Shown here piece by piece: positions 1 to 64,000 of a stretch of DNA of 64,000 bases; the first letter of the stretch is position 1; each line of letters starts with the position of its first letter. A program made the position numbers and the translations under genes. This stretch comes from an uncultured Candidatus Saccharibacteria bacterium. GTDB lineage: Bacteria; Patescibacteriota; Minisyncoccia; Phycocordibacterales; PCTT01. The notes beneath the pieces were generated by a model that was given only the letters and a program-made list of their open reading frames with translations, was not told the DNA's origin and ran no database searches. The stretch is from contig CAZMIM010000003.1 of assembly GCA_964566505.1 (NCBI GenBank), forward strand, positions 16,463 to 80,462, in the 5' to 3' direction.

Positions 1-409
1 TTATGATACTTTCAAAAATGAGCCCTTGTTCAAGTGGTGTAAGCAAAAATAGTGCGTTTTCCATTGCTGCAAATCCAAGCGCTGCAGTAATTAGATAAAT
101 AATAGGGTCGATAGGCTCATTATTTGCTCTACTGTGAAGCCCTGCAAAATAAGAGGCAATGTATTTAAATAACTCTTCTGCAAATGCCCAAAGTAGTACA
201 AGCATTGTTATGTTTGCACCAATAAGGCCCTTTATTGCTTTTTCTACAGGCAAAACAGCTAGCGTTGAAAGCATTCCCAAAACAAATGTTGCGATGATGC
301 GCCCTCGGGGCTCAGGTCGTTTTTTGTCTTGGTGAAGCCAAAACCACAACCACAAAAGAGCAGGAAGTACTCCGCCAAGTAGTGCCCAAAATAGTGGATT
401 TGAAAACAT
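1..409 (-). CDS. PrsW-family intramembrane protease, partial (C-terminus lies beyond window start)
   Basis: Minus-strand ATG at 407-409; reading frame stays open to position 1 (136 codons plus 1 nt). Translation MFSNPLFWALLGG...AEELFKY...GFAAMENALF carries the PrsW E-E-x-x-K and F-A-x-x-E-N motifs and several TM helices. Confidence 0.6.
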   Translation of the reverse strand, partial: MFSNPLFWALLGGVLPALLWLWFWLHQDKKRPEPRGRIIATFVLGMLSTLAVLPVEKAIKGLIGANITMLVLLWAFAEELFKYIASYFAGLHSRANNEPIDPIIYLITAALGFAAMENALFLLTPLEQGLIFESII

Positions 410-535
410 AATAGTTAGTATATAGTATTTGGTATTTGGTATGTAGGGATAAAGCTATCTATCAATAGCAGACTTTATTAAGCCAGTTAATAATTTTCCA
501 ACAGTTTCTGACTTGTTTGTATAATCTATAAATTG

Positions 536-820
536 TTAATTTGTTATATATTGCAAATCATTTGCAATAGCAATTTGACTATCTAATTCTAATAGAGATC
601 CTTTTGAAATTGTATAAAAATGTCTTTTATCTTTTGAGGTAGATCTTCCAAAACCTTCCGCAATATTTGAAGTTATTGATATTGCAGCCCTTCTCATTTG
701 GGTATTTAAAGCAAAAAGCTCAGTTTTAGGGAAACTGTCTGTTATTTTGTATATAAACAAAACAAGATTATGTGCTTGTTGCCATGCAGTAAGATCTTTG
801 AATGTTTGTATTTTAGTCAT
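536..820 (-). CDS. four-helix-bundle protein (23S rRNA intervening-sequence protein family, TIGR02436-like)
   Basis: 94 aa: FKDLTAWQQAHNLVLFIYKIT..FPK.ELFALNTQMRRAAISITSNIAEGFGR matches the conserved four-helix-bundle signature. Confidence 0.8.
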   Translation of the reverse strand: MTKIQTFKDLTAWQQAHNLVLFIYKITDSFPKTELFALNTQMRRAAISITSNIAEGFGRSTSKDKRHFYTISKGSLLELDSQIAIANDLQYITN

Positions 821-851
821 GGCCTATATACAAAATACTACATACTAAATA

Positions 852-3050
852 CTACTTTGGCCATTTCTCCACAAGAAGAAGTTTCTTGTTTGCGATAGGA
901 AGATGCTCCCATACCTCTTCCGTAATATATGGCATAAATGGATGAAGCATTTTTGTGATTGTTTCAAGTATATATACAAGTGTCCACACTGCACTCCGAG
1001 TATCACCCGATGTTCCTTCTTGAAGGCGCTCTTTGCTTTCCTCAAGTATTACATCTGCAAATCTATGCCATGCATAGTGGTATAGTTTTTCTCCCGCAAG
1101 ATGTAGACGGTATTCTTCAATATCTCTTGTTACATCCTTAACAAGTTTGTGTAGTTCATCAATATATGTTTGGTCAACAGGTTTTATTTCTGGTTTGTGT
1201 TCATAAATAAATGTTTCAGGAATATTTGAAAGAACAAATCGGGTTATGTTCCAAAGTTTGTTAGAGAAGTGTCGGTACGCCTTTACTTTGGCATCTCCAA
1301 TAGAATTGTCAGCACCCGGCCCAACACCTACAATAAGCGCCATTCTGAGTGCATCTGCCCCATATTTTTCTATGTATTCAAGTGGGTCCACAATGTTTCC
1401 AAGCGATTTGGACATTTTTCGTCCTTTTTCGTCACGCACAAGACCATGTAGATATACTGTTTTAAAAGGGATATCACCAAGTAGGAATCCGCTCATTAAA
1501 ATCATTCGTGCCACCCAGAAAAATATAATGTCGTATCCGGTTTCAAGTAGGTTTGTGGGGTGGTATGTGTTTAGGTCGTCTGTTTGCTCAGGCCATCCAA
1601 GTGTTGAGAATGTCCAAAGACCTGAAGAGAACCATGTATCAAGTGTGTCAGGGTCTTGTGTCCATCCATTCTCATCAGGCGCATCTACACCAACGTGTAT
1701 TTCACTTCCTTTGTACCAAACTGGTATTTGGTGTCCGTACCATATTTGTCGTGAAATATTCCAATCACGAAGATTATCAATCCATTGGAAATATGTTTTT
1801 TCAAAACGATCAGGAATAATCTCGATATGCTTATCGCGCACAACATGCTGCATGATATTTTTGAGTGTTGTTTGTGAGCCACTTTCAATTCCAGGAATGT
1901 TTGAGTGAGGAAGTGTGAATTCTTTATTTACGTTTACAAACCACTGGTTGAGTATTTGCGGTTCGATGATTCCACCACCTCGTGAGTTTGTGGCTATTTT
2001 GTTTGTGTATTCATCATCAATCTTTACTACCAAACCTTTTTCATCAAGTTTTTTAATGATTTCTTCTCGAGCAACCTTTATCTTTTGCCCCTCAAACTCT
2101 TTTGCCACTGGAAGAAGCTTTCCGTAAAGGTCTATGATTTGCTCTTTATCAAGGTCGTATTTCTCTGCCAGCTCAAAGTCAGCAACAGAGTGCCAAGGTG
2201 TAATAGTCATAACACCTGTACCAAAGTCCATATCAATCATTTCATCTTTTATGATTGTTGTAGTGATTGGTCCATTTATCCATTCAATTTCGAGCTCTTG
2301 TCCGTGCTCGTACTTTTTATATCGAGGATCTTCTGGGTGCATTACCACATATTTATCACCAAACTTTGTTTCAGGTCGTGCAGTACCAATTACAAATGGG
2401 CCGTATTGTAGATAATAAAATGGAGTTGTTTGCTCCATATACTCTATCTCATCGTCAGACACGGTTGTTTGCATCTTTGGGTCCCAGTTTACGATTCGCT
2501 CTCCTCGATAAATAAGGCCTGCTTCATACATGCGAGTAAATGCTGTGCGTACTGCAAACTCTCGTTCTCCATCGAGGGTGTATGCCTCTCGAGACCAGTC
2601 GACAGATGCTCCCATTTGAGCGACTTGAGACACTATTGTGTCATGGCTTTCTTGTGCAAACTTTTCAACTCGCTTGAGGAATTCATCACGCCCAAGGTCG
2701 TGCCTGTTTTTCTTTTCTTTTTTATACAACTCTTTTTCTACCTTTGACTGTGTTGCAATGGCTGCGTGGTCTGTACCAGGTATCCAAAGTGTTTTCTTTC
2801 CGTTCATTCTCTGGTATCGCACTACGATATCTTCAATCGCAAGCATGCTAGCGTGGCCAGTGTGTAGTGTACCCGTAACATTTGGTGGTGGAAGTACGAT
2901 AGAAAAAGCTTCTGCGTCAGCTTTTGTGACACCTTTTTCTACGCATATATCTGGGTTAAAAAACCCACTGTTTTTCCAGAGGGAATATATTCGTCCTTCT
3001 GTTTCATTAAAATCGTAGGGAGATAGGAATTTTTCTGGTATTTCTCTCAT
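852..3050 (-). CDS. valS: valine--tRNA ligase (class I; short form lacking C-terminal coiled coil)
   Basis: PPPNVTGTLHTGHA HIGH-region and KMSKSLGN motif; ValRS-type N-terminus PYDFNETEGRIY..W. Confidence 0.88.
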   Translation of the reverse strand: MREIPEKFLSPYDFNETEGRIYSLWKNSGFFNPDICVEKGVTKADAEAFSIVLPPPNVTGTLHTGHASMLAIEDIVVRYQRMNGKKTLWIPGTDHAAIATQSKVEKELYKKEKKNRHDLGRDEFLKRVEKFAQESHDTIVSQVAQMGASVDWSREAYTLDGEREFAVRTAFTRMYEAGLIYRGERIVNWDPKMQTTVSDDEIEYMEQTTPFYYLQYGPFVIGTARPETKFGDKYVVMHPEDPRYKKYEHGQELEIEWINGPITTTIIKDEMIDMDFGTGVMTITPWHSVADFELAEKYDLDKEQIIDLYGKLLPVAKEFEGQKIKVAREEIIKKLDEKGLVVKIDDEYTNKIATNSRGGGIIEPQILNQWFVNVNKEFTLPHSNIPGIESGSQTTLKNIMQHVVRDKHIEIIPDRFEKTYFQWIDNLRDWNISRQIWYGHQIPVWYKGSEIHVGVDAPDENGWTQDPDTLDTWFSSGLWTFSTLGWPEQTDDLNTYHPTNLLETGYDIIFFWVARMILMSGFLLGDIPFKTVYLHGLVRDEKGRKMSKSLGNIVDPLEYIEKYGADALRMALIVGVGPGADNSIGDAKVKAYRHFSNKLWNITRFVLSNIPETFIYEHKPEIKPVDQTYIDELHKLVKDVTRDIEEYRLHLAGEKLYHYAWHRFADVILEESKERLQEGTSGDTRSAVWTLVYILETITKMLHPFMPYITEEVWEHLPIANKKLLLVEKWPK

Positions 3051-3083
3051 ATGTAAAGAAATAATACCATTTTTAGCGCTATT

Positions 3084-4244
3084 TTAAAGGCGTGTATTAC
3101 CATTTGCCTTTAGAGCATCTGGATTTTCCAAAGAGTTTTCAATATGTGATAGTCCTGCTATTCCTATCATGATTGCATTGTCTCCTTGGATGTCTTTTTC
3201 TGGAGATAGAAATGTAACTCCACTTTCTTTGCAAAGATTTTCTAGTGTTTTTTGTATATGTTTGTTTGCACTTACTCCACCACCGAGAATTAGTGTTGAA
3301 GGATTGTATTGTGTGATTGCATGCTTTACCTTTTTCTCTAGTACATCACTTACAGCATTTTCAAACTCAAGTGATATTTCTCCCACCAAATCTTCATTTA
3401 TAGAATCGTGCTTTTTGAGCTCATATAGTACTGCTGTCTTGAGTCCTGAAAATGAGAAGTCCAAATTATCATAATGAAGCATCGGGCGGGGTAGTAAGAT
3501 ATTTGGTGTAACATTATTTTCTCGAGCATTTTGGGCATGTTTTGAAATTTCTGGCCCACCAGGGTATGAGAGCCCTAGCATGCGAGCAACTTTATCAAAA
3601 CTTTCTCCCACGGCATCATCGCGCGTCTCTCCAATGATTTCGTATTCACCCCAGTTTTTTACTAGTACAAGCTGGGTGTGTCCACCAGATATAAGAAGAG
3701 AGAGGAGGGGGAATTCTACTTCTGGAATCTCAAACTGATTCTCTTTTTTAAATACAGAAAAGATATGCCCTTCCATATGATTTACAGGGATGATAGGAAT
3801 ATCCCACAGAGCAGATATTGCTTGAGCAGTAGTTACGCCCACCCATAGCGCTGGCTCAAGACCAGGCCCATATGTGATGGCAATGTGGTCTATGTCAGGC
3901 TTTTTTATTTGAGATGAAAGTGTGATGAGAGCTTCAGCAAGCTCTGGTTCTCTAGATAAAAATTCTCTTACTTTTTCTTTTTTCTCCTCAGATACATTTT
4001 CAACTTCTGCAGAACTTGAGGACATGTCTGCATCGGTTAGAGCTTTTGCAAGGAGAGGAATAATGTTTTTTGCATGCTCTCGCTTTGCGATAGTAGGGTA
4101 GACACCTCCATACTCTTTGTGGAGTTCTATTTGAGAATTAAGTGCATGCGAAAGCACCTCACCCTCTATTTTAGGGCTTGTTTCTCCTTTAAGTATTGCT
4201 ATAGATGTCTCATCACAGCTTGTTTCTATTGCAAGTATGTTCAT
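3084..4244 (-). CDS. tsaD: tRNA N6-adenosine threonylcarbamoyltransferase TsaD (Kae1/Gcp family)
   Basis: MNILAIETSCDETSIAI N-terminus typical of TsaD. Start placed at the ATG at 4242-4244 because the longer ORF would run into the tRNA gene at 4245-4319. Confidence 0.85.
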   Translation of the reverse strand: MNILAIETSCDETSIAILKGETSPKIEGEVLSHALNSQIELHKEYGGVYPTIAKREHAKNIIPLLAKALTDADMSSSSAEVENVSEEKKEKVREFLSREPELAEALITLSSQIKKPDIDHIAITYGPGLEPALWVGVTTAQAISALWDIPIIPVNHMEGHIFSVFKKENQFEIPEVEFPLLSLLISGGHTQLVLVKNWGEYEIIGETRDDAVGESFDKVARMLGLSYPGGPEISKHAQNARENNVTPNILLPRPMLHYDNLDFSFSGLKTAVLYELKKHDSINEDLVGEISLEFENAVSDVLEKKVKHAITQYNPSTLILGGGVSANKHIQKTLENLCKESGVTFLSPEKDIQGDNAIMIGIAGLSHIENSLENPDALKANGNTRL

Positions 4245-4319
4245 TGGCGACCCCACGGGGAATCGAACCCCGATTTCCACCGTGAAAGGGTGATGTCCTA
4301 GCCGTTAGACGATGGGGCC
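4245..4319 (-). tRNA. tRNA-Glu (anticodon UUC), CCA encoded
   Basis: Minus-strand read GGCCCCATCGTCTAACGGCTAGGACATCACCCTTTCACGGTGGAAATCGGGGTTCGATTCCCCGTGGGGTCGCCA. Acceptor 7 bp, anticodon stem TCACC/GGTGG, loop CTTTCAC giving anticodon TTC, T-loop TTCGATT. Confidence 0.85.
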
Positions 4320-4566
4320 AAAATCGGTAACTAAGAATATACCATGTTATTGAAAAATATGAAGTAATAGTTATTTCTATCCACATAAGAACCTATATAT
4401 TTCGTGGTACTCTTTTAATAATGAACCCCGTAGTATAAATTAGTTCGTTAAAGTAGTGCTAACTACTTTAACAGAGATTAATTAGACCTACTGGGGTAAT
4501 AAGAGATAAATTTGGTTTTATTGAAATCACTTTGTCTAATTAATCAAACTAATTTTTTACTACGGG

Positions 4567-5742
4567 ATGAAACTCAAGCTCCTCGACTACGACAAGGTTA
4601 GTTTTAATGCAAACATAATACACCTCTACCTAAACCGGCTGTTGATGCAGATTGGTATTGGTATTTTTGGTATTTTTGGAACTATTTTCTTTTATGAGAA
4701 GTTTGGAAACTCAATATTGAAAGTGCTCGTTCTGTATGCGCTACACTATTTCCTTTTTGTGATTGTGACTCATGTTGGTGCAAAGCTTATAGGTCGTATA
4801 GGAATGAAGAAAATGATGATTATTGCTGTTCTTTTCTTCACTCTTTCTGTGGTATCTAGGTTTATGTGGGAAGGAAATCCTGCATTGTGGCTCGTAGTAT
4901 TTTTCTTTGCATTTGCTGTATATAAGATGCTGTATTGGATACCGTATCATGTTGAATTTGCATCCTTTACAGATAAGAAAATGCGCGGAAAACAAATGGC
5001 AGTATTTTCAAATGTATCGCAAGGAGTTCTAGCGCTCACTCCACTTATTGGTGGATTTATTCTATCTATTAGCGGGTATGAAATGCTTTTTCTTATTGCT
5101 TCTGTGATTATATTTATTTCTGTTATACCGCTTTTTTATATAAAAGAAACAAAAGAGAAATATGTTTGGAGTGCACCAAAGCTAGTGGAGAAAATGCTCA
5201 GCAGAAAATATCGTGGAGTTGTGGTTTCAGAGATAGGGAATGGAGTACAAAACGCGGTTGGTTCTGTGGTGTGGCCTATATTTATATTCTTGGTTCTTGA
5301 TGGAGACTATCTATCAGTCGGTGCTATTTCTTCTATCACAATTGTTGCGATTATTGCACTTGGGTTTGTGGTAGGAACATTAATTGATAAGTGGGGAAGA
5401 GCACGAGTACTTAAAATTGGCTCAGCTCTATATACCACGGGTTGGATATTTAAGGTGTTTGTAGGAACCGGATTTGGTGTATTTCTTTCTGATATATATC
5501 ACAACTTTGGAAAGGTGGTGAATAAGCTTTCGTTTGATACATCTGTTTATGATCATGCTGCAGATGAAGGGCACTTTATAGATGAAATCACTGTGCTAAA
5601 GGAGACATCACTTCTGCTTGGAAAAGGGGCGATGTTTATTGCATCTATATTTATTATTTCGATGCTTGGTATTACAGCAACATTCCTATTTGCAGCTATC
5701 GCTAGCATCTTCATGACCCTCATTACTCGGGAGGCAAAATAA
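4567..5742 (+). CDS. multi-pass membrane transporter, probably MFS family
   Basis: 391 aa with about 12 predicted hydrophobic helices and two 6-helix halves; no specific substrate motif recognised. Confidence 0.5.
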   Translation: MKLKLLDYDKVSFNANIIHLYLNRLLMQIGIGIFGIFGTIFFYEKFGNSILKVLVLYALHYFLFVIVTHVGAKLIGRIGMKKMMIIAVLFFTLSVVSRFMWEGNPALWLVVFFFAFAVYKMLYWIPYHVEFASFTDKKMRGKQMAVFSNVSQGVLALTPLIGGFILSISGYEMLFLIASVIIFISVIPLFYIKETKEKYVWSAPKLVEKMLSRKYRGVVVSEIGNGVQNAVGSVVWPIFIFLVLDGDYLSVGAISSITIVAIIALGFVVGTLIDKWGRARVLKIGSALYTTGWIFKVFVGTGFGVFLSDIYHNFGKVVNKLSFDTSVYDHAADEGHFIDEITVLKETSLLLGKGAMFIASIFIISMLGITATFLFAAIASIFMTLITREAK

Positions 5743-5772
5743 AACAGCTCAAGATTGAGCCGTTTTATTTTT
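5743..5772. terminator. intrinsic terminator hairpin (ACAGCTCAA-GAT-TTGAGCCGT) with T-run, bidirectional
   Basis: 9-bp stem with one mismatch followed by TTTTATTTTT. Sits between the convergent MFS (+) and trxB (-) genes. Confidence 0.6.
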
Positions 5773-6691
5773 ACTTTGCTTTGAGGTAGAGATATATATC
5801 CTCGAGTGCTTTTACAGCATCTCCTGCGGCAATATTGTTTTGATGGTATAGTCCGTCTGTTACATCACCAGCTGCCCATATTCCTTCTATAGAAGTGCGT
5901 TGTGTCCGCGGGTCTACAACAATTTGTCCGTATTGTGTGGTTTCTACAATATCTTTTACAAACTCGCTTGTTGGCACAGCACCAATCTCTACAAACACAC
6001 CAGTTACATCAAGTTTGTGTTCTTCTCCAGAAACTTTATCTTTGTATGAAATACCGTCTACCATGTTTTCTCCATGTACTTCTGTAACTTCTGCATTAAG
6101 TATTCCTGTCATGTTCTCATGCGCGAGCACTTTCTCTACTGTTACTGGATCTGCTTTGTATGCATCATTTCGATGAAGGAGAGTTACGCTTTTTGCGTAT
6201 GCAAGTAGTTGTGAAGCGCTTTCAAATCCTGCATTTCCTCCACCGACTACCACTACATCTTGTCCGCTAAATAGTGGGCCATCACATGTAGCGCAATATG
6301 TAAGTCCTTTGTGTTCTAGTCGGTCAGCGCCAGGAACGTTCATCTTTCTTCGGTGGCTTCCTGTTGTTACAAGCACTGCTTGTGCATCATATGAGTCTTT
6401 TCCTGTAGTTACCTTAAATCCGCCATCAATCTTTTCTACTTTCTCTACAAGCTCTCCATCTTTTACCTCGAGTACTTCTCCTTGATATTTCTCTACATGA
6501 TTTCGGAATGATTTTGCCAAATCAGCACCAGAAATAGAAGGGAAGCCAATCCAGTTTTGGATGTCTGGAGACACAACAGACTGCCCGCCAAATTCTCCGG
6601 TAATAAGAAGTGTTTTAAGTTGTTTTCGGGCTGCATATACTGCTGCTGATGAGCCTCCAGGCCCCGCTCCGATGATTATAAGGTCGTACAT
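5771..6691 (-). CDS. trxB: thioredoxin-disulfide reductase
   Basis: IIGAGPGG FAD motif, redox-active CATCDG, second GGGNAG NADPH motif; 306 aa. Confidence 0.88.
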   Translation of the reverse strand: MYDLIIIGAGPGGSSAAVYAARKQLKTLLITGEFGGQSVVSPDIQNWIGFPSISGADLAKSFRNHVEKYQGEVLEVKDGELVEKVEKIDGGFKVTTGKDSYDAQAVLVTTGSHRRKMNVPGADRLEHKGLTYCATCDGPLFSGQDVVVVGGGNAGFESASQLLAYAKSVTLLHRNDAYKADPVTVEKVLAHENMTGILNAEVTEVHGENMVDGISYKDKVSGEEHKLDVTGVFVEIGAVPTSEFVKDIVETTQYGQIVVDPRTQRTSIEGIWAAGDVTDGLYHQNNIAAGDAVKALEDIYLYLKAK

Positions 6692-6746
6692 ATACGTTTT
6701 AATTATTATTGAATCCTAGTATAACACGGAAAACTAAACTAAAAGA

Positions 6747-6776
6747 AAACCCCGCGGATGCGGGGTTTTTGCTATT
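6747..6776 (-). terminator. intrinsic terminator downstream of ftsZ
   Basis: AAAACCCCGCGGATGCGGGGTTTTTGC hairpin with flanking T/A runs. Confidence 0.55.
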
Positions 6777-7983
6777 TAAGCTTGCTTCGTCTTAGGAACG
6801 CTGGAACCGCGTCCCATTCATCGTCGTCATCCTTTTTATCCTCTTCTTTCTTGTCTTTTCGCTCTACTTTTCCTTTTGTGACTTTCTCTACTGCGTCATA
6901 CATGTCTTTTTTCTTTTTGTCTTCTTTGGTTTCTTCTTCCTCTTTTTTCTCCTCTTTTTCGTCATTTGCGGCAATAGTTGAGCCAAAGAGTGGTTGGCTA
7001 TTTCCTGTGCCGTGGATTACTGCTCCTTCAGGGAATCCTGATGCGATTACAGTAACCTTAACCTCATTCTTCTTGAGCTTCTCATCCTTAATAGCACCAA
7101 AGATAACTTTTGCATTTGGATCGATTGATTCAGTAATAATCTTTGCAGCTTCTTGGATTTCGTGCATCGCAAGATCTTCACCTCCAGCGATGGCAAATAG
7201 TACTCCTTTAGCTCCATCGATTGATACGTCAAGTAATGGTGATGAGATTGCCATTTGCGCAGCCTCTGTTGCTCGGTTGTCTCCATTTGCTTTTCCGATA
7301 CCCATGAGAGCAGAACCTGCATTTTCCATAACAGAACGGATGTCTGCGAAGTCCACGTTAATGATACCTGGAGTAGTGATAAGGTCAGAGATTCCTTCTA
7401 CGGCCTCTCGTAGTACCTCATCTGCCATTGCAAATGCTTCTGTTGCAGTAGTTTCCTTCTTTACAGTTTGAAGTAGTCGGTCGTTTGGAATAACGATAAG
7501 TGCGTCCACTTCTCTTTGGAGTGCCTCGAGTCCCGCTGTTGCGATACGCATTCTTTGTGTTCCTTCAAAGAAGAATGGCTTTGTCACTACACCAACAGTA
7601 AGTGCTCCAAGCTCCCGTGCTGTCTTTGCAACCACAGGGCTTGCTCCAGTACCAGTACCACCTCCCATTCCGGCTGTGATAAATACCATGTCAGCACCTT
7701 TGAGTGCTCCTTGGATTTCTTCTTTTGTTTCTTCTGCTGCTCGTTGTCCGAGCTCTGGGTTCATACCAGTACCAAGCCCTTTGGTAAGGTTTTTACCGAT
7801 ATGAATTTTCTTTTTAGCTTTTGAGTGATGCAGGTCTTGTGCATCTGTATTAACCGCGATGAATTCAACACCTCCAACTTTTGAACGCACCATGTGGTTT
7901 ACGGCATTACCTCCAGAACCACCGTTTCCTACGACTTTGATTCGTGCAAATGTTTCAACTGCGGGTTCGATTTTTTTGGACAT
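6772..7983 (-). CDS. ftsZ: cell division GTPase FtsZ
   Basis: GGGTGTG tubulin signature and NTDAQ motif; K/E-rich linker and conserved C-terminal peptide [12 protein letters not shown]. Confidence 0.95.
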
Positions 7984-8111
7984 GAAAACGTCTTTTACTA
8001 CCTAATAATCTGAATATAAGAGGCTATTTCTCCACTTCTTATTTGTATCTAGACGATACCACAAAAGCGCTCTGTTACGCACTTGACAGGTACAGTAAAG
8101 GAGTTCTGTAC

Positions 8112-9272
8112 TTACGGCAGAAGCCGTTTTAGGAGTGACATTACCCCTTCTTTTGCATTGCCAGGGATAAATGAAGGGCCATCGTCTTGGGTGCTTACAC
8201 CAATTAGCGCAAGTCCGTAGGCTACTGCCCATGTTGCGTCTTGTACATAGTTTCCATTATGGATATGTACACGACCTACTTCTGAAGGAAGGTTGAGTGT
8301 TGCTTTGGCCAAATCAGCAATTGTTGTTACTCCTGAGCCTCCTCCGGTCATAATGATTCCTGCAGGGAGCATTGCTTGTTTTTGGATATCTTTTAGGTAC
8401 GAATCGATAAGTTCAAAAATATTTTTCAGTCTCTTTACTACAATCTCATCAAGTTTTTGTCGTGAGAAGTCTGCTCCAGTGATACCACCAAGTTTTATCT
8501 GCTCTGCTTCTTCTAGTGGGACCTTTAGTCCGAGCGCAATGTCATTTGTAATATCTGTTGCACCTGTTTGGAATACCTTAAGTGCAATAGGAATATTATT
8601 TTCAAATACCACAAGTGATACTGTCTCAGAACCAATGTTTGCAAGCACACATCCAGCGATTTTTTGTGCTTTTGAAAGAGTTACGATACTTGCTGCAAGA
8701 GGACTTGCTATCACATCGCGCACCTTGATGCCTATATTTTCTACAGCTTCTACCAAGTCATTGAGGTGTTGCTCAAGACATGTGATAAAAAGCGTCTCAA
8801 CCTCTAGCTTTACGCCTTTCATTCCAGCAGGTCGTCCAAGGATTTCGCGCCCATCAATACTGTATCGAAGTGGTACAGCTGTGAGGATTTTTCTGTTTAC
8901 AATTGCTGGTTTTGGGATAGCGTCTTCTGAAGCTTCTCCAGCTTTTTCTACATCAAGACCTGTGATTTCGTTGTCGCCACGAGATATGATAGCTGAACCT
9001 TTTGCTCGTACAGACTCAAGGCTCACGCCTCCAATAGAAACATGAGCTTCTTTTATTGAAACACCCGATGTTTTCTCTGCTTGCTCAATAGCACGCTTGA
9101 GTGAGCGTGATACATCGGCTGTGTTGATGATGTACCCATAGCGAAGACCGCGCGATTCTGCGTATCCTTTGCCGATAATCTTTGGGTGTGGATACTCTTT
9201 ACTGCGCTCAGCAACAGCAACTTTGATTTGATATGTTCCAATATCTATACCAACTGCGATGTTTTTACCCAT
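8112..9272 (-). CDS. ftsA: cell division protein FtsA
   Basis: Actin-like ATPase; GIDIGTYQIKVAV N-terminus and GGGSGV phosphate-2 motif. Lies directly upstream of ftsZ. Confidence 0.9.
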   Translation of the reverse strand: MGKNIAVGIDIGTYQIKVAVAERSKEYPHPKIIGKGYAESRGLRYGYIINTADVSRSLKRAIEQAEKTSGVSIKEAHVSIGGVSLESVRAKGSAIISRGDNEITGLDVEKAGEASEDAIPKPAIVNRKILTAVPLRYSIDGREILGRPAGMKGVKLEVETLFITCLEQHLNDLVEAVENIGIKVRDVIASPLAASIVTLSKAQKIAGCVLANIGSETVSLVVFENNIPIALKVFQTGATDITNDIALGLKVPLEEAEQIKLGGITGADFSRQKLDEIVVKRLKNIFELIDSYLKDIQKQAMLPAGIIMTGGGSGVTTIADLAKATLNLPSEVGRVHIHNGNYVQDATWAVAYGLALIGVSTQDDGPSFIPGNAKEGVMSLLKRLLP

Positions 9273-9320
9273 AATAATTAGAATAAGAGAAAACCATCTA
9301 CACCGCTTGGTGTGTTATGG

Positions 9321-9719
9321 CTATATATGAAAAAGTGTTCTCACTTTTTCTTCCTCAGATTCCATTGTACTACCATGGTCAAACCCTTTCAAATGGAAAA
9401 GTCCGTGTATAAATAGGTATCCTGCAAATTTATCTTCTTCGCGTTCGAAGTCTCTTGCTTCGCGCTCGAGAGCATCTACATTTATAAAAATCTCTCCTGA
9501 TGTCTCAGAAAGCGGGAAAGAAAGCACATTAGTAGGGTAGTCTTTTTCGCGATATTCACGGTTGAGCTTTTGGCACTCATCGTCATCTACAAAAACAAGA
9601 CTTAGTTCGTACTCCTCACCAAGAATATGGTTTTTAATATCAAGAAATGGCACGCTGTCAAAAGAGAGCGTGCCGGGATCTGTGCGAGTTATTGAAAATG
9701 TCTCACTATTTCTTGTCAT
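9321..9719 (-). CDS. ybeY: rRNA maturation endoribonuclease YbeY
   Basis: TNVLSFP motif and H-x3-H-x5-H zinc site (IHGLFHLKGFDH). Confidence 0.85.
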   Translation of the reverse strand: MTRNSETFSITRTDPGTLSFDSVPFLDIKNHILGEEYELSLVFVDDDECQKLNREYREKDYPTNVLSFPLSETSGEIFINVDALEREARDFEREEDKFAGYLFIHGLFHLKGFDHGSTMESEEEKVRTLFHI

Positions 9720-9978
9720 TAGATAGAGTAGTAAGTGCGTAGTGTCGCTTGTTGTCTTTTAGTTTTCCAAGCTTGATGAGCTTTTCAGCTGCGTTTTGCT
9801 TTTTGATAGAACGAAGCGCTTGCTTTTTCTTCATATTAGAAGAAAGCTCTCGGCTTCGGTATCGCAATGACTTTGCCTTTCGCACCACACCTGATGAACG
9901 TGCGTGTCGAGAAAATCGCCGCATTACGCTTGCGGTGCTTTCATTGCTTTTTGCTTGTATATCGCTATTTACTGCCAT
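9706..9978 (-). CDS. rpsU: 30S ribosomal protein S21
   Basis: ESTASVMRRFSRHARSSGVVRKAKSLRYRS aligns with the bS21 core [31 protein letters not shown]. Start set at the internal Met (MAVNSD). Confidence 0.6.
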   Translation of the reverse strand: MAVNSDIQAKSNESTASVMRRFSRHARSSGVVRKAKSLRYRSRELSSNMKKKQALRSIKKQNAAEKLIKLGKLKDNKRHYALTTLSNDKK

Positions 9979-10018
9979 AGTAGAGCACAGATTACTATAC
10001 TTATACAAAGGACGCAAG

Positions 10019-11215
10019 CTACATTTTGCGCTCAATCCTTCGTAGGTATGTGAGGAGCTTTGGTATTGGCACGCTGTCTTGGTGGCGTGTTTCTACATTT
10101 CGTACAATTACTGCATTATCTTTCACTTCTTTTACACCCAAAATAATAGTATATGGAATCTCAAGCTTGTGTGCACGCTCGATCTGGTCTGTGAGACCAT
10201 CATGTACGAGCGATTGAGCTATAGAGATATTATTTTTTCTAAGAAGCTCAAGTAGGGTAAGGCTCATTCGCTTTGCCTCTGTGCCAAGGTGAATCAGATA
10301 GAAGTTTGGCACAGATACCTTTTTCATGTTGAGCTCTTTGTATGTCTCACTCTTTGTTCCAGAAAGATCAATATTTGCGCATACTGTAGGAATGTTTTTT
10401 CTACTTTGTTTGTTGTATACAAATCGGTTGAACCTCTCTCCACGAGCGACAACGCGCTCTTTCATGTTTTGACCTTTTCCTATTTGCTCTTTTATTACAA
10501 AAAGTGTTTGTGTTCCAAATTGTGGATTCTCTCCGATGAGGTCGCAATTTATCCTATATGGAGCATCAATCACTTCCATATACTCGAGAACATTTTTGAA
10601 ATGCTCACGACCTGCTTCTGAGAGATAGTTTATTGTGCGAGGTGCTTCATTTCGTACATGTGAACATGGTTCTTGGCCACACTCAGGCAGAATACTCAAA
10701 TCATTTTTCATTCGAGTGCGACAACAGTCTCCGATGGTGGTGATGTGTTTTCGGAAGTGTCCTCCATAATCGCGAAGAAAGTTTTTGTACGAAGCTCTGT
10801 CTCCAAGTGAGTTGATGTCGACTACCAAATTTTTCTTTCCATACTCACGAAGAGTTGAGAGCGCTGTTTGTATTATAAGAGCTTCTGCAATACCGCGTTT
10901 GCTTCCTATGATAAACAGATTCAGTCCACCATCTCCTTTTCTTTGGGCGCCTATTGTTTGGCATGCCATCAGTGGTTTTTGTGGAGAGTATGACTCGTTC
11001 TCTAGCTGCATATGACACACAGTCTTGTGCACAGGGTCTACATAAAACTCTTGGTGATATGTTTCTCTTTTTGAAAACTCCTTTCGTACTTCCTTTGGTA
11101 CACGAGGTGGTTTGATAAGAGCAAAGCCGTAGTGAGTCGCCACATCAACAGCATTTTTGTAAGGCCCTTTGTATGAATAGAGTGTATCTAGTGGATGTAG
11201 GTCTTCGTATCCCAT
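10019..11215 (-). CDS. class II aminoacyl-tRNA synthetase-like protein, HisRS-like with degenerate catalytic motifs
   Basis: C-terminal HGPT-type anticodon-binding domain (IPYTIILGVKEVKDNAVIVRNVETRHQ). N-terminal part is loosely HisRS-like (GERFN at the GGRYD position) but motif 2 arginines are not recognisable. Confidence 0.45.
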   Translation of the reverse strand: MGYEDLHPLDTLYSYKGPYKNAVDVATHYGFALIKPPRVPKEVRKEFSKRETYHQEFYVDPVHKTVCHMQLENESYSPQKPLMACQTIGAQRKGDGGLNLFIIGSKRGIAEALIIQTALSTLREYGKKNLVVDINSLGDRASYKNFLRDYGGHFRKHITTIGDCCRTRMKNDLSILPECGQEPCSHVRNEAPRTINYLSEAGREHFKNVLEYMEVIDAPYRINCDLIGENPQFGTQTLFVIKEQIGKGQNMKERVVARGERFNRFVYNKQSRKNIPTVCANIDLSGTKSETYKELNMKKVSVPNFYLIHLGTEAKRMSLTLLELLRKNNISIAQSLVHDGLTDQIERAHKLEIPYTIILGVKEVKDNAVIVRNVETRHQDSVPIPKLLTYLRRIERKM

Positions 11216-11219
11216 AGCG

Positions 11220-11789
11220 CTACTCTGTTATGTGTTTACCTGGTCTTAGACCAATATCTTTTGGAGGAAGAAGGCGAACGAGCGGTGTGCCAACAATATA
11301 TTTCTCAGCAAGTGGTCCCCATAGTCGTGAGTCAGAGCTTCCGGCTCTGTTGTCTCCAAGTACGAAGTACTCTTTTTCTGAGAGTGTTTCTTCTACAGTG
11401 TCTTTGTGAGTGTGTGTTACATATGGTTCGTCGAGTGTGATTATAGAACCGTCTACTTTTATGACACGAACAACTCCATCAGTGATTTGTACTGTTTCTC
11501 CAGGTAGTCCTATGACTCTTTTGATAAAGTATTTAGATGTGTCCTTTGGATATTTAAAAATCACCACATCAAGACGCTCTGGCGCGTGTGTTCTGTATGA
11601 GATTTGATCGATTATTAGGTAGTCTCCGTTTTCAAATGTCGGATCCATTGATGCGCCACTCACAATAAACGGCTGTGCAATGAAAATCCGGATAGGGATG
11701 ACAACAAGAAGTGCAATGAGAAGCACTTTGACGAGTTCATTAAAAAATGAATCACCAGATTGAGTGTCATTACGTGGAGTTTGAAACAT
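11220..11789 (-). CDS. lepB: signal peptidase I
   Basis: GASMDPTF (catalytic Ser), KRVIGLPGE (catalytic Lys) and GDNRAGSSDSR boxes. Start set at the internal ATG (MFQTP). Confidence 0.88.
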   Translation of the reverse strand: MFQTPRNDTQSGDSFFNELVKVLLIALLVVIPIRIFIAQPFIVSGASMDPTFENGDYLIIDQISYRTHAPERLDVVIFKYPKDTSKYFIKRVIGLPGETVQITDGVVRVIKVDGSIITLDEPYVTHTHKDTVEETLSEKEYFVLGDNRAGSSDSRLWGPLAEKYIVGTPLVRLLPPKDIGLRPGKHITE

Positions 11790-11899
11790 TGGACATATTG
11801 TATTACACAAATTCTTTGATACAAAATTTTTTCTACATATCACCACACAGATTTTAAAACTCAAACACGCACATCATGTACTGGGGTATAATAAAGAAT

Positions 11900-12460
11900 A
11901 TGTTTTTAGTGGTAGGACTTGGAAATAAAGGAACGCGTTATGAAAATACCAGACACAATGCTGGGTTTATTGTCGTGGATGAAATACAAAAAGGAAAAAC
12001 ATGGGAGCACTCGAGCACATGCAACCTCATGTATAGCTGGGATGGAAGTACGGAGTACATAAAACCACTGACAATGATGAATCTTTCAGGTGAGGCAGTG
12101 TCGTGTGCGATGCGAAAGCACGATATTTATTCCGAGGAGGTGATTGTAGTGTATGACGATATTGATTTGCCTTTTGGAGAGTGGAAGATTTCTTTTGCAC
12201 GAAGTAGTGGGGGACACAATGGGGTGAAATCGGTGGAAGAGATGCTTGATACAAATAGGTTTGTACGGATTAGGGTAGGTATTGCACCCACAACTCTTTT
12301 TGGAAAAAAGAAAAAGCCGTCGGTAGTAGATAGATATGTTCTCGGACCATTTCCAAAAGGGAAGGTGAAAGCACTTCAAAAGATGGCGCCCGAGATACAA
12401 GAGGCGATAGAGACTATTATCAAAGACGGGCGAGAGGTCGCGATGAATAAATATAATTAA
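11900..12460 (+). CDS. pth: peptidyl-tRNA hydrolase
   Basis: VVGLGNKGTRYENTRHNAGF signature. Start at the ATG giving MFLVVGLGN. Confidence 0.88.
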   Translation: MFLVVGLGNKGTRYENTRHNAGFIVVDEIQKGKTWEHSSTCNLMYSWDGSTEYIKPLTMMNLSGEAVSCAMRKHDIYSEEVIVVYDDIDLPFGEWKISFARSSGGHNGVKSVEEMLDTNRFVRIRVGIAPTTLFGKKKKPSVVDRYVLGPFPKGKVKALQKMAPEIQEAIETIIKDGREVAMNKYN

Positions 12461-13189
12461 ATGCTCGACACAATATTGGCTGATGTCATTCCTGTTCCTA
12501 AGGAAAGTGACGATTATATTGTCAGAAGTAAGTGGCATAAAAAAAGTGACTCAGATACTCTGTATGTGATTGTTCCTCCCTGGAGGGGAAGCAAGGACTA
12601 TTTTAAAAATATACGTCATGAGATTTTAGAGGAGAAAAAGGCCTCTATTATTCAGTATGATTTTTCATCAAAAATATTAAGTGAAGATGTTGAAGGTACG
12701 GTGAAATATTTTCATTTTGTTGCGGATACTTTAAGTACAGAGATAAATTCTTTGGTAAATGAATATAAATTTAAAAATGTTGTTATTTTAGGAATTAGCC
12801 TTGGGGCTGTGTCCGCCTCAATGATTGCTGGGTGCAATGAGAATATTAAAAAAATTATTTTAGTTTTACCTGGAGCTAGTCTTGCTGAGTCATTATGGAA
12901 TGGGGAAAGGACACAAAATCTTAGGAATAGCCTTGTTGAGAAAGGCGTTACATTAGAGCAACTAAAAAAAGCTTGGCAGTTACTTGCTCCAGAAGAATAT
13001 GTAGAAGAATTTAAAGGAAAAGAAGTTGTGATACATCTGAGTAAGGCGGACAAAATAATACCTTATTCTTTAGGAAAGAGATTGGTGGATAAAATAAGAA
13101 ATACAGGAACAGAAGTAACCTTAATTGAAAATTCATTTTTGGGACACTATTTGACTGTTTTAAAATTTTTTCTGTTTCCAAAAATCTGA
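12461..13189 (+). CDS. alpha/beta-hydrolase fold protein (esterase-like)
   Basis: GISLG nucleophile elbow (G-x-S-x-G); about 240 aa with alternating hydrophobic beta strands. Confidence 0.45.
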   Translation: MLDTILADVIPVPKESDDYIVRSKWHKKSDSDTLYVIVPPWRGSKDYFKNIRHEILEEKKASIIQYDFSSKILSEDVEGTVKYFHFVADTLSTEINSLVNEYKFKNVVILGISLGAVSASMIAGCNENIKKIILVLPGASLAESLWNGERTQNLRNSLVEKGVTLEQLKKAWQLLAPEEYVEEFKGKEVVIHLSKADKIIPYSLGKRLVDKIRNTGTEVTLIENSFLGHYLTVLKFFLFPKI

Positions 13190-13290
13190 ACGGCTCATTT
13201 TCAAAATGAGCCATTGGAAATGGCTACAAAGAGCCATATAAAAACTCAACGGCTCAACTTCTAGAAGTTGAGCCGTTGAAAGTTTTTGTT
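13189..13290. terminator. bidirectional terminator cluster: three hairpins including perfect AACGGCTCAACTTC-TAGA-GAAGTTGAGCCGTT
   Basis: Hairpins at 13189-13212, 13221-13236 and 13247-13278, with an A-run on the left and a T-run (TTTTTGTT) on the right. Sits between the convergent hydrolase and rpsA genes. Confidence 0.75.
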
Positions 13291-13302
13291 TAATTGAGAA
13301 TC

Positions 13303-14424
13303 TTATTCTGATTTCTTTGGAGCATTCTCGTATGAGAGTGCCATTTTTCTCTCGTTTGGTTCAAATAGAGAGATGGTAAATGGATAGCTCTTTCCGAGCT
13401 CGAGTGCTTCGCGAAGCGCCTCTTCTGTTCCAAACTCACTTACATGCACAAGTCCGGCAACACCTTCCTCGATACTTGCAAGCGCACCATGTTTGTTGAA
13501 CTTGATAATCACACCAGTAACTTCTTGTCCCTTGGCATATTTATCTTGTGCATCCTTCCATGGATTTTCTTTGAGTGCTTTCACAGATAGAGAAATCTTT
13601 CCGTCTTTCACTTCAATAATTTTTGCTTTTACCTTTTCTCCAACTTTGAAGAGTTGTTTTGGATCTTCTACAAGACCCCAGTCAAGCTCTGAGATGTGCG
13701 CAAGACCTTCTAGACCTTCTTCAATCTTGATGAATACTCCGAAGTCCACAATACCAGTGATTGAACCTTCAACGGTGTCACCAACATTGTATTGTCGTGC
13801 AATCTCAGTCTGCTCTTTCTTGTCAGAGCTCTTCTCTGAGAAGATAAGCTTTCCTTCTTTTGGAGATGCTGTGATGATAGATACAGAGATTTTTTGCCCC
13901 ACAAGCTCTTTGAGCTCCATAAGGATTTTGTCTTTGTCTCCATCTTCTACGCGAGGGTAGTGCTCAGGCTTTAGCTGTGATGCTGGAAGGAATCCGCTCA
14001 CACCTTGCCACTCCATCATAAGACCACCTTTGTTTGCTTCTTTAACCACAAGATCAAATGTAGTTCCTGATTTGATAGCTTCTTCTGCCTCTCCCCAAAT
14101 AATCGCTTGTCGAGCTTCCTTGAGTGATAGCTCTATATATCCGTCCTCATTTTCAAGATCAACCACCTTAGCAGCGATTGTATCTCCAATATTTATGTTT
14201 CGGATAATGTCACGAGCAGCGATAAACTCTCGTCCATAGATGATTCCGGTACCATGCGGTGCAAGGTCAATATAAATACTTGCTTTGTCGATGGCGATAA
14301 CTGGTCCTTCAACCATTTCACCAACTGCTGGTGGAATCTTTGATTCGCTAAAGAAGCTTCCCATTACGGTTTTTGCTTTCTTTGCTACTGAATCAACCTC
14401 TTTTGTATTTGTTGTTTCTGACAT
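13303..14424 (-). CDS. rpsA: 30S ribosomal protein S1 (four S1 domains)
   Basis: Repeated S1 OB-fold motifs (G.V.G.V..I..FG.FV.L, HISE). Confidence 0.85.
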   Translation of the reverse strand: MSETTNTKEVDSVAKKAKTVMGSFFSESKIPPAVGEMVEGPVIAIDKASIYIDLAPHGTGIIYGREFIAARDIIRNINIGDTIAAKVVDLENEDGYIELSLKEARQAIIWGEAEEAIKSGTTFDLVVKEANKGGLMMEWQGVSGFLPASQLKPEHYPRVEDGDKDKILMELKELVGQKISVSIITASPKEGKLIFSEKSSDKKEQTEIARQYNVGDTVEGSITGIVDFGVFIKIEEGLEGLAHISELDWGLVEDPKQLFKVGEKVKAKIIEVKDGKISLSVKALKENPWKDAQDKYAKGQEVTGVIIKFNKHGALASIEEGVAGLVHVSEFGTEEALREALELGKSYPFTISLFEPNERKMALSYENAPKKSE

Positions 14425-14840
14425 ATATGAAAAAAGAATATATGTTCACATACGCGCCATTTGCTTTCGTTTGCGTGCATATGAGGGTTACATATACCTC
14501 GTTTTCTAGTAATAAGCACATATATAATGTGCGAAGGTGAGTATAGCACAAGGCAAGCCAAATACAATACTATATATATGAAGGGTTACTATTCCACATT
14601 TTGTGTTGAAAACGCTTGTTTTTTCTAAAAATACATGTATACTGTGCGACAAGAAGATTTAGAAAAAGATTGAGTTGAGGAACAGTCTTTTAAAGCCCAT
14701 TTGTAGGTGTGGGTGCAGCTCGTATATTTTCTATATAAGGCGGGGTGTAAAAAACTACTTTTTTATAAATCACAAAATGAGAGGAGACAGAGCCTTTGAG
14801 GGTATCTGTGTCGTTTCTTTTTTACAAAGAACACAAATAT

Positions 14841-17800
14841 ATGCAACAAAAAGTGTTTTCGCGGTACAAAAAACCGCTGACTTCGTATCCTAACTTTGTT
14901 GAAAACCAGCTCAGTTCATACACTGACCTTGTGGAGAAAGGTATTGCAGACCTTTTCCGAGAGTTTTCACCAATCGAGGACTATTCAGGGAAGAAATTCC
15001 TTTTCGAATTCAAAAGCATTGAGCTAGGAGAGCCAAAGTTTGATGAATTCTACGCAAAGCGTGAGCAACTTACATATGACGCACCGCTTCGCGCAAAGGT
15101 AAAGCTTACAAATAAGCAACTAGGGACAGAGAAAGAGCAAGAAATCTTTATTGCCGACTTCCCAATGCAGACAGACCACGGAACGTTCATTATCAATGGT
15201 ATTGAGCGTGTAATCGTGCCACAGCTTATCCGTTCATTCGGAGTACTTTTCAATATTAATGAAGTACGTGGAAAGCGAAAATTTGGTGCAAAGATTATTC
15301 CTGCACGGGGTGCATGGGTAGAGTTTGAGACCGATCACAACGACGCAATGTTTGTTCGTATCGATCGAAAGCGAAAATTCCCAATCACATCATTTTTGCG
15401 AATCTTTGGAGTAGATAGCGTGGAAGACATGAAGAAACTCTTCAAAGGAAATGACGATGTTCTAAAAACACTCGAGGCTTCACTCGAGCGAGACACTGCA
15501 GAATCAACAGAAGATGCATATGTAGAGGTGTACCGAAAACTTCGAGAAGGAGATATTGTGTCACCTGCAAACGCAAAAGAGTACATCGATGGACTCTTCA
15601 GCGAAGAACGATACGATCTATCAGAGGTAGGACGGTTCCGATTCAACCAACGATTTGGACGAGGAACAGAGAAGAAGGATCTCAACAAGCGAATCGTTGA
15701 TATTGAAGATATCAAGGAGATTATCGCCAACATCGTAAAGCTCAACAACACTCCAGGAGCAACAGAGGATGATATTGATCACCTTGGTTCACGACGAGTA
15801 CGGTTTGTAGGAGAGCTTCTAGAGCAAAGAATGCGTGTTGGTATGACACGAATGAAGCGAAACCTTCAGGACCGAATGTCTACTATCGACTCAGAGACAA
15901 CGCTCCCAATCCAATTCATTAACCCACGACCACTCCAAGCTGCAATCAAGGAGTTCTTTGCAACAAACCAACTTTCACAGTTCATGCAACAAGACAACAC
16001 TCTCCAAGAGATTGAGCACCTACGAACACTTTCAGCTCTTGGGCCAGGAGGTCTTACACGAGAGCGAGCTGGGTTTGAGGTACGAGACGTACACCCATCT
16101 CACTACGGACGAGTATGTCCAATCCACACACCAGAAGGTCCAAACATTGGACTTGTACTTCACCTTGCAACATATGCACGGGTAAATCATTTTGGAATGA
16201 TTGAGACACCATATGCGAGAGTAAAGAATGGAAAAGTTACAGACGAGATTGTGTACATGAACGCATACGAAGAAGAAGACAAAAAGATTGCACACGCAGC
16301 AACACCATATGATGACAGCGGTAAAATCACTGTTGATTTGGTAGAGGTGCGATACCAAGGTGCTCCACGAGTATTTCCTAAAAAGGATGTTGATTTTATT
16401 GATGTGGCTACAAATCAGGCCTTTTCAGTAGCAACATCTATGATTCCATTTCTTAACCACGACGACGCGGCTCGAGCACTCATGGGGTCAAACATGCAAA
16501 AACAAGCAACGCCATGTATCGTGCCAAGCGCACCATTGGTGGCAACAGGTATTGAAGAGCAAGCTGCTCGAGATACAGGACGACTTGTATATGCAAAGAA
16601 TCCAGGAAAGGTAACAGCAGTAGACGCACGAAAGGTTGTTGTAAAAAATACTAAAGGAAAAGACGACACATATAACCTTGTAAACTTTTCAAGAACAAAC
16701 GCAGCTAGCGCATTCCACCAACGACCAGTAGTAAATGTTGGAGACTCAGTAAAGAAAGGTGATCTACTTGCGGACACATCATCTTCAGATAAAGGACAAA
16801 CAGCGATTGGTCAAAACCTTCGCGTTGCCTTTATGACATGGAATGGAGCAAACTACGAGGACGCGATTATTATTTCACAGCGACTTGTAAAAGACTCAAC
16901 ACTCACATCTATTCATGTTGAGGAGTTTACTGTAAACGTTCGAGACACAAAGCTTGGGCCGGAAGTAACGACTCATGACATTCCAAACGTAGGAGAGAGC
17001 AAGCTCAAAAACCTAGACGAAGACGGAATTGTACGAATCGGAGCAGAGGTACGACCTGGAGATATTCTTGTTGGAAAGATTACTCCAAAGGGAGAGACAC
17101 AGCTCACTCCAGAGGAGCGACTTCTTCGTTCTATCTTTGGTGAAAAAGCACGAGACGTAAAAGACTCTTCACTTCGAATGGAGAACGGAAAGCAAGGACG
17201 TGTAATCGGTGTAAAGGTATTTTCTCGAGACAATGGAGACAACCTACAATCAGGAATCATCAAAAAGATTCATATTGAAGTTGCACAGCTTCGAGCTATC
17301 TCTGTAGGAGACAAGCTTGCTGGACGACACGGAAACAAGGGAGTTATCTCAACAATACTTCCTGAGGAGGACATGCCATACATGGAAGACGGAACTCCAA
17401 TCGATATTATTTTGACACCACTTGGAGTGCCAAGCCGAATGAACCTTGGACAGATTCTTGAGCTTCACCTTGGACTTGCAGCACACACACTCAACTATCA
17501 AGCAGTAGTACCACCATTTGTTGGTGCTCAAGATGTTGAGATTGCTGATGAGCTTGAAGAAGCTGGATACCCACGAGACGGAAAGGTAACACTATTTGAC
17601 GGACGAACAGGACGGGCATTTGATCAGCGAATCTCAATGGGGTACATGTACATGCTCAAGCTTCACCACATGGTAGAAGACAAGATTCACCAACGATCAA
17701 TTGGTCCATACTCACTCATTACTCAGCAACCTCTCGGAGGACGAGCACAAAACGGAGGACAACGATTTGGAGAAATGGAGGTGTGGGCACTATTGGGATA

Positions 17801-17996
17801 CGGAGCGGCATACACACTGCGAGAAGTTTTGACAATCAAATCAGATGACATCTTGGGACGTTCAAGCGCCTTTGATTCAATCGTAAAGGGTCGAGATATT
17901 AAACACTCTAATATTCCTGCTTCATTCAATGTGCTTCTAAACAACTTGCGAGCACTTGCGCTCAATGTAGAGCTCAAAGAAACAGCAAACGACTAA
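14841..17996 (+). CDS. rpoB: DNA-directed RNA polymerase subunit beta
   Basis: Conserved beta blocks ([46 protein letters not shown]-like region; C-terminal [13 protein letters not shown]). Start taken at MQQKVFS. Confidence 0.95.
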   Translation: [1051 protein letters not shown]

Positions 17997-18025
17997 GCAT
18001 TTAAAGGAAGCACTAAGAAACTATT

Positions 18026-21000
18026 ATGACTCAAACATATTCACAACCAGGTATGAAGAATCCAGAGGACTTCGACATGATGACAATCAAGCTCGCGTCT
18101 CCTGAGAAGATTCTTGAATGGTCACACGGAGAGGTGACAAAGCCTGAAACAATCAACTACCGAACACAACGAAGTGAAAAGAACGGTCTCTTTGATGAGA
18201 AAATCTTTGGACCAGGGAAAGACTACGAGTGTTACTGTGGAAAATATCGAGGCATCCGATACAAAGGAATCACATGTGAGAAGTGTGGTGTAGATGTAAC
18301 TCGTTCTATTGTTCGACGAGAGCGAATGGGGCACATTGCACTAGCATCTCCTGTGTCACATGTATGGTTCCTACGAAGCATTCCATCACGAATGGCTCTT
18401 GTTCTAGGAGTAACATCATCAGCTCTTGAAAAGGTGATTTACTTTGCGGGGTACATCGTTACAGAAGTAAAAGAGGATGAGCGAGCACGAATCCTAAAAG
18501 AGCTTGCTTCTGAGTACAAGACAAAGCTAAAAACACTTAAAGACGACAAGTCAAAAGATGCACTAAAAGAAGCGTATCTTTCTACAAAGCGAGAAATTGA
18601 AAGTATTCAAAAAGGCTCAATCATTGGAGACACAGAGTACGGACGCTTTGAGATGAAGTATGGAACAATGTTTTCTGCAGATATTGGAGCAGAAGCAATT
18701 TACAATATTTTTAAAGGTATCGACCTTTCAGCTCTTATTACAGAACTTGAGACTCGATATGAAAAAGCAGGAAAGGGAGAGCGAGAGAAAATCAACAAAA
18801 GACTAACGCTTCTTCGTTCAATGCACAAAGCAGGAATTCGTCCTGAATGGATGTTCCTACAACATATTCCGATTCTACCGCCAGCGCTTCGGCCAATGGT
18901 GGCTCTTGATGGTGGACGACACGCTACATCAGATGTAAACGATCTTTATCGTCGTGTAATCAACCGAAACAATCGACTGAAAAAGCTTCAGGCAATCAAT
19001 GCACCGCATGTGATTTTGCGAAACGAGAAGCGAATTCTTCAAGAGGCAGTTGATGCTCTTATCGACAACTCTATCAGACGACGAACTGGTTCATATATGT
19101 CAGGACCTGGTTCTCGACGACCACTTAAGTCACTTTCTGACAACCTAAAAGGAAAGCAGGGAATCTTCCGACAAAACCTACTTGGAAAGCGAGTAGACTA
19201 CTCAGGACGTTCTGTGATTGTGGTTGGTCCGGATCTAGAGCTTGATGAGTGTGGACTTCCAAAGCACATGGCACTTGAGTTATTCCGACCATTTATTATT
19301 TCAGAGCTTCTAGAGCGAGAGCTTGCTTACAACATTCGAGGTGCGAACCGACTTATCGACGAGGGTATTCCAGAAGTATGGGCAATCCTTGAAGATGTGA
19401 TTAAAGACAAGTATGTGCTTCTAAACCGAGCACCAACACTTCACCGACTTGGTATTCAGGCATTCCGACCAGTTCTTATTGAAGGTCTTGCTATTCAAGT
19501 ACACCCACTTGTATGTACAGCCTTTAACGCGGACTTCGACGGTGACCAGATGGCCGTTCACGTACCACTTTCAAAAGAGGCACAGCTCGAGGCCAAGGAA
19601 ATCATGGCTTCTGACAAAAACATTCTAAAGCCAGGAGATGGACGACCAGTGCCATCTGCAAAGATGCTCGATATTCTTTTGGGATGTTATTGGATGACAA
19701 AGATGGTTCCAGGTAAAAAGGGAGAAGGAAAGATTTTCCCAGATCCAAACCACGCTATTTCTGCATTTGATTATGGAGAGGTAGACTTCCGAGCATCAAT
19801 CAAGGTGATGGCAACACATCACAAAAAGTACGAGCAATTCGAAGGAGGACTATTTGAAACAACAGTAGGACGACTTCTATTCAACAGTGTGCTTCCAAAA
19901 GACTTCCCATACATCAACAAAGAAATCGACAAATCACTTATGCATAGTGTGGTTGACGAGCTGATTGAGGTATATGGAACACAGCGTCTTCCAAAGATTC
20001 TCGACAAGATTAAAAACTTTGGATTCAAGTACGCAACATTTGCTGGTATTACATGGGGGCTTGATGATATTCAGGCGCCAGAAGAAAAAGAAAAGATTAT
20101 TGCTGACGCACGAAAGAAAGTAGACGAAGTAGTTGAGCAATTCAACGAAGGTCTTCTATCATCAGATGAGCGAAAGCGAAAGAGTGTTGAGATTTGGCAC
20201 AAGGTAAAGGATGATATTGAGGAGCTTATTCCAAATACACTTGATGACAACGGTTCAGTATATGACATGTGGAAGTCAGGTGCTCGAGGTTCTCTTTCAC
20301 AAATTACTGCTATGGCAGGAATGAAGGGACTTATTGCAAACAACAAGGGAGAAACTATTGAGTTCCCAATTACAACATCTTCAAAAGAAGGACACACACC
20401 TATTGAGTACTTTATTACAACTCACGGTTCACGAAAGGGTCTTACAGACACCGCTCTTAACACAGCGCACGCCGGATATCTTACTCGACGACTGTTTGAC
20501 GTGTCACAAGATGTTGTTGTTACAGAAGATGACTGTAAGAGTAAAGATTCAGTTACAGTACGAGAAGAAAATCTATCAGGTATTACAGTTCCACTTTCAA
20601 AGAATGCTTCAGGACGATTCCTTGCAGCAGACGTAAAAGACGCGAAAGGAAATACTCTATTTAAGAAAGGAGACTTCCTTACAAAGACAGATGCTCTTGC
20701 AATTGAAGAAGCAGGTGTTGAAGAGGTAGAAGTACGTTCACCAATCACATGTGCTACAAAGCAAGGTGTATGTCGTTTATGTTACGGAGTTGACCACGGA
20801 ACAAACGAGCCAGTAGAGCTCGGAGAGGCAGTGGGAACAGTAGCTGCTCAAGCTATTGGAGAGCCTGGAACACAGCTTACTATGCGTACCTTCCACGCCG
20901 GAGGTGCAGCGTCAGTAGGAGGTGACATTACTATGGGTCTTCCACGTGTGGTTGAAATCTTTGAGCGACGAATTCCAAAGAACCCAGCAGTTATCTCACA

Positions 21001-21715
21001 TGTTTCAGGAACAGTGGCTGATATTAAAGACGCAGGTCGCGGAGGAAAGATTATCGAGATTATTCCAGACGAGGAGTACAAGAAAAAGAAACTCAAAAAA
21101 GACGAGAGCGAGATGTACCAGTACCCAGTAAACCTACGACGAATGGTTCTTATCAAGAAGGGAGACCAAGTAGAAAAGGGTCAGATGCTTACTGACGGTT
21201 CTGCTGACCTCAAAGAACTATTCAAGTTTGCAGGAAAAGAGGCAACACAAAACTACATCATTCATGAGATTGGAAAGATTTATGAGGTGCAAGGTGCGCC
21301 AGTATCACGAAAACACATTGAGGTGATTATTCGACAAATGTTCTCACGAGCAAAAGTCAAAAACGCAGGTGATACAGACTTCTCAATCGGACAGGTTGTA
21401 GAAAATGCTGTACTAGAGCGAGTAAACACTAATGCAAAGGATGCAGGTCTAACTCCAGCAAAAGCAGACCCACTGATTATGGGAATTACAGAGGTTGCTC
21501 TGACACGACAAAGTTTCCTATCTGCAGCATCATTCCAGCACACTACTCGTATCCTTATCGATGCAGCAACAAGAGGAACAAAGGATCCACTAAATGGATT
21601 GAAAGAAAATATTATTATCGGACGATTGATTCCTGCAGGAACAGGATTTGAAGGAAGTCAGAAAGCGTCAATGATTGACGAACTGCACCAAGAAGCAGAA
21701 GAGAACGAAGAATAA
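18026..21715 (+). CDS. rpoC: DNA-directed RNA polymerase subunit beta prime
   Basis: N-terminal Zn finger CYCGKYRG..CEKCGV, catalytic NADFDGDQMAVH, trigger loop and bridge helix regions. Confidence 0.95.
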   Translation: MTQTYSQPGMKNPEDFDMMTIKLASPEKILEWSHGEVTKPETINYRTQRSEKNGLFDEKIFGPGKDYECYCGKYRGIRYKGITCEKCGVDVTRSIVRRERMGHIALASPVSHVWFLRSIPSRMALVLGVTSSALEKVIYFAGYIVTEVKEDERARILKELASEYKTKLKTLKDDKSKDALKEAYLSTKREIESIQKGSIIGDTEYGRFEMKYGTMFSADIGAEAIYNIFKGIDLSALITELETRYEKAGKGEREKINKRLTLLRSMHKAGIRPEWMFLQHIPILPPALRPMVALDGGRHATSDVNDLYRRVINRNNRLKKLQAINAPHVILRNEKRILQEAVDALIDNSIRRRTGSYMSGPGSRRPLKSLSDNLKGKQGIFRQNLLGKRVDYSGRSVIVVGPDLELDECGLPKHMALELFRPFIISELLERELAYNIRGANRLIDEGIPEVWAILEDVIKDKYVLLNRAPTLHRLGIQAFRPVLIEGLAIQVHPLVCTAFNADFDGDQMAVHVPLSKEAQLEAKEIMASDKNILKPGDGRPVPSAKMLDILLGCYWMTKMVPGKKGEGKIFPDPNHAISAFDYGEVDFRASIKVMATHHKKYEQFEGGLFETTVGRLLFNSVLPKDFPYINKEIDKSLMHSVVDELIEVYGTQRLPKILDKIKNFGFKYATFAGITWGLDDIQAPEEKEKIIADARKKVDEVVEQFNEGLLSSDERKRKSVEIWHKVKDDIEELIPNTLDDNGSVYDMWKSGARGSLSQITAMAGMKGLIANNKGETIEFPITTSSKEGHTPIEYFITTHGSRKGLTDTALNTAHAGYLTRRLFDVSQDVVVTEDDCKSKDSVTVREENLSGITVPLSKNASGRFLAADVKDAKGNTLFKKGDFLTKTDALAIEEAGVEEVEVRSPITCATKQGVCRLCYGVDHGTNEPVELGEAVGTVAAQAIGEPGTQLTMRTFHAGGAASVGGDITMGLPRVVEIFERRIPKNPAVISHVSGTVADIKDAGRGGKIIEIIPDEEYKKKKLKKDESEMYQYPVNLRRMVLIKKGDQVEKGQMLTDGSADLKELFKFAGKEATQNYIIHEIGKIYEVQGAPVSRKHIEVIIRQMFSRAKVKNAGDTDFSIGQVVENAVLERVNTNAKDAGLTPAKADPLIMGITEVALTRQSFLSAASFQHTTRILIDAATRGTKDPLNGLKENIIIGRLIPAGTGFEGSQKASMIDELHQEAEENEE

Positions 21716-21763
21716 GGTTCTTGGAAAAGCCGTGGTAGCACTACCACATCAAAAGATTGTGTA

Positions 21764-23503
21764 ATGTCTGACGTAGATCGTATAAAAGAACGACTCAGTA
21801 TTGTTGATGTGCTTTCCTCATATATAACGCTTGAAAAGGCGGGAATGGGATATAAAGCACGATGCCCTTTTCATGCTGAAAAAACTCCGTCATTTCACAT
21901 ATCTGCAGACCGTGGACTCTACTACTGTTTTGGGTGTGGTGCGAAGGGTGATATTTTCAGCTTCGTACAAGACTATGAAAGCACAGACTTTCAGGGAGCA
22001 CTTAAGATACTTGCGGACAAGGCGGGCATAGAGCTTTCAGGAGGACGCTCAGATGGAACAAGCAAAGACGAGCGAGACAGAATGCATAATGTGCTCGAGC
22101 GAGCGACATTGTTCTTTGAATCAAATATACGCGACAACAAAGTAGTACAAGACTATCTTCAGTCTCGTGGTATTAAACCTGATGCTGTTTCAAATTTCAG
22201 GATTGGATACGCGCCTGACTCATGGGATGCTCTGTATGAGCACTTGCTTAAAGAGGGTGTTATAGAGAAAGACATGGAGACAGTTGGTCTTATAAAGAGA
22301 AAGGAGAAGCAGACGGATAATTCTCGGGGGTATTATGATCGGTTTCGTAACCGTATTATGTTCCCAATCACTGATTCGAGCGGGCGAGTTGTTGGATTTT
22401 CTGGTAGAACACTTGATAAAAGCGACTCAGTTCCAAAATACATAAACTCACCAGAGACACCTCTTTATAACAAGTCTGATGTGCTCTTTGGTTACGACAA
22501 AGCGCGCGAGCATATCAAAAAGGCCAAGCAATGTATTTTGGTAGAAGGTCAGATTGATTTGGTACTTCTGCATCAAGAAGGCTTCCCATACTCTGTGGCA
22601 GTATCTGGTACAAGCTTTACCGGCTCTCACTTGAAAAAGATTATGAGACTTGCGAATACGCTGGTGCTCGCATTTGATAGAGACAGGGCAGGAGTGGCAT
22701 CAATGATGCGTTCTGCTACGCTAGCACTTTCAATGGGTATGGATGTAAAGACGCTTATATTTCCAGAGAAGAGTGACCCAGCAGATATTGTGAGCTCTGA
22801 CATTGAGAAGTGGAAGAAGATTCACAGAGAGGCGCTTCATGTAATAGATGTATTGCTTAGAGAAATAAGAGTTCGCGCATCAAGCGAGCGTGACTATTGG
22901 CTCCGTGTTTCAAAGCATGTACTTCCGCTTATCGCGGTAATGCCAAATGCAATTGATCGCTCACACTTTATAAAGAGAGTGCGTGAAGAGACAGATATAC
23001 CAGAAGATGCGGTAGCAAGTGAGATAGAGAAGCTTATGAAGGGCGCTGTACAAAAGGAAAAAGTAGAGGCGCCACAGAATGCTACTCAAAAACCTTTTGT
23101 TTCTAGAAAAGAATCTATTCTAAAGACACTACACGCTATTATTCTTTGGCAAGACACATCAAAGGAAGGCAGTATTGACACAAAGGTTCTTGTAAATAAT
23201 ATTCAAGAGATTGTAGGTGAGGGAGCTTCGGCACCACCGTCTGAAGAAGAACTTAATGAATATGTTTTTAGGGCAGAGCAGTTTTATGAAAACAATGATT
23301 CATTAGAGAAAGATGTAGAAGAGCTAGTTCTTGGACTTAGGGAAGAATCTATCACAGAGCGTTTAGGAGAGCTTACAAAGGAAATACGTTCTGCTGAGAA
23401 AGATAAAAATATTGAATTGAAGAAGCAATTATTAGCTAATTACCAAGAATTATCAGTCTCATTAGAGAATGTAAAACAAGAGATAAAAAGTCGAATTATT
23501 TAA
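21764..23503 (+). CDS. dnaG: DNA primase
   Basis: CHC2 zinc finger (CPFHAEKTPSF...YYCFGCGAKGD), TOPRIM domain (ILVEGQIDLV); C-terminal helical region. Confidence 0.9.
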   Translation: MSDVDRIKERLSIVDVLSSYITLEKAGMGYKARCPFHAEKTPSFHISADRGLYYCFGCGAKGDIFSFVQDYESTDFQGALKILADKAGIELSGGRSDGTSKDERDRMHNVLERATLFFESNIRDNKVVQDYLQSRGIKPDAVSNFRIGYAPDSWDALYEHLLKEGVIEKDMETVGLIKRKEKQTDNSRGYYDRFRNRIMFPITDSSGRVVGFSGRTLDKSDSVPKYINSPETPLYNKSDVLFGYDKAREHIKKAKQCILVEGQIDLVLLHQEGFPYSVAVSGTSFTGSHLKKIMRLANTLVLAFDRDRAGVASMMRSATLALSMGMDVKTLIFPEKSDPADIVSSDIEKWKKIHREALHVIDVLLREIRVRASSERDYWLRVSKHVLPLIAVMPNAIDRSHFIKRVREETDIPEDAVASEIEKLMKGAVQKEKVEAPQNATQKPFVSRKESILKTLHAIILWQDTSKEGSIDTKVLVNNIQEIVGEGASAPPSEEELNEYVFRAEQFYENNDSLEKDVEELVLGLREESITERLGELTKEIRSAEKDKNIELKKQLLANYQELSVSLENVKQEIKSRII

Positions 23504-23512
23504 TATATACAA

Positions 23513-24940
23513 ATGGCAAAAGCAAAAACAACCACAAAAAAGAATACTAAGTCTAAAGCAAAAAAATCTACAAAGACTACTAAAAAAGCGGTCAAAACCC
23601 GCCTGAAACGACGCGTAGTCGGGCAGGAAACCGTAAAGAAGGTAGCAAAAAAGTCTAGCAAAAAAGCTACGCCAAAGAAAAAAACAACCATAAAAAAGAA
23701 AGCTACACCAAAAAAGAAGGTAGCTAAGAAAAAAACAACAACTAAGAAAAAGAGTGTTACAAAAAAAGCTGTGAAAAAGACAGCTAAAGCGGCTACACCA
23801 AAAAAGAAAGTTGCAAAAAAGACAGCAACTAAAAAGGAAAAAGTTTTAACACCAAAACAAAAGCGTGCTGAACGAAGAAAGAAAGAGAAAATCAAACTTC
23901 TAACTGGAATGGGGCAGGAGAGAGGCTTTGTTACATACGATGAGATTCTAAAAGTATTTAATACTATTGAGGATGATATTGTTCTTCTTGAAGAAATATA
24001 TGAGACATTCAATGAAGTAGGTATTGATGTTATTGAAGGAGGAGGACTTCTTTCTCTTGGAAATGAAGATGATGATAGTTCTAGTCCATATAAATCAAAA
24101 GGTTCGTCTGTACATGACTCTATTCAGATGTATTTAAAGGAGATTGGTAAGTATGAGCTCATTGATGCAGATATGGAGAAAGATCTTGCGCGTCGTATTG
24201 AGGCGGGAGATGAAGAGGCAAAGAATGTTTTGGCACGAGCAAACCTTCGTCTTGTGGTATCTATTGCAAAGAAATATGCATCTCGAAGCTCAAACCTAAC
24301 ACTTCTTGATCTTATCCAAGAAGGTAACCTAGGACTCTTTAAAGCGGTAGATAAATTCGACTATTCTCGAGGATTTAAATTCTCAACATATGCTACATGG
24401 TGGATTCGCCAAGCTATCACTCGGGCGCTTGCAGACCAGTCACGAACTATTCGTATTCCTGTTCACATGGTGGAGACGATTGCAAAATACAAAAGAGTGG
24501 TGCGACAGCTATCACAAGACCTTGGACGCGACCCGCTTCCTGAGGAGATTGCAATGGAGATGGGGCTTGATATCAAGAAGATTCACACCATTGAAAAGAT
24601 TAAGCAAAACACAGTATCACTTGAAACTCCCGTAGGAGACGCAAGCGACGACAGCTCAACTCTAGGGGACTTTATTGCGGATGAGCATTTGGACTCACCA
24701 GACAAAGAAGCATCACACAGAATTCTTCAAGAGCATGTAACGCAGATTCTTGATGATCTTACGCCAAAAGAGCGAAAGATTCTCGAGATGCGCGTTGGAC
24801 TTACTGACGGTATCTCTCACACACTTGAAGAGGTAGGTAAAGAATTCTCAGTGACTCGTGAGCGTATCAGACAGATTGAAGCAAAGGCCCATGAAAAAAT
24901 AAGACAACACGAAAAATCTCAGTGGCTTAAGAACTTTTAA
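23513..24940 (+). CDS. rpoD: RNA polymerase sigma factor (sigma-70/RpoD family) with lysine-rich N-terminal extension
   Basis: Regions 1.2-4.2 present ([67 protein letters not shown]). The first 120 or so aa are AKK/PKK repeats instead of an acidic region 1.1. Confidence 0.88.
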
Positions 24941-24944
24941 GGTA

Positions 24945-24980
24945 AAAACGGCTCATCTTCTAGAAGATGAGCCGTTTGTT
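24945..24980 (+). terminator. intrinsic terminator hairpin AAACGGCTCATCTTC-TAGA-GAAGATGAGCCGTTTGTT
   Basis: Perfect 15-bp stem plus T-rich tail immediately after the rpoD stop codon. Member of the dispersed GCTCA..TGAGC hairpin family. Confidence 0.75.
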
Positions 24981-24985
24981 ATAAT

Positions 24986-27979
24986 GTGTATATGAGTAAT
25001 TCAGGGGTGTTTACAAAACTCTATAATGGCCTCAACAAAGCCCAAAAGAAAGCCGTTGATACCATAGATGGTCCTGTGATGGTGGTTGCTGGGCCTGGAA
25101 CAGGTAAAACTACTGTTTTAACGCTTCGTATAGCAAATATACTTTTGCAAACAGATACAGCGCCTGAGCAGATTATCGCGCTTACATTTACAGAATCAGG
25201 AGTAGTGTCGATGCGTAAAAAACTCTATTCAATAATTGGAGCTGACGCATACAGAGTGCATATTCATACATTCCATAGTTTTTCTAATGAGGTAATAGGG
25301 AGGTTTCCTGATTATTTTCCACGTATTATTGGTTCACGTCCTGCAACAGAAATAGACACTATTCGTATTGTAGAAGAGGTTTTGGAAAATGGAACTTTTG
25401 AAAAACTGCGACCATATGGAGATAGTTCATATTATGTACGACCGATTCTCTCTGCAATATCACACCTAAAGCGTGATGCTGTTACTCCTGATGCTTTTTC
25501 TGAAATAACAAAAGAAGAAAAAGAAGCCTTTGAATCAACGCCAGATCTATATTATGAAAGCGGTGTTCATGTTGGGAAAATGCGTGGAAAATATACTCGT
25601 CAGGCAAAATATATCGAAAAAAACGAAGAGCTTGAGGTGGTGTATCGTGAATATGAAGACGCTCTCCAAAGACAAAGCCTCTATGACTTTGACGACATGA
25701 TTCTTGAGGTAATAAAGAAAATGGAATCAGACGATGAGTTTAAACTTGTTCTCCAAGAGGAGTATCAATATGTTTTGGCTGATGAGCATCAAGACGCAAA
25801 CAATTCACAAAATACACTACTAGAGCTTTTGTGCGACTTTTATGAAAGACCGAATCTATTTATTGTGGGAGATGAGAAGCAAGCTATTTTCCGCTTTCAA
25901 GGCGCATCGCTTGAGAACTTTTTATACTTTAAAGATCGCTATGAAGATGTAGAGCTTATTGCGCTTACTCACAACTATCGCTCTACACAAACTGTATTGG
26001 ACAGTGCTCATGAGCTAATACAAAACAACAAAGAGCTTGATCATGTTCCTTTGGTGAGTGCTAAATCTCTTTTAGAGCAAGACATACGGCTTTCTATTTA
26101 TCCGCATGTACACGATGAATACGCGGGTCTTGTGTCTAATATATTGGAGCTTCAGGAAAAAGGAGTACAGCTAGATGAGATTGCTGTTTTGTTTCGAGAC
26201 AACAAAGAAGCACTTATGATTGCCCCATATTTTGATAGAGCAGGCATCACATACTCTGTGGCTGGTGATATGGCGCTCTTTTCAAATGAAGATATAACAA
26301 AGCTGGTAACAATTATTCGTGCAGTTTCTGCAGGAAATGATGAACGGCTACTACTAGAGATGCTATCTGTAGATTTTCTTGGCGTGCATCATATAGATGT
26401 ATATAAAGCGCTTGAATATGCGAGAAAGGATAAAAAGACTCTTCTTGAGGTGCTTCTTGATAAAAAACTTCTTTCGCGCGCTAACGTTAAGGATGTAGAT
26501 ACTATTTGTGGTGTGGCAGAGCTTTTTGATAGGTTTGTTTCAAAAGCAAAAAACAAATCACTTCTTTCTGTTTTGGAGCTTATCGCTCGAGAGTCTGGAT
26601 TTATTGATAGCCTTTTGGGTAATAGTGGTTCTGTGGAGAGGTTGAAGTTTGTGGATGGTTTGTATCGCGAGGCAGAGAATGTTTCAAAGAGCAACGAAGA
26701 AGCAAAGCTTGCTGATTTTGTGGAGTATATAGACATGCTTGGTGCGTACAATATACGCCCAACGGTTTCATCTCCACGTACAGATGGAGTAAGGCTTATG
26801 ACCGCACACAAATCAAAAGGATTAGAGTTTGATTATGTTTTCATTTCAGGACTTGTGGACGGTGTATGGGGAGGAAGACGTTCTAGAACACTTTTTGAAA
26901 CCACTGATTCTCGTGTCGCTCTCTCATCATCTACAGAAGACGATGATGAGCGCAGGCTCCTTTATGTAGCGCTCACACGAGCACGACAAGGTGTGTATTT
27001 GAGCTATCCGCTACAAGATGGAGATAGTAGAGATAGAATCGCTTCTCGGTTTATTGGAGAGCTCAAAGATGAGCTTATAGACTCTGTAGAGATAGAGGCT
27101 GATACCAAAACAATTGAAAAGAAATATCATAAGCGTGTTGATACGCGAGCAAGCGTATATGAAAAAGAATATGTACAAAAGCGTTTCTTAGAACGAGGTC
27201 TTTCTGTAACGGGTATAAACAACTACTTATCATGTCCGTGGAAATATTTTTATCAAAATATTGTTCGTATTCCTACTCCTCAAAATAAGTTTTTGATATT
27301 TGGTACGGCAGTGCATAAGGCGCTTCGGTACTATTTTGACGCACACAAAGAGGGGAAAGATATCTCACCTGAAGATGCATATAAATATTTTGTGGATGTT
27401 CTGCCAAGCTATCTTATGTCACGAACAGATTATCGCGAGCTAAAAACAAAAGGAGAAAAGGCAATCATTGGGTATCTACAATCAGCAAAAGAAGGTTGGG
27501 AAAAGGATATACATAATGAGCTTCGTATCAATGGAATTATGCTTCCTGTGAAATATAAAAAGGAGAATTTTGAAGTGCCACTTACTGGTGCTCTTGATAA
27601 AGTTGTAGTAGGGGATGATGGTCTGCGTGTGGTTGACTATAAGACAGGAAAGCCAAAGTCACGAAATGACATAGAAGGTAAAACAAAATCATCTAATGGG
27701 GACTATAAAAGACAGCTTGTCTTTTATAAACTTCTTCTTGATGAGTACAGAAATGGGAAGTTTAATATGACAGAGGGTGAGATTTCTTTTGTAGAGCCTG
27801 ACCCCAAGGGAGAGTATAGACATGAGGTATTTGAAGTTACTTCTGATGAGGTTCGGGAGCTTAAAGAGCAAGCACAAGAAGTGGCTGGAGAGATATATAC
27901 GCTAGCCTTTTGGAATAAGCGATGCGATGACAAAGATTGTGATTTTTGTGCACTTCGTAACAAAACAATTCAAAAATAA
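24986..27979 (+). CDS. UvrD/PcrA-type superfamily 1 helicase fused to a C-terminal PD-(D/E)xK nuclease with an Fe-S cysteine cluster (AddA/AddB-like)
   Basis: Walker A AGPGTGKTT, UvrD motifs through 26.9 kb. C-terminal VDYKTGKPK, QLVFYKLL (QhxxY) and CPWKY...CDDKDCDFC form a Cas4/AddB-like 4-Cys nuclease module. The ATG at 24992 is the probable true start. Confidence 0.75.
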   Translation: MYMSNSGVFTKLYNGLNKAQKKAVDTIDGPVMVVAGPGTGKTTVLTLRIANILLQTDTAPEQIIALTFTESGVVSMRKKLYSIIGADAYRVHIHTFHSFSNEVIGRFPDYFPRIIGSRPATEIDTIRIVEEVLENGTFEKLRPYGDSSYYVRPILSAISHLKRDAVTPDAFSEITKEEKEAFESTPDLYYESGVHVGKMRGKYTRQAKYIEKNEELEVVYREYEDALQRQSLYDFDDMILEVIKKMESDDEFKLVLQEEYQYVLADEHQDANNSQNTLLELLCDFYERPNLFIVGDEKQAIFRFQGASLENFLYFKDRYEDVELIALTHNYRSTQTVLDSAHELIQNNKELDHVPLVSAKSLLEQDIRLSIYPHVHDEYAGLVSNILELQEKGVQLDEIAVLFRDNKEALMIAPYFDRAGITYSVAGDMALFSNEDITKLVTIIRAVSAGNDERLLLEMLSVDFLGVHHIDVYKALEYARKDKKTLLEVLLDKKLLSRANVKDVDTICGVAELFDRFVSKAKNKSLLSVLELIARESGFIDSLLGNSGSVERLKFVDGLYREAENVSKSNEEAKLADFVEYIDMLGAYNIRPTVSSPRTDGVRLMTAHKSKGLEFDYVFISGLVDGVWGGRRSRTLFETTDSRVALSSSTEDDDERRLLYVALTRARQGVYLSYPLQDGDSRDRIASRFIGELKDELIDSVEIEADTKTIEKKYHKRVDTRASVYEKEYVQKRFLERGLSVTGINNYLSCPWKYFYQNIVRIPTPQNKFLIFGTAVHKALRYYFDAHKEGKDISPEDAYKYFVDVLPSYLMSRTDYRELKTKGEKAIIGYLQSAKEGWEKDIHNELRINGIMLPVKYKKENFEVPLTGALDKVVVGDDGLRVVDYKTGKPKSRNDIEGKTKSSNGDYKRQLVFYKLLLDEYRNGKFNMTEGEISFVEPDPKGEYRHEVFEVTSDEVRELKEQAQEVAGEIYTLAFWNKRCDDKDCDFCALRNKTIQK

Positions 27980-27982
27980 AAA

Positions 27983-28010
27983 AGACACTCATTTCTGAGT
28001 GTCTTTTTTA
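27983..28010. terminator. bidirectional intrinsic terminator AGACACTCA-TTTC-TGAGTGTCT with T-run
   Basis: Perfect 9-bp stem with an A-run before and a T-run after. Sits between the convergent helicase and dsbA-like genes. Confidence 0.75.
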
Positions 28011-28018
28011 TGAGAATA

Positions 28019-28813
28019 TTATTGCTCTCTGTCTATCAATAGCTCAATTATTGATATAACAGCGCTTCTTTGAAGTCCTCCACTAAATGAGATTCGCATT
28101 CTGTCGTCTGAGATTTGAACAGAGTTTGGTGGGAACTGTGAACGAATGTCTTGAAGCTCTGTAAATACTTCTTCTGAGAAAGGCTCTTTTACAGTAAACA
28201 CATTGAACGGAGTTCCTCGTCCTCCTGCATCTATTGCGTCTTCAAGGTGTGCATCAACAAAATCATTGTGTCGTCCACTGTCTTGGCACTCATTGAATGC
28301 ATCTACATCAAGCCCTACGTATTCTGCAATCTCTGGAAGTAGGTCGAGATCAAGTCCGTTGTTTCCTGGTGTAATCTCAAAGAGCCGGTCTGAGTATGCC
28401 CAGAATGCTTCGTTTCCTCCTTGCTCATATGCACATTCAGCTGCATGCGCTTCCCGTACTGCTTTTGGATGAATATTTTTAAGTGGGAAGTGTCGGAACA
28501 CCCATGCAAAATCATTTGTTCCTTCGTATTGCTCCACAACCTCCATAAGTGTTGAGTGGAATTGCTTACAGAAAGGACACTCGAAGTCTGAGTACTCTAC
28601 TAGCACCACCGATGCATCCATGTTTCCAACAATTCGGTCATTTTCTGTAACTGGTTCAATAGAAAGAGCTACTGTGCCAGATGGACTTGTGTTATTGTCT
28701 GGATTTCCTCCATTGTCTGGATTTGAAAATATTGTTCCAAGCGCAATAAGTGCACCTGCCACTACAATCGCTCCGGCGATAAGATATGTATTTGTCTGTT
28801 GATTACTGTTCAT
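28019..28813 (-). CDS. DsbA-family thiol:disulfide oxidoreductase, membrane-anchored
   Basis: CPFC active site within a thioredoxin fold; N-terminal TM helix; 264 aa. Confidence 0.75.
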   Translation of the reverse strand: MNSNQQTNTYLIAGAIVVAGALIALGTIFSNPDNGGNPDNNTSPSGTVALSIEPVTENDRIVGNMDASVVLVEYSDFECPFCKQFHSTLMEVVEQYEGTNDFAWVFRHFPLKNIHPKAVREAHAAECAYEQGGNEAFWAYSDRLFEITPGNNGLDLDLLPEIAEYVGLDVDAFNECQDSGRHNDFVDAHLEDAIDAGGRGTPFNVFTVKEPFSEEVFTELQDIRSQFPPNSVQISDDRMRISFSGGLQRSAVISIIELLIDREQ

Positions 28814-28855
28814 AAAAGGCTATTATGTTTATAGTATTCTAAATATATCACAATT

Positions 28856-29473
28856 ATGGATTCCAAAGATAACAACAACATAAACAAAAAGTACGAAGTT
28901 TCCTTTGTAAAGGGTGTTATTGGCGATGATGAAATAATTGGCTCTGATATACCACAAATTGCTTTTGTGGGTCGTTCAAATGTAGGGAAATCAAGCACTA
29001 TTAATGCTCTATTGGGAGAAAAAGTTGCGTATCCTAGCAACACTCCAGGAAAGACAAGCGAAATAAACTATTTCTCTGTTACAGAAGGGGAGAATCATTG
29101 GTATGTAGTGGACCTTCCAGGATATGGGTTTGCACGTGTTAGCCAAAAAGCAGCAGAGAAATTCCGAAAAAGAATCATTTGGTATATCGCCGAGTCCGGA
29201 GCACGACCGGAGTATGTTGTCTTGGTTGTAGATTCGCGCAGAGGCATCACAGACCTTGACGCTGATATGCTCGAGATTCTTCGCGATGAGGGACATAATG
29301 CTGTTGTGGTGCTAAATAAAGTAGACAAGCTCAATCAAAAAGAGCGCGTAGTGCTTTTGCGAGACGCGGGGCATGAGCTCGAGTCGCTTGCTATGAGCAA
29401 CATTCCACTATTTGAGTGTTCAGCCCAAAATGGAAAGGGAATAGACAAACTAAAAACCTTCCTCTTCTCCTAA
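28856..29473 (+). CDS. engB: ribosome biogenesis GTPase EngB/YsxC/YihA
   Basis: G1 GRSNVGKSS, G3 DLPGYG, G4 NKVDK. Confidence 0.85.
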   Translation: MDSKDNNNINKKYEVSFVKGVIGDDEIIGSDIPQIAFVGRSNVGKSSTINALLGEKVAYPSNTPGKTSEINYFSVTEGENHWYVVDLPGYGFARVSQKAAEKFRKRIIWYIAESGARPEYVVLVVDSRRGITDLDADMLEILRDEGHNAVVVLNKVDKLNQKERVVLLRDAGHELESLAMSNIPLFECSAQNGKGIDKLKTFLFS

Positions 29474-29571
29474 AACCCCACACATAATTGTAAATTATAG
29501 AGTGGGAGAGTCAGACTCTCACACTCTAGTTTGGGGAAGTCTGACTCTCCCAAACAAAGAAAAACCACCCT

Positions 29572-29784
29572 TTAAGTGGTTTTTCTAAAAGGGTGGTAGA
29601 TTGAACCCAACATATAGATGATTGCTCCAAAAAATAGCGCAAATCCAATTTTCGGGTTTGAAAACATAAGACCATCAACGGCATTTCGGTAGTACTCAAT
29701 CTCATAGAATGGATTGAGATCTGACATGTTCAAAAGAACAAATGCGCAAAGGGTAAGGAAGAATCCGTGCAAAATTGCTTTCAT
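29572..29784 (-). CDS. small membrane protein, hypothetical
   Basis: 70 aa, two hydrophobic helices; no recognisable motif. Confidence 0.35.
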   Translation of the reverse strand: MKAILHGFFLTLCAFVLLNMSDLNPFYEIEYYRNAVDGLMFSNPKIGFALFFGAIIYMLGSIYHPFRKTT

Positions 29785-29840
29785 GATGGTCCGGTTTTAT
29801 TTGAAGGAGTTTCTAATATTTAATGTAGCATTTTCTAAAA

Positions 29841-29870
29841 AGAAAAACCACCGAAGTTATTTTTCGGTGG
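29841..29870 (-). terminator. intrinsic terminator (CCACCGAA-GTTATTT-TTCGGTGG) for the membrane-protein gene at 29879-30220
   Basis: 8-bp stem preceded on the plus strand by an A-run, which is a T-run on the minus strand. Confidence 0.6.
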
Positions 29871-29878
29871 TTGGGCTT

Positions 29879-30220
29879 TTATTCAAATGTGACTTCTACA
29901 TCAGTGTCTCCTAACATCATAAATTTGGTAATGAAGTAAGGACCAGCCATTCCAACTAATGCAGAAATTACTGATGGGAAGAAATAAATGAGTGCTGCAC
30001 AGAGAACCCATATAACAGCAATTAAAGCTGTTTCAACTCCCGACGGCCGATTTTTTTGAGGGGTAACCACAAACAATTTGATGTTGTAGTAGGCAACAAA
30101 AATTCCGACAATAATAACCAATAGTGCTGGTGCACTATTTATGATTAAGCCGATGCCGAGCATTGCTGCAATAATTGCTATAAGGTTAACACCTTGGATT
30201 GGTTCTCGGGTAACTTCCAT
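29879..30220 (-). CDS. membrane protein, hypothetical
   Basis: 113 aa, three or four TM helices. Confidence 0.4.
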   Translation of the reverse strand: MEVTREPIQGVNLIAIIAAMLGIGLIINSAPALLVIIVGIFVAYYNIKLFVVTPQKNRPSGVETALIAVIWVLCAALIYFFPSVISALVGMAGPYFITKFMMLGDTDVEVTFE

Positions 30221-30353
30221 AAGTGGTTTCTGTTTTTTTGAAAATGGTGCGAAACTATCAGGATAATACCATTAATTTTAGTTTATGAAAAGGGTAGGAT
30301 AGTCTAGTTTTCACATCTTTCCAAAGAAAGAAAAACCACCTGAATGGGTGGTT

Positions 30354-30932
30354 TTAGAATTGAAGGGTGGGTGTGATGGATATGTCGTCTGTGTTGTCCC
30401 AATCTGATGTGTCTACTGGTATAGTACGCACCTCGCCTGTAATGTCTTTGTACTTTACCTCTTTATGTTCGCGCATGTGATCAAATAGACTTTTAGTCAC
30501 TTTTACATCTTGAATACAATAATCCACCACCTTTTGCTTTTCACCTTGTCGCCACCACTCTACTGCCTGAAGCCCGTGTGCGCTTTTTGCTGTGCCAAGA
30601 GTTGCGCCAGCAACAGCATCAAGACCAATTCGTCGTCCTAATGAATTTTGTATTGTTTTCATAAGGTCTATGCTCTTAAAAGAGAATAGGTCGCCTGAGT
30701 AATATTTGTTGAGAAGCGGTATATCAAAGTGGTCTGAGTTATACCCCACAATAGCATCAGTATTCTCAAGTATTGGCCATAGGTCAGCAAGGTCTTCTTG
30801 GAAAAAGCTTTTGTATTCATCTGTTTTTGAGTCGTATATACAAATAACCGCAAGGTCTAATAATGCCGGGTCATTTTTCCCGACATCTTGAAAAATATTA
30901 GATGTTTCAATGTCAAAAACTACAAAATTCAT
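30354..30932 (-). CDS. DEDD-family 3'-5' exonuclease (DnaQ-like fold, DEDDy variant)
   Basis: Exo I FDIETS, Exo II YNSDHFDIPLL, Exo III YCIQDV (Y-x3-D). Confidence 0.6.
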   Translation of the reverse strand: MNFVVFDIETSNIFQDVGKNDPALLDLAVICIYDSKTDEYKSFFQEDLADLWPILENTDAIVGYNSDHFDIPLLNKYYSGDLFSFKSIDLMKTIQNSLGRRIGLDAVAGATLGTAKSAHGLQAVEWWRQGEKQKVVDYCIQDVKVTKSLFDHMREHKEVKYKDITGEVRTIPVDTSDWDNTDDISITPTLQF

Positions 30933-31007
30933 AAGGGATTTTTAGTAGAGCTATTGTAACATCAAATAAAGCCTTTCAGAACCAGATTTTTCTGGTAGAG
31001 TCTATGT

Positions 31008-31766
31008 ATGATTATTTCATATAAACATATAGGAGAAACTCCGCTTGATGTAATAAAGCGACTACAAAACAGTAATACAGAATTAAAAGAGACGACACTT
31101 TCATATGCTGGGCGTCTGGACCCGCTTGCAGAAGGTGTCATGCTTATACTTTCTGGAGAAAAAGAGAATCAAGAAAGAGAAAAATACCTAAGTTTGCCAA
31201 AGGTGTACGAGAGCAAGATTGTTTTTGGACTTTCTACTGATAGCTATGATGTTCTTGGTGTACTAGAAGAAAATATCAATGATATAGAGGAGAAGTTTGA
31301 TGAGGTGAAGCTATCTACTGCTCTTAAGACATTTTCTGGCGTGTATGAGCAGGCCTATCCTCCTTTTTCTTCAAAAACGATTGATGGTACTCCGCTTTGG
31401 AGACTTGCCCGTGACGGAAAGCTTTCTGGAGTAACACTACCTCGACATGATGTTGAGATTGTATCTCTTGAAACAATAGACTCACCAGAAATGTCAGGAA
31501 ATGATTTGTATGAATATGCTGACCATATGGTCAATCAGGTTGATGGAGATTTTCGGCAAAAAGAAATATTAAAATCATGGGAGCAGTTGAAAGGGGACGA
31601 GACTATGTATCCTACACTTACAATACGACTCTCGGTTTCGAGTGGATTTTATGTACGAAGTTTTGCTCATGAGCTTGGAGAAAAAATTGGTTTGCCAGCT
31701 ATGGCGCTTTCTATTAAACGAACACATGTTGGAGAATACACACAAGGAGATATTACTCATCGATAA
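31008..31766 (+). CDS. divergent TruB-family pseudouridine synthase paralog
   Basis: AGRLDPLAEGVMLI (catalytic Asp retained, His of the GH.G.LD box missing), TIDGTPLW, SGFYVRSFAHELGEKIG blocks line up with TruB. Confidence 0.6.
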   Translation: MIISYKHIGETPLDVIKRLQNSNTELKETTLSYAGRLDPLAEGVMLILSGEKENQEREKYLSLPKVYESKIVFGLSTDSYDVLGVLEENINDIEEKFDEVKLSTALKTFSGVYEQAYPPFSSKTIDGTPLWRLARDGKLSGVTLPRHDVEIVSLETIDSPEMSGNDLYEYADHMVNQVDGDFRQKEILKSWEQLKGDETMYPTLTIRLSVSSGFYVRSFAHELGEKIGLPAMALSIKRTHVGEYTQGDITHR

Positions 31767-32400
31767 ATCCAAAGGCATCACATCTTTTGATGTTATTAGG
31801 GAGCTTCGGAATATATTGGGAATAAAAAAGATGGGACACGCAGGAACTCTAGATCCTCTTGCTACAGGTCTTTTGATTGTGGGAGTAGAGGGTGGAACAA
31901 AAAAGATGGAGGAGTATCTTGGTTTGGACAAAGTGTATGAAGCAGAGGTGCTTATAGGAGAGAAGAGAACCACTGGTGATATGGAAGGGGAAGTGATTGA
32001 TAAAAAAGATGTGTCCTGTGAATATGTTGAGGAAAAAATAGAGTCGGTTCTCTCATCTCTTGTGGGTGAGGTGGAGCTTTCCGTGCCGATATATTCTGCG
32101 ATTAAGGTAGATGGAAAACCGCTTTACTGGTATGCGCGCAACAACAAAGAAGTGGAGGTGCCCAAAAAGATAATGCGGATTCTTGATATTTCATATGGCG
32201 GTATTACAAAACACGAGCGAGGGTGTGTTATAACATTTTCTATACATGTAGGAAGTGGCGCATATATCCGCTCTATTGCAGAAGAAATAGGGGAAAGGCT
32301 AGGGCTACCCGCAGTACTTTTTGGACTTCGAAGAACTCGTATAGGAGATTTTGATATAAAAGATGCTAGCACACTTGAGGAGCTTAAAAAGGCTCTATAA
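31726..32400 (+). CDS. truB: tRNA pseudouridine(55) synthase TruB
   Basis: Canonical LLIDKSKGITSFDVI...MGHAGTLDPLATGLL, YSAIKVDGKPLYWYAR, GAYIRSIAEEIGERLG. Start at the ATG at 31726, which overlaps the upstream paralog by 41 nt. Confidence 0.8.
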   Translation: MLENTHKEILLIDKSKGITSFDVIRELRNILGIKKMGHAGTLDPLATGLLIVGVEGGTKKMEEYLGLDKVYEAEVLIGEKRTTGDMEGEVIDKKDVSCEYVEEKIESVLSSLVGEVELSVPIYSAIKVDGKPLYWYARNNKEVEVPKKIMRILDISYGGITKHERGCVITFSIHVGSGAYIRSIAEEIGERLGLPAVLFGLRRTRIGDFDIKDASTLEELKKAL

Positions 32401-32518
32401 AGCGTTCTGAGAGCCAAATGCAAATCATTTGCATTTGGGAAATGTAGTAAAATATGTGCGTGATATAATAGAGGGTGTCTTTGAGACATCGATGTTATTA
32501 GATAAAATACGTATTTTT

Positions 32519-32845
32519 ATGAAAAATAATTGTAATTGTGGAAATGGCGGACCTGCTTTCCATGTAGCGCTCGCACTTGTTGTGATTGGTGCTATCAATT
32601 GGGGACTTGTTGGTGCGTTTAATTTCGATCTTGTAAGTGCAATCTTTGGAGACGGAGGCGTTCTTACTCGAATCATTTTCGTACTCGTAGGTATTTCAGG
32701 ACTTTGGTCAATCAAGCTGTTCAAGGGATGCCGAGGTTCAAAGGGGGCTTCATCAGATATGTCACATTCAAATGACATGTCACATGAGTCATCACATGAG
32801 CCAATGGGCGGACACGATGACAGAAATGACGGAGACGATATGTAA
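32519..32845 (+). CDS. DUF378-family small membrane protein
   Basis: ALALVVIGAINWGLVGAFNFDLV...VLVGISGLW is characteristic of DUF378. Acidic and His-rich C-terminal tail. Confidence 0.6.
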   Translation: MKNNCNCGNGGPAFHVALALVVIGAINWGLVGAFNFDLVSAIFGDGGVLTRIIFVLVGISGLWSIKLFKGCRGSKGASSDMSHSNDMSHESSHEPMGGHDDRNDGDDM

Positions 32846-32852
32846 TCAAAAA

Positions 32853-32886
32853 AATTCCCCCGCATATGCGGGGGAATTTTTTATTT
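32853..32886. terminator. bidirectional terminator AATTCCCCCGC-ATAT-GCGGGGGAATT with T-run
   Basis: Perfect 11-bp GC-rich stem, A-run upstream and T-run downstream, between convergent genes. Confidence 0.8.
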
Positions 32887-33075
32887 GTTGAGTCGATATC
32901 CTTTGTAGGCCATAAATGCTAGAAGAAGCACAACAAGTGCGCTAACCCACGCAGGTATTAGGGTTGACCCAATATAGATGTCCCAACCATTAACGAGTCT
33001 CCATGCATGCAAGAGCCCTGCAAATACAAAGATAAGTGATGCAAGTGAGATATACGTTGATTTTTTAATGTCCAT
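32881..33075 (-). CDS. small two-helix membrane protein, hypothetical
   Basis: 64 aa, two TM helices. Confidence 0.4.
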   Translation of the reverse strand: MDIKKSTYISLASLIFVFAGLLHAWRLVNGWDIYIGSTLIPAWVSALVVLLLAFMAYKGYRLNK

Positions 33076-33185
33076 AACAAAATGTGGTTATGATATGCAA
33101 TGATTATAGCATTTGTGCAATTGATTTTAGGTGGGGCTATAGTGGATAATAAAATACGTTATTATTAGCCTTATAATAGATTCGC

Positions 33186-33566
33186 ATGGATATCGCATTT
33201 TTAATTGGACGTATTCTTTTTGGAATGTATTTTGTAATGTCAGGAATTCAACATTTTCGACATCTTCAAAACATGACAGGATATGCTTCCTCAAAGAAGG
33301 TACCAGCACCTAAGTATTCTGTAATGCTTGCGGGGGTAGTTATTGTTTTTGCTGGACTTGGAGTAGTGCTTGGTGTGTACACAACTATTTCACTAATTGC
33401 GCTTGCAGTATTTTTGGTCGTTGTGGCATTTTGGATGCACGATTTTTGGAGAGCAGAAGATCCAAATGAAAAGATGGCAGAGATGCATCAGTTCCTGAAG
33501 AACATTGCACTTGCCGGAGGTGCGCTCATGGCACTTATGATTGGAGATTGGCCAATGTCACTCTAA
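33186..33566 (+). CDS. DoxX-family membrane protein
   Basis: 126 aa, four TM helices; ILFGMYFVMSGIQHF and AGGALMAL pattern typical of DoxX. Confidence 0.6.
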   Translation: MDIAFLIGRILFGMYFVMSGIQHFRHLQNMTGYASSKKVPAPKYSVMLAGVVIVFAGLGVVLGVYTTISLIALAVFLVVVAFWMHDFWRAEDPNEKMAEMHQFLKNIALAGGALMALMIGDWPMSL

Positions 33567-33640
33567 ACATTTGAGTTTAAAAAACAGCCAGAAGCTCGTA
33601 AAGCTTCTGGCTGTTTGCTTTTTGGGAAATATTAGGTGTT

Positions 33641-34138
33641 TTATTTATGATTAAGTTCTGCAATTAGCCCCAAAATCAAAGACGCTAAGCAAAAAATCAA
33701 AACAATTACTGTGAATGTTTTAATGAATAAAGGCAAAATCTGAATTAAAGAATAACCAATGTCCCAGTTAAGTATTCTTATAAGTACTGAAACAACTATT
33801 CCAATGATTGCTCCCGATAAGGGGCCGTAGTAAAGGCCCTCTATCCATAGATTTAAAGAGCCATCTTCCTCAAAGTGTGCAAGTTGTTTATATATTTTTG
33901 TTGCACAAGCTGCTGTTACTCCCAAAAAAATATAAATATTAATAGGAATCCATAATAGAGAAATTTTTCCTATCTCTATATTCATAGGATTTAAGGAAAA
34001 TATTTCTTTGAGGTTTGCCCAGAAATAGCTTTCAAATGTTGAAAACCAAATCAATAAGCTTAAAATAAGTGAAATGAGGCCCCAAAATCTATTTTTAGGG
34101 ATTGTAATGTAGAAATTAGCAGAGTAATTGTCTGACAT
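33641..34138 (-). CDS. membrane protein, hypothetical
   Basis: 165 aa, four to five TM helices. Confidence 0.4.
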   Translation of the reverse strand: MSDNYSANFYITIPKNRFWGLISLILSLLIWFSTFESYFWANLKEIFSLNPMNIEIGKISLLWIPINIYIFLGVTAACATKIYKQLAHFEEDGSLNLWIEGLYYGPLSGAIIGIVVSVLIRILNWDIGYSLIQILPLFIKTFTVIVLIFCLASLILGLIAELNHK

Positions 34139-34247
34139 TTTTTACACCATGTTTTTTGTTAATGTTCGATTCAAAAACACTATATAACAATAATACTGTA
34201 TGGTCAATATAAACAAAAACAGCCCGTACGGGCTGTTTTTTAGTTGG

Positions 34248-34670
34248 TTATATTTGCGAACCACAGAATTTACATTTTGTAGCCTTGATTGAGATTTTTG
34301 AAATACAGTGTGAGCACTCTTTCTCTGTTGGTTTTTCGGGCGCATCCTCATCGTACATATCACGAATTCGATTCATTGCTTTTACGAGCATAAATACTGA
34401 GAACGCAACAATAATAAAGCTGATGAGGTTGTTTATAAATAGACCATAACCAAGCACTACTGCTTCTGAACCTTCTGTAGCTTCTTTAAGAGTCCATGCG
34501 AGGTTTGAAAAGTCTACACCTCCAAGAAGCACCCCAATTGGTGGCATGATTACATCTTTTACAAGAGAAGAAACGATTGTACCGAAAGCACCACCAATGA
34601 TGATACCAACGGCCATGTCCACAACGTTTCCTTTAAGTGCAAATGATTTAAATTCTTCAATAAATTTCAT
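34248..34670 (-). CDS. mscL: large-conductance mechanosensitive channel MscL with C-terminal Cys4 zinc-ribbon tail
   Basis: [30 protein letters not shown]...IMPPIG N-terminus; unusual C-terminal [22 protein letters not shown]. Confidence 0.85.
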
Positions 34671-34680
34671 ATTTTTATAG

Positions 34681-35469
34681 TTATAAGAGACCGGCAATAA
34701 TAGCGAGTACTCCAAATATAATAACAAAATACCCGAAATTTACTTTTTCTGCCAGTTTCATCAATCCTTTAATAGTGAGAAGCCCAAAAACAAATGACGC
34801 AACAAGACCCAAGACAGATGCAGTTGTGATAAGGGCACCGTTTATGTTGAGTACTATATTTCCAGCAAGAACAATAGGTATGCTCATAAGAAATGAGAGT
34901 TGTAGTGATGTGGCTTTGTCATATCCTCGTAGTAGCAGTGTTGATACTGTAAGCCCAGAGCGAGAAAAGCCAGGAAGTACCGCAAACCCTTGGATGATTC
35001 CAAGAAGCACGCTGTCGCTTGTTGTCACCTCTGTACGTTTTGATTGTGTCTTTTCTGCAGAAAGCTGGAGTACACCAGTTATTATCAAAAGAATACCAAT
35101 CACAAGTGTTACCGCCACACCTGATGATGCTAGTGCGGGCTCTATCATATCAATAAGCCCTAAGAAAATAATACCCATACCACCGCTTATGAGTGTTGAG
35201 ATAATCAGGAACCGAAGCACCTTTCTGTCGTGTGATGAGCTTTCGTGTGCATGAAATAGTGTATGGCACAGTCGTTTTATGTCGTTCCAGAAATATACCA
35301 AAGCAGCTAATAGTGTTCCAAAATGAAGAAGGAGCGCGCCCTTAAGTATCGTCTCAAGACTTCCTCCACCTAGAATATTTTCATGAATCAATACAAGAAC
35401 AGCCTCCGAGCTGACCGGAAGCCATTCTGTGATTCCTTGTATTGCGCCAAGTATTAGCTGTTCAATCAT
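34681..35469 (-). CDS. uppP: undecaprenyl-diphosphatase (BacA/UppP)
   Basis: [16 protein letters not shown] and ...PGFSRSG motifs; 8 TM helices. Confidence 0.85.
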
Positions 35470-35509
35470 TACTTTTTATTATAGCGCGTTTATAAATAGG
35501 GTGGTGTGC

Positions 35510-36157
35510 CTATTTATTTTCTGTGTGTATTACAGCCTTGAGCACCACTTCTTCATCTACATCTGCAAGAAACGGAAGATCTGGGACTGTTAGGTTGAAG
35601 TCTTTGTATAAAATAGTAGCTTTAATATCTGCTTTCAGCGTTTCGTCTGCTTCTAGTGTTCCTTCAAATGTTACAGGGTTTGTAACTCCTGAGACTGTCA
35701 TGTCACCATCGATAGTAATAGCGCTTCCAACAAGTTCTACATTTGTTGGCTCAAAAACAATAAACTCATTTTCATCATCATTTGACTTAAGAACCATGTT
35801 TACAACTGCGTTGTCTCGATTTACTTTATCTGTTTTGAATGTTCTTGCATTGATGCGGATTGCTCCGATTTGAATATCGCTTGGGTTGCTTTGATTATAT
35901 GCGATTTCTCCACCAACTTCATTTGTCTCTCCCACAACAGTTACCGGCTCTCCGTTAAGAAGCTCTCCTATAGAGTATGAAACCACAGACTCATCTGTGA
36001 TGGTGTATATCATTTTCTCACCTCCAGTATCCTCTAGAACATCTGTTACTCCAGCGTTTACGTCTTCGCTAGGTGCTTCTGGTGTACGAGTAATGTAGAA
36101 ATATCCAATAAGTAATACGAGAATAACAAGAGCTGCGCTCAGAATAGTATTTTTCAT
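35510..36157 (-). CDS. secreted YceI-like domain protein (tentative)
   Basis: Signal anchor plus beta-rich domain with the YceI-like spacing VVSYSIGELLNGE...TFEGTLEADE...ADIKATI. Confidence 0.4.
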   Translation of the reverse strand: MKNTILSAALVILVLLIGYFYITRTPEAPSEDVNAGVTDVLEDTGGEKMIYTITDESVVSYSIGELLNGEPVTVVGETNEVGGEIAYNQSNPSDIQIGAIRINARTFKTDKVNRDNAVVNMVLKSNDDENEFIVFEPTNVELVGSAITIDGDMTVSGVTNPVTFEGTLEADETLKADIKATILYKDFNLTVPDLPFLADVDEEVVLKAVIHTENK

Positions 36158-36211
36158 GATTTAATATTTATGATTAATTACGCTGAATTGTAGCACAGCC
36201 GACTATCCACA

Positions 36212-37261
36212 CTATTTGACTATTGTTTCTAACTCTTGTGGAGCTTTAAATGAAATAGAAAATGTTTTTCTCCCAATAAGTTGCCCACGCGTAGTGCGCA
36301 CATCTACGCGCCATAACCCTTCTTGTGTCATACTGCTTCTGCTGTATCCTCGGTATCCTTCGCCTCGTCCTCCAGATATATCAAATGCAATTTGTGAACG
36401 AGTCACCCAGCCATTGTCAGTTTTGTGGCTCCATACGTGCGTGATGGTTTGGTCGAGGTTTGTGGGTGCAAAAACTGCACTATATACATAGAGTTCTTGA
36501 GGCTCTGATATATGAAAATCTTTTGTAAATGGTTTTTGCCACCAAGGAAGCTTTTCTTGCGTGAGTATGTATTGGTTTTCTGTGCGCTCTAGACTATATG
36601 AGACAGCAATGTCTTTGAGTGACAGAGGAATTGGCGGGATGATTCGAGAAAAATAAAGTGTGTTTATTAGAAGTGTAATAATAATCACCATAATATATAT
36701 CTGGTTTCTTTTATCCTCTGCTCGTGTTTTTGATGAGCGCTCGATAATTTTTGTGAGCCCTGCGATTGCGAGAATGCTTGCTATACCAGAGAGTATAAAT
36801 ACTAGGTCACCCATATGTGCGATAAGTACTGGGATGAAAAATATAAAGAATAAATAGAGAGCAATAAAATACACACTCATTCGGAAGACATATTTCTCAT
36901 ATCGCTCTTTGAATGTTTCGTTTCCAATGAGTAGATATAGGAGCGTTATGATAAATGGCCAACTCGTTGCAAGCGAACCACTTCGTGTATAGAGAATAAA
37001 GAACCCAGAGAATAGACCTCCAAACGCATACTGAAGCAGGTAGGGAAGAAAGAGCCTTATGCGAGACTCATCCTTTAGGTAGTGGAATAGGGTAATAGAA
37101 AGTCCTGCAATAAGCAGATATGCGATGAAAATAGCGTTATCGAGCTTCTGGTCAATGCGAGTGAGGGTGAGACTGTCGACTGTAAAACCGAGTGCGAGTG
37201 CACCAAAGGATAGTGAGCGCTCGTGGCGGAGCACAAAGGCCTTTATTTGAGAAAATGTCAT
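36212..37261 (-). CDS. polytopic membrane protein with C-terminal extracytoplasmic domain, hypothetical
   Basis: About 8 TM helices, then a roughly 130-aa soluble tail. Confidence 0.4.
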   Translation of the reverse strand: MTFSQIKAFVLRHERSLSFGALALGFTVDSLTLTRIDQKLDNAIFIAYLLIAGLSITLFHYLKDESRIRLFLPYLLQYAFGGLFSGFFILYTRSGSLATSWPFIITLLYLLIGNETFKERYEKYVFRMSVYFIALYLFFIFFIPVLIAHMGDLVFILSGIASILAIAGLTKIIERSSKTRAEDKRNQIYIMVIIITLLINTLYFSRIIPPIPLSLKDIAVSYSLERTENQYILTQEKLPWWQKPFTKDFHISEPQELYVYSAVFAPTNLDQTITHVWSHKTDNGWVTRSQIAFDISGGRGEGYRGYSRSSMTQEGLWRVDVRTTRGQLIGRKTFSISFKAPQELETIVK

Positions 37262-37414
37262 AGTAATATCATATACTATTTTGAGCGAGAAATCAGCAAA
37301 AAATGGCTTATTTTGGGGATATTTTCAATATTGACACAGTATTTATTTGCTTGTGTTGTATTGACAGGGAATACCTAATGTGTTATTATACATACACATA
37401 GGTTATATGACCTA

Positions 37415-37987
37415 TTGTACATACATATGAGTAATATCTTTAATTTAGCCCTATTGGGTGTTTTTCTTTTCTCAGGAGTTTCCGGCGTTTCAGTGCCGTC
37501 TCCAGTAGTTGATGCGGAGATTATGCCAGTTAATTCTGCCACAATCTCATCACTGAAGCTGACTGGATACAACGCTGTACCCGAGCAAACAAATGAGGAT
37601 CCGCACATTACCGCATCAGGTGCACGATCTAACCACGAGGTTGTGATCGCTCGTTCTAGAGACTTGGCCGGTGATCTTCCATACGGAACTATTGTTGCTC
37701 TCAGCGCAGGTTCTTACAAGGAATCATGTGGATTTGAACAAGTAGAACATCTTATTGGTTATCGTGTGGTAGCAGACACTATGCACCCACGAAAAACGCG
37801 TCAGGTTGATGTCATGTTTGGAACCAACGACACAGTTCGTCTAGGTAAAAAGCATCTCAATCCAGCAATCGTAATGGGAATTTGTGAAGTGTCAGTGGAT
37901 GTCGTAGGTCATATTAGCATCTCCGATATTCCCGATACCCAATATGAACTTGCGATGATGGTAGAAGATCATCTGGCAATGCGATAA
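37415..37987 (+). CDS. secreted 3D-domain (RlpA/MltA-like double-psi beta-barrel) protein
   Basis: Signal peptide; ITASGARSNHEVVIARSRDLAGDLPYGTIVAL resembles the 3D-domain Asp-rich motif. Confidence 0.45.
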   Translation: MYIHMSNIFNLALLGVFLFSGVSGVSVPSPVVDAEIMPVNSATISSLKLTGYNAVPEQTNEDPHITASGARSNHEVVIARSRDLAGDLPYGTIVALSAGSYKESCGFEQVEHLIGYRVVADTMHPRKTRQVDVMFGTNDTVRLGKKHLNPAIVMGICEVSVDVVGHISISDIPDTQYELAMMVEDHLAMR

Positions 37988-38036
37988 AAATTATAATAAT
38001 CACAAAAACACACCGCCAAGGCGGTGTGTTTTTGTT

Positions 38037-38420
38037 TTATTTCTTTTCTTTAAAATCAAGAGAGCATGAGTTGATACAGAATCTTTTTCCTGTAGTTTCT
38101 TCTGGTCCATCATCAAAAACATGACCAAGATGTGCTCCACAGTACGCACAAGAGACTTCTTTTCTTTTCATTCCGTGCGATAGATCTTCTGAGAGTGTGA
38201 TGTTTTCTGTATTTTCAGGTTTATCAAAGCTAGGCCAACCTGTGTGTGAATCAAACTTTGAATCAGAAGAAAAGAGTTCTCTGCCACATACGACACATGT
38301 ATACATACCAGACTCTTTGTGTTTGTAGTATTTGCCCGTGTATGCTGGCTCGGTGCCTTTGTTTTGAGTTACTTCGTATTGCTCGGGTGTGAGCTTTTCT
38401 TTTAGTTCGTCTTTATTCAT
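38037..38420 (-). CDS. msrB: peptide-methionine (R)-S-oxide reductase MsrB
   Basis: CVVCGRELF..GWPSF..RKEVSCAYCGAHLGHVFDDGP has both CxxC pairs and the catalytic Cys. Start at MNKDEL. Confidence 0.88.
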   Translation of the reverse strand: MNKDELKEKLTPEQYEVTQNKGTEPAYTGKYYKHKESGMYTCVVCGRELFSSDSKFDSHTGWPSFDKPENTENITLSEDLSHGMKRKEVSCAYCGAHLGHVFDDGPEETTGKRFCINSCSLDFKEKK

Positions 38421-38442
38421 ATATACATTGTATAATAAAAAC

Positions 38443-39567
38443 ATGAGATTATTTTCAAAACTAGTAATAGTGGCATTTTTATTTGCGCCATTTCTAACAA
38501 GCGCACAGGCACTACACCAAGACACACAAGGTGTGTGGCGTGCACAAGTTGTTGAGGCCACTGAGTCTGAAGAAGTTATTTTGGATGGCCTAGGTTTTTC
38601 TTCAGAGAAGCAGACAATAACAGCTCGTATATTAGAAGGGGAAAGAGAAGGGGATGAAGTTGTTTTTGAAAATGACTATATACAGCTTAAAAAAGGGGAT
38701 CGATTTTACCTGAATTATTTGGTAACAATTCAGGGAAGTGAGATTTATTCTGTTCGTGAAAAAGACAGGGCTTTTGAAATGTATGCACTTTTTGCACTTT
38801 TTGTATTGGTAGTCATTTTCTTTGGGGGTAAGCAAGGTTTTCGCTCACTTTTGTCACTTGTTGGTAGTATTTTTGTAGTTTTGTATTTTTTGGTTCCTGG
38901 TTTGGTATCGGGCTATTCGCCAGTTCTATTGAGCGTTCTGGTGGCGGGTGGAGTGCTATTCTTTGCAATTTTTGTGACCCATGGTTTCAATAGACGCTCA
39001 TTGATAGCATTCGTGGGTACATTTTCTGCCGTTGTTATAACAGGTATTATTGCGCTTGTTTCTATAAAGACCACAGGACTTACTGGTTTTTCAACAGACG
39101 AGAGTGTGTATCTAAACATTAGTACTGGTGGGAGTCTTAATTTTGTAGGTCTTTTGCTTGCTGGAGTGATTATTGGTTCTCTGGGAGCACTTGATGATAT
39201 TGCTGTAACTCAAGTTGCTGTGGTGCGAGAGCTCTTTGCTGCAAACAAAAAAATAAATCCAAAAGAGGTATACGAGAGAGCAATGCGCGTAGGTAAAGAG
39301 CATGTGGGAGCGCTTGTGAACACACTTGTTCTTGCATACACAGGAGCATCTTTGCCACTACTTCTTTTGTTTTCACTTTCTGAGTCTTCATCTTTGATGA
39401 TTATGAACAGTGAAATATTTGCAGCTGAAATTGTTCGCTCTCTTGTGGGAAGCATAGGTCTTGTACTTACAGTACCTATCACAACACTCCTTGCTGTAAT
39501 GTTTCTTAAAAACAAAGACCTAAAACCACTTTCTGATGACCACGGACACCATCATCACCATCACTAA
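38443..39567 (+). CDS. YibE/F-like membrane protein with natural poly-His C-terminus
   Basis: Signal peptide, extracytoplasmic N-domain, then about 8 TM helices; ends DDHGHHHHHH. Confidence 0.5.
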   Translation: MRLFSKLVIVAFLFAPFLTSAQALHQDTQGVWRAQVVEATESEEVILDGLGFSSEKQTITARILEGEREGDEVVFENDYIQLKKGDRFYLNYLVTIQGSEIYSVREKDRAFEMYALFALFVLVVIFFGGKQGFRSLLSLVGSIFVVLYFLVPGLVSGYSPVLLSVLVAGGVLFFAIFVTHGFNRRSLIAFVGTFSAVVITGIIALVSIKTTGLTGFSTDESVYLNISTGGSLNFVGLLLAGVIIGSLGALDDIAVTQVAVVRELFAANKKINPKEVYERAMRVGKEHVGALVNTLVLAYTGASLPLLLLFSLSESSSLMIMNSEIFAAEIVRSLVGSIGLVLTVPITTLLAVMFLKNKDLKPLSDDHGHHHHHH

Positions 39568-39570
39568 TTC

Positions 39571-40065
39571 ATGAGTATAGAGTACGAAAAAGCAGTATTT
39601 GCAGGAGGATATTTCTGGGGCATGGAAGAGCTTTTCAGGAAGCTTCCCGGTGTTGTTGATACACAAACTGGATATGCAGGTGGAGACAATACCGACCCAA
39701 CATATGAGAATCATCCTGGTCATGCAGAAGCTCTAGAGATTACTTACGACTCAGAAAAGATTTCATACAAAGAGCTCTTAGACTTTTTCTTTCGTATACA
39801 CAATCCTACCACTAAAAATCAGCAAGGAAACGATATTGGCGAGTCGTACCGTTCTGCTATTTTCTATTCTAATGAAGAAGAAAAAAATGAAGCACAAGCT
39901 TTTATTGAGATAGTGAATGCGTCTGGTCGATGGAAAGACAAGGTGGTAACTACGCTCGAGCCACTTGGAGATTTTCATGAAGCAGAAGAGTATCACCAAG
40001 ATTATCTCCAGAAAAATCCGGGAGGATATACATGTCATGCAGTATTTTTCGACACATATCTATAG
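39571..40065 (+). CDS. msrA: peptide-methionine (S)-S-oxide reductase MsrA homolog (catalytic Cys replaced by Tyr)
   Basis: [12 protein letters not shown] vs canonical GCFWG; the rest ([24 protein letters not shown]) is strongly MsrA. Confidence 0.8.
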
Positions 40066-40107
40066 CATGTTATAGTAGTAACCGATTATTCACTAACTCA
40101 TATTGCT

Positions 40108-40578
40108 ATGAATGAAAAAGTTGCAAAAAAGGTAGGGGAGGCTTATGCCTTTTCTCAAATTCTTAACAATCTATATAGTGACTACCCTGCGGTAGTGGAG
40201 GAACTTTTGGAAGACAAAAGTACCGATATAGAAAATAAAACTTCTGGGCACATAAGCGGTCTTGAGCGAGTTGCTCAAGAGCTTGAGATGCACGAGGTTG
40301 TTGTTACAAAAGCAGAAAAAACTGTCTCAAAGATTACTGGAATGGGAGAAACATATGTTGGTGACGAGTGGGATAACCCTGTGGAGGTACTAGAGTGGAT
40401 GAGCTTCTTTCTTGGGGCTGCAATTATTCACTGGAACCTTATCCTAGGAAGCGCACAAGAGATGGGGCACGATGATTTTGCTTCAGTGGCTGGTGATGGG
40501 CTTTCATATTTTCAAGAACTATTTCAAGCACTTACTGACAAGTCAGAAGAGGTAGGAAAGGCACGCGCACAAGGATAA
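40108..40578 (+). CDS. hypothetical protein
   Basis: 156 aa, acidic, helical; no motif recognised. Confidence 0.35.
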   Translation: MNEKVAKKVGEAYAFSQILNNLYSDYPAVVEELLEDKSTDIENKTSGHISGLERVAQELEMHEVVVTKAEKTVSKITGMGETYVGDEWDNPVEVLEWMSFFLGAAIIHWNLILGSAQEMGHDDFASVAGDGLSYFQELFQALTDKSEEVGKARAQG

Positions 40579-40694
40579 AGCGGGTTTTCTTGTACACATA
40601 GACATTTACCGTTTTTGGTTGTGTTATTTCTAAGTTACAGTATACTTACACACATTGCCTTTATTATCAGATTAAAACGGGGCAAGAAAATTAC

Positions 40695-40976
40695 ATGGAA
40701 GAAAGAAAAATGTTTTCAGGTGATTGGAGCTGTGCAAGCTGTGACACCAAAATTAGCGAGTTACCATTTGAGCCTCGTGATACAAGTAATCTCCTTTGTC
40801 GAGATTGTCATCGCGCACAGAGAGCTGACCGACCACGAAAAGAGCGCACTATGTTCCAAGGATCATGGACATGCGCAGGGTGTAACGGAGCTATCACTGA
40901 ACTCCCATTCCAACCTCGAGATGAGAGTAACCTTAAGTGTCGCGATTGTTTCAAGAAAGAAAAGGGATTTGTTTAA
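40695..40976 (+). CDS. tandem CxxC-x18-CxxC zinc-ribbon protein
   Basis: Two internal repeats of MF.G.W.CA.C...ITELPF.PRD.SNL.CRDC. The overlapping 136-aa ORF in another frame is taken as spurious. Confidence 0.6.
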   Translation: MEERKMFSGDWSCASCDTKISELPFEPRDTSNLLCRDCHRAQRADRPRKERTMFQGSWTCAGCNGAITELPFQPRDESNLKCRDCFKKEKGFV

Positions 40977-40988
40977 AGCAAAACAAAA

Positions 40989-41019
40989 AACCACTCATGT
41001 GAGTGGTTTTTTGTTTTTT
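40989..41019. terminator. bidirectional terminator AACCACTCA-TGT-GAGTGGTT with T-run
   Basis: A-run, 9-bp stem, T12 run; between convergent genes. Confidence 0.75.
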
Positions 41020-41032
41020 GAATAAGCGGATA

Positions 41033-41938
41033 TTATTTGAATATTGCAGAACCAGAATCAAATTTGAGATCAAAAATCAGGTTTCCTTTACTGGTGAAGA
41101 AAAATGACTGTATTTCAGACAATAGAGACACAAATTCGTTTTCTTGAGAGTCAGCACAATACTTTTTTGTCATAGCTATATTTTCGTCAAAAGAAATAGT
41201 ATTTTCATTGCTAGTGTATGAACCGCTTAGAAGGTTACAGTCTGTGGTTGCAGAAAATGTACCATCTTCATTAAAAGTGATGGTAAATGCGTCAATATCG
41301 TTTGGGGTAACTACCGTATCGTTGTTGTATTGTGTTTCTAGCCACGTCCATGATTTCATTGAGATTGTCATGATGTTTGTGTCTGCTTCTCCTTCAAAAT
41401 TGGGTTCTACAATAGCCCACTGCATACTTTCTGGGTCGAGCTTGAGATATGCACTTTTGCCTATAGAAGGTTGTGTCGCCATTGATTCACTTGGAGCACG
41501 GTCTGCGTAATTTATAACAACTACATTTTTATGCTGCGGGTTTTGACTTAGGTTTGTGCTTTGTGGAGCGATTCTGTCACCAAGAAAATATCCATCTGAT
41601 CCAACATATCCATTTTCTGTATTGAGCGCAGCAACTGCGTAATAGAATGTACCACTTCCGCCAGTTTGTTGTGTAAGGAGAAATACAACATCCTCTCTAT
41701 CATCATTGTTTAAATCAGTGAAAAGTTCATTTCCGAAGTATGTAGTTATTATTGAAGCAGATGAATTTTCTGTATGGGTTTCCGATACTCCATTTTTTAG
41801 GATAACTTCGTTTTCCTCGATAAGATATGCGGTGTTTTTGTAATCCTGTGCCTGTGTATCTGGCTTACCAAAGTGCCACAACAGTAGGCCAAACAAAACA
41901 ATAATAAGTACTGATACCAGCATTTTTTGATTTTTCAT
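41033..41938 (-). CDS. secreted protein with C-terminal META (HslJ-like, DUF306) domain
   Basis: N-terminal signal anchor; C-terminal ...TTDCNLLSGSYTSNENTISFDENIAMTKKYCADSQENEFVSLLSEI fits the META domain pattern. Confidence 0.45.
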   Translation of the reverse strand: MKNQKMLVSVLIIVLFGLLLWHFGKPDTQAQDYKNTAYLIEENEVILKNGVSETHTENSSASIITTYFGNELFTDLNNDDREDVVFLLTQQTGGSGTFYYAVAALNTENGYVGSDGYFLGDRIAPQSTNLSQNPQHKNVVVINYADRAPSESMATQPSIGKSAYLKLDPESMQWAIVEPNFEGEADTNIMTISMKSWTWLETQYNNDTVVTPNDIDAFTITFNEDGTFSATTDCNLLSGSYTSNENTISFDENIAMTKKYCADSQENEFVSLLSEIQSFFFTSKGNLIFDLKFDSGSAIFK

Positions 41939-41941
41939 ATT

Positions 41942-42169
41942 TTATTTTTTGTATATATCAATAATTCGGTATACGACAATCGGGAGCCATACTAAAAAGC
42001 TTGCAAGTCCTATGATGAAGAATGTTGCGGTTGCTTTATAAAAGTTTTCTGCCTCGTGCATAAACCAGATTGAAACCAAGAGAGACAGCGCGCACAAAAG
42101 CATAAAAGAGAGAAACATTCGAAGTGATATTCTCTCTATCTTTTGTATTTTTTCACTCAATTTAATCAT
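41942..42169 (-). CDS. small membrane protein, hypothetical
   Basis: 75 aa, two TM helices. Confidence 0.35.
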   Translation of the reverse strand: MIKLSEKIQKIERISLRMFLSFMLLCALSLLVSIWFMHEAENFYKATATFFIIGLASFLVWLPIVVYRIIDIYKK

Positions 42170-42243
42170 GTGTGTATTATAACAAAAAAAGAAAACCCCC
42201 AGGATAGGGGGTAAAAATTTTTAGTCGTAATAGGAACTAATTA

Positions 42244-42366
42244 CTATTTTCGTTTCTTTTTCTCTGCTTTTTTCGCAAGCATTTCTCTTTTTGCAGCAAG
42301 TCTTTTTGCCGTCTTTTTTGATCGTGGCTTACTTCTTTTTCCAAGACCTGTACTTCTTTTTGCCAT
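42244..42366 (-). CDS. very basic 40-aa protein (MAKRSTGLGKRSKPRSKKTAKRLAAKREMLAKKAEKKKRK), ribosomal-protein-like
   Basis: Not in the ORF track because it is under 60 aa. Has its own terminator hairpin (CCCCC-AGGATA-GGGGG plus T-run on the minus strand) at 42191-42225 and lies upstream of csp. Confidence 0.35.
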   Translation of the reverse strand: MAKRSTGLGKRSKPRSKKTAKRLAAKREMLAKKAEKKKRK

Positions 42367-42439
42367 AATTATTTATTATTTCTTTTGTAAAAATATATAT
42401 TAACAAATAAAAGCAGTTATAGAACTGCTTTTATTTACT

Positions 42440-42640
42440 TTATGCTCGACTTACTTTTACTGCGTTTGGTCCTTTTGGACCATCTGCAACTTCAAATGTT
42501 ACTTCATCTCCTGTGTTCAACTCATCGAATGATACTCCATCAAGTTCGTTTGAGTGAAAGAAAAGGTTTTTATCAAAACCTTCTCGAGAAATGAATCCGT
42601 AACCTTTGTCTGTAAGGCCGTCAATTACTCCTTTTTCCAT
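42440..42640 (-). CDS. cold-shock domain protein (CspA family)
   Basis: KGYGFISREG (RNP1-like), FFHSNEL (RNP2-like), GPKGPNAVKV tail. Confidence 0.8.
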   Translation of the reverse strand: MEKGVIDGLTDKGYGFISREGFDKNLFFHSNELDGVSFDELNTGDEVTFEVADGPKGPNAVKVSRA

Positions 42641-42850
42641 TGTTTTAGAACTAAATTAATAAAATTTCAAACAAAACCAGAAATTAAACTAAAAAGCTCT
42701 AACCAAGTTGTTATTTGAGGTTGTATAATACGACGAACTATTTTAATAGTCAAGATTATTTATTTTGAACATTGGTTAAATATGTTGACTTGTTTTCTAT
42801 AGATATGTAGTATTTTGTTGAGTTTTTGTACCACCAAACTAAATACAATA

Positions 42851-43312
42851 ATGGAAAAGACCAAAATACAGTGGCGCAAGCCTGCTGAGAAGCTCATCAT
42901 GACATTGGTCGCGTTGTGGCTAATGACATGGTTCCCCGGGTATCTTGCGAACACTTCACTGGTTGAGTCTGCGGTAGAAGACGCTGTTGCTTGGGCAGCT
43001 CCTGAAGAGGAGATGGCTGAAGCTCGGGTAGAAATACCGCTTGCAGACAGCTCATTTTTGGGCCGTACCAGGCGTATGGCAGAGAATGCATGGAATGCTA
43101 CAAGCGAGACTCTTGAGAGCGGTGTAGAGGCTGTGCATAGGGGAACATACTCGGGTATGGAGATACTGCTTCGCGGAATTCTCAAGATGCTCGTTTTTGC
43201 AACAGCATTTGTGGGACTTCTGTTGGTTGCGTATCTCAATGCGCAAGAGTTCATCCCATCGTTTTTCTTGGACTTTCTATTTTCTATTTTCAAGAGAGCT
43301 TTTGTCGGCTAG
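42851..43312 (+). CDS. membrane protein, hypothetical
   Basis: Two TM helices flanking a soluble loop. Confidence 0.35.
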   Translation: MEKTKIQWRKPAEKLIMTLVALWLMTWFPGYLANTSLVESAVEDAVAWAAPEEEMAEARVEIPLADSSFLGRTRRMAENAWNATSETLESGVEAVHRGTYSGMEILLRGILKMLVFATAFVGLLLVAYLNAQEFIPSFFLDFLFSIFKRAFVG

Positions 43313-43388
43313 CTTACAAAAACCCCGCTGAATTCAAATGAATTCAGCGGGGTTAAGCATTGGTCGTAAAATATAGTATAGTTGTTAT

Positions 43389-44162
43389 ATGAAAAAAATA
43401 CTTATTTATACATTTATCACATCGCTTTTCTTTATTTCGGTTCAAAATGTAGAAGCAGAAGAATATGAGATTGGTAAATATACAGTGATTATCGAAGAGA
43501 GTTGTGATCGTTCTATTTATATTATGACCGATGTTGTAAGAGACAGCTCTGGTTCAGATACGTGGCGTATTGTGTGTGAGCTTCATAAAGATGGAGAGGC
43601 TCATAAGGGAATAAATATATTTAATCTAGAAGAAATAATTCAAGCAAAAGAGAAAAGCGAAAAAGGTTGGTCACAAAAGAATGAAACAGAGGAAACAGAA
43701 GATGTAGAAGAAGAGAAAGTAGAAGAAGGGGGATTTTCTATCTGGATACAAGACATGACAACAGGTGTATCTTCTTTTATTTCAGGAGAAATATTGTGTA
43801 AAAATGAAGCCTCAAAACAACCACAAAAGGGGAGTATTGTCTCAATGAGCGGTGATATTTTTATCACAAGAGGTATAAAAATATTCCCTGCGACAGGAAG
43901 CGATGCACTTATTGGTGGAGATATTCTTACAATAAGAGATGAGTCAACAGCTACAATTTTGCTAAATGATACAGGTCAGCTAAAAATAAGTCAGAAAACA
44001 AGGTTTCAGATTCCAAGAGAGCCTTATACATGCGCTCGAAACAAAGCAATCTTTGGAATAAAAAATGGAATCGGAAGTATATGGAATGCACTCAAAGACA
44101 ACCTGAAGGGAGAGAGTTATGAAATAAAAACCCCATCAGGTACTCCAGGCGTAAGAGGGTAG
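43389..44162 (+). CDS. secreted protein with FecR-like C-terminal domain
   Basis: Signal peptide; GDIFITRG...GGDILTIRDESTATILLNDTGQLKISQKTRFQI resembles the FecR domain. Confidence 0.4.
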   Translation: MKKILIYTFITSLFFISVQNVEAEEYEIGKYTVIIEESCDRSIYIMTDVVRDSSGSDTWRIVCELHKDGEAHKGINIFNLEEIIQAKEKSEKGWSQKNETEETEDVEEEKVEEGGFSIWIQDMTTGVSSFISGEILCKNEASKQPQKGSIVSMSGDIFITRGIKIFPATGSDALIGGDILTIRDESTATILLNDTGQLKISQKTRFQIPREPYTCARNKAIFGIKNGIGSIWNALKDNLKGESYEIKTPSGTPGVRG

Positions 44163-44257
44163 AGATACTAGAGTTATACTTCTACTCAAGAGTCGCTTTT
44201 GAGAATATTACATGAAATGTTTTGCAGTATATTACCGCCGTGCCATATAATATATTT

Positions 44258-44833
44258 ATGATAAATAAAATAACAGCAACAAGCTTATTAATAGGTGTCT
44301 TAATTGGTGTTGGAATTGTTTTTTTAAAAAACGATAATCAAATTGATAAAAATAATAAATCATCACAATTAAATAAAGATAATTGTTTATCAGAAGATTG
44401 TTTAATAGTAGATGATTTAGAATATCCAGCCAGCCAACTACCAGCAGACGTTGAACAAGCTCTGTATGAGGCAATTCAAGACGAGTATAAAGCAAGGACT
44501 TTATATGAAGTAACGATAGATAAATTTGGTGCAGTAAGACCTTTTTCAATGATTGTTAGGGCAGAGGAACAACACATAAGTTCTTTAAAATCTATTTATG
44601 ATAAATATGGTTTAGATATTCCTGATCCAGAAAATATATCACTATCTATGCCAGATAAATTATCAGAGGTTTGTCAGATTGGAGTAGATGCTGAAATTGC
44701 AAATGTTAATTTGTACAAAAATGAACTTTTATCAAAGGTTTATGAGTATCCAGATATAACTTCTGTATTCAACAACTTAATGAATGCATCACAGGAAAAA
44801 CATCTCCCAGCTTTCGAGAGATGCGCAAAATAG
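44258..44833 (+). CDS. DUF2202-like ferritin-fold protein, membrane-anchored
   Basis: EALYEAIQDEYKARTLYE...VRAEEQHISSLKSIYDKYG paired E-x-x-H-like helices; markedly AT-rich codon usage. Confidence 0.5.
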   Translation: MINKITATSLLIGVLIGVGIVFLKNDNQIDKNNKSSQLNKDNCLSEDCLIVDDLEYPASQLPADVEQALYEAIQDEYKARTLYEVTIDKFGAVRPFSMIVRAEEQHISSLKSIYDKYGLDIPDPENISLSMPDKLSEVCQIGVDAEIANVNLYKNELLSKVYEYPDITSVFNNLMNASQEKHLPAFERCAK

Positions 44834-44988
44834 ATACTCAATCTTTCTTTCTAGCGCACATACCGTTGAAGGAGTTGTGTTTTGTTGTGAAGCAAAGCTT
44901 CTACTATGGGGTTAGAACTTGTTTCGTGTAAAAGAAAACCGCCCATCCGAAGACGAGCGGTCTTCGAAGAGGGCGGTGTGATTGAATC

Positions 44989-45543
44989 TCACATGTAGTG
45001 TCGGTCTGCGGGTGTCAATTTACGAGACCTTTCATTTACAGGGATTTCTGTCATGTGGTTTCGGATGAAATCCCTTTTGATATCCATTGACCTTGAACGA
45101 ATTTTATCTTCATCCAAGTTTCTACCACCAAGCACTGTTGCAAGAAGACCAAGAGCCTGAGATTCTAATTGTCTTCCGTAGAGATTGTCGTCGAGTCTGG
45201 CTCGATCTCGTGACTCTTGATGAACCAATGGTTCTTTGCAGTCGAGTGCCCAGAACCTTTCCATTGCAACAATGAATGAAGATGCGGACAAGTCTTCAAG
45301 GCTATTTACAAATCTGACAAAATTTGTAGCCTCGGATTCTCCTACATCTTTTTTTATCCCGAGATATATCATCTCGAGAATTTTTGAATTCAGGTCTCCC
45401 AAAGAGGGTGGACGGCCTGCGTAAAATCCACTACGGAACAGGAATTTCCCTTCTGTCCATTCAAGAGAGGCTTCCATTAAAGGCTTGTTCATTGAAATAC
45501 CTTTGATTGTGAGTTGTACAAATTCATGGATATGATACCACAA
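44989..45543 (-). CDS. orphan hypothetical protein in accessory islet (probable start at 45492, MNKPLMEAS)
   Basis: Own promoter-like TAGACA-17-TATCAT upstream and own large terminator hairpin at 44935-44985 on the minus strand; no recognisable domain. Confidence 0.45.
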   Translation of the reverse strand: MWYHIHEFVQLTIKGISMNKPLMEASLEWTEGKFLFRSGFYAGRPPSLGDLNSKILEMIYLGIKKDVGESEATNFVRFVNSLEDLSASSFIVAMERFWALDCKEPLVHQESRDRARLDDNLYGRQLESQALGLLATVLGGRNLDEDKIRSRSMDIKRDFIRNHMTEIPVNERSRKLTPADRHYM

Positions 45544-45680
45544 TATTGTACTTTTGTCTAGCTCCGATGGGTGAGGGAAGTTTATCCCGCGTTTGCGGGG
45601 TTAGAACTTATTTAATAGAAAAAGCCCCTTGATGTTATCTCGGGGCTTCATCCGATTATGTATACCAAATCGGGAAATCT

Positions 45681-45908
45681 TCACTTACAAGCCAAATCCT
45701 TGATACGTCTTTCCTCTTCGTGGGAGACCCCGTCGATAAAGACGACATACATGCCTTGTTTGTAGAGCTTTATGAAGGCCCTCGCGGCACAGAAGAGGCT
45801 TGAGAATCTGCGCTCAAAGTTAGAGCACAGATCGTCGTATCCAAAAACTTTGTACATGACAGTTGTCCTTGTTTGAGTTAATCTGGAAGTCTCCTTATAT
45901 AGTATCAT
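45681..45908 (-). CDS. orphan small hypothetical protein (58-75 aa)
   Basis: Followed on the minus strand by the terminator AGCCCCGAGATAACATCAAGGGGCT plus T-run at 45622-45650; no motif recognised. Confidence 0.35.
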   Translation of the reverse strand: MILYKETSRLTQTRTTVMYKVFGYDDLCSNFERRFSSLFCAARAFIKLYKQGMYVVFIDGVSHEEERRIKDLACK

Positions 45909-45991
45909 AATATATAGTATGTGTCAAGAATTAGGTTCTAACTCCCAATTGGGGTATAAAAAATAACCGCCTTGTTAAGCGATTATTTTCT

Positions 45992-46330
45992 TGGCTCCGC
46001 GGGCGGGATTCGAACCTGCAACCTACCGGTTACACGTATCCTAATATTTCTAAAAGGGGTGGACTATATCATCATCCTCTGAATATTCAGGAGGATGCAA
46101 GGCGCTTCCCAATGTTACGTAATCTGTTACGTAACAAGAGTACTCCCAAAAGGGATAGTCTCTGAACCTTCTTACCTAAATAGGTAAGCTTGGCTGCTGA
46201 TTACCCACGACTTTACGTTTGGGCTTCCAGACAATTCACCTTGTTTTCGACCTACATTTCTGTAGGAAGCTGCTATTTGAAACGAAGTTTCGTGTTACAG
46301 CCGGTTGCTCTACCATTGAGCTACCGCGGA
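45992..46330 (-). tRNA. tRNA gene interrupted by a group I intron in the anticodon loop (intron about 46033-46296); identity Asn(GUU) favoured, Thr(UGU) possible
   Basis: 5' exon TCCGCGGTAGCTCAATGGTAGAGCAACCGGCT(GT) and 3' exon (TAA)CCGGTAGGTTGCAGGTTCGAATCCCGCCCGCGGAGCCA form a full cloverleaf with discriminator G and encoded CCA. The intervening roughly 264 nt carries group I core elements R-like GTTCAGAGACTAT and S-like GATATAGTCC. Confidence 0.8.
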
Positions 46331-46548
46331 ATATTTTTTATCCGCGGTAGCTCAATGGCATCACGGAATATAAAAAGATCACGAACCAATAATGATTCGT
46401 GGGGAAATAGTATCAAAAAAAAGTGGATATTGGAAGCGTGATATAATAGGTACATAACAAGAGTATGTTTTTGGTTTTTGAAAATTTAAACATTTAAAAT
46501 TGTTTAGAAATTAAAAATTGAAAATTAGAAATTGGAACAAAGTGACTT

Positions 46549-46773
46549 ATGTACGTTAAGGTGAGAGTTTATCCAAAAAGCAAGAAAGAAAAAATAGAAG
46601 AAACAGGAGAGAATCGTTTTGATGTGCATGTGAAAGAGCTGGCAAAAGATAATAGAGCAAATGAAAGAATGATAGAAATGATGGCGCGCCACTTTTCAGT
46701 AAATAAAAGTGCCATACGAATTATTAATGGGCATCACAGCCCCTCGAAGTTATTAAGTGTTACTAGCTCATAA
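46549..46773 (+). CDS. DUF167 (YggU/UPF0235) family protein
   Basis: VKVRVYPKSKKEKIEE.G.NRFDVHVKELAKDNRANERMIEMMARHFSV.KSAIRIINGHHSPSKL matches the DUF167 pattern. Confidence 0.65.
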   Translation: MYVKVRVYPKSKKEKIEETGENRFDVHVKELAKDNRANERMIEMMARHFSVNKSAIRIINGHHSPSKLLSVTSS

Positions 46774-46784
46774 CAATATTTACA

Positions 46785-47159
46785 ATGACAAATTTCAATA
46801 TAAAAACTACAAATATCGAAATGACAGACGCAATTAGCTCTTATCTAGACAAGCGTCTTTCAAAGCTTGATAAATTTATGAAAAAGGATGAGCCAGCAGT
46901 AGGGCAGGTAGAGATTGGAACCATTACTCGCGGTCAAAATTCAGGAGATATTTTCCGCGCAGAGATAAACCTTTCTCTTGGTGGACACTCATTCAGAGCT
47001 GAGTCTGAGAAAGATGATTTATATAAGGCAATAGATGATGCACAAGATGAGATGATACGACAGCTTAAGTCATTTAAAAACAAACAACGCTCAATGGAGA
47101 GAAAAGGAGGATATCAGCTAAAGAAACTTCTAAAGTTTAGAGGACGTAAACTTCGTTAA
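46785..47159 (+). CDS. hpf: ribosome hibernation promoting factor (HPF/RaiA/YfiA family)
   Basis: MTNFNIKTTNIEMTDAISSYLDKRLSKLDKF is the typical HPF beta-alpha start; 124 aa. Confidence 0.8.
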   Translation: MTNFNIKTTNIEMTDAISSYLDKRLSKLDKFMKKDEPAVGQVEIGTITRGQNSGDIFRAEINLSLGGHSFRAESEKDDLYKAIDDAQDEMIRQLKSFKNKQRSMERKGGYQLKKLLKFRGRKLR

Positions 47160-47160
47160 T

Positions 47161-47790
47161 ATGTTAGAGAAAGGGAATACAACACTATATGTTATTATCA
47201 GCCTTTTGATTATTGCGGTTGTTGCTGGTGGAGTATGGCTTTTCACACGAGACAAGGGGCAAACCGATGAGGTGGTAGATGATACCGATATTACAATTGA
47301 TATAAACAGTAACACTATGATATTGCATACAAATAAGGGGAAAATAGTTTTGGAGCTATTTAGAGATAACGCTCCAAACACAGTAGAGAACTTTGAAGAG
47401 CTTTCAAAAGCCGGATTTTATGATGGAACACGATTCCACCGAGTTGTTGATGGGTTCATGATTCAAGGTGGTGATCCATTTTCAAAAGATATTTCACTAC
47501 AAGACAGGTGGGGGACAGGAGGCCCAGGATACACATTTGATGATGAGATTTATCCAGAGAACAACAATGCCAGAGGAACTATCTCAATGGCTAATGCTGG
47601 CCCAAACACAAATGGTTCACAATTCTTTATAAACACTGCAGACAACACATTTCTCAATCCAAAGCACACAGTATTTGGGCGAGTAGTAGAGGGAATGGAT
47701 GTAGTAGAAGCTATTAGTAAGTCAGACACCGACCCAGCAGATCGGCCACTCCAAGAAGTAGTAATAGAGAGAGTAGAAGTAGTGCAATAA
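47161..47790 (+). CDS. ppiB: cyclophilin-type peptidyl-prolyl cis-trans isomerase, membrane-anchored
   Basis: HRVVDGFMIQGGDP, GTISMANAGPNTNGSQFFI, and HTVFGRVVEGMDVV motifs; N-terminal TM helix. Confidence 0.88.
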   Translation: MLEKGNTTLYVIISLLIIAVVAGGVWLFTRDKGQTDEVVDDTDITIDINSNTMILHTNKGKIVLELFRDNAPNTVENFEELSKAGFYDGTRFHRVVDGFMIQGGDPFSKDISLQDRWGTGGPGYTFDDEIYPENNNARGTISMANAGPNTNGSQFFINTADNTFLNPKHTVFGRVVEGMDVVEAISKSDTDPADRPLQEVVIERVEVVQ

Positions 47791-47794
47791 AAAA

Positions 47795-47852
47795 AGGACC
47801 AAATCTTACAGGATTTGATCCTCCTTGAAAGCGCTTTCAGAGCGTTTTTTTG
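47795..47852 (+). terminator. tandem hairpins downstream of ppiB (GGACCAAATC-TTACA-GGATTTGATCC; GAAAGCGCTTTC...T7)
   Basis: Imperfect 10-bp stem followed by a palindrome and a T7 run. Confidence 0.5.
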
Positions 47853-48180
47853 GAATCGTGAGCTCTTACGAGGGCAGTTCAAGTTTTTGATGTAGCAAAC
47901 TTCGTGGGTGCTTACTTGAGTGTGGGTGTCGTGTGCACATGGCAGACGATCTTACACCACCTTTTTGTCCTTACGAGACTTGCTACTGTCTCCATGAGTT
48001 TAGTTGGGCAATCGCGTCTGTGTTACCAGCGCGGATGTGTGGCTAATCTCCGGGCATATGAGTATAATAGCATATACTTCATATTTGTCAATACTTTATA
48101 TATTGTCCAACGGCTCAACTTTTTGTATAGCCGCCTGCCTGCCGGCAGGCAGGTTGAAAAGGGCCTTATAGGGCCCTTTT

Positions 48181-48999
48181 TTAGTTTTTATATTCTTGCT
48201 CTTTTTTACCCTCAGGAATAACTTTTTTAATAACAAGTTCTCCGTCTTTCATTTCAGCCTCGGTAATAATGATTCGTTTATTGTTCTCATCAAAGAAATA
48301 TGCTCTAGGCCACTCACTATACGCTCTTATTTTAAGAAGGTTTTTATATGCGTCATCAGAGAGGTTTATCTCTGCATCCTCTTTTTTAATCTTTGTACAA
48401 AATGTTGCTTGTTCATGGTCTTGCTCCTGTGGCTCTAGCGCTCCTTCAACCCACTCTGTGATAGTTCTACATAATAGCTCTCCACCAGATTCTGCGAGCA
48501 ATGTACGAAGCTCGTTTGCACGCATTGGCCAATATGGAGTATCGACTACTTCTTGCTCAAGTATTGGACCGTGGTCCATTTTCTCATCCATAAGCATAAT
48601 AGTGACACCCGCAAACTCTTCGTCATTTAAAATCTGTGCCTCTATAGGAGAAGCTCCACGCCATTTTGGAAGTAGGGAAGGATGAACATTAAGTGTTTTG
48701 TGTTTTGGCACATAAAGCACTTCTTTTGGCATTATTTTTCCATATGATGCCACCACAGCTATGTCGGGACTATATTCGCTATATTTTGAAAGAAAATCTG
48801 CATCAAGAGATTCTGGTTGCCACACCTCTATATTATTTTTTTCTGCCCACACTTTTACATCAGGTGATTGAAGTTCAAGTCCACGACCGGCTTTTCTGTC
48901 GGGCATTGTTATTACAAGAAATGGCGCCAGGTCATATTCATGAAGTTTTTCTAAAATATTTACAGAGAAATCATCTGTTCCAAAAAATACTAATTTCAT
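48181..48999 (-). CDS. fmt: methionyl-tRNA formyltransferase
   Basis: MKLVFFGTDDFSV, PDRKAGRG, NVHPSLLPKWRGASPI (SLLP motif); C-terminal domain present. Confidence 0.88.
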   Translation of the reverse strand: MKLVFFGTDDFSVNILEKLHEYDLAPFLVITMPDRKAGRGLELQSPDVKVWAEKNNIEVWQPESLDADFLSKYSEYSPDIAVVASYGKIMPKEVLYVPKHKTLNVHPSLLPKWRGASPIEAQILNDEEFAGVTIMLMDEKMDHGPILEQEVVDTPYWPMRANELRTLLAESGGELLCRTITEWVEGALEPQEQDHEQATFCTKIKKEDAEINLSDDAYKNLLKIRAYSEWPRAYFFDENNKRIIITEAEMKDGELVIKKVIPEGKKEQEYKN

Positions 49000-49033
49000 T
49001 TTTGTATTATCATTTTTATTCATAATATACTTT

Positions 49034-49300
49034 TTATTCCAAAGTTCTGCAGAACTTGAGAGCTCGGTTTCCAAGTTTTGTTAGTTTGTATCTAACACTA
49101 TGACCCTCGTTCCTTTTCATAACTAATCCAGTAAGTGTGAGCTTTCTCATGTGTTCTCCAGTGGTTCTAAAGTCTATATTTAATTTTTCTGCGATTTCAA
49201 TATTGGATAATTCGGGTGTTTTGGCGAGCAGGCTCATGACTTCTATTCTCCTATGGTTTGCGAATCCTTTTATTATTTTTTCTATATTTTTGTATCGCAT
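49034..49300 (-). CDS. ArsR/SmtB-like winged-helix transcriptional regulator
   Basis: 88 aa; HTH in ELSNIEIAEKLNIDFRTTGEHMRKLTLTGLV; located between def and fmt. Confidence 0.55.
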   Translation of the reverse strand: MRYKNIEKIIKGFANHRRIEVMSLLAKTPELSNIEIAEKLNIDFRTTGEHMRKLTLTGLVMKRNEGHSVRYKLTKLGNRALKFCRTLE

Positions 49301-49332
49301 ATTTAATCCTAGGTTCTGCAGAAATTGAGAAG

Positions 49333-49842
49333 TTATTCTTTTGGCGGATCATACTCCTCAAGGTCATTTGCTTTGTCTACAAAAAGAATCCCATCGAGGT
49401 GGTCTATTTCATGTTGAAATATTTGAGCCACAAGCCCACTACCTCCCATTTGAAATTTCTCTCCATTCTCATCAAGCGCTTCTACTGTGGCTTGCTTGGC
49501 TCGGTCTACTTTTCCATACCACCAGCGCACCGAGAGACATCCTTCTTCCATCGGAACCTTTTCTTTTGACTGGTTTGTAATTTCTGGATTTATAAAAACC
49601 TTACTTTTTGTGTAGTCATATAGCTCTTCTTCTTTTTTGAGTACTTTGTGTGATATTACAAAAATTCTCACTGACTCATTGATTTGAGGTGCAGCAATAG
49701 CCACCCCATCCTCTTGTCCGTGGAGTGTTTCTTTCATTTCATGTATTACACCTTGGATGTAGTCGCTCTTTATCTCATCAGGAGATACAACTCTTGCTAC
49801 TTCTCTTAGTGTTTCGTGTCCTTTTTGAATAATCTCTTTCAT
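49333..49842 (-). CDS. def: peptide deformylase
   Basis: GVAIAAPQI (motif 1), EGCLS (motif 2), QHEIDHLDG (motif 3). Confidence 0.9.
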   Translation of the reverse strand: MKEIIQKGHETLREVARVVSPDEIKSDYIQGVIHEMKETLHGQEDGVAIAAPQINESVRIFVISHKVLKKEEELYDYTKSKVFINPEITNQSKEKVPMEEGCLSVRWWYGKVDRAKQATVEALDENGEKFQMGGSGLVAQIFQHEIDHLDGILFVDKANDLEEYDPPKE

Positions 49843-49861
49843 TTACTCTATTCTACGTTGT

Positions 49862-49978
49862 GGCGGGATAAAAACAAAGCGCCCGGGCCGTTTTCCTATC
49901 TCCTCTTTGAAGATTCAGAAACGACGCGGGCGCTTGCGTGGAACGGGACTTTCCCGCCTTAAGCCACAGTCACGCATC
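49862..49978. ncRNA. candidate structured RNA: GC-rich roughly 115-nt nested hairpin immediately upstream of def
   Basis: GTGGCGGGA...TCCCGCC..GCCAC outer stem and AAGCGCCCG/CGGGCGCTT inner stem. GC content far above the surrounding AT-rich DNA; no ORF. Confidence 0.4.
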
Positions 49979-50026
49979 ATGAGCATGACGAACTTACTTT
50001 AAATTATAAACAAGGTCTGTCAATAC

Positions 50027-50293
50027 TTATTGCTTTAGGAGCCAATTGAAAAGCGCTTGAGGGTTTTTGCCAGACTGAGCTTTTTTTATAAGGCTGTGCA
50101 TATCTTTTGGTGAATATTTTTTAAGCCGTCCGTTCCAGTATTTGTAACGCACTTTTGATTTTGAAGTTTCTTTTTTGTATGGCTCACCCATAAATGCCAT
50201 AACTGCATGTATCGCTTCTTGGCGTTCGTTCTCGATAGAGATTTTTCGCTTTTTCTCTAAATATTCTTCTGGGCTTGGTAGATCCATATACAT
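50027..50293 (-). CDS. hypothetical protein
   Basis: 88 aa, basic C-terminal half; no motif recognised. Confidence 0.3.
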   Translation of the reverse strand: MYMDLPSPEEYLEKKRKISIENERQEAIHAVMAFMGEPYKKETSKSKVRYKYWNGRLKKYSPKDMHSLIKKAQSGKNPQALFNWLLKQ

Positions 50294-50367
50294 ATTATAT
50301 AGACATAGAGTACAAGAAAAAACAACATATATTTGCGTTCCTTTTAAAACGCAATTACTATATATTC

Positions 50368-51381
50368 ATGTCTTTTTTCTCAAAGCAACTTGGAATTGAT
50401 CTTGGTACTGCAAACACACTCGTGTTTTCACCAGGAGAGGGAATAATACTAAATGAGCCATCAGTAGTGGCGGTATCGCTCGATGACAATAAAGTGGTGG
50501 CGGTAGGTCTTGAAGCAAAACAAATGGTTGGGCGAACCCCTGACAACATCGTGGCGTACAGGCCTATGAAAGATGGAGTTATAGCTGACTATCGTGTGAC
50601 CGAGGCTATGCTTTCGTACTATATAAATAAAGCACTTGGTAAGTGGAACTTTTTCAAACCAGAAGTGCTCGTGTCGGTGCCAGCGGGAGTAACATCTACA
50701 GAGCGACGTGCGGTGGTAGAGGCGGCCATAAAGGCGGGTGCAAAAAATGCATATATTGTAAAAGAGCCTATTCTTGCAGCTATTGGCGCTGGTGTACCTA
50801 TTCATGAAGCGCAGGGGCACATGATTGTTGATATTGGCGGAGGTACTACAGATGTTGCGGTGATTTCGCTTGGAGGGATTGTTGCATCAACATCTGTGAA
50901 ATGTGCTGGAACACGAGTGGATCATGCGATTATGGATTATGTAAAGAAAACATTTAACCTATCTATAGGAGAGAAAACAGCAGAGCATATAAAAATCACA
51001 GTAGGTTCTGCGGTGTCCATGGACGAAGAGCTTGTAATGAAAATAAAAGGACGAGACTTTGTTACAGGGCTTCCGCGTACTACAGAAATCACTACAAATG
51101 AAATAGTAAAAGCTATACGAAAAGAGCTTCGTGAAATGATAAAGGCCATAAAAGACGTGCTTCAAGACACTCCACCAGAGCTTGCATCAGATATTATCGA
51201 CATAGGAATTCTGATGACAGGAGGTTCTTCTCAACTTCGCCACTTCCCAGAGCTCGTATACAGACGAACAGGCGTGCGGGCACGACTCGCAAAAGATCCT
51301 CTTTATTGTGTAGTGAAGGGGACGGGTGTTGCTCTTGAGCATCTTGATACATACAAGAAGAGCATCGTAGCTAAACGGTAA
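50368..51381 (+). CDS. mreB: rod-shape determining protein MreB (copy 1)
   Basis: GIDLGTANTLVF, actin-fold phosphate motifs DIGGGTTD, GGSS.L; 337 aa. Confidence 0.9.
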   Translation: MSFFSKQLGIDLGTANTLVFSPGEGIILNEPSVVAVSLDDNKVVAVGLEAKQMVGRTPDNIVAYRPMKDGVIADYRVTEAMLSYYINKALGKWNFFKPEVLVSVPAGVTSTERRAVVEAAIKAGAKNAYIVKEPILAAIGAGVPIHEAQGHMIVDIGGGTTDVAVISLGGIVASTSVKCAGTRVDHAIMDYVKKTFNLSIGEKTAEHIKITVGSAVSMDEELVMKIKGRDFVTGLPRTTEITTNEIVKAIRKELREMIKAIKDVLQDTPPELASDIIDIGILMTGGSSQLRHFPELVYRRTGVRARLAKDPLYCVVKGTGVALEHLDTYKKSIVAKR

Positions 51382-51382
51382 T

Positions 51383-52051
51383 ATGAATATAAACACAGAC
51401 AGCCTCCATCACGCATATCTTCTCGAGGGCGATATTTCGTATACACGCAATCAGGTGCGTGATTTTTTAAAAAATAAACTTGAAATGGATGTCTTGGGGA
51501 ATGCAGATGTGCGAGACGAACATATCGACACACTCACAATCGATAAGGCGCGGGAAATTGCTACTGCACAACAAAGAAAATCATTTAACTCTCGTTATGT
51601 ATTTGTGCTCTCGTTTGCACAAGCGACCACCGAAGCACAAAATGCACTACTTAAAACATTTGAAGAGCCAGCAGTAGATACACACTTTTTTGTGATTGTG
51701 CCATCTGTTTCTGTTTTGATACCTACACTTCAGTCACGTCTTGTATATGTGGAGTCTGGTATTGGAGACTCAGAAGAGAAAGATACAGTAGCTAAGTTTA
51801 TAAAATCTTCTACAAAAGAGCGTATGGATATTGTGGGTGGACTACTCGAAGAGAAAAGGAAAGAGAGATATGTCGCATTTGTGCAAGAGCTTCAAAGATG
51901 CATATATGATTCTCATAAAAAAAGCAGAGACACAAAAAATATTCACAACCTTGAACTTACACACAACACTCTCTCATACCTATCTGATAGAGGGGCTTCT
52001 CCCAAAATACTACTCGAGCGTCTGGCCGTGTCGTTTGAGAATATGGTATAG
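51383..52051 (+). CDS. DNA polymerase III delta-prime-like protein lacking the N-terminal ATPase core
   Basis: AQNALLKTFEEPAVDTHFFVIV...IPTLQSRL corresponds to the HolB sensor-1 and box VII region; no Walker A. Confidence 0.5.
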   Translation: MNINTDSLHHAYLLEGDISYTRNQVRDFLKNKLEMDVLGNADVRDEHIDTLTIDKAREIATAQQRKSFNSRYVFVLSFAQATTEAQNALLKTFEEPAVDTHFFVIVPSVSVLIPTLQSRLVYVESGIGDSEEKDTVAKFIKSSTKERMDIVGGLLEEKRKERYVAFVQELQRCIYDSHKKSRDTKNIHNLELTHNTLSYLSDRGASPKILLERLAVSFENMV

Positions 52052-52077
52052 TAGCCACCATATAACACATACAATAT

Positions 52078-52626
52078 ATGACATCAATAAATACATTAGA
52101 TACCAAAATAGATGAGGTGCGTGATTGGCTCACAAAAGAGTTTTCAGCAGTTCGTTCAGGGCGCGCAAGCGTGGCGCTTCTTGATTCTGTTCGCGTTGAC
52201 TCATATGGTTCAAAGGTTCCTCTAAACCAGGTAGGAAATATTACTGTAGAGGACGCACGAACTATTCGTGTGGTGCCTTGGGATACAAGCTTGATTGCAG
52301 AGATTGAAAAGGGTGTAGAGCGCGCAGATCTTGGTGTTTCATCTTCTTCAGATGAAAAAGGTGTACGAATTGCATTTCCAGCACTTACAGAGGAGACACG
52401 AGGAAATATCATTAAGATTGCTAAAGGCAAGCTGGAGCAGGGACGCATTTCTCTTAGAAGTCTTCGAGATGATGTATGGGGTGAGATACAGAACCAAGAA
52501 AAGAATGGGGATATTTCAGAAGACGAAAAATTCCGACTCAAAGAAGAGATGGAAAAGAAAATAAAAAAAGCACAAGACGATTTTGATGCACTCTATGCTA
52601 AAAAAGAGGCTGAAATCGCAGGCTAA
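52078..52626 (+). CDS. frr: ribosome recycling factor
   Basis: 182 aa; RSGRASVALLDSVRVDSYG and IRVAFPALTEETR blocks. Confidence 0.9.
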   Translation: MTSINTLDTKIDEVRDWLTKEFSAVRSGRASVALLDSVRVDSYGSKVPLNQVGNITVEDARTIRVVPWDTSLIAEIEKGVERADLGVSSSSDEKGVRIAFPALTEETRGNIIKIAKGKLEQGRISLRSLRDDVWGEIQNQEKNGDISEDEKFRLKEEMEKKIKKAQDDFDALYAKKEAEIAG

Positions 52627-52635
52627 TACACAACT

Positions 52636-53742
52636 ATGACAATTATTATATTTATTATAGTCCTCGCAGTTTTGATTATTGTTCACGAGCTAGGACACTT
52701 TCTATTTGCAAAAACGCGAGGTATTCGTGTAGATGAGTTTGGTCTTGGATTTCCTCCTCGTATTTGGGGTTACAAACCAAAAGGTGGTGAGACTCTTTAC
52801 TCACTAAACAGTATTCCTTTTGGAGGTTTTGTAAGAATATTTGGAGAAAATCCACTTGAGGCGGATGAGATTTCTGGTGCAGACAAAAAGCGAAGCTTTG
52901 CGCACAAGTCACGATGGACACAGGCGTCTGTTTTGTTTGGTGGAGTTTTGTTTAATTTTATTTTTGCATGGCTACTGTTTTCTCTTGGGTTTCTTTCAGG
53001 TTTACCATATGCAGAGACGGGGCGGTATGCAGATAGGGTAGAAGAGCCTCGAGTTCTTATAACAAATGTTTTAGCAGATTCACCGGCAGCACAAGTAGGA
53101 TTTTTGCCAGGTGATGAGATTCTATTTGTTGAATCAAAAACATCATCACTTCAAGACGGAGAGCTGTCAGTTCCAAATATTGTTGGCGCAATACAGAGAA
53201 GTCAGGGGAATCCACTTACTATTTTAGTACGACGCGGAGACACTACATTTAACGGCACACCAACACCCGAGGTGGGTATAGTGGGAGAAGAGTATGGTAT
53301 TGGTATCGCGATGACAAAAGCAGGTACACTGCAGTTGCCCGTACATCACGCTATTGCAGAAGGATTTCGACTTACGGTTTCAATGACGAAGGATGTAACA
53401 GTTGGTTTGTTTGGGGTTATTTATGATGCAGTAAGTGGTAATGGAGGACTTTCAAACCTTACAGGCCCTGTGGGGGTTGCTGGCTTGGTGGGCGATGCGT
53501 CACGGCTTGGCTTTGTACATCTTCTTTCATTCACTGCATTTATCTCTATTCACCTTGCGGTTCTAAACCTTATTCCGTTTCCAGCGCTTGATGGAGGACG
53601 ACTACTATTTTTGGCAATAGAAGGTGTTCGAAGAAGGCGAATTTCACCGAAAGTATTTGCGGTAGTAAATACAATTGGCTTTGCACTTCTGATGATGCTA
53701 CTCTTGGTGGTTACATATAAAGATATTGCGAGACTACTTTAA
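52636..53742 (+). CDS. rseP: RIP site-2 zinc metalloprotease RseP
   Basis: HELGHF (HExxH) in TM1, PDZ domain, and C-terminal LNLIPFPALDGG motif. Confidence 0.88.
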   Translation: MTIIIFIIVLAVLIIVHELGHFLFAKTRGIRVDEFGLGFPPRIWGYKPKGGETLYSLNSIPFGGFVRIFGENPLEADEISGADKKRSFAHKSRWTQASVLFGGVLFNFIFAWLLFSLGFLSGLPYAETGRYADRVEEPRVLITNVLADSPAAQVGFLPGDEILFVESKTSSLQDGELSVPNIVGAIQRSQGNPLTILVRRGDTTFNGTPTPEVGIVGEEYGIGIAMTKAGTLQLPVHHAIAEGFRLTVSMTKDVTVGLFGVIYDAVSGNGGLSNLTGPVGVAGLVGDASRLGFVHLLSFTAFISIHLAVLNLIPFPALDGGRLLFLAIEGVRRRRISPKVFAVVNTIGFALLMMLLLVVTYKDIARLL

Positions 53743-53744
53743 AT

Positions 53745-53812
53745 TAAAAACAGCTCATATATGAGCTGTTTTTTTATATAAAAAAGCGGAGGTCCAAGTT
53801 TTGGACCTCCGC
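53745..53812. terminator. two adjacent hairpins (ACAGCTCAT-ATA-TGAGCTGTT plus T-run; GCGGAGGTCCAA-GTTT-TGGACCTCCGC)
   Basis: Perfect stems at the boundary between the rseP operon and the GC-rich island. Confidence 0.7.
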
Positions 53813-53836
53813 GTGGCGGAATGTAGTTTTCCGAGG

Positions 53837-54163
53837 TTACGTAGGGTGTGTTCTGAAAGACCATCGTATTGGCGTAGGTCTCCAGAACACAATACCGACA
53901 ACTATCTGCTGAATTGCATTCCAGATACGTTGAAGCTGTTCCTGGGCTGTGATTCGTTTGTGCAGAGGCAGTAACGCTTGATAGTTTACAGCGCCGTCGA
54001 AACGGTCGTCCGTACCATTTGTTAATGCCGCATCAAAAGAGACCAGGTAGATCTCATACGTATCTGGATAGGCCGTGTCTTCCGACATGAGCCGTTCGTA
54101 TTCAGATAATAGGTCGATTCCTCCGTGAACCCCAGGTAGTAGCAGTGCGAGCGTCGCAAGCAT
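53837..54163 (-). CDS. hypothetical protein encoded in GC-rich island
   Basis: 108 aa ORF with GC-rich codon usage unlike the host genes; no motif. Confidence 0.3.
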   Translation of the reverse strand: MLATLALLLPGVHGGIDLLSEYERLMSEDTAYPDTYEIYLVSFDAALTNGTDDRFDGAVNYQALLPLHKRITAQEQLQRIWNAIQQIVVGIVFWRPTPIRWSFRTHPT

Positions 54164-54283
54164 ATACCGTGTGGGCTTTTGGTTTTCCGGTAAAAGAACA
54201 TTCGACCAAAAGACATCTGACGCAGTAATGCATCTCTTAGGGTCGGACTATCTAATATACAAAAAAGAATAAAATAATGCAAC

Positions 54284-54335
54284 AAAAAAGCGGGGCTCAG
54301 AACTGAAACTGTGTTCAGAACTGAACCCCGCAAGA
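54284..54335 (-). terminator. intrinsic terminator for the island secreted-protein gene
   Basis: GCGGGGTTCAGTTCTGAACACAGTTTCAGTTCTGAGCCCCGC hairpin plus TTTTTTGTT on the minus strand. Confidence 0.65.
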
Positions 54336-54407
54336 TTCATGTAATGCCCAATTACCCTAGACTTTCAAGGGGTGGTGGTTACGGAAGACTCGGCCGAGAA
54401 CCAGGAG

Positions 54408-55289
54408 CTACAGCAACTGGTTGAAGGCCGGGTCGTCGTCTGCGTGAACGGGTACCGTCGTAAGGGCCATCGCGTTCGCCATGCAAGAAGGCGTCATGAT
54501 ATGCGATCGGTCCTTGTCGTCCGCGGTTCGTGCCTGTTGGGTGGTCGTACGTGCAATAGCGTCCCCAATCGTGGAATTCGCGTAGTCCGTACCTACTGCA
54601 TCGTCGGTCAGCTGACCGGTCGGTGTCGTAATCTCCGAGACTGCATCCTGCTTCATGCCGGATTGCTGTCCCTGGGTCGTCATGGCTTGACCGCCAGAGT
54701 CGATGATCACCGCAGCGTAGTTACCCGTCGTTGGGTTGTCGATGTATTCCTGGATCGTAACGGGTTGTCGACAAGTGCTGACCACAAGCTCGTCGTTGTC
54801 CAGAGTACCACCGGCACTCTTGTCCATCGTGGCGCCCTCGAAGTTGCTTTTGGTGCCAATGAACTCTCCGCCGGAGAATTCGTCGACCTCGGCAACATGG
54901 GTGCTGTAGTCACGCACGCCGACCGAAGTCGTCGGGTGTACGATGGCGTCGGACGGAACTGGGTTGATGTCAAATACAGAAGTATTCAGAGTGAAGGATG
55001 CCGGCCAGTTGGTATGGGCGAAGCCCAACACCTCCATGGACGTATCGTCCATCTTTACCGCATGAACCGTAGCGACGAACTCGACCGACATGTTGAAGTC
55101 AGTCGTACCGGACATGACTACTCCCGATGATGCAGGAACGATGGCCGTAGACGTGGTATGAACCTCTCCGTTGGTGAACACCGTACCGGTGTCATAATCG
55201 AAGGTGTACGCAAGTGTGGTCGTGGGTCCGAATGCCGTCAGCATTAGGACCGCCAGACACGGAAGGATCAGCAGGGAGCGGATCTTCAT
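54408..55289 (-). CDS. Thr/Ser-rich secreted protein in GC-rich island (start at MKIRSLLILPCLAVL)
   Basis: Signal peptide, then a low-complexity T/S/G/D-rich sequence. GC-rich third positions contrast with neighbouring genes. Confidence 0.55.
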   Translation of the reverse strand: MKIRSLLILPCLAVLMLTAFGPTTTLAYTFDYDTGTVFTNGEVHTTSTAIVPASSGVVMSGTTDFNMSVEFVATVHAVKMDDTSMEVLGFAHTNWPASFTLNTSVFDINPVPSDAIVHPTTSVGVRDYSTHVAEVDEFSGGEFIGTKSNFEGATMDKSAGGTLDNDELVVSTCRQPVTIQEYIDNPTTGNYAAVIIDSGGQAMTTQGQQSGMKQDAVSEITTPTGQLTDDAVGTDYANSTIGDAIARTTTQQARTADDKDRSHIMTPSCMANAMALTTVPVHADDDPAFNQLL

Positions 55290-55503
55290 GTGATACACCA
55301 TTTGTTGGGTGAAAAGAACGTGGAATGGTACGCATACTTCTAGGAAAAACCGAGTTGTAGTACGTATTAGGGAAAATGATATCAAAAAATAGTATTTTGT
55401 CAAACAATATTTGTGGAGAGGTGTCAAGATTTGTAAAAATAGCCTCTTTTGACCCTGTATCTGCTTTCAAGTACAATTACCATACATTAAAGAGAGGCTA
55501 AAA

Positions 55504-56739
55504 ATGAGACAATCACAACTACTTACTAAAACACGAAAAGAAGCACCATCTGACGAGGTTTCAAAAAACGCTCAGTTACTTATTCAGGGCGGGTTTATTC
55601 ACAAAGAAATGGCAGGAGTATACGCACTTCTTCCACTTGGTGTTCGTGTGATAAAGAATATAGAAGAGATAATTCGCCAAGAAATGAATGCTGTTGGAGG
55701 GCAGGAGATTCAAATGACAGCACTTCAAGATCCAGAGCCATGGGAAAAGTCTGGTAGGTGGAGCAATGAAGTTATGGATGTTTGGTTTAAAACAGAGCTT
55801 CAGTCTGGTGGGTCTCTAGGGCTTGCACCTACTCATGAAGAGCCACTTACAAAGCTCCTCACAAACCATATAAACTCTTACAAAGACCTACCAGTGTATC
55901 CGTACCAGTTTCAAACGAAGTTTAGAAATGAGCTTCGTGCAAAGAGCGGTATTATGCGCGGACGAGAGTTTCTAATGAAAGACCTTTACTCATTCTCTTT
56001 GAACGAAGAGCAACACAATGATTTTTATGAAGAGATGAAAGTTGCTTATACAAATGTTTTTAATCGCCTAGGTCTTGGAGATATTACATATCTTACATAC
56101 GCATCAGGTGGCTCATTCTCACCATTTTCACATGAGTTTCAAACATTAACTGATGCTGGAGAGGATATTATTCATATTTGTAATCAGTGTAAGGTGGCTG
56201 TAAATGAGGAGATAATCGAGACACACAATACATGTCCAGAGTGTGATGCAAATGATTTGCAAAAAGAAAAAGCTGTTGAGGTTGGAAACATTTTCTCTCT
56301 TGGTACAAAATTCTCTGATGCACTTTCACTCACATACACAGACTCAGACGGAGCGCATAAAAAGGTTGTGATGGGGAGCTATGGAATTGGACTTGGGCGC
56401 GTAATGGGAACAGTGGTGGAGACTCTTTCTGATGATAATGGAATAGTGTGGCCAGAAGAGATTGCACCATTTAGAGTTCACCTTATTTCACTTGGACAAA
56501 ACGAAGAAGCAGAAAAGCTTTATGATGAGCTAACTTCAAGAGGGGTAGAAGTTCTATATGACGATAGGGATTGTTCTGCTGGAGAGAAGTTTTCTGACTC
56601 TGACCTGCTTGGTATTCCATGCAGAGTAGTTATAAGTGCAAAGACGCTTGAGAAAGATGCACTTGAAGTAAAGAGAAGAGACTCAAGCGATGCAGAGTTT
56701 ATTAAGGATACAGAACTATTTAACAGACTGAAGGCATGA
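55504..56739 (+). CDS. proS: proline--tRNA ligase, short form without INS editing domain
   Basis: N-terminal QLLTKTRKEAPSDEVSKNAQLLIQGGFIHKEMAGVYALLPLG, class II motifs, C-terminal anticodon-binding domain; a CNQC..CPEC insertion. Confidence 0.85.
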   Translation: MRQSQLLTKTRKEAPSDEVSKNAQLLIQGGFIHKEMAGVYALLPLGVRVIKNIEEIIRQEMNAVGGQEIQMTALQDPEPWEKSGRWSNEVMDVWFKTELQSGGSLGLAPTHEEPLTKLLTNHINSYKDLPVYPYQFQTKFRNELRAKSGIMRGREFLMKDLYSFSLNEEQHNDFYEEMKVAYTNVFNRLGLGDITYLTYASGGSFSPFSHEFQTLTDAGEDIIHICNQCKVAVNEEIIETHNTCPECDANDLQKEKAVEVGNIFSLGTKFSDALSLTYTDSDGAHKKVVMGSYGIGLGRVMGTVVETLSDDNGIVWPEEIAPFRVHLISLGQNEEAEKLYDELTSRGVEVLYDDRDCSAGEKFSDSDLLGIPCRVVISAKTLEKDALEVKRRDSSDAEFIKDTELFNRLKA

Positions 56740-57815
56740 TAGGAAGATATTATAGAGATTTGCATAAAAAAGTATCTCCGCTTCTTTCTAATGATATTGG
56801 TATTGATTTAGGAACAGCAAATACGCTTTTGTATGTGCGTGGAAAAGGAATTGTTCTCAACGAGCCCTCAGTTGTAGCACTTAACCAAAAGACAGGACAA
56901 ATCGTAGATATTGGTTTAGGAGCCAAAGAAATGCTTGGTCGTACACCTGGGCATATTGTTGCCATAAAACCTCTTGTTGATGGTGTGGTGTCTGACTATG
57001 AGGTAACAGAGGAGATGCTTGCATATCTTCTCAACCGTGCACAAGAGCATGTGTCTAGAAAAATTGTGGGCCCACGAGTGATTGTGGGTGTGCCTTCGGG
57101 TATCACCAATGTTGAGCGTCGCGCAGTACGAGACGCTGCAAAAGGCGCAGGAGCACGAGAGGTATACATAGTAGAGGAGCCAATGGCATCTGCTGTAGGT
57201 ATTCGTCTGCCTATTTATGAGCCAGTTGGTTCTATGGTGGTAGACATTGGTGGAGGTACTACAGACATTGCCATCATCTCACTCGGCGGTTTGGTAGTTT
57301 CAAAAAATCTTACTATCGCAGGAGATAGATTCAACAAAGACATCATTAGCTATGTGCGTGATGAGTTTAAAATTTTGATAGGGGAGAAAACTGCCGAGTA
57401 TCTAAAACTCACAACTACATCTATTACTGTTCCAGAAAAGCCAATCGAGACCATAGTGAAGGGAAGAGACTTGGTTACTGGTTTGCCACGAGAGATTACT
57501 GTTACTGATGCTGATATACGAGAAGCTCTATCACACTCCATTGATGCGCTCATTGAAGCGATTAAGGCGGTGATGGAAAGTGCACCACCTGAAATTCTTG
57601 GTGATGTTATGCAAAGAGGAATGTTTTTGGTAGGAGGTGGCTCACTGTTGCGCGGACTTTCTGAGTTTTTGACTGACTGGCTTAAGATACCGGTATATCA
57701 AAGTGATGAGCCACTAACTGCAGTTGCTCGTGGTACGGGTATTATTTTGGAGAATCTAGAGAATTATCAGGATGTTTTGATAGAAGACGATGAAGAGATT
57801 CCTATCCACAGCTAA
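56736..57815 (+). CDS. mreB: rod-shape determining protein MreB (copy 2, in mreBCD cluster)
   Basis: GIDLGTANTLLYV, DIGGGTTDIAI, LVGGGSLL. Its ATG overlaps the proS stop (ATGA). Confidence 0.88.
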   Translation: MIGRYYRDLHKKVSPLLSNDIGIDLGTANTLLYVRGKGIVLNEPSVVALNQKTGQIVDIGLGAKEMLGRTPGHIVAIKPLVDGVVSDYEVTEEMLAYLLNRAQEHVSRKIVGPRVIVGVPSGITNVERRAVRDAAKGAGAREVYIVEEPMASAVGIRLPIYEPVGSMVVDIGGGTTDIAIISLGGLVVSKNLTIAGDRFNKDIISYVRDEFKILIGEKTAEYLKLTTTSITVPEKPIETIVKGRDLVTGLPREITVTDADIREALSHSIDALIEAIKAVMESAPPEILGDVMQRGMFLVGGGSLLRGLSEFLTDWLKIPVYQSDEPLTAVARGTGIILENLENYQDVLIEDDEEIPIHS

Positions 57816-58611
57816 AAGAAATAAGTTTTCTCGAAGAAAGAAGCTTTCACTCCGAACTCGGATTATTTCCGGGTTTGTTTTGGTGATTGTTTTTATATCA
57901 CTTGTTGCGCCTAGGTTTATGAGCAATGTCACACATGCAATTGGTGGTCCTTTGTGGAAATTTAAAACACAGCGAATAGACAACTCAGTTATGGCGAGCA
58001 TTGTTTCATATTTTGGTTCAAAGAGTGGTTTAGAAAAAGAAAACAAACAGCTAAAGGATAAAGTTTCAGAGCTTGAAATGAAGCTTGTGGATTATGATGT
58101 AATAAAAAGTGAAAATGATTCTCTTCGAACATCGCTTGGTATGAGAAGCATAAATGACGATGTTGTGTTTGCGTATGTTTTGAAAAGACCTTCTGCTACT
58201 CCGTATGACACGCTAGTGCTTGGTGCTGGTATTACAGAAGGGGTTCGTGTCGGTGATGGAGTAAGAGTAGGCGGCACACAATACATAGGTACTATTACGA
58301 GAGTAAACAACAATACATCTATTGCAACACTGTATTCTACTCCAGAAAATACACATGAGGTTGTGATTGCAGATATTCTTAGCGGAACAGCGGAAGGTAT
58401 TGGAAATGGAAACTTTTTGATTACTCTTCCTCGTGATATTTCAGTTTCAGAGGGGATGTCTGTGCGACTTTCTTCTTTCCCTCGAACACTTCTAGGGTTT
58501 ATTGAATCAGTAGAGAAAGAGCCGTCTGAATCATTCCAAGATATTTTAGTAAGAAGTCCAATACGTATCCAAACACTTAACCATGTATTTATCACTCGAT
58601 CGTCACAATAA
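57790..58611 (+). CDS. mreC: rod-shape determining protein MreC
   Basis: N-terminal TM helix, coiled coil (KENKQLKDKVSELEMKL), beta-rich C-domain; position after mreB. Confidence 0.75.
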   Translation: MKRFLSTAKRNKFSRRKKLSLRTRIISGFVLVIVFISLVAPRFMSNVTHAIGGPLWKFKTQRIDNSVMASIVSYFGSKSGLEKENKQLKDKVSELEMKLVDYDVIKSENDSLRTSLGMRSINDDVVFAYVLKRPSATPYDTLVLGAGITEGVRVGDGVRVGGTQYIGTITRVNNNTSIATLYSTPENTHEVVIADILSGTAEGIGNGNFLITLPRDISVSEGMSVRLSSFPRTLLGFIESVEKEPSESFQDILVRSPIRIQTLNHVFITRSSQ

Positions 58612-58870
58612 ATGGGTTCGTATTATATTTGATGCCTGTGTGCTCTTGAGCGCATTTATGCTTTCTTGGTGGTTTACGGCCATTTTGGCAATCATAGGGG
58701 TGCTATGGTTTGAAAACTTTTATGAGCTCTTGCTCGTAGGGCTTTTGATCGATCTCTTGTATGGAGCCAGTCTTTCGATAAAACCCTTTACTCTTTGGTT
58801 TACATTTTTTGGAGTATTGCTATTTTCTCTGTCGCGACCAATCAAAAAACAACTTAGATATTATTCATGA
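58583..58870 (+). CDS. mreD: MreD-like small membrane protein
   Basis: 95 aa, three TM helices; sits between mreC and the PBP2 gene. Confidence 0.55.
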   Translation: MYLSLDRHNKWVRIIFDACVLLSAFMLSWWFTAILAIIGVLWFENFYELLLVGLLIDLLYGASLSIKPFTLWFTFFGVLLFSLSRPIKKQLRYYS

Positions 58871-60546
58871 GAAAGCGTTTTCGAAAATTTTCATATAGAG
58901 ATATTGCTCCTGATGAAATTTTTCTTGATGCACGAAATGCCCCTCGTTTTGATAAACATCAGCTCGAAGGTCGTCTGGAAAAGCCTATATCAGAGCGAAC
59001 ACCCCGAATGGTAGGAGGCCTCTTTTTGTTGGTGGTACTTATTTTCTCAGGACAACTATTTTTGCTTCAGGTAAAAAATGGAGATGCATACCTTGATCAA
59101 AGTGAGAACAATTCTCTTCGGCACGATGTTTTGTTTGCAGATAGGGGAATAATATATGACAGAAATGGAGTTGAGCTTGCGTGGAATGAGCCAAACACAG
59201 AAGACGAGTACTCTCTTCGAAAATATAATTCGCTCTCAGGTCTTGCTCATGTACTCGGATATGTTACATATCCACAAAAAGATGAGCGAGGATACTATTT
59301 CCAACAGGAATATGTTGGAACAACAGGAGTAGAAGAAGGGTATGAGGAGTTGCTTTCCGGTGAGAATGGTATTCGTATTCGTGAGCGCGATGTATTTCTT
59401 GATGTAGTTTCAGAAAGCACCATTAATGAGCCACACAATGGAGATGATGTGATTCTCACAATAGATGCTCGAGTACAACACAATCTTTATGAATTTATAC
59501 GCGATTTGGCTCTTCGTACTGGCTTCCAAGGGGGCGCTGGTGTTTTGATGGACATTCACACAGGAGAGATAATTGCGCTTACGAGCTATCCAGAATATTC
59601 GCCACAAGTAATGACAGATGGAGACGACAGAGAAAGAATAAACAGATATCTTGAAAACCAATACACCCCGTTTCTGAACAGGGCAACAAATGGTCTTTAT
59701 ACACCAGGGTCTATAGTGAAGCCTTTTGTGGCACTTGGTGCACTCAATGAGGAGGTAATAACTCCTGAGAAAACTATTTTAAGTACTGGCAGTATACGAC
59801 TACCAAATCCATACAATCCAGAGCTTTTCTCAATTTTTACCGACTGGAAGGCCCATGGAAATGTAAATGTAAAAGATGCGCTTGCTGTGTCTTCTAATAT
59901 TTATTTCTATGAAGTTGCAGGGGGGTATGAAGACCAGATAGGTATTGGTATTACAAAACTCGAAGAATACATACGAGCATTTGGGGTGGGAGAGAGAACA
60001 AATATAAAAGGAATTAGTGAAGTAGATGGTGTTGTGCCAAATCCAGACTGGAAGGAAGAAAATTTTGAAGATGGTGTTTGGCGTGTGGGAGATACATATA
60101 ACACAGCTATTGGTCAGTATGGTTTTCAAGTTACGCCAATTCAGATGGCTCGAGCAGTTGCAGGAATTGCTTCAGGAGGAGAGCTTGTTCGCCCTAAAAT
60201 AAATCTAAATGAAAAAACACAAAAATCATCAGTATCTATAAATGTTTCATCTGAACATCTAGAGACTGTACAAGATGGAATGCGTCTTGGTGTAACTGCT
60301 GGTATTGCACAAGCACTCAATGTTCCTTTTGTAAAAGTTGCTGCAAAAACAGGTACTGCAGAGCTTGGTGTATCTAAAAAGCTTGTAAACTCATGGATTA
60401 CAGGGTTTTATCCTTACCTTGATCCCCAGTATGCTTTTGCTGTAGTGATGGAGCGTGGTCCTAGCACAAACCTCACTGGCGCAGTGTTTGTGATGAGGAA
60501 TTTGCTTGAGTGGATGGCACTTGAGGCACCTGAGTATCTAGAGTAG
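58867..60546 (+). CDS. mrdA: penicillin-binding protein 2 (elongasome transpeptidase)
   Basis: N-terminal TM helix and dimerisation domain; transpeptidase motifs S-x-x-K (SIVKPF), SSN (VSSNIYF) and KTG (KTGTAE). Confidence 0.85.
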   Translation: MRKRFRKFSYRDIAPDEIFLDARNAPRFDKHQLEGRLEKPISERTPRMVGGLFLLVVLIFSGQLFLLQVKNGDAYLDQSENNSLRHDVLFADRGIIYDRNGVELAWNEPNTEDEYSLRKYNSLSGLAHVLGYVTYPQKDERGYYFQQEYVGTTGVEEGYEELLSGENGIRIRERDVFLDVVSESTINEPHNGDDVILTIDARVQHNLYEFIRDLALRTGFQGGAGVLMDIHTGEIIALTSYPEYSPQVMTDGDDRERINRYLENQYTPFLNRATNGLYTPGSIVKPFVALGALNEEVITPEKTILSTGSIRLPNPYNPELFSIFTDWKAHGNVNVKDALAVSSNIYFYEVAGGYEDQIGIGITKLEEYIRAFGVGERTNIKGISEVDGVVPNPDWKEENFEDGVWRVGDTYNTAIGQYGFQVTPIQMARAVAGIASGGELVRPKINLNEKTQKSSVSINVSSEHLETVQDGMRLGVTAGIAQALNVPFVKVAAKTGTAELGVSKKLVNSWITGFYPYLDPQYAFAVVMERGPSTNLTGAVFVMRNLLEWMALEAPEYLE

Positions 60547-60607
60547 GTTTGATTTGACTTTCAAGTACTGGTCGCTTATAGTATGTGCTTAATAACCACC
60601 CCAAAAC

Positions 60608-61078
60608 ATGCCAGAAGAAGAGCAATATATTACAAAAGAAAAGAAAGAACAGCTTCAAGAGGAGCTTGTTTATCTCACCACAAAGCGACGAAAAGAAGTT
60701 GCAGAGCAACTTGATTATGCAAAGTCACTAGGAGATCTTTCTGAGAACGCTGAATATCATCAGGCTCGACAAGACCAAGCTATGCTAGAAGATAGAATTC
60801 GAGAAATCGAAGGAATGCTTAAATATGCTCAAGTTATTGATCACAAGAAATCTGATGTGGTAGAGGTTGGTTCTACTGTAGAGATTCGAAAATCTCGAGA
60901 ACGAAAGACACGAGAGTTTACTATTGTAGGAAAAGAAGAGTCAGACATGGCCACTGCTCGTATTTCAAATCTATCACCGCTTGCACAAGCTATGCTTGGC
61001 AAGAAGAAGGGAGAGAAGTTTACATTCAAAACACCAGCCGGTGAGGATGTTACCTATACGATAGAGAAGGTTAAGTAG
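60608..61078 (+). CDS. greA: transcription elongation factor GreA
   Basis: N-terminal coiled coil with acidic tip (DLSENAEYHQARQDQ), C-terminal FKBP-like domain. Confidence 0.9.
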   Translation: MPEEEQYITKEKKEQLQEELVYLTTKRRKEVAEQLDYAKSLGDLSENAEYHQARQDQAMLEDRIREIEGMLKYAQVIDHKKSDVVEVGSTVEIRKSRERKTREFTIVGKEESDMATARISNLSPLAQAMLGKKKGEKFTFKTPAGEDVTYTIEKVK

Positions 61079-61081
61079 GAT

Positions 61082-61155
61082 TTAGCCACTAGCGACTAGG
61101 GGCTAAGAAAACCAACGGCTCAACTTATAGAAGTTGAGCCGTTGGTTTTTGTTTG
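61082..61155 (+). terminator. double hairpin terminator after greA (TTAGCC..GGCTAA; CCAACGGCTCAACTT-ATAG-AAGTTGAGCCGTTGG plus T-run)
   Basis: Second hairpin is a 17-bp perfect stem of the GCTCA..TGAGC family followed by TTTTTGTTT. Confidence 0.8.
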
Positions 61156-61241
61156 GGAGAACCATGTTATCTCAAACATTGACAGAATAGAAAGTTATGA
61201 TATTATATCTATGAGTAGAACCTTAATAAACGGAGAATCAA

Positions 61242-61649
61242 ATGACTCTCAAGGAAAAACTTGAAAGCTGGTCGCAGTGGCAGTACTCAGTATTGGTGAC
61301 CTTGTTCATTTTTTCTGTGTATTCTGTTATGTTGTATGCTACACATAATACTCAAACAGCAGCACTAGGAGTATTTTCCGTGTCGGCATTGGCAACAATA
61401 GCGGTTTTAATCGTATCGATCGAGGGAGTGCTAGCAGGAGTCGTAGCATTCTTAGTAGGTTTCATAGCAATGGCGGAAGGAGTAATTTTAGAAATCGTAG
61501 TAGTAATAGTTGTAATAGTGTTACTTGCAACAGTCGTTGCAAGTGAAAAAGAAACCTCAAGGTTATGGGTCACTACTACGGCAATTGTTCAAGCTGTTGT
61601 CATGTACGGACTCTTTGAGCTAGCAAATCACTTAATCTTGAAAGCTTAG
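61242..61649 (+). CDS. small membrane protein with internal hydrophobic repeats, hypothetical
   Basis: 135 aa, four TM helices. Confidence 0.35.
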   Translation: MTLKEKLESWSQWQYSVLVTLFIFSVYSVMLYATHNTQTAALGVFSVSALATIAVLIVSIEGVLAGVVAFLVGFIAMAEGVILEIVVVIVVIVLLATVVASEKETSRLWVTTTAIVQAVVMYGLFELANHLILKA

Positions 61650-61743
61650 ACGCTTTTCAAGAAACAAACCCCACTCACCGTTGGTGATATGGGGTTTTGT
61701 TTTATACTAGATACTAAATACCACATACTATATACTATTTAAT

Positions 61744-63210
61744 ATGGCATCACTTGAAGAGCTTCGCCAAGAGCGAATAAAAAAGATGAAAACACTCCAA
61801 GAGAAAGGGATAGATGTATATCCTGCGCGAACTAATCGCACTCTTTATATTGATGAATTTCTAAAAGATTTCCAAAAACATGAAGAGGCTAAAGATTCTC
61901 ATTGGCTTGTGGGGCGCGTAATGTCTGTAAGGGGGCATGGTGGCTCTGCGTTCGTAGATATATTCGATGGAACAGAGAAAATCCAGTGTTTCCTAAAAGA
62001 GGACAACATGGATAGCGATGCATTCGCACTTTTTATGGAAACGATTGATATGGGAGATTTTATAGAATGTTCTGGAACCGCATTTACAACCAAAAAAGGA
62101 CAACCGTCTCTTTTAGTAGAAAAATGGAACATTCTTTCAAAGAGCTTGCGACCACTTCCAGAGAAGTGGCATGGCCTTGTGGATGAGGAGGAGCGTTTCC
62201 GAAAGCGATATCTTGATATGCTTACCAACTCAGAAGTGAGAGGTATGGTATACAAAAGATCAAAGTTTTGGAATGCTACACGACAATTTTTGATGGATAA
62301 AGGTTTTCTAGAGGTAGAGACTCCAGTACTTGAGGCAACAGCAGGAGGTGCTGATGCACGACCTTTTGAGACACACCACAATGCGCTTGATATGGATGTG
62401 TATCTTCGTATTTCAGCAGGGGAGCTATGGCAGAAAAAGCTTATGGTTGCAGGATTTCCGAAAGTATTTGAAATTGGACGAATTTTTAGAAATGAAGGTA
62501 TGTCACATGAACACCTTCAAGACTACACACAGCTTGAGTTTTATTGGGCATATGCAGATTATCAAATGGGAATGGATTTGGTGCGCGATATGTATAGCTT
62601 CATAGCAGAAGAAACAATAGGAACACAGCAATTTAGTGTAGGAGATTTTGAGATAGATCTTTCAAAAGAGTGGGAGATATTTGACTACAGAGATACGATA
62701 AAGCGTTTTACTGATGTAGATATAGATAAGGCAGAATTTGGTGAGCTTACAGAAAAGCTCGACGAGCTGGGGGTATCATATGACAAAGATGGTTTTAATG
62801 AGGTGCGAGCAATAGATACACTATGGAAGTATTGTCGTAAACAAATAGCTGGTCCTGGATTTTTGGTAAACATTCCAAAAGAAGTATCACCACTTGCCAA
62901 AACAAGTCGTGATGATATGCGTGTGGTGGAGCAGTTTCAGCCAATTATTGCTGGCTCAGAGGTAGGGAAGGGATATAGCGAGCTAAATGACCCAATAGAC
63001 CAAGACGATCGTTTTAAAGCACAGCAAGCTCTTCGAGATGCAGGTGACGACGAGGCTCAGATGCACGACCACAGCTTTGTAGAGGCTCTTGAGTACGGTA
63101 TGCCACCTACTTGTGGCTTTGGTATGAGTGAGCGATTCTTTGCATTTTTGATGGATAAATCAGTGCGTGAGACACAGCTATTTCCACTCATGAGACCAAA
63201 AGAAGAATAG
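61744..63210 (+). CDS. lysS: lysine--tRNA ligase (class II)
   Basis: N-terminal OB anticodon-binding domain; motif 2 FRNEGMSHEHLQDYTQLEFY, motif 3 GFGMSERF. Confidence 0.9.
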   Translation: MASLEELRQERIKKMKTLQEKGIDVYPARTNRTLYIDEFLKDFQKHEEAKDSHWLVGRVMSVRGHGGSAFVDIFDGTEKIQCFLKEDNMDSDAFALFMETIDMGDFIECSGTAFTTKKGQPSLLVEKWNILSKSLRPLPEKWHGLVDEEERFRKRYLDMLTNSEVRGMVYKRSKFWNATRQFLMDKGFLEVETPVLEATAGGADARPFETHHNALDMDVYLRISAGELWQKKLMVAGFPKVFEIGRIFRNEGMSHEHLQDYTQLEFYWAYADYQMGMDLVRDMYSFIAEETIGTQQFSVGDFEIDLSKEWEIFDYRDTIKRFTDVDIDKAEFGELTEKLDELGVSYDKDGFNEVRAIDTLWKYCRKQIAGPGFLVNIPKEVSPLAKTSRDDMRVVEQFQPIIAGSEVGKGYSELNDPIDQDDRFKAQQALRDAGDDEAQMHDHSFVEALEYGMPPTCGFGMSERFFAFLMDKSVRETQLFPLMRPKEE

Positions 63211-63227
63211 TTATAAAAAAGAAATAA

Positions 63228-63262
63228 AAACACCTCGCGATTTTTCGCGGGGTGTTTTGTGT
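63228..63262 (+). terminator. intrinsic terminator after lysS
   Basis: CACCTCGCGA-TTTTT-CGCGGGGTG hairpin followed by TTTTGTG. Confidence 0.6.
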
Positions 63263-63267
63263 AAGGA

Positions 63268-63296
63268 TTGACTTTTAGCTTTAAATATGGTAATAA
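63268..63296 (+). promoter_or_regulatory. putative sigma-70 promoter TTGACT-17-TAATAA for the downstream secreted-protein gene
   Basis: Consensus-like -35 and AT-rich -10 with 17-nt spacing, about 60 nt before the ATG at 63359. Confidence 0.35.
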
Positions 63297-63358
63297 TAGC
63301 TCCGGTAATCAATGAACTTTTCAAAACAAATGCCCCATATGGGGCGGAGTAAATACTC

Positions 63359-64000
63359 ATGAAACGCTTTATTGCGTCTTTCGTGCTTCTGCTCCTGTTC
63401 TCTACAGGGAGTGCGTTGGGGCAGAACAAGCAGGCAAAGATCGTGTCTCCGGCGCAAGCCGATGAGATTGATCTGACTGCAAACGGAAAAGTTTTCTTCG
63501 TCGATGCTGAGCCTGTGGTTTGGCGAGAAGAGGACTACGGTATTCGTGTGTTTTTTGGCGATGGCTCTGAGCTTTTCGTTAAAACGCAAACGGTTCTTGC
63601 ATCCGGAAAATCTGGATGTGGAGCACTCCCTGATCCTTATATCACGTTTTCACCAGCTACGGCTGTGTCGAGTTCGCGGTATGAGTTTTCACAGGATATC
63701 GGATCTGTACAGCGTGGTAACGGTGACTTCACCGTAACTGCGTATCGGTATACGTCTGCTACCACAACGGTGGCAGAAAGTCCGTCTGTTGTGTACTTCC
63801 AGTATAGTACGGCTTCGGCCGGCACTAGATTGGTTGCTATTGCAAACTACACAGATCCTTCTGTTGCTGGTTCACAGTGTCGTGCAACACAAACGACCCT
63901 GTATTCCAACATTCAGAACGGTTCTGGTGGTGGAAACACAGCACCGGTATTCACCAGTACTCCACCTAATGCCAACTTGGATGTAGGAGATTCTTACTCC
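63359..64000 (+). CDS. secreted Thr/Ser-rich protein, partial (continues past window end)
   Basis: ATG at 63359, signal peptide MKRFIASFVLLLLFSTGSALG. Frame stays open for 214 codons to the window end. GC-richer than the host genes, and not in the ORF track because there is no stop codon. Confidence 0.5.
   Translation, partial: MKRFIASFVLLLLFSTGSALGQNKQAKIVSPAQADEIDLTANGKVFFVDAEPVVWREEDYGIRVFFGDGSELFVKTQTVLASGKSGCGALPDPYITFSPATAVSSSRYEFSQDIGSVQRGNGDFTVTAYRYTSATTTVAESPSVVYFQYSTASAGTRLVAIANYTDPSVAGSQCRATQTTLYSNIQNGSGGGNTAPVFTSTPPNANLDVGDSYS

Follow-up and report, generated by a model that had tools for sequence, protein, structure and literature searches.

The DNA analysed here, referred to as the window, comprises 64,000 nucleotides (positions 16,463–80,462, forward strand) of contig CAZMIM010000003.1 in assembly GCA_964566505.1, which derives from an uncultured Candidatus Saccharibacteria bacterium. 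The locus of interest lies between rseP and proS, with frr, mreB, mreC and PBP2 also among the flanking genes, and the neighbouring genes between 48 and 63 kb all have housekeeping roles. The rseP–proS gap contains a short stretch, hereafter the islet, with two minus-strand open reading frames (ORFs), p293 and orf108, accompanied by terminators and promoter-like sites (Table 1). An initial annotation of this DNA had described a protein of ∼294 aa and an ORF of 108 aa at this place; both frames were present, the former with a length of 293 aa.

Table 1. Coordinates of the features of the rseP–proS gap in the window.
Feature	Position	Strand	Details
rseP terminator, perfect 14+14 nt palindrome	53746–53773		−14.5 kcal/mol, z −6.4
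Intrinsic terminator at the end of minus-strand transcription in the islet	53780–53812	−	−23.3 kcal/mol, z −7.1
orf108, 108-aa orphan ORF	53837–54163	−	GC 0.489, GC3 0.48
p293 intrinsic terminator	54284–54331	−	Hairpin 54290–54331 and U6 tract; −29.4 kcal/mol, z −6.6
p293 CDS	54408–55289	−	293 aa and stop; GC 0.567, GC3 0.69
Signal-peptide-like N-terminus of p293, codons 1–27	55209–55289	−	Hydropathy and rule-based inspection
p293 sigma-70-like promoter candidate	55376–55403	−	TTGACA, 16-nt spacer, TG-n-TATCAT; 11/12 matches
proS promoter-like site	55449–55477	+	TTGACC, 17-nt spacer, TACAAT; promoter scan

The palindrome is located directly past the rseP stop codon (53742) and marks the native left boundary; the independent contig L082 likewise carries it at its end. 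The terminator that follows is made up of a 12-bp GC-rich stem (53786–53812) and a T6 tract (53780–53785). The hairpin of the p293 terminator has the sequence GCGGGGUUCAG...CUGAGCCCCGC, and none of 200 shuffled sequences was as stable. On the other side of the gap, the proS promoter-like site diverges from the p293 promoter candidate and marks the native right boundary. The promoter scan was a consensus match only, which returned three sites in the region compared with the 2.7 expected from shuffles. The spacer shared by p293 and proS (55290–55503, 214 bp) is AT-rich like the host, and composition sets no right-hand limit of the imported DNA. The features therefore agree with the initial annotation, in which the island was bounded by terminators and the divergent proS promoter region and carried a strong terminator of its own. 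No RNA family was detected by Rfam over 53600–55600.

Base composition and codon usage

The GC content of the whole window is 40.4%, and the background 900-bp windows had a mean GC of 0.401 with a standard deviation of 0.027 and a maximum of 0.464. The 900-bp window starting at 54401 reached 0.567, which is more than six standard deviations over this background. A fit with two change-points delimited a GC-rich block at 54366–55280 (GC 0.572 vs. 0.413 outside), and its limits coincide near-exactly with the p293 coding sequence. The initial annotation had placed a GC-rich island at 53811–55300. This stands for the block over p293, whereas the remainder of that interval (53813–54365) has a GC of only ∼0.47, and the orf108 region is intermediate in composition (0.47–0.49).

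The switch is also seen in the codon usage of p293. Its GC3 of 0.69 compares with a native mean of 0.329 (standard deviation 0.063), and its log-likelihood under native codon usage corresponds to a z of −4.3; no other gene in the 64 kb came near p293 in codon usage or GC3 deviation. Both the abrupt change in composition and codon usage and the GC-rich third codon positions unlike the host, as originally proposed, were thus borne out by the quantitative analysis. p293 draws on C-ending codons that are hardly used in native genes, as shown by the fractions of ACC (0.33 vs. 0.05 in native genes), GCC (0.32 vs. 0.06), GTC (0.31 vs. 0.02), GGC (0.33 vs. 0.07), TCC (0.36 vs. 0.01) and TTC (0.92 vs. 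0.27). In all codon families examined, the synonymous preference was the reverse of that in native genes. The Shine-Dalgarno sequence was dropped as a marker of foreignness because the native genes here mostly lack one too.

The p293 gene is a real coding frame, since the length of its open frame (290 codons) was reached in only one of 2000 shuffles and the spread of its GC over the codon positions (0.224) lies above all 2000, the highest of which gave 0.153. A 252-aa ORF on the opposite strand (54372–55130, plus strand) was rejected as a shadow ORF, with positional GC values of 0.69/0.47/0.54 and no family match. The coding status of orf108 is weakly supported, with 25 of 2000 shuffles matching its length and 31 of 2000 its codon periodicity. 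Neither the native genome nor any of the related loci matches it in codon usage; it may be non-coding, a second gene of the cargo, or an older gap gene specific to the lineage.

The p293 and orf108 products

The p293 translation begins MKIRSLLILPCLAVLMLTAFG. A word-indexed search of 5.8 billion proteins returned p293 itself only, and an exhaustive phmmer search of 1.84 billion representative proteins gave no credible relative. The single other match in the latter search, P0002, is a perfect tandem-repeat protein of 1478 aa whose E-value of 1.7e-4 arose from 18 repeated weak matches, and it was discarded as spurious. Searches of Pfam, PHROGs, NCBIfam, PADLOC and the PDB sequences yielded sub-threshold noise only. 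For orf108, the 5.8 billion proteins likewise contained no match other than itself, and Pfam, PHROGs, NCBIfam and PADLOC gave none. The single-sequence AlphaFold2 models of p293 (pLDDT 33.1, uninformative) and orf108 (pLDDT 42.6) were too poor for a fold search.

The N-terminus of p293 is signal-peptide-like by hydropathy, as the initial annotation had proposed. It consists of an n-region (MKIR), an h-region (SLLILPCLAVLMLTAF) and a c-region (GPTTTLA), and the Kyte-Doolittle maximum over 19 residues is 2.04 at residues 3–21. No further membrane segment was found, the corresponding maximum outside residues 1–30 being 0.93. Under the SPase I criteria of a positive n-region, a hydrophobic h-region of 10–16 residues and small residues at −3/−1, TLA|Y is a possible cleavage site by rule-based inspection only. 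No canonical lipobox ([LVI][ASTVI][GAS]C) is present at the end of the h-region of p293, and the sole candidate, L-I-L-P-C, has Pro at −1. By these hydropathy rules, p293 would be a substrate of Sec export. Cleavage of the signal peptide around Ala27/Tyr28 would then yield a ∼28-kDa acidic and Thr-rich protein, located outside the cell or on its surface.

The product is acidic (pI ∼4.1) and contains 14.7% Thr, 22% Thr+Ser and 4% Lys/Arg. It had been described as having a long low-complexity body. This description did not hold, as the protein is compositionally biased and its sequence complexity is normal: the mean 25-residue entropy is 3.40 vs. 3.43–3.57 in native proteins, only one low-complexity segment of 14 residues (244–257) was found, and self-BLAST revealed no internal repeats. 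In an episymbiotic monoderm Patescibacterium, the cell surface would be the most plausible place for p293 to act, and it may, for example, mediate attachment or vary as a surface antigen.

A second gene, partial and starting at 63359, had been grouped with p293 in a family of imported surface proteins. The two are unrelated, as tblastn of p293 against the whole window detected only itself and nothing at 63359–63997. The partial gene has a GC of 0.54 and 0.50 at codon positions 1 and 2, a GC3 of 0.44 and a codon-usage z of −1.9; its GC excess is mostly driven by amino-acid content. It is likewise without relatives.

Origin of the islet

Comparison with related genomes revealed how the junction varies. 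In 66 related Patescibacteria loci, rseP adjoins proS and the order frr-rseP-proS-mreB is kept, while the rseP–proS gaps measure 6–1221 bp (median ∼350); the gap of 1761 bp described here is the longest seen. These relatives are distant, the nearest ProS being 65% identical in both the genome and the metagenome collections, and none of the 66 loci carries a relative of p293 or orf108 at the junction. Gaps longer than 250 bp contain 23 unrelated ORF clusters across 34 loci. The rseP–proS junction is a spot that varies between lineages of the group. In the 36 gaps of relatives that are over 250 bp long, the gap GC never exceeded the locus GC by more than 0.076.

Horizontal acquisition, which the initial annotation had suggested, is the best explanation because of the GC3 of p293 relative to the native genes, its use of C-ending codons that native genes avoid and its absence from the junction in the 66 loci. 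The word "recent" in that annotation is not supported, since the collections offer no close relative of this genome against which to date the event. The islet is probably a single-gene cassette acquired in this way by a Patescibacteria (Paceibacteria-like) chromosome from an unsampled donor of ∼53–58% GC, and it would encode a Sec-exported protein. The case for transfer rests on composition and on synteny with distant relatives, since no donor or homologue was found. An islet of ∼1.0–1.7 kb would have been placed in the rseP–proS junction, and its core would be a self-contained minus-strand unit that runs from a sigma-70-like promoter through an untranslated leader of ∼80 nt and the 293 codons of p293 to a strong intrinsic terminator. 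The codon usage of the bacterial donor would have been retained in p293. This usage matches that of GC-rich relatives no worse than their own genes do (e.g., z −0.4 for locus L010, 56.6% GC) and is compatible with, not specific to, GC-rich Patescibacteria. As the comparators were Patescibacteria loci only, the donor can be assigned to a GC class (∼53–58%) only. With no integrase, tRNA target or flanking repeats at the islet, we infer that the DNA may have entered by uptake, followed by illegitimate or homology-facilitated recombination. Competence and pili have been proposed as a transfer route in Patescibacteria (PMC12455944).

Alternatively, p293 could be a native, fast-evolving, lineage-specific gene whose composition reflects its amino-acid content or mutation or selection acting locally. 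In favour of this, the composition of the promoter region resembles that of the host, the rseP–proS gap holds lineage-specific orphan ORFs in many relatives, and orphan secreted proteins are common in the genome, the gene at 63359 being one example. However, an amino-acid bias cannot lift GC3 to 0.69, the synonymous choice is inverted, no other gene in the 64 kb approaches p293, and the relatives' gaps do not depart from their loci to this extent. We consider a native origin unlikely.

The layout of the islet also recalls phage morons, which are autonomous promoter-gene-terminator units inserted between conserved genes. As in these units, one gene of deviating composition lies between conserved genes, flanked by a promoter-like site and a strong terminator of its own; prophages have been reported in Patescibacteria (PMC12455944). 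The islet could then be a remnant or cargo of a mobile element, left after the loss of that element. The surroundings argue against this, as the islet sits in a chromosomal housekeeping cluster with no phage genes nearby and no integrase or transposase among the neighbours from 48 to 63 kb. Its edges carry no target-site duplications, inverted repeats or direct repeats beyond short chance matches. ARAGORN placed no tRNA or tmRNA beside it and detected only a tRNA-Glu at 4245–4319 in the window; a second, intron-split tRNA near 46.0–46.3 kb is likewise distant from the islet. IMG/VR, INPHARED and PLSDB yielded no match to the DNA or at the protein level, and PHROGs gave no match. No part of 53743–55503 recurs elsewhere in the window, and there is no template/variable repeat pair near a reverse transcriptase of the kind that marks a diversity-generating retroelement. 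Such an origin is improbable.

A more far-reaching reading would make p293 the first representative to be sampled of a novel family of effectors that ultra-small episymbionts export. It could be a host-attachment or antagonistic surface factor, possibly with orf108 as its partner or immunity protein, and the minimal promoter-gene-terminator cassette would be exchanged at a hot spot of recombination in the rseP–proS junction. We hold this to be quite improbable.

An assembly artefact, in which GC-rich contaminant DNA was falsely joined into the contig, had to be weighed because the genome is metagenome-assembled. Among NCBI records, the exact p293 protein occurs on one contig only, of 83,441 bp. 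Of the independent Logan assemblies, contig L082 (run SRR15635857) stops at 53792, the left edge of the islet, whereas contig L081 (run SRR15635848; a single-run, k-mer assembly) reproduces 53699–54726 of the window with 100% identity over 1028 bp. The latter spans the 3′ end of rseP, both terminators, orf108 and the 3′ end of p293. Chimerism is thus unlikely, at least for the left junction; the match does not extend to the right junction, and independent support is confined to the left one. An artefact would moreover need two false joins 1.5 kb apart within a syntenic housekeeping block. The boundaries contain no repeat of a length that could have misled a de Bruijn assembler, the GC-rich block ends near-exactly at the start and stop codons of p293, and the promoter and terminators are well formed. 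Taken over the whole islet, we judge contamination very unlikely.

Toxin/immunity pairs are typically mobile and fast-evolving, and a secreted protein of ∼290 aa followed by a cytoplasmic-looking ORF of ∼110 aa in the same orientation, both orphans of atypical composition, could suggest a toxin or bacteriocin acquired jointly with its immunity protein as a competition module; with searches of Pfam, NCBIfam and PADLOC revealing neither a toxin nor an immunity domain, a strong terminator between the two ORFs and a weakly supported orf108 that is unlike p293 in composition, this is highly improbable.

Comparison with known systems and significance

If the islet was acquired horizontally, its closest counterparts are the transferred genes and small islands of groundwater Patescibacteria. 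Surveys involving Patescibacteria have described over 100 genomic islands and 124 transfers of individual genes, mostly within the phylum (PMC12455944). The islet resembles these in its phylum, its atypical composition, its cargo without an assigned function, the lack of obvious mobility genes and the plausibility of DNA uptake through competence or pili. It differs in having no identifiable donor or homologue, in comprising one or two genes, which is far under the usual island size, and in having been detected by composition and synteny rather than by phylogenetic incongruence.

ORFan genes are enriched in prokaryotic genomic islands according to Hsiao et al. (2005), as cited within PMC12455944, and p293 is similarly foreign in composition with no detectable homologue. 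Classical islands measure ∼10 kb or more and hold multiple cargo genes, whereas the inserted stretch is at most 1761 bp with one or two ORFs; as a single-gene insertion, it also differs from them in lacking tRNA adjacency, an integrase and direct repeats. At the protein level, p293 shares with the Thr/Ser-rich secreted or wall-associated proteins of monoderms a high Thr+Ser content, an acidic pI and few Lys/Arg residues, and its signal-peptide-like N-terminus may be a further likeness. Unlike these, it has no repeats, low-complexity tracts, LPXTG, lipobox, S-layer or cell-wall-binding motif, and it shows no sequence similarity to any of these families.

The acquisition of such an islet is an ordinary kind of event, and current understanding is unchanged, as both horizontal transfer and orphan genes have ample precedent in the phylum. 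If the proposed origin is true, the locus would offer a clean, minimal example of a streamlined Patescibacterium gaining a new exported protein through one foreign transcription unit, inserted where many relatives also carry lineage-specific genes. The locus would flag the rseP–proS junction as a variable spot, and p293 would be a one-member protein family that joins the many CPR surface proteins without a known function.

Base composition and codon usage of the islet

In sliding 900-bp windows, the background GC content outside the region was 0.401 (sd 0.027, maximum 0.464; 40.4% GC over the entire 64 kb), and the peak, 0.567, fell in the window that begins at 54401. Fitting two change points by maximum likelihood over 52.5–56.5 kb delimited a GC-rich block at 54366–55280 (0.572 inside vs 0.413 outside), the limits of which coincide with a single minus-strand ORF of 293 aa, p293, starting MKIRSLLILPCLAVLMLTAFG. 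The compositional island is real and sharply defined at this block, but the initial annotation had extended it over 53.8–55.3 kb, and the remainder of that interval (53813–54365) had intermediate GC (∼0.47). The 214-bp spacer before proS (55290–55503) was AT-rich (GC ∼0.35). The foreign-looking stretch between rseP and proS, which holds p293 and a 108-aa ORF (orf108), is referred to as the islet.

When the block was shuffled 2000 times, the 290-codon open frame was equalled once, and the positional GC spread of p293 (0.224) exceeded that of every shuffle (maximum 0.153). A 252-aa ORF on the opposite strand was rejected, as it displayed a shadow-frame pattern and matched no family.

Positional GC in p293 was 0.54/0.47/0.69, which upheld the atypical third positions noted initially: native GC3 was 0.329 ± 0.063 (61 non-overlapping ORFs), values in the other 28 ORFs listed, all outside the interval, were 0.24–0.37, and orf108 lay at 0.48. 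The codon log-likelihood of p293 under native usage gave z = -4.3. The contrast is qualitative: C-ending codons nearly absent from the native four-fold families (ACC 0.05, GCC 0.06, GTC 0.02, GGC 0.07, TCC 0.01) were used at 0.31–0.36 in p293, with TTC at 0.92 vs 0.27 and ATC at 0.71 vs 0.21. Window-wide, native usage strongly favoured ACA and TCA, and most native genes had no upstream Shine-Dalgarno sequence. Four short ORFs with z < -2 and raised GC3 (0.43–0.56) are probably spurious or shadow frames, not more foreign genes.

Features of the islet, its surroundings and other parts of the window
Feature	Position	Strand	Details
Upstream neighbours			mreB-like, holB-like, frr, rseP
rseP	3' end 53742		Peptidase_M50 + PDZ family match
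Perfect 28-nt palindrome	53746–53773		directly after rseP
Hairpin + T6 tract	53786–53812	-	-23.3 kcal/mol; closes minus-strand transcription
orf108	53837–54163	-	GC 0.489; between two minus-strand terminators
Hairpin + U6 tract	∼75 nt past p293 stop	-	-29.4 kcal/mol, z -6.6
p293	54408–55289	-	293 aa
Sigma-70-like site	55403–55376	-	TTGACA-16-TGnTATCAT, upstream of p293; consensus match only
Downstream neighbours			proS, mreB, mreC, PBP2, greA, class II aaRS
MreB/Mbl paralogues	50275–51381; 56736–57815	+; +	
Intron-split tRNA gene	within 45990–46362	-	exons ∼46330–46296 and 46039–45990
Group I intron	46040–46295	-	RF00028, 80.9 bits
Short ORFs	40615–41025; 42760–43293; 47904–48221; 63281–63589	+; -; +; -	
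Second T/S-rich gene	63359–63997	+	partial, cut by window end

Predicted proteins of the islet

At the N-terminus of p293, a basic n-region is followed by a hydrophobic core of 16 residues (KD19 2.04), and cleavage could occur between TLA and Y; this resembles the signal peptide originally proposed. No other hydrophobic segment (maximum 0.93) and no lipobox were found. The mature part is ∼28 kDa with a pI of 4.1, Thr makes up 14.7% (native 5.7 ± 1.6%) and Lys+Arg 4%. The body had been described as long and low in complexity, a reading contradicted by normal local complexity, a single short patch (244–257) and no repeats. Given these features, p293 is probably a Sec-exported, acidic, Thr-rich protein, and it may act at the cell surface, considering this localisation and the episymbiotic lifestyle of the phylum.

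No credible relative was detected among 5.8 billion clustered proteins or in an exhaustive scan of 1.84 billion representatives, and Pfam, PHROGs, NCBIfam, PADLOC and PDB gave no match. The sole hit besides p293 itself, a 1478-aa tandem-repeat protein (P0002), was rejected as a repeat artefact. AlphaFold2 without an alignment was uninformative (pLDDT 33). The strong terminator initially attributed to the island was confirmed. No Rfam family was found in the islet region.

The 108-aa ORF was present as first described, but with intermediate GC and modest coding support, its length being equalled in 25 and its periodicity in 31 of 2000 shuffles. It had no relatives in the protein search and no match in Pfam, PHROGs, NCBIfam or PADLOC, its structure model was poor, and its codon usage was unlike that of the host and of every related locus. 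It could be a further cargo gene, an older gene of the gap, or non-coding sequence.

The gene at 63359 had been grouped with p293 in a family of imported surface proteins, which the data did not support. It has a signal-like start (MKRFIASFVLLLLFSTGSALG) and is T/S-rich (21%), but showed no similarity to p293 and no family match. The protein search returned no homologue; its own full-length copy was likewise not returned, though other proteins of the contig are in the collection. Its GC (0.49) was raised chiefly at the first and second codon positions (0.54, 0.50), with GC3 at 0.44 and codon z at -1.9; the excess reflects amino-acid bias, with no clear foreign signature.

The rseP–proS junction

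The islet is flanked entirely by housekeeping genes. Two MreB/Mbl paralogues <6 kb apart bracket frr-rseP-islet-proS. Elsewhere, a tRNA gene not detected by ARAGORN (acceptor stem TCCGCGG/CCGCGGA, CCA encoded) is split within its anticodon loop by a group I intron. Spliced in silico, the tRNA reads as Tyr(GTA) or Val according to where the splice points are set, and just upstream its 5' end is repeated as a perfect inverted copy of 18 nt.

ProS relatives, sought in 185,579 species genomes and JGI metagenomes, were all Patescibacteria/CPR (Paceibacteria, Nomurabacteria, Kaiserbacteria and others). Because the nearest are ≤65% identical, the host is taken as a deep branch of this group that has otherwise not been sampled; a single NCBI contig of 83,441 bp is the one record with its exact proteins.

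Directly upstream of proS, rseP was found on the same strand in 66 of 160 related loci, with gaps of 6–1221 bp (median ∼350); the 1761 bp gap here is the longest. None of the 66 encoded a p293- or orf108-like product, even at E = 10. Gaps >250 bp carried small ORFs in 34 loci, forming 23 unrelated clusters, several multi-member ones being one contig present in both collections. Several clusters across Paceibacteria-like genomes are membrane proteins. Gap GC exceeded locus GC by ≤0.076 in relatives, and the p293 block stood +0.17 over background. The junction is therefore a place where lineage-specific genes recur; it varies across Paceibacteria-like genomes, and the p293 islet is its compositionally exceptional occupant.

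An assembly chimera would require a pair of false joins, 1.5 kb from each other, with no repeats at the boundaries and coinciding exactly with a start and a stop codon. A Logan single-run contig (L081, SRR15635848, 1028 bp) matched 53699–54726 at 100% identity. It runs from the 3' end of native rseP through both terminators and orf108 into p293, of which it covers the final 319 nt. This independent support covers the left junction only, not the right. Another run (SRR15635857) gave a contig, L082, with frr-rseP that stops at 53792, within the second hairpin at the left edge of the islet, where L081 reads through; low coverage, population heterogeneity or a polymorphic insertion could be the cause.

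Origin of the islet

No integrase, transposase, nearby tRNA, direct repeats or second copies were found, and searches of phage and plasmid collections gave no match. The codon tables of GC-rich relatives (0.53–0.58 GC) fitted p293 roughly as they fit the genes of those relatives (z -0.4 for locus L010, for example), and the fit worsened with falling locus GC; the donor GC class is therefore about 53–58%. A GC-rich Patescibacterium is a permissible rather than a demonstrated donor; that the donor was a bacterium is suggested by the promoter of bacterial type, the signal peptide and the intrinsic terminator.

In published work, over 100 genomic islands and 124 individual transfers involving Patescibacteria have been described, mostly within the phylum, with competence and pili as a proposed route (PMC12455944). 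The most economical mechanism would be DNA uptake followed by recombination into a permissive intergenic site. Given the atypical codon usage of p293 and its absence from rseP–proS in relatives, the islet is best explained, as initially suggested, by horizontal acquisition of an orphan gene cassette for an exported protein in a variable Patescibacteria junction, a further case of a familiar phenomenon.
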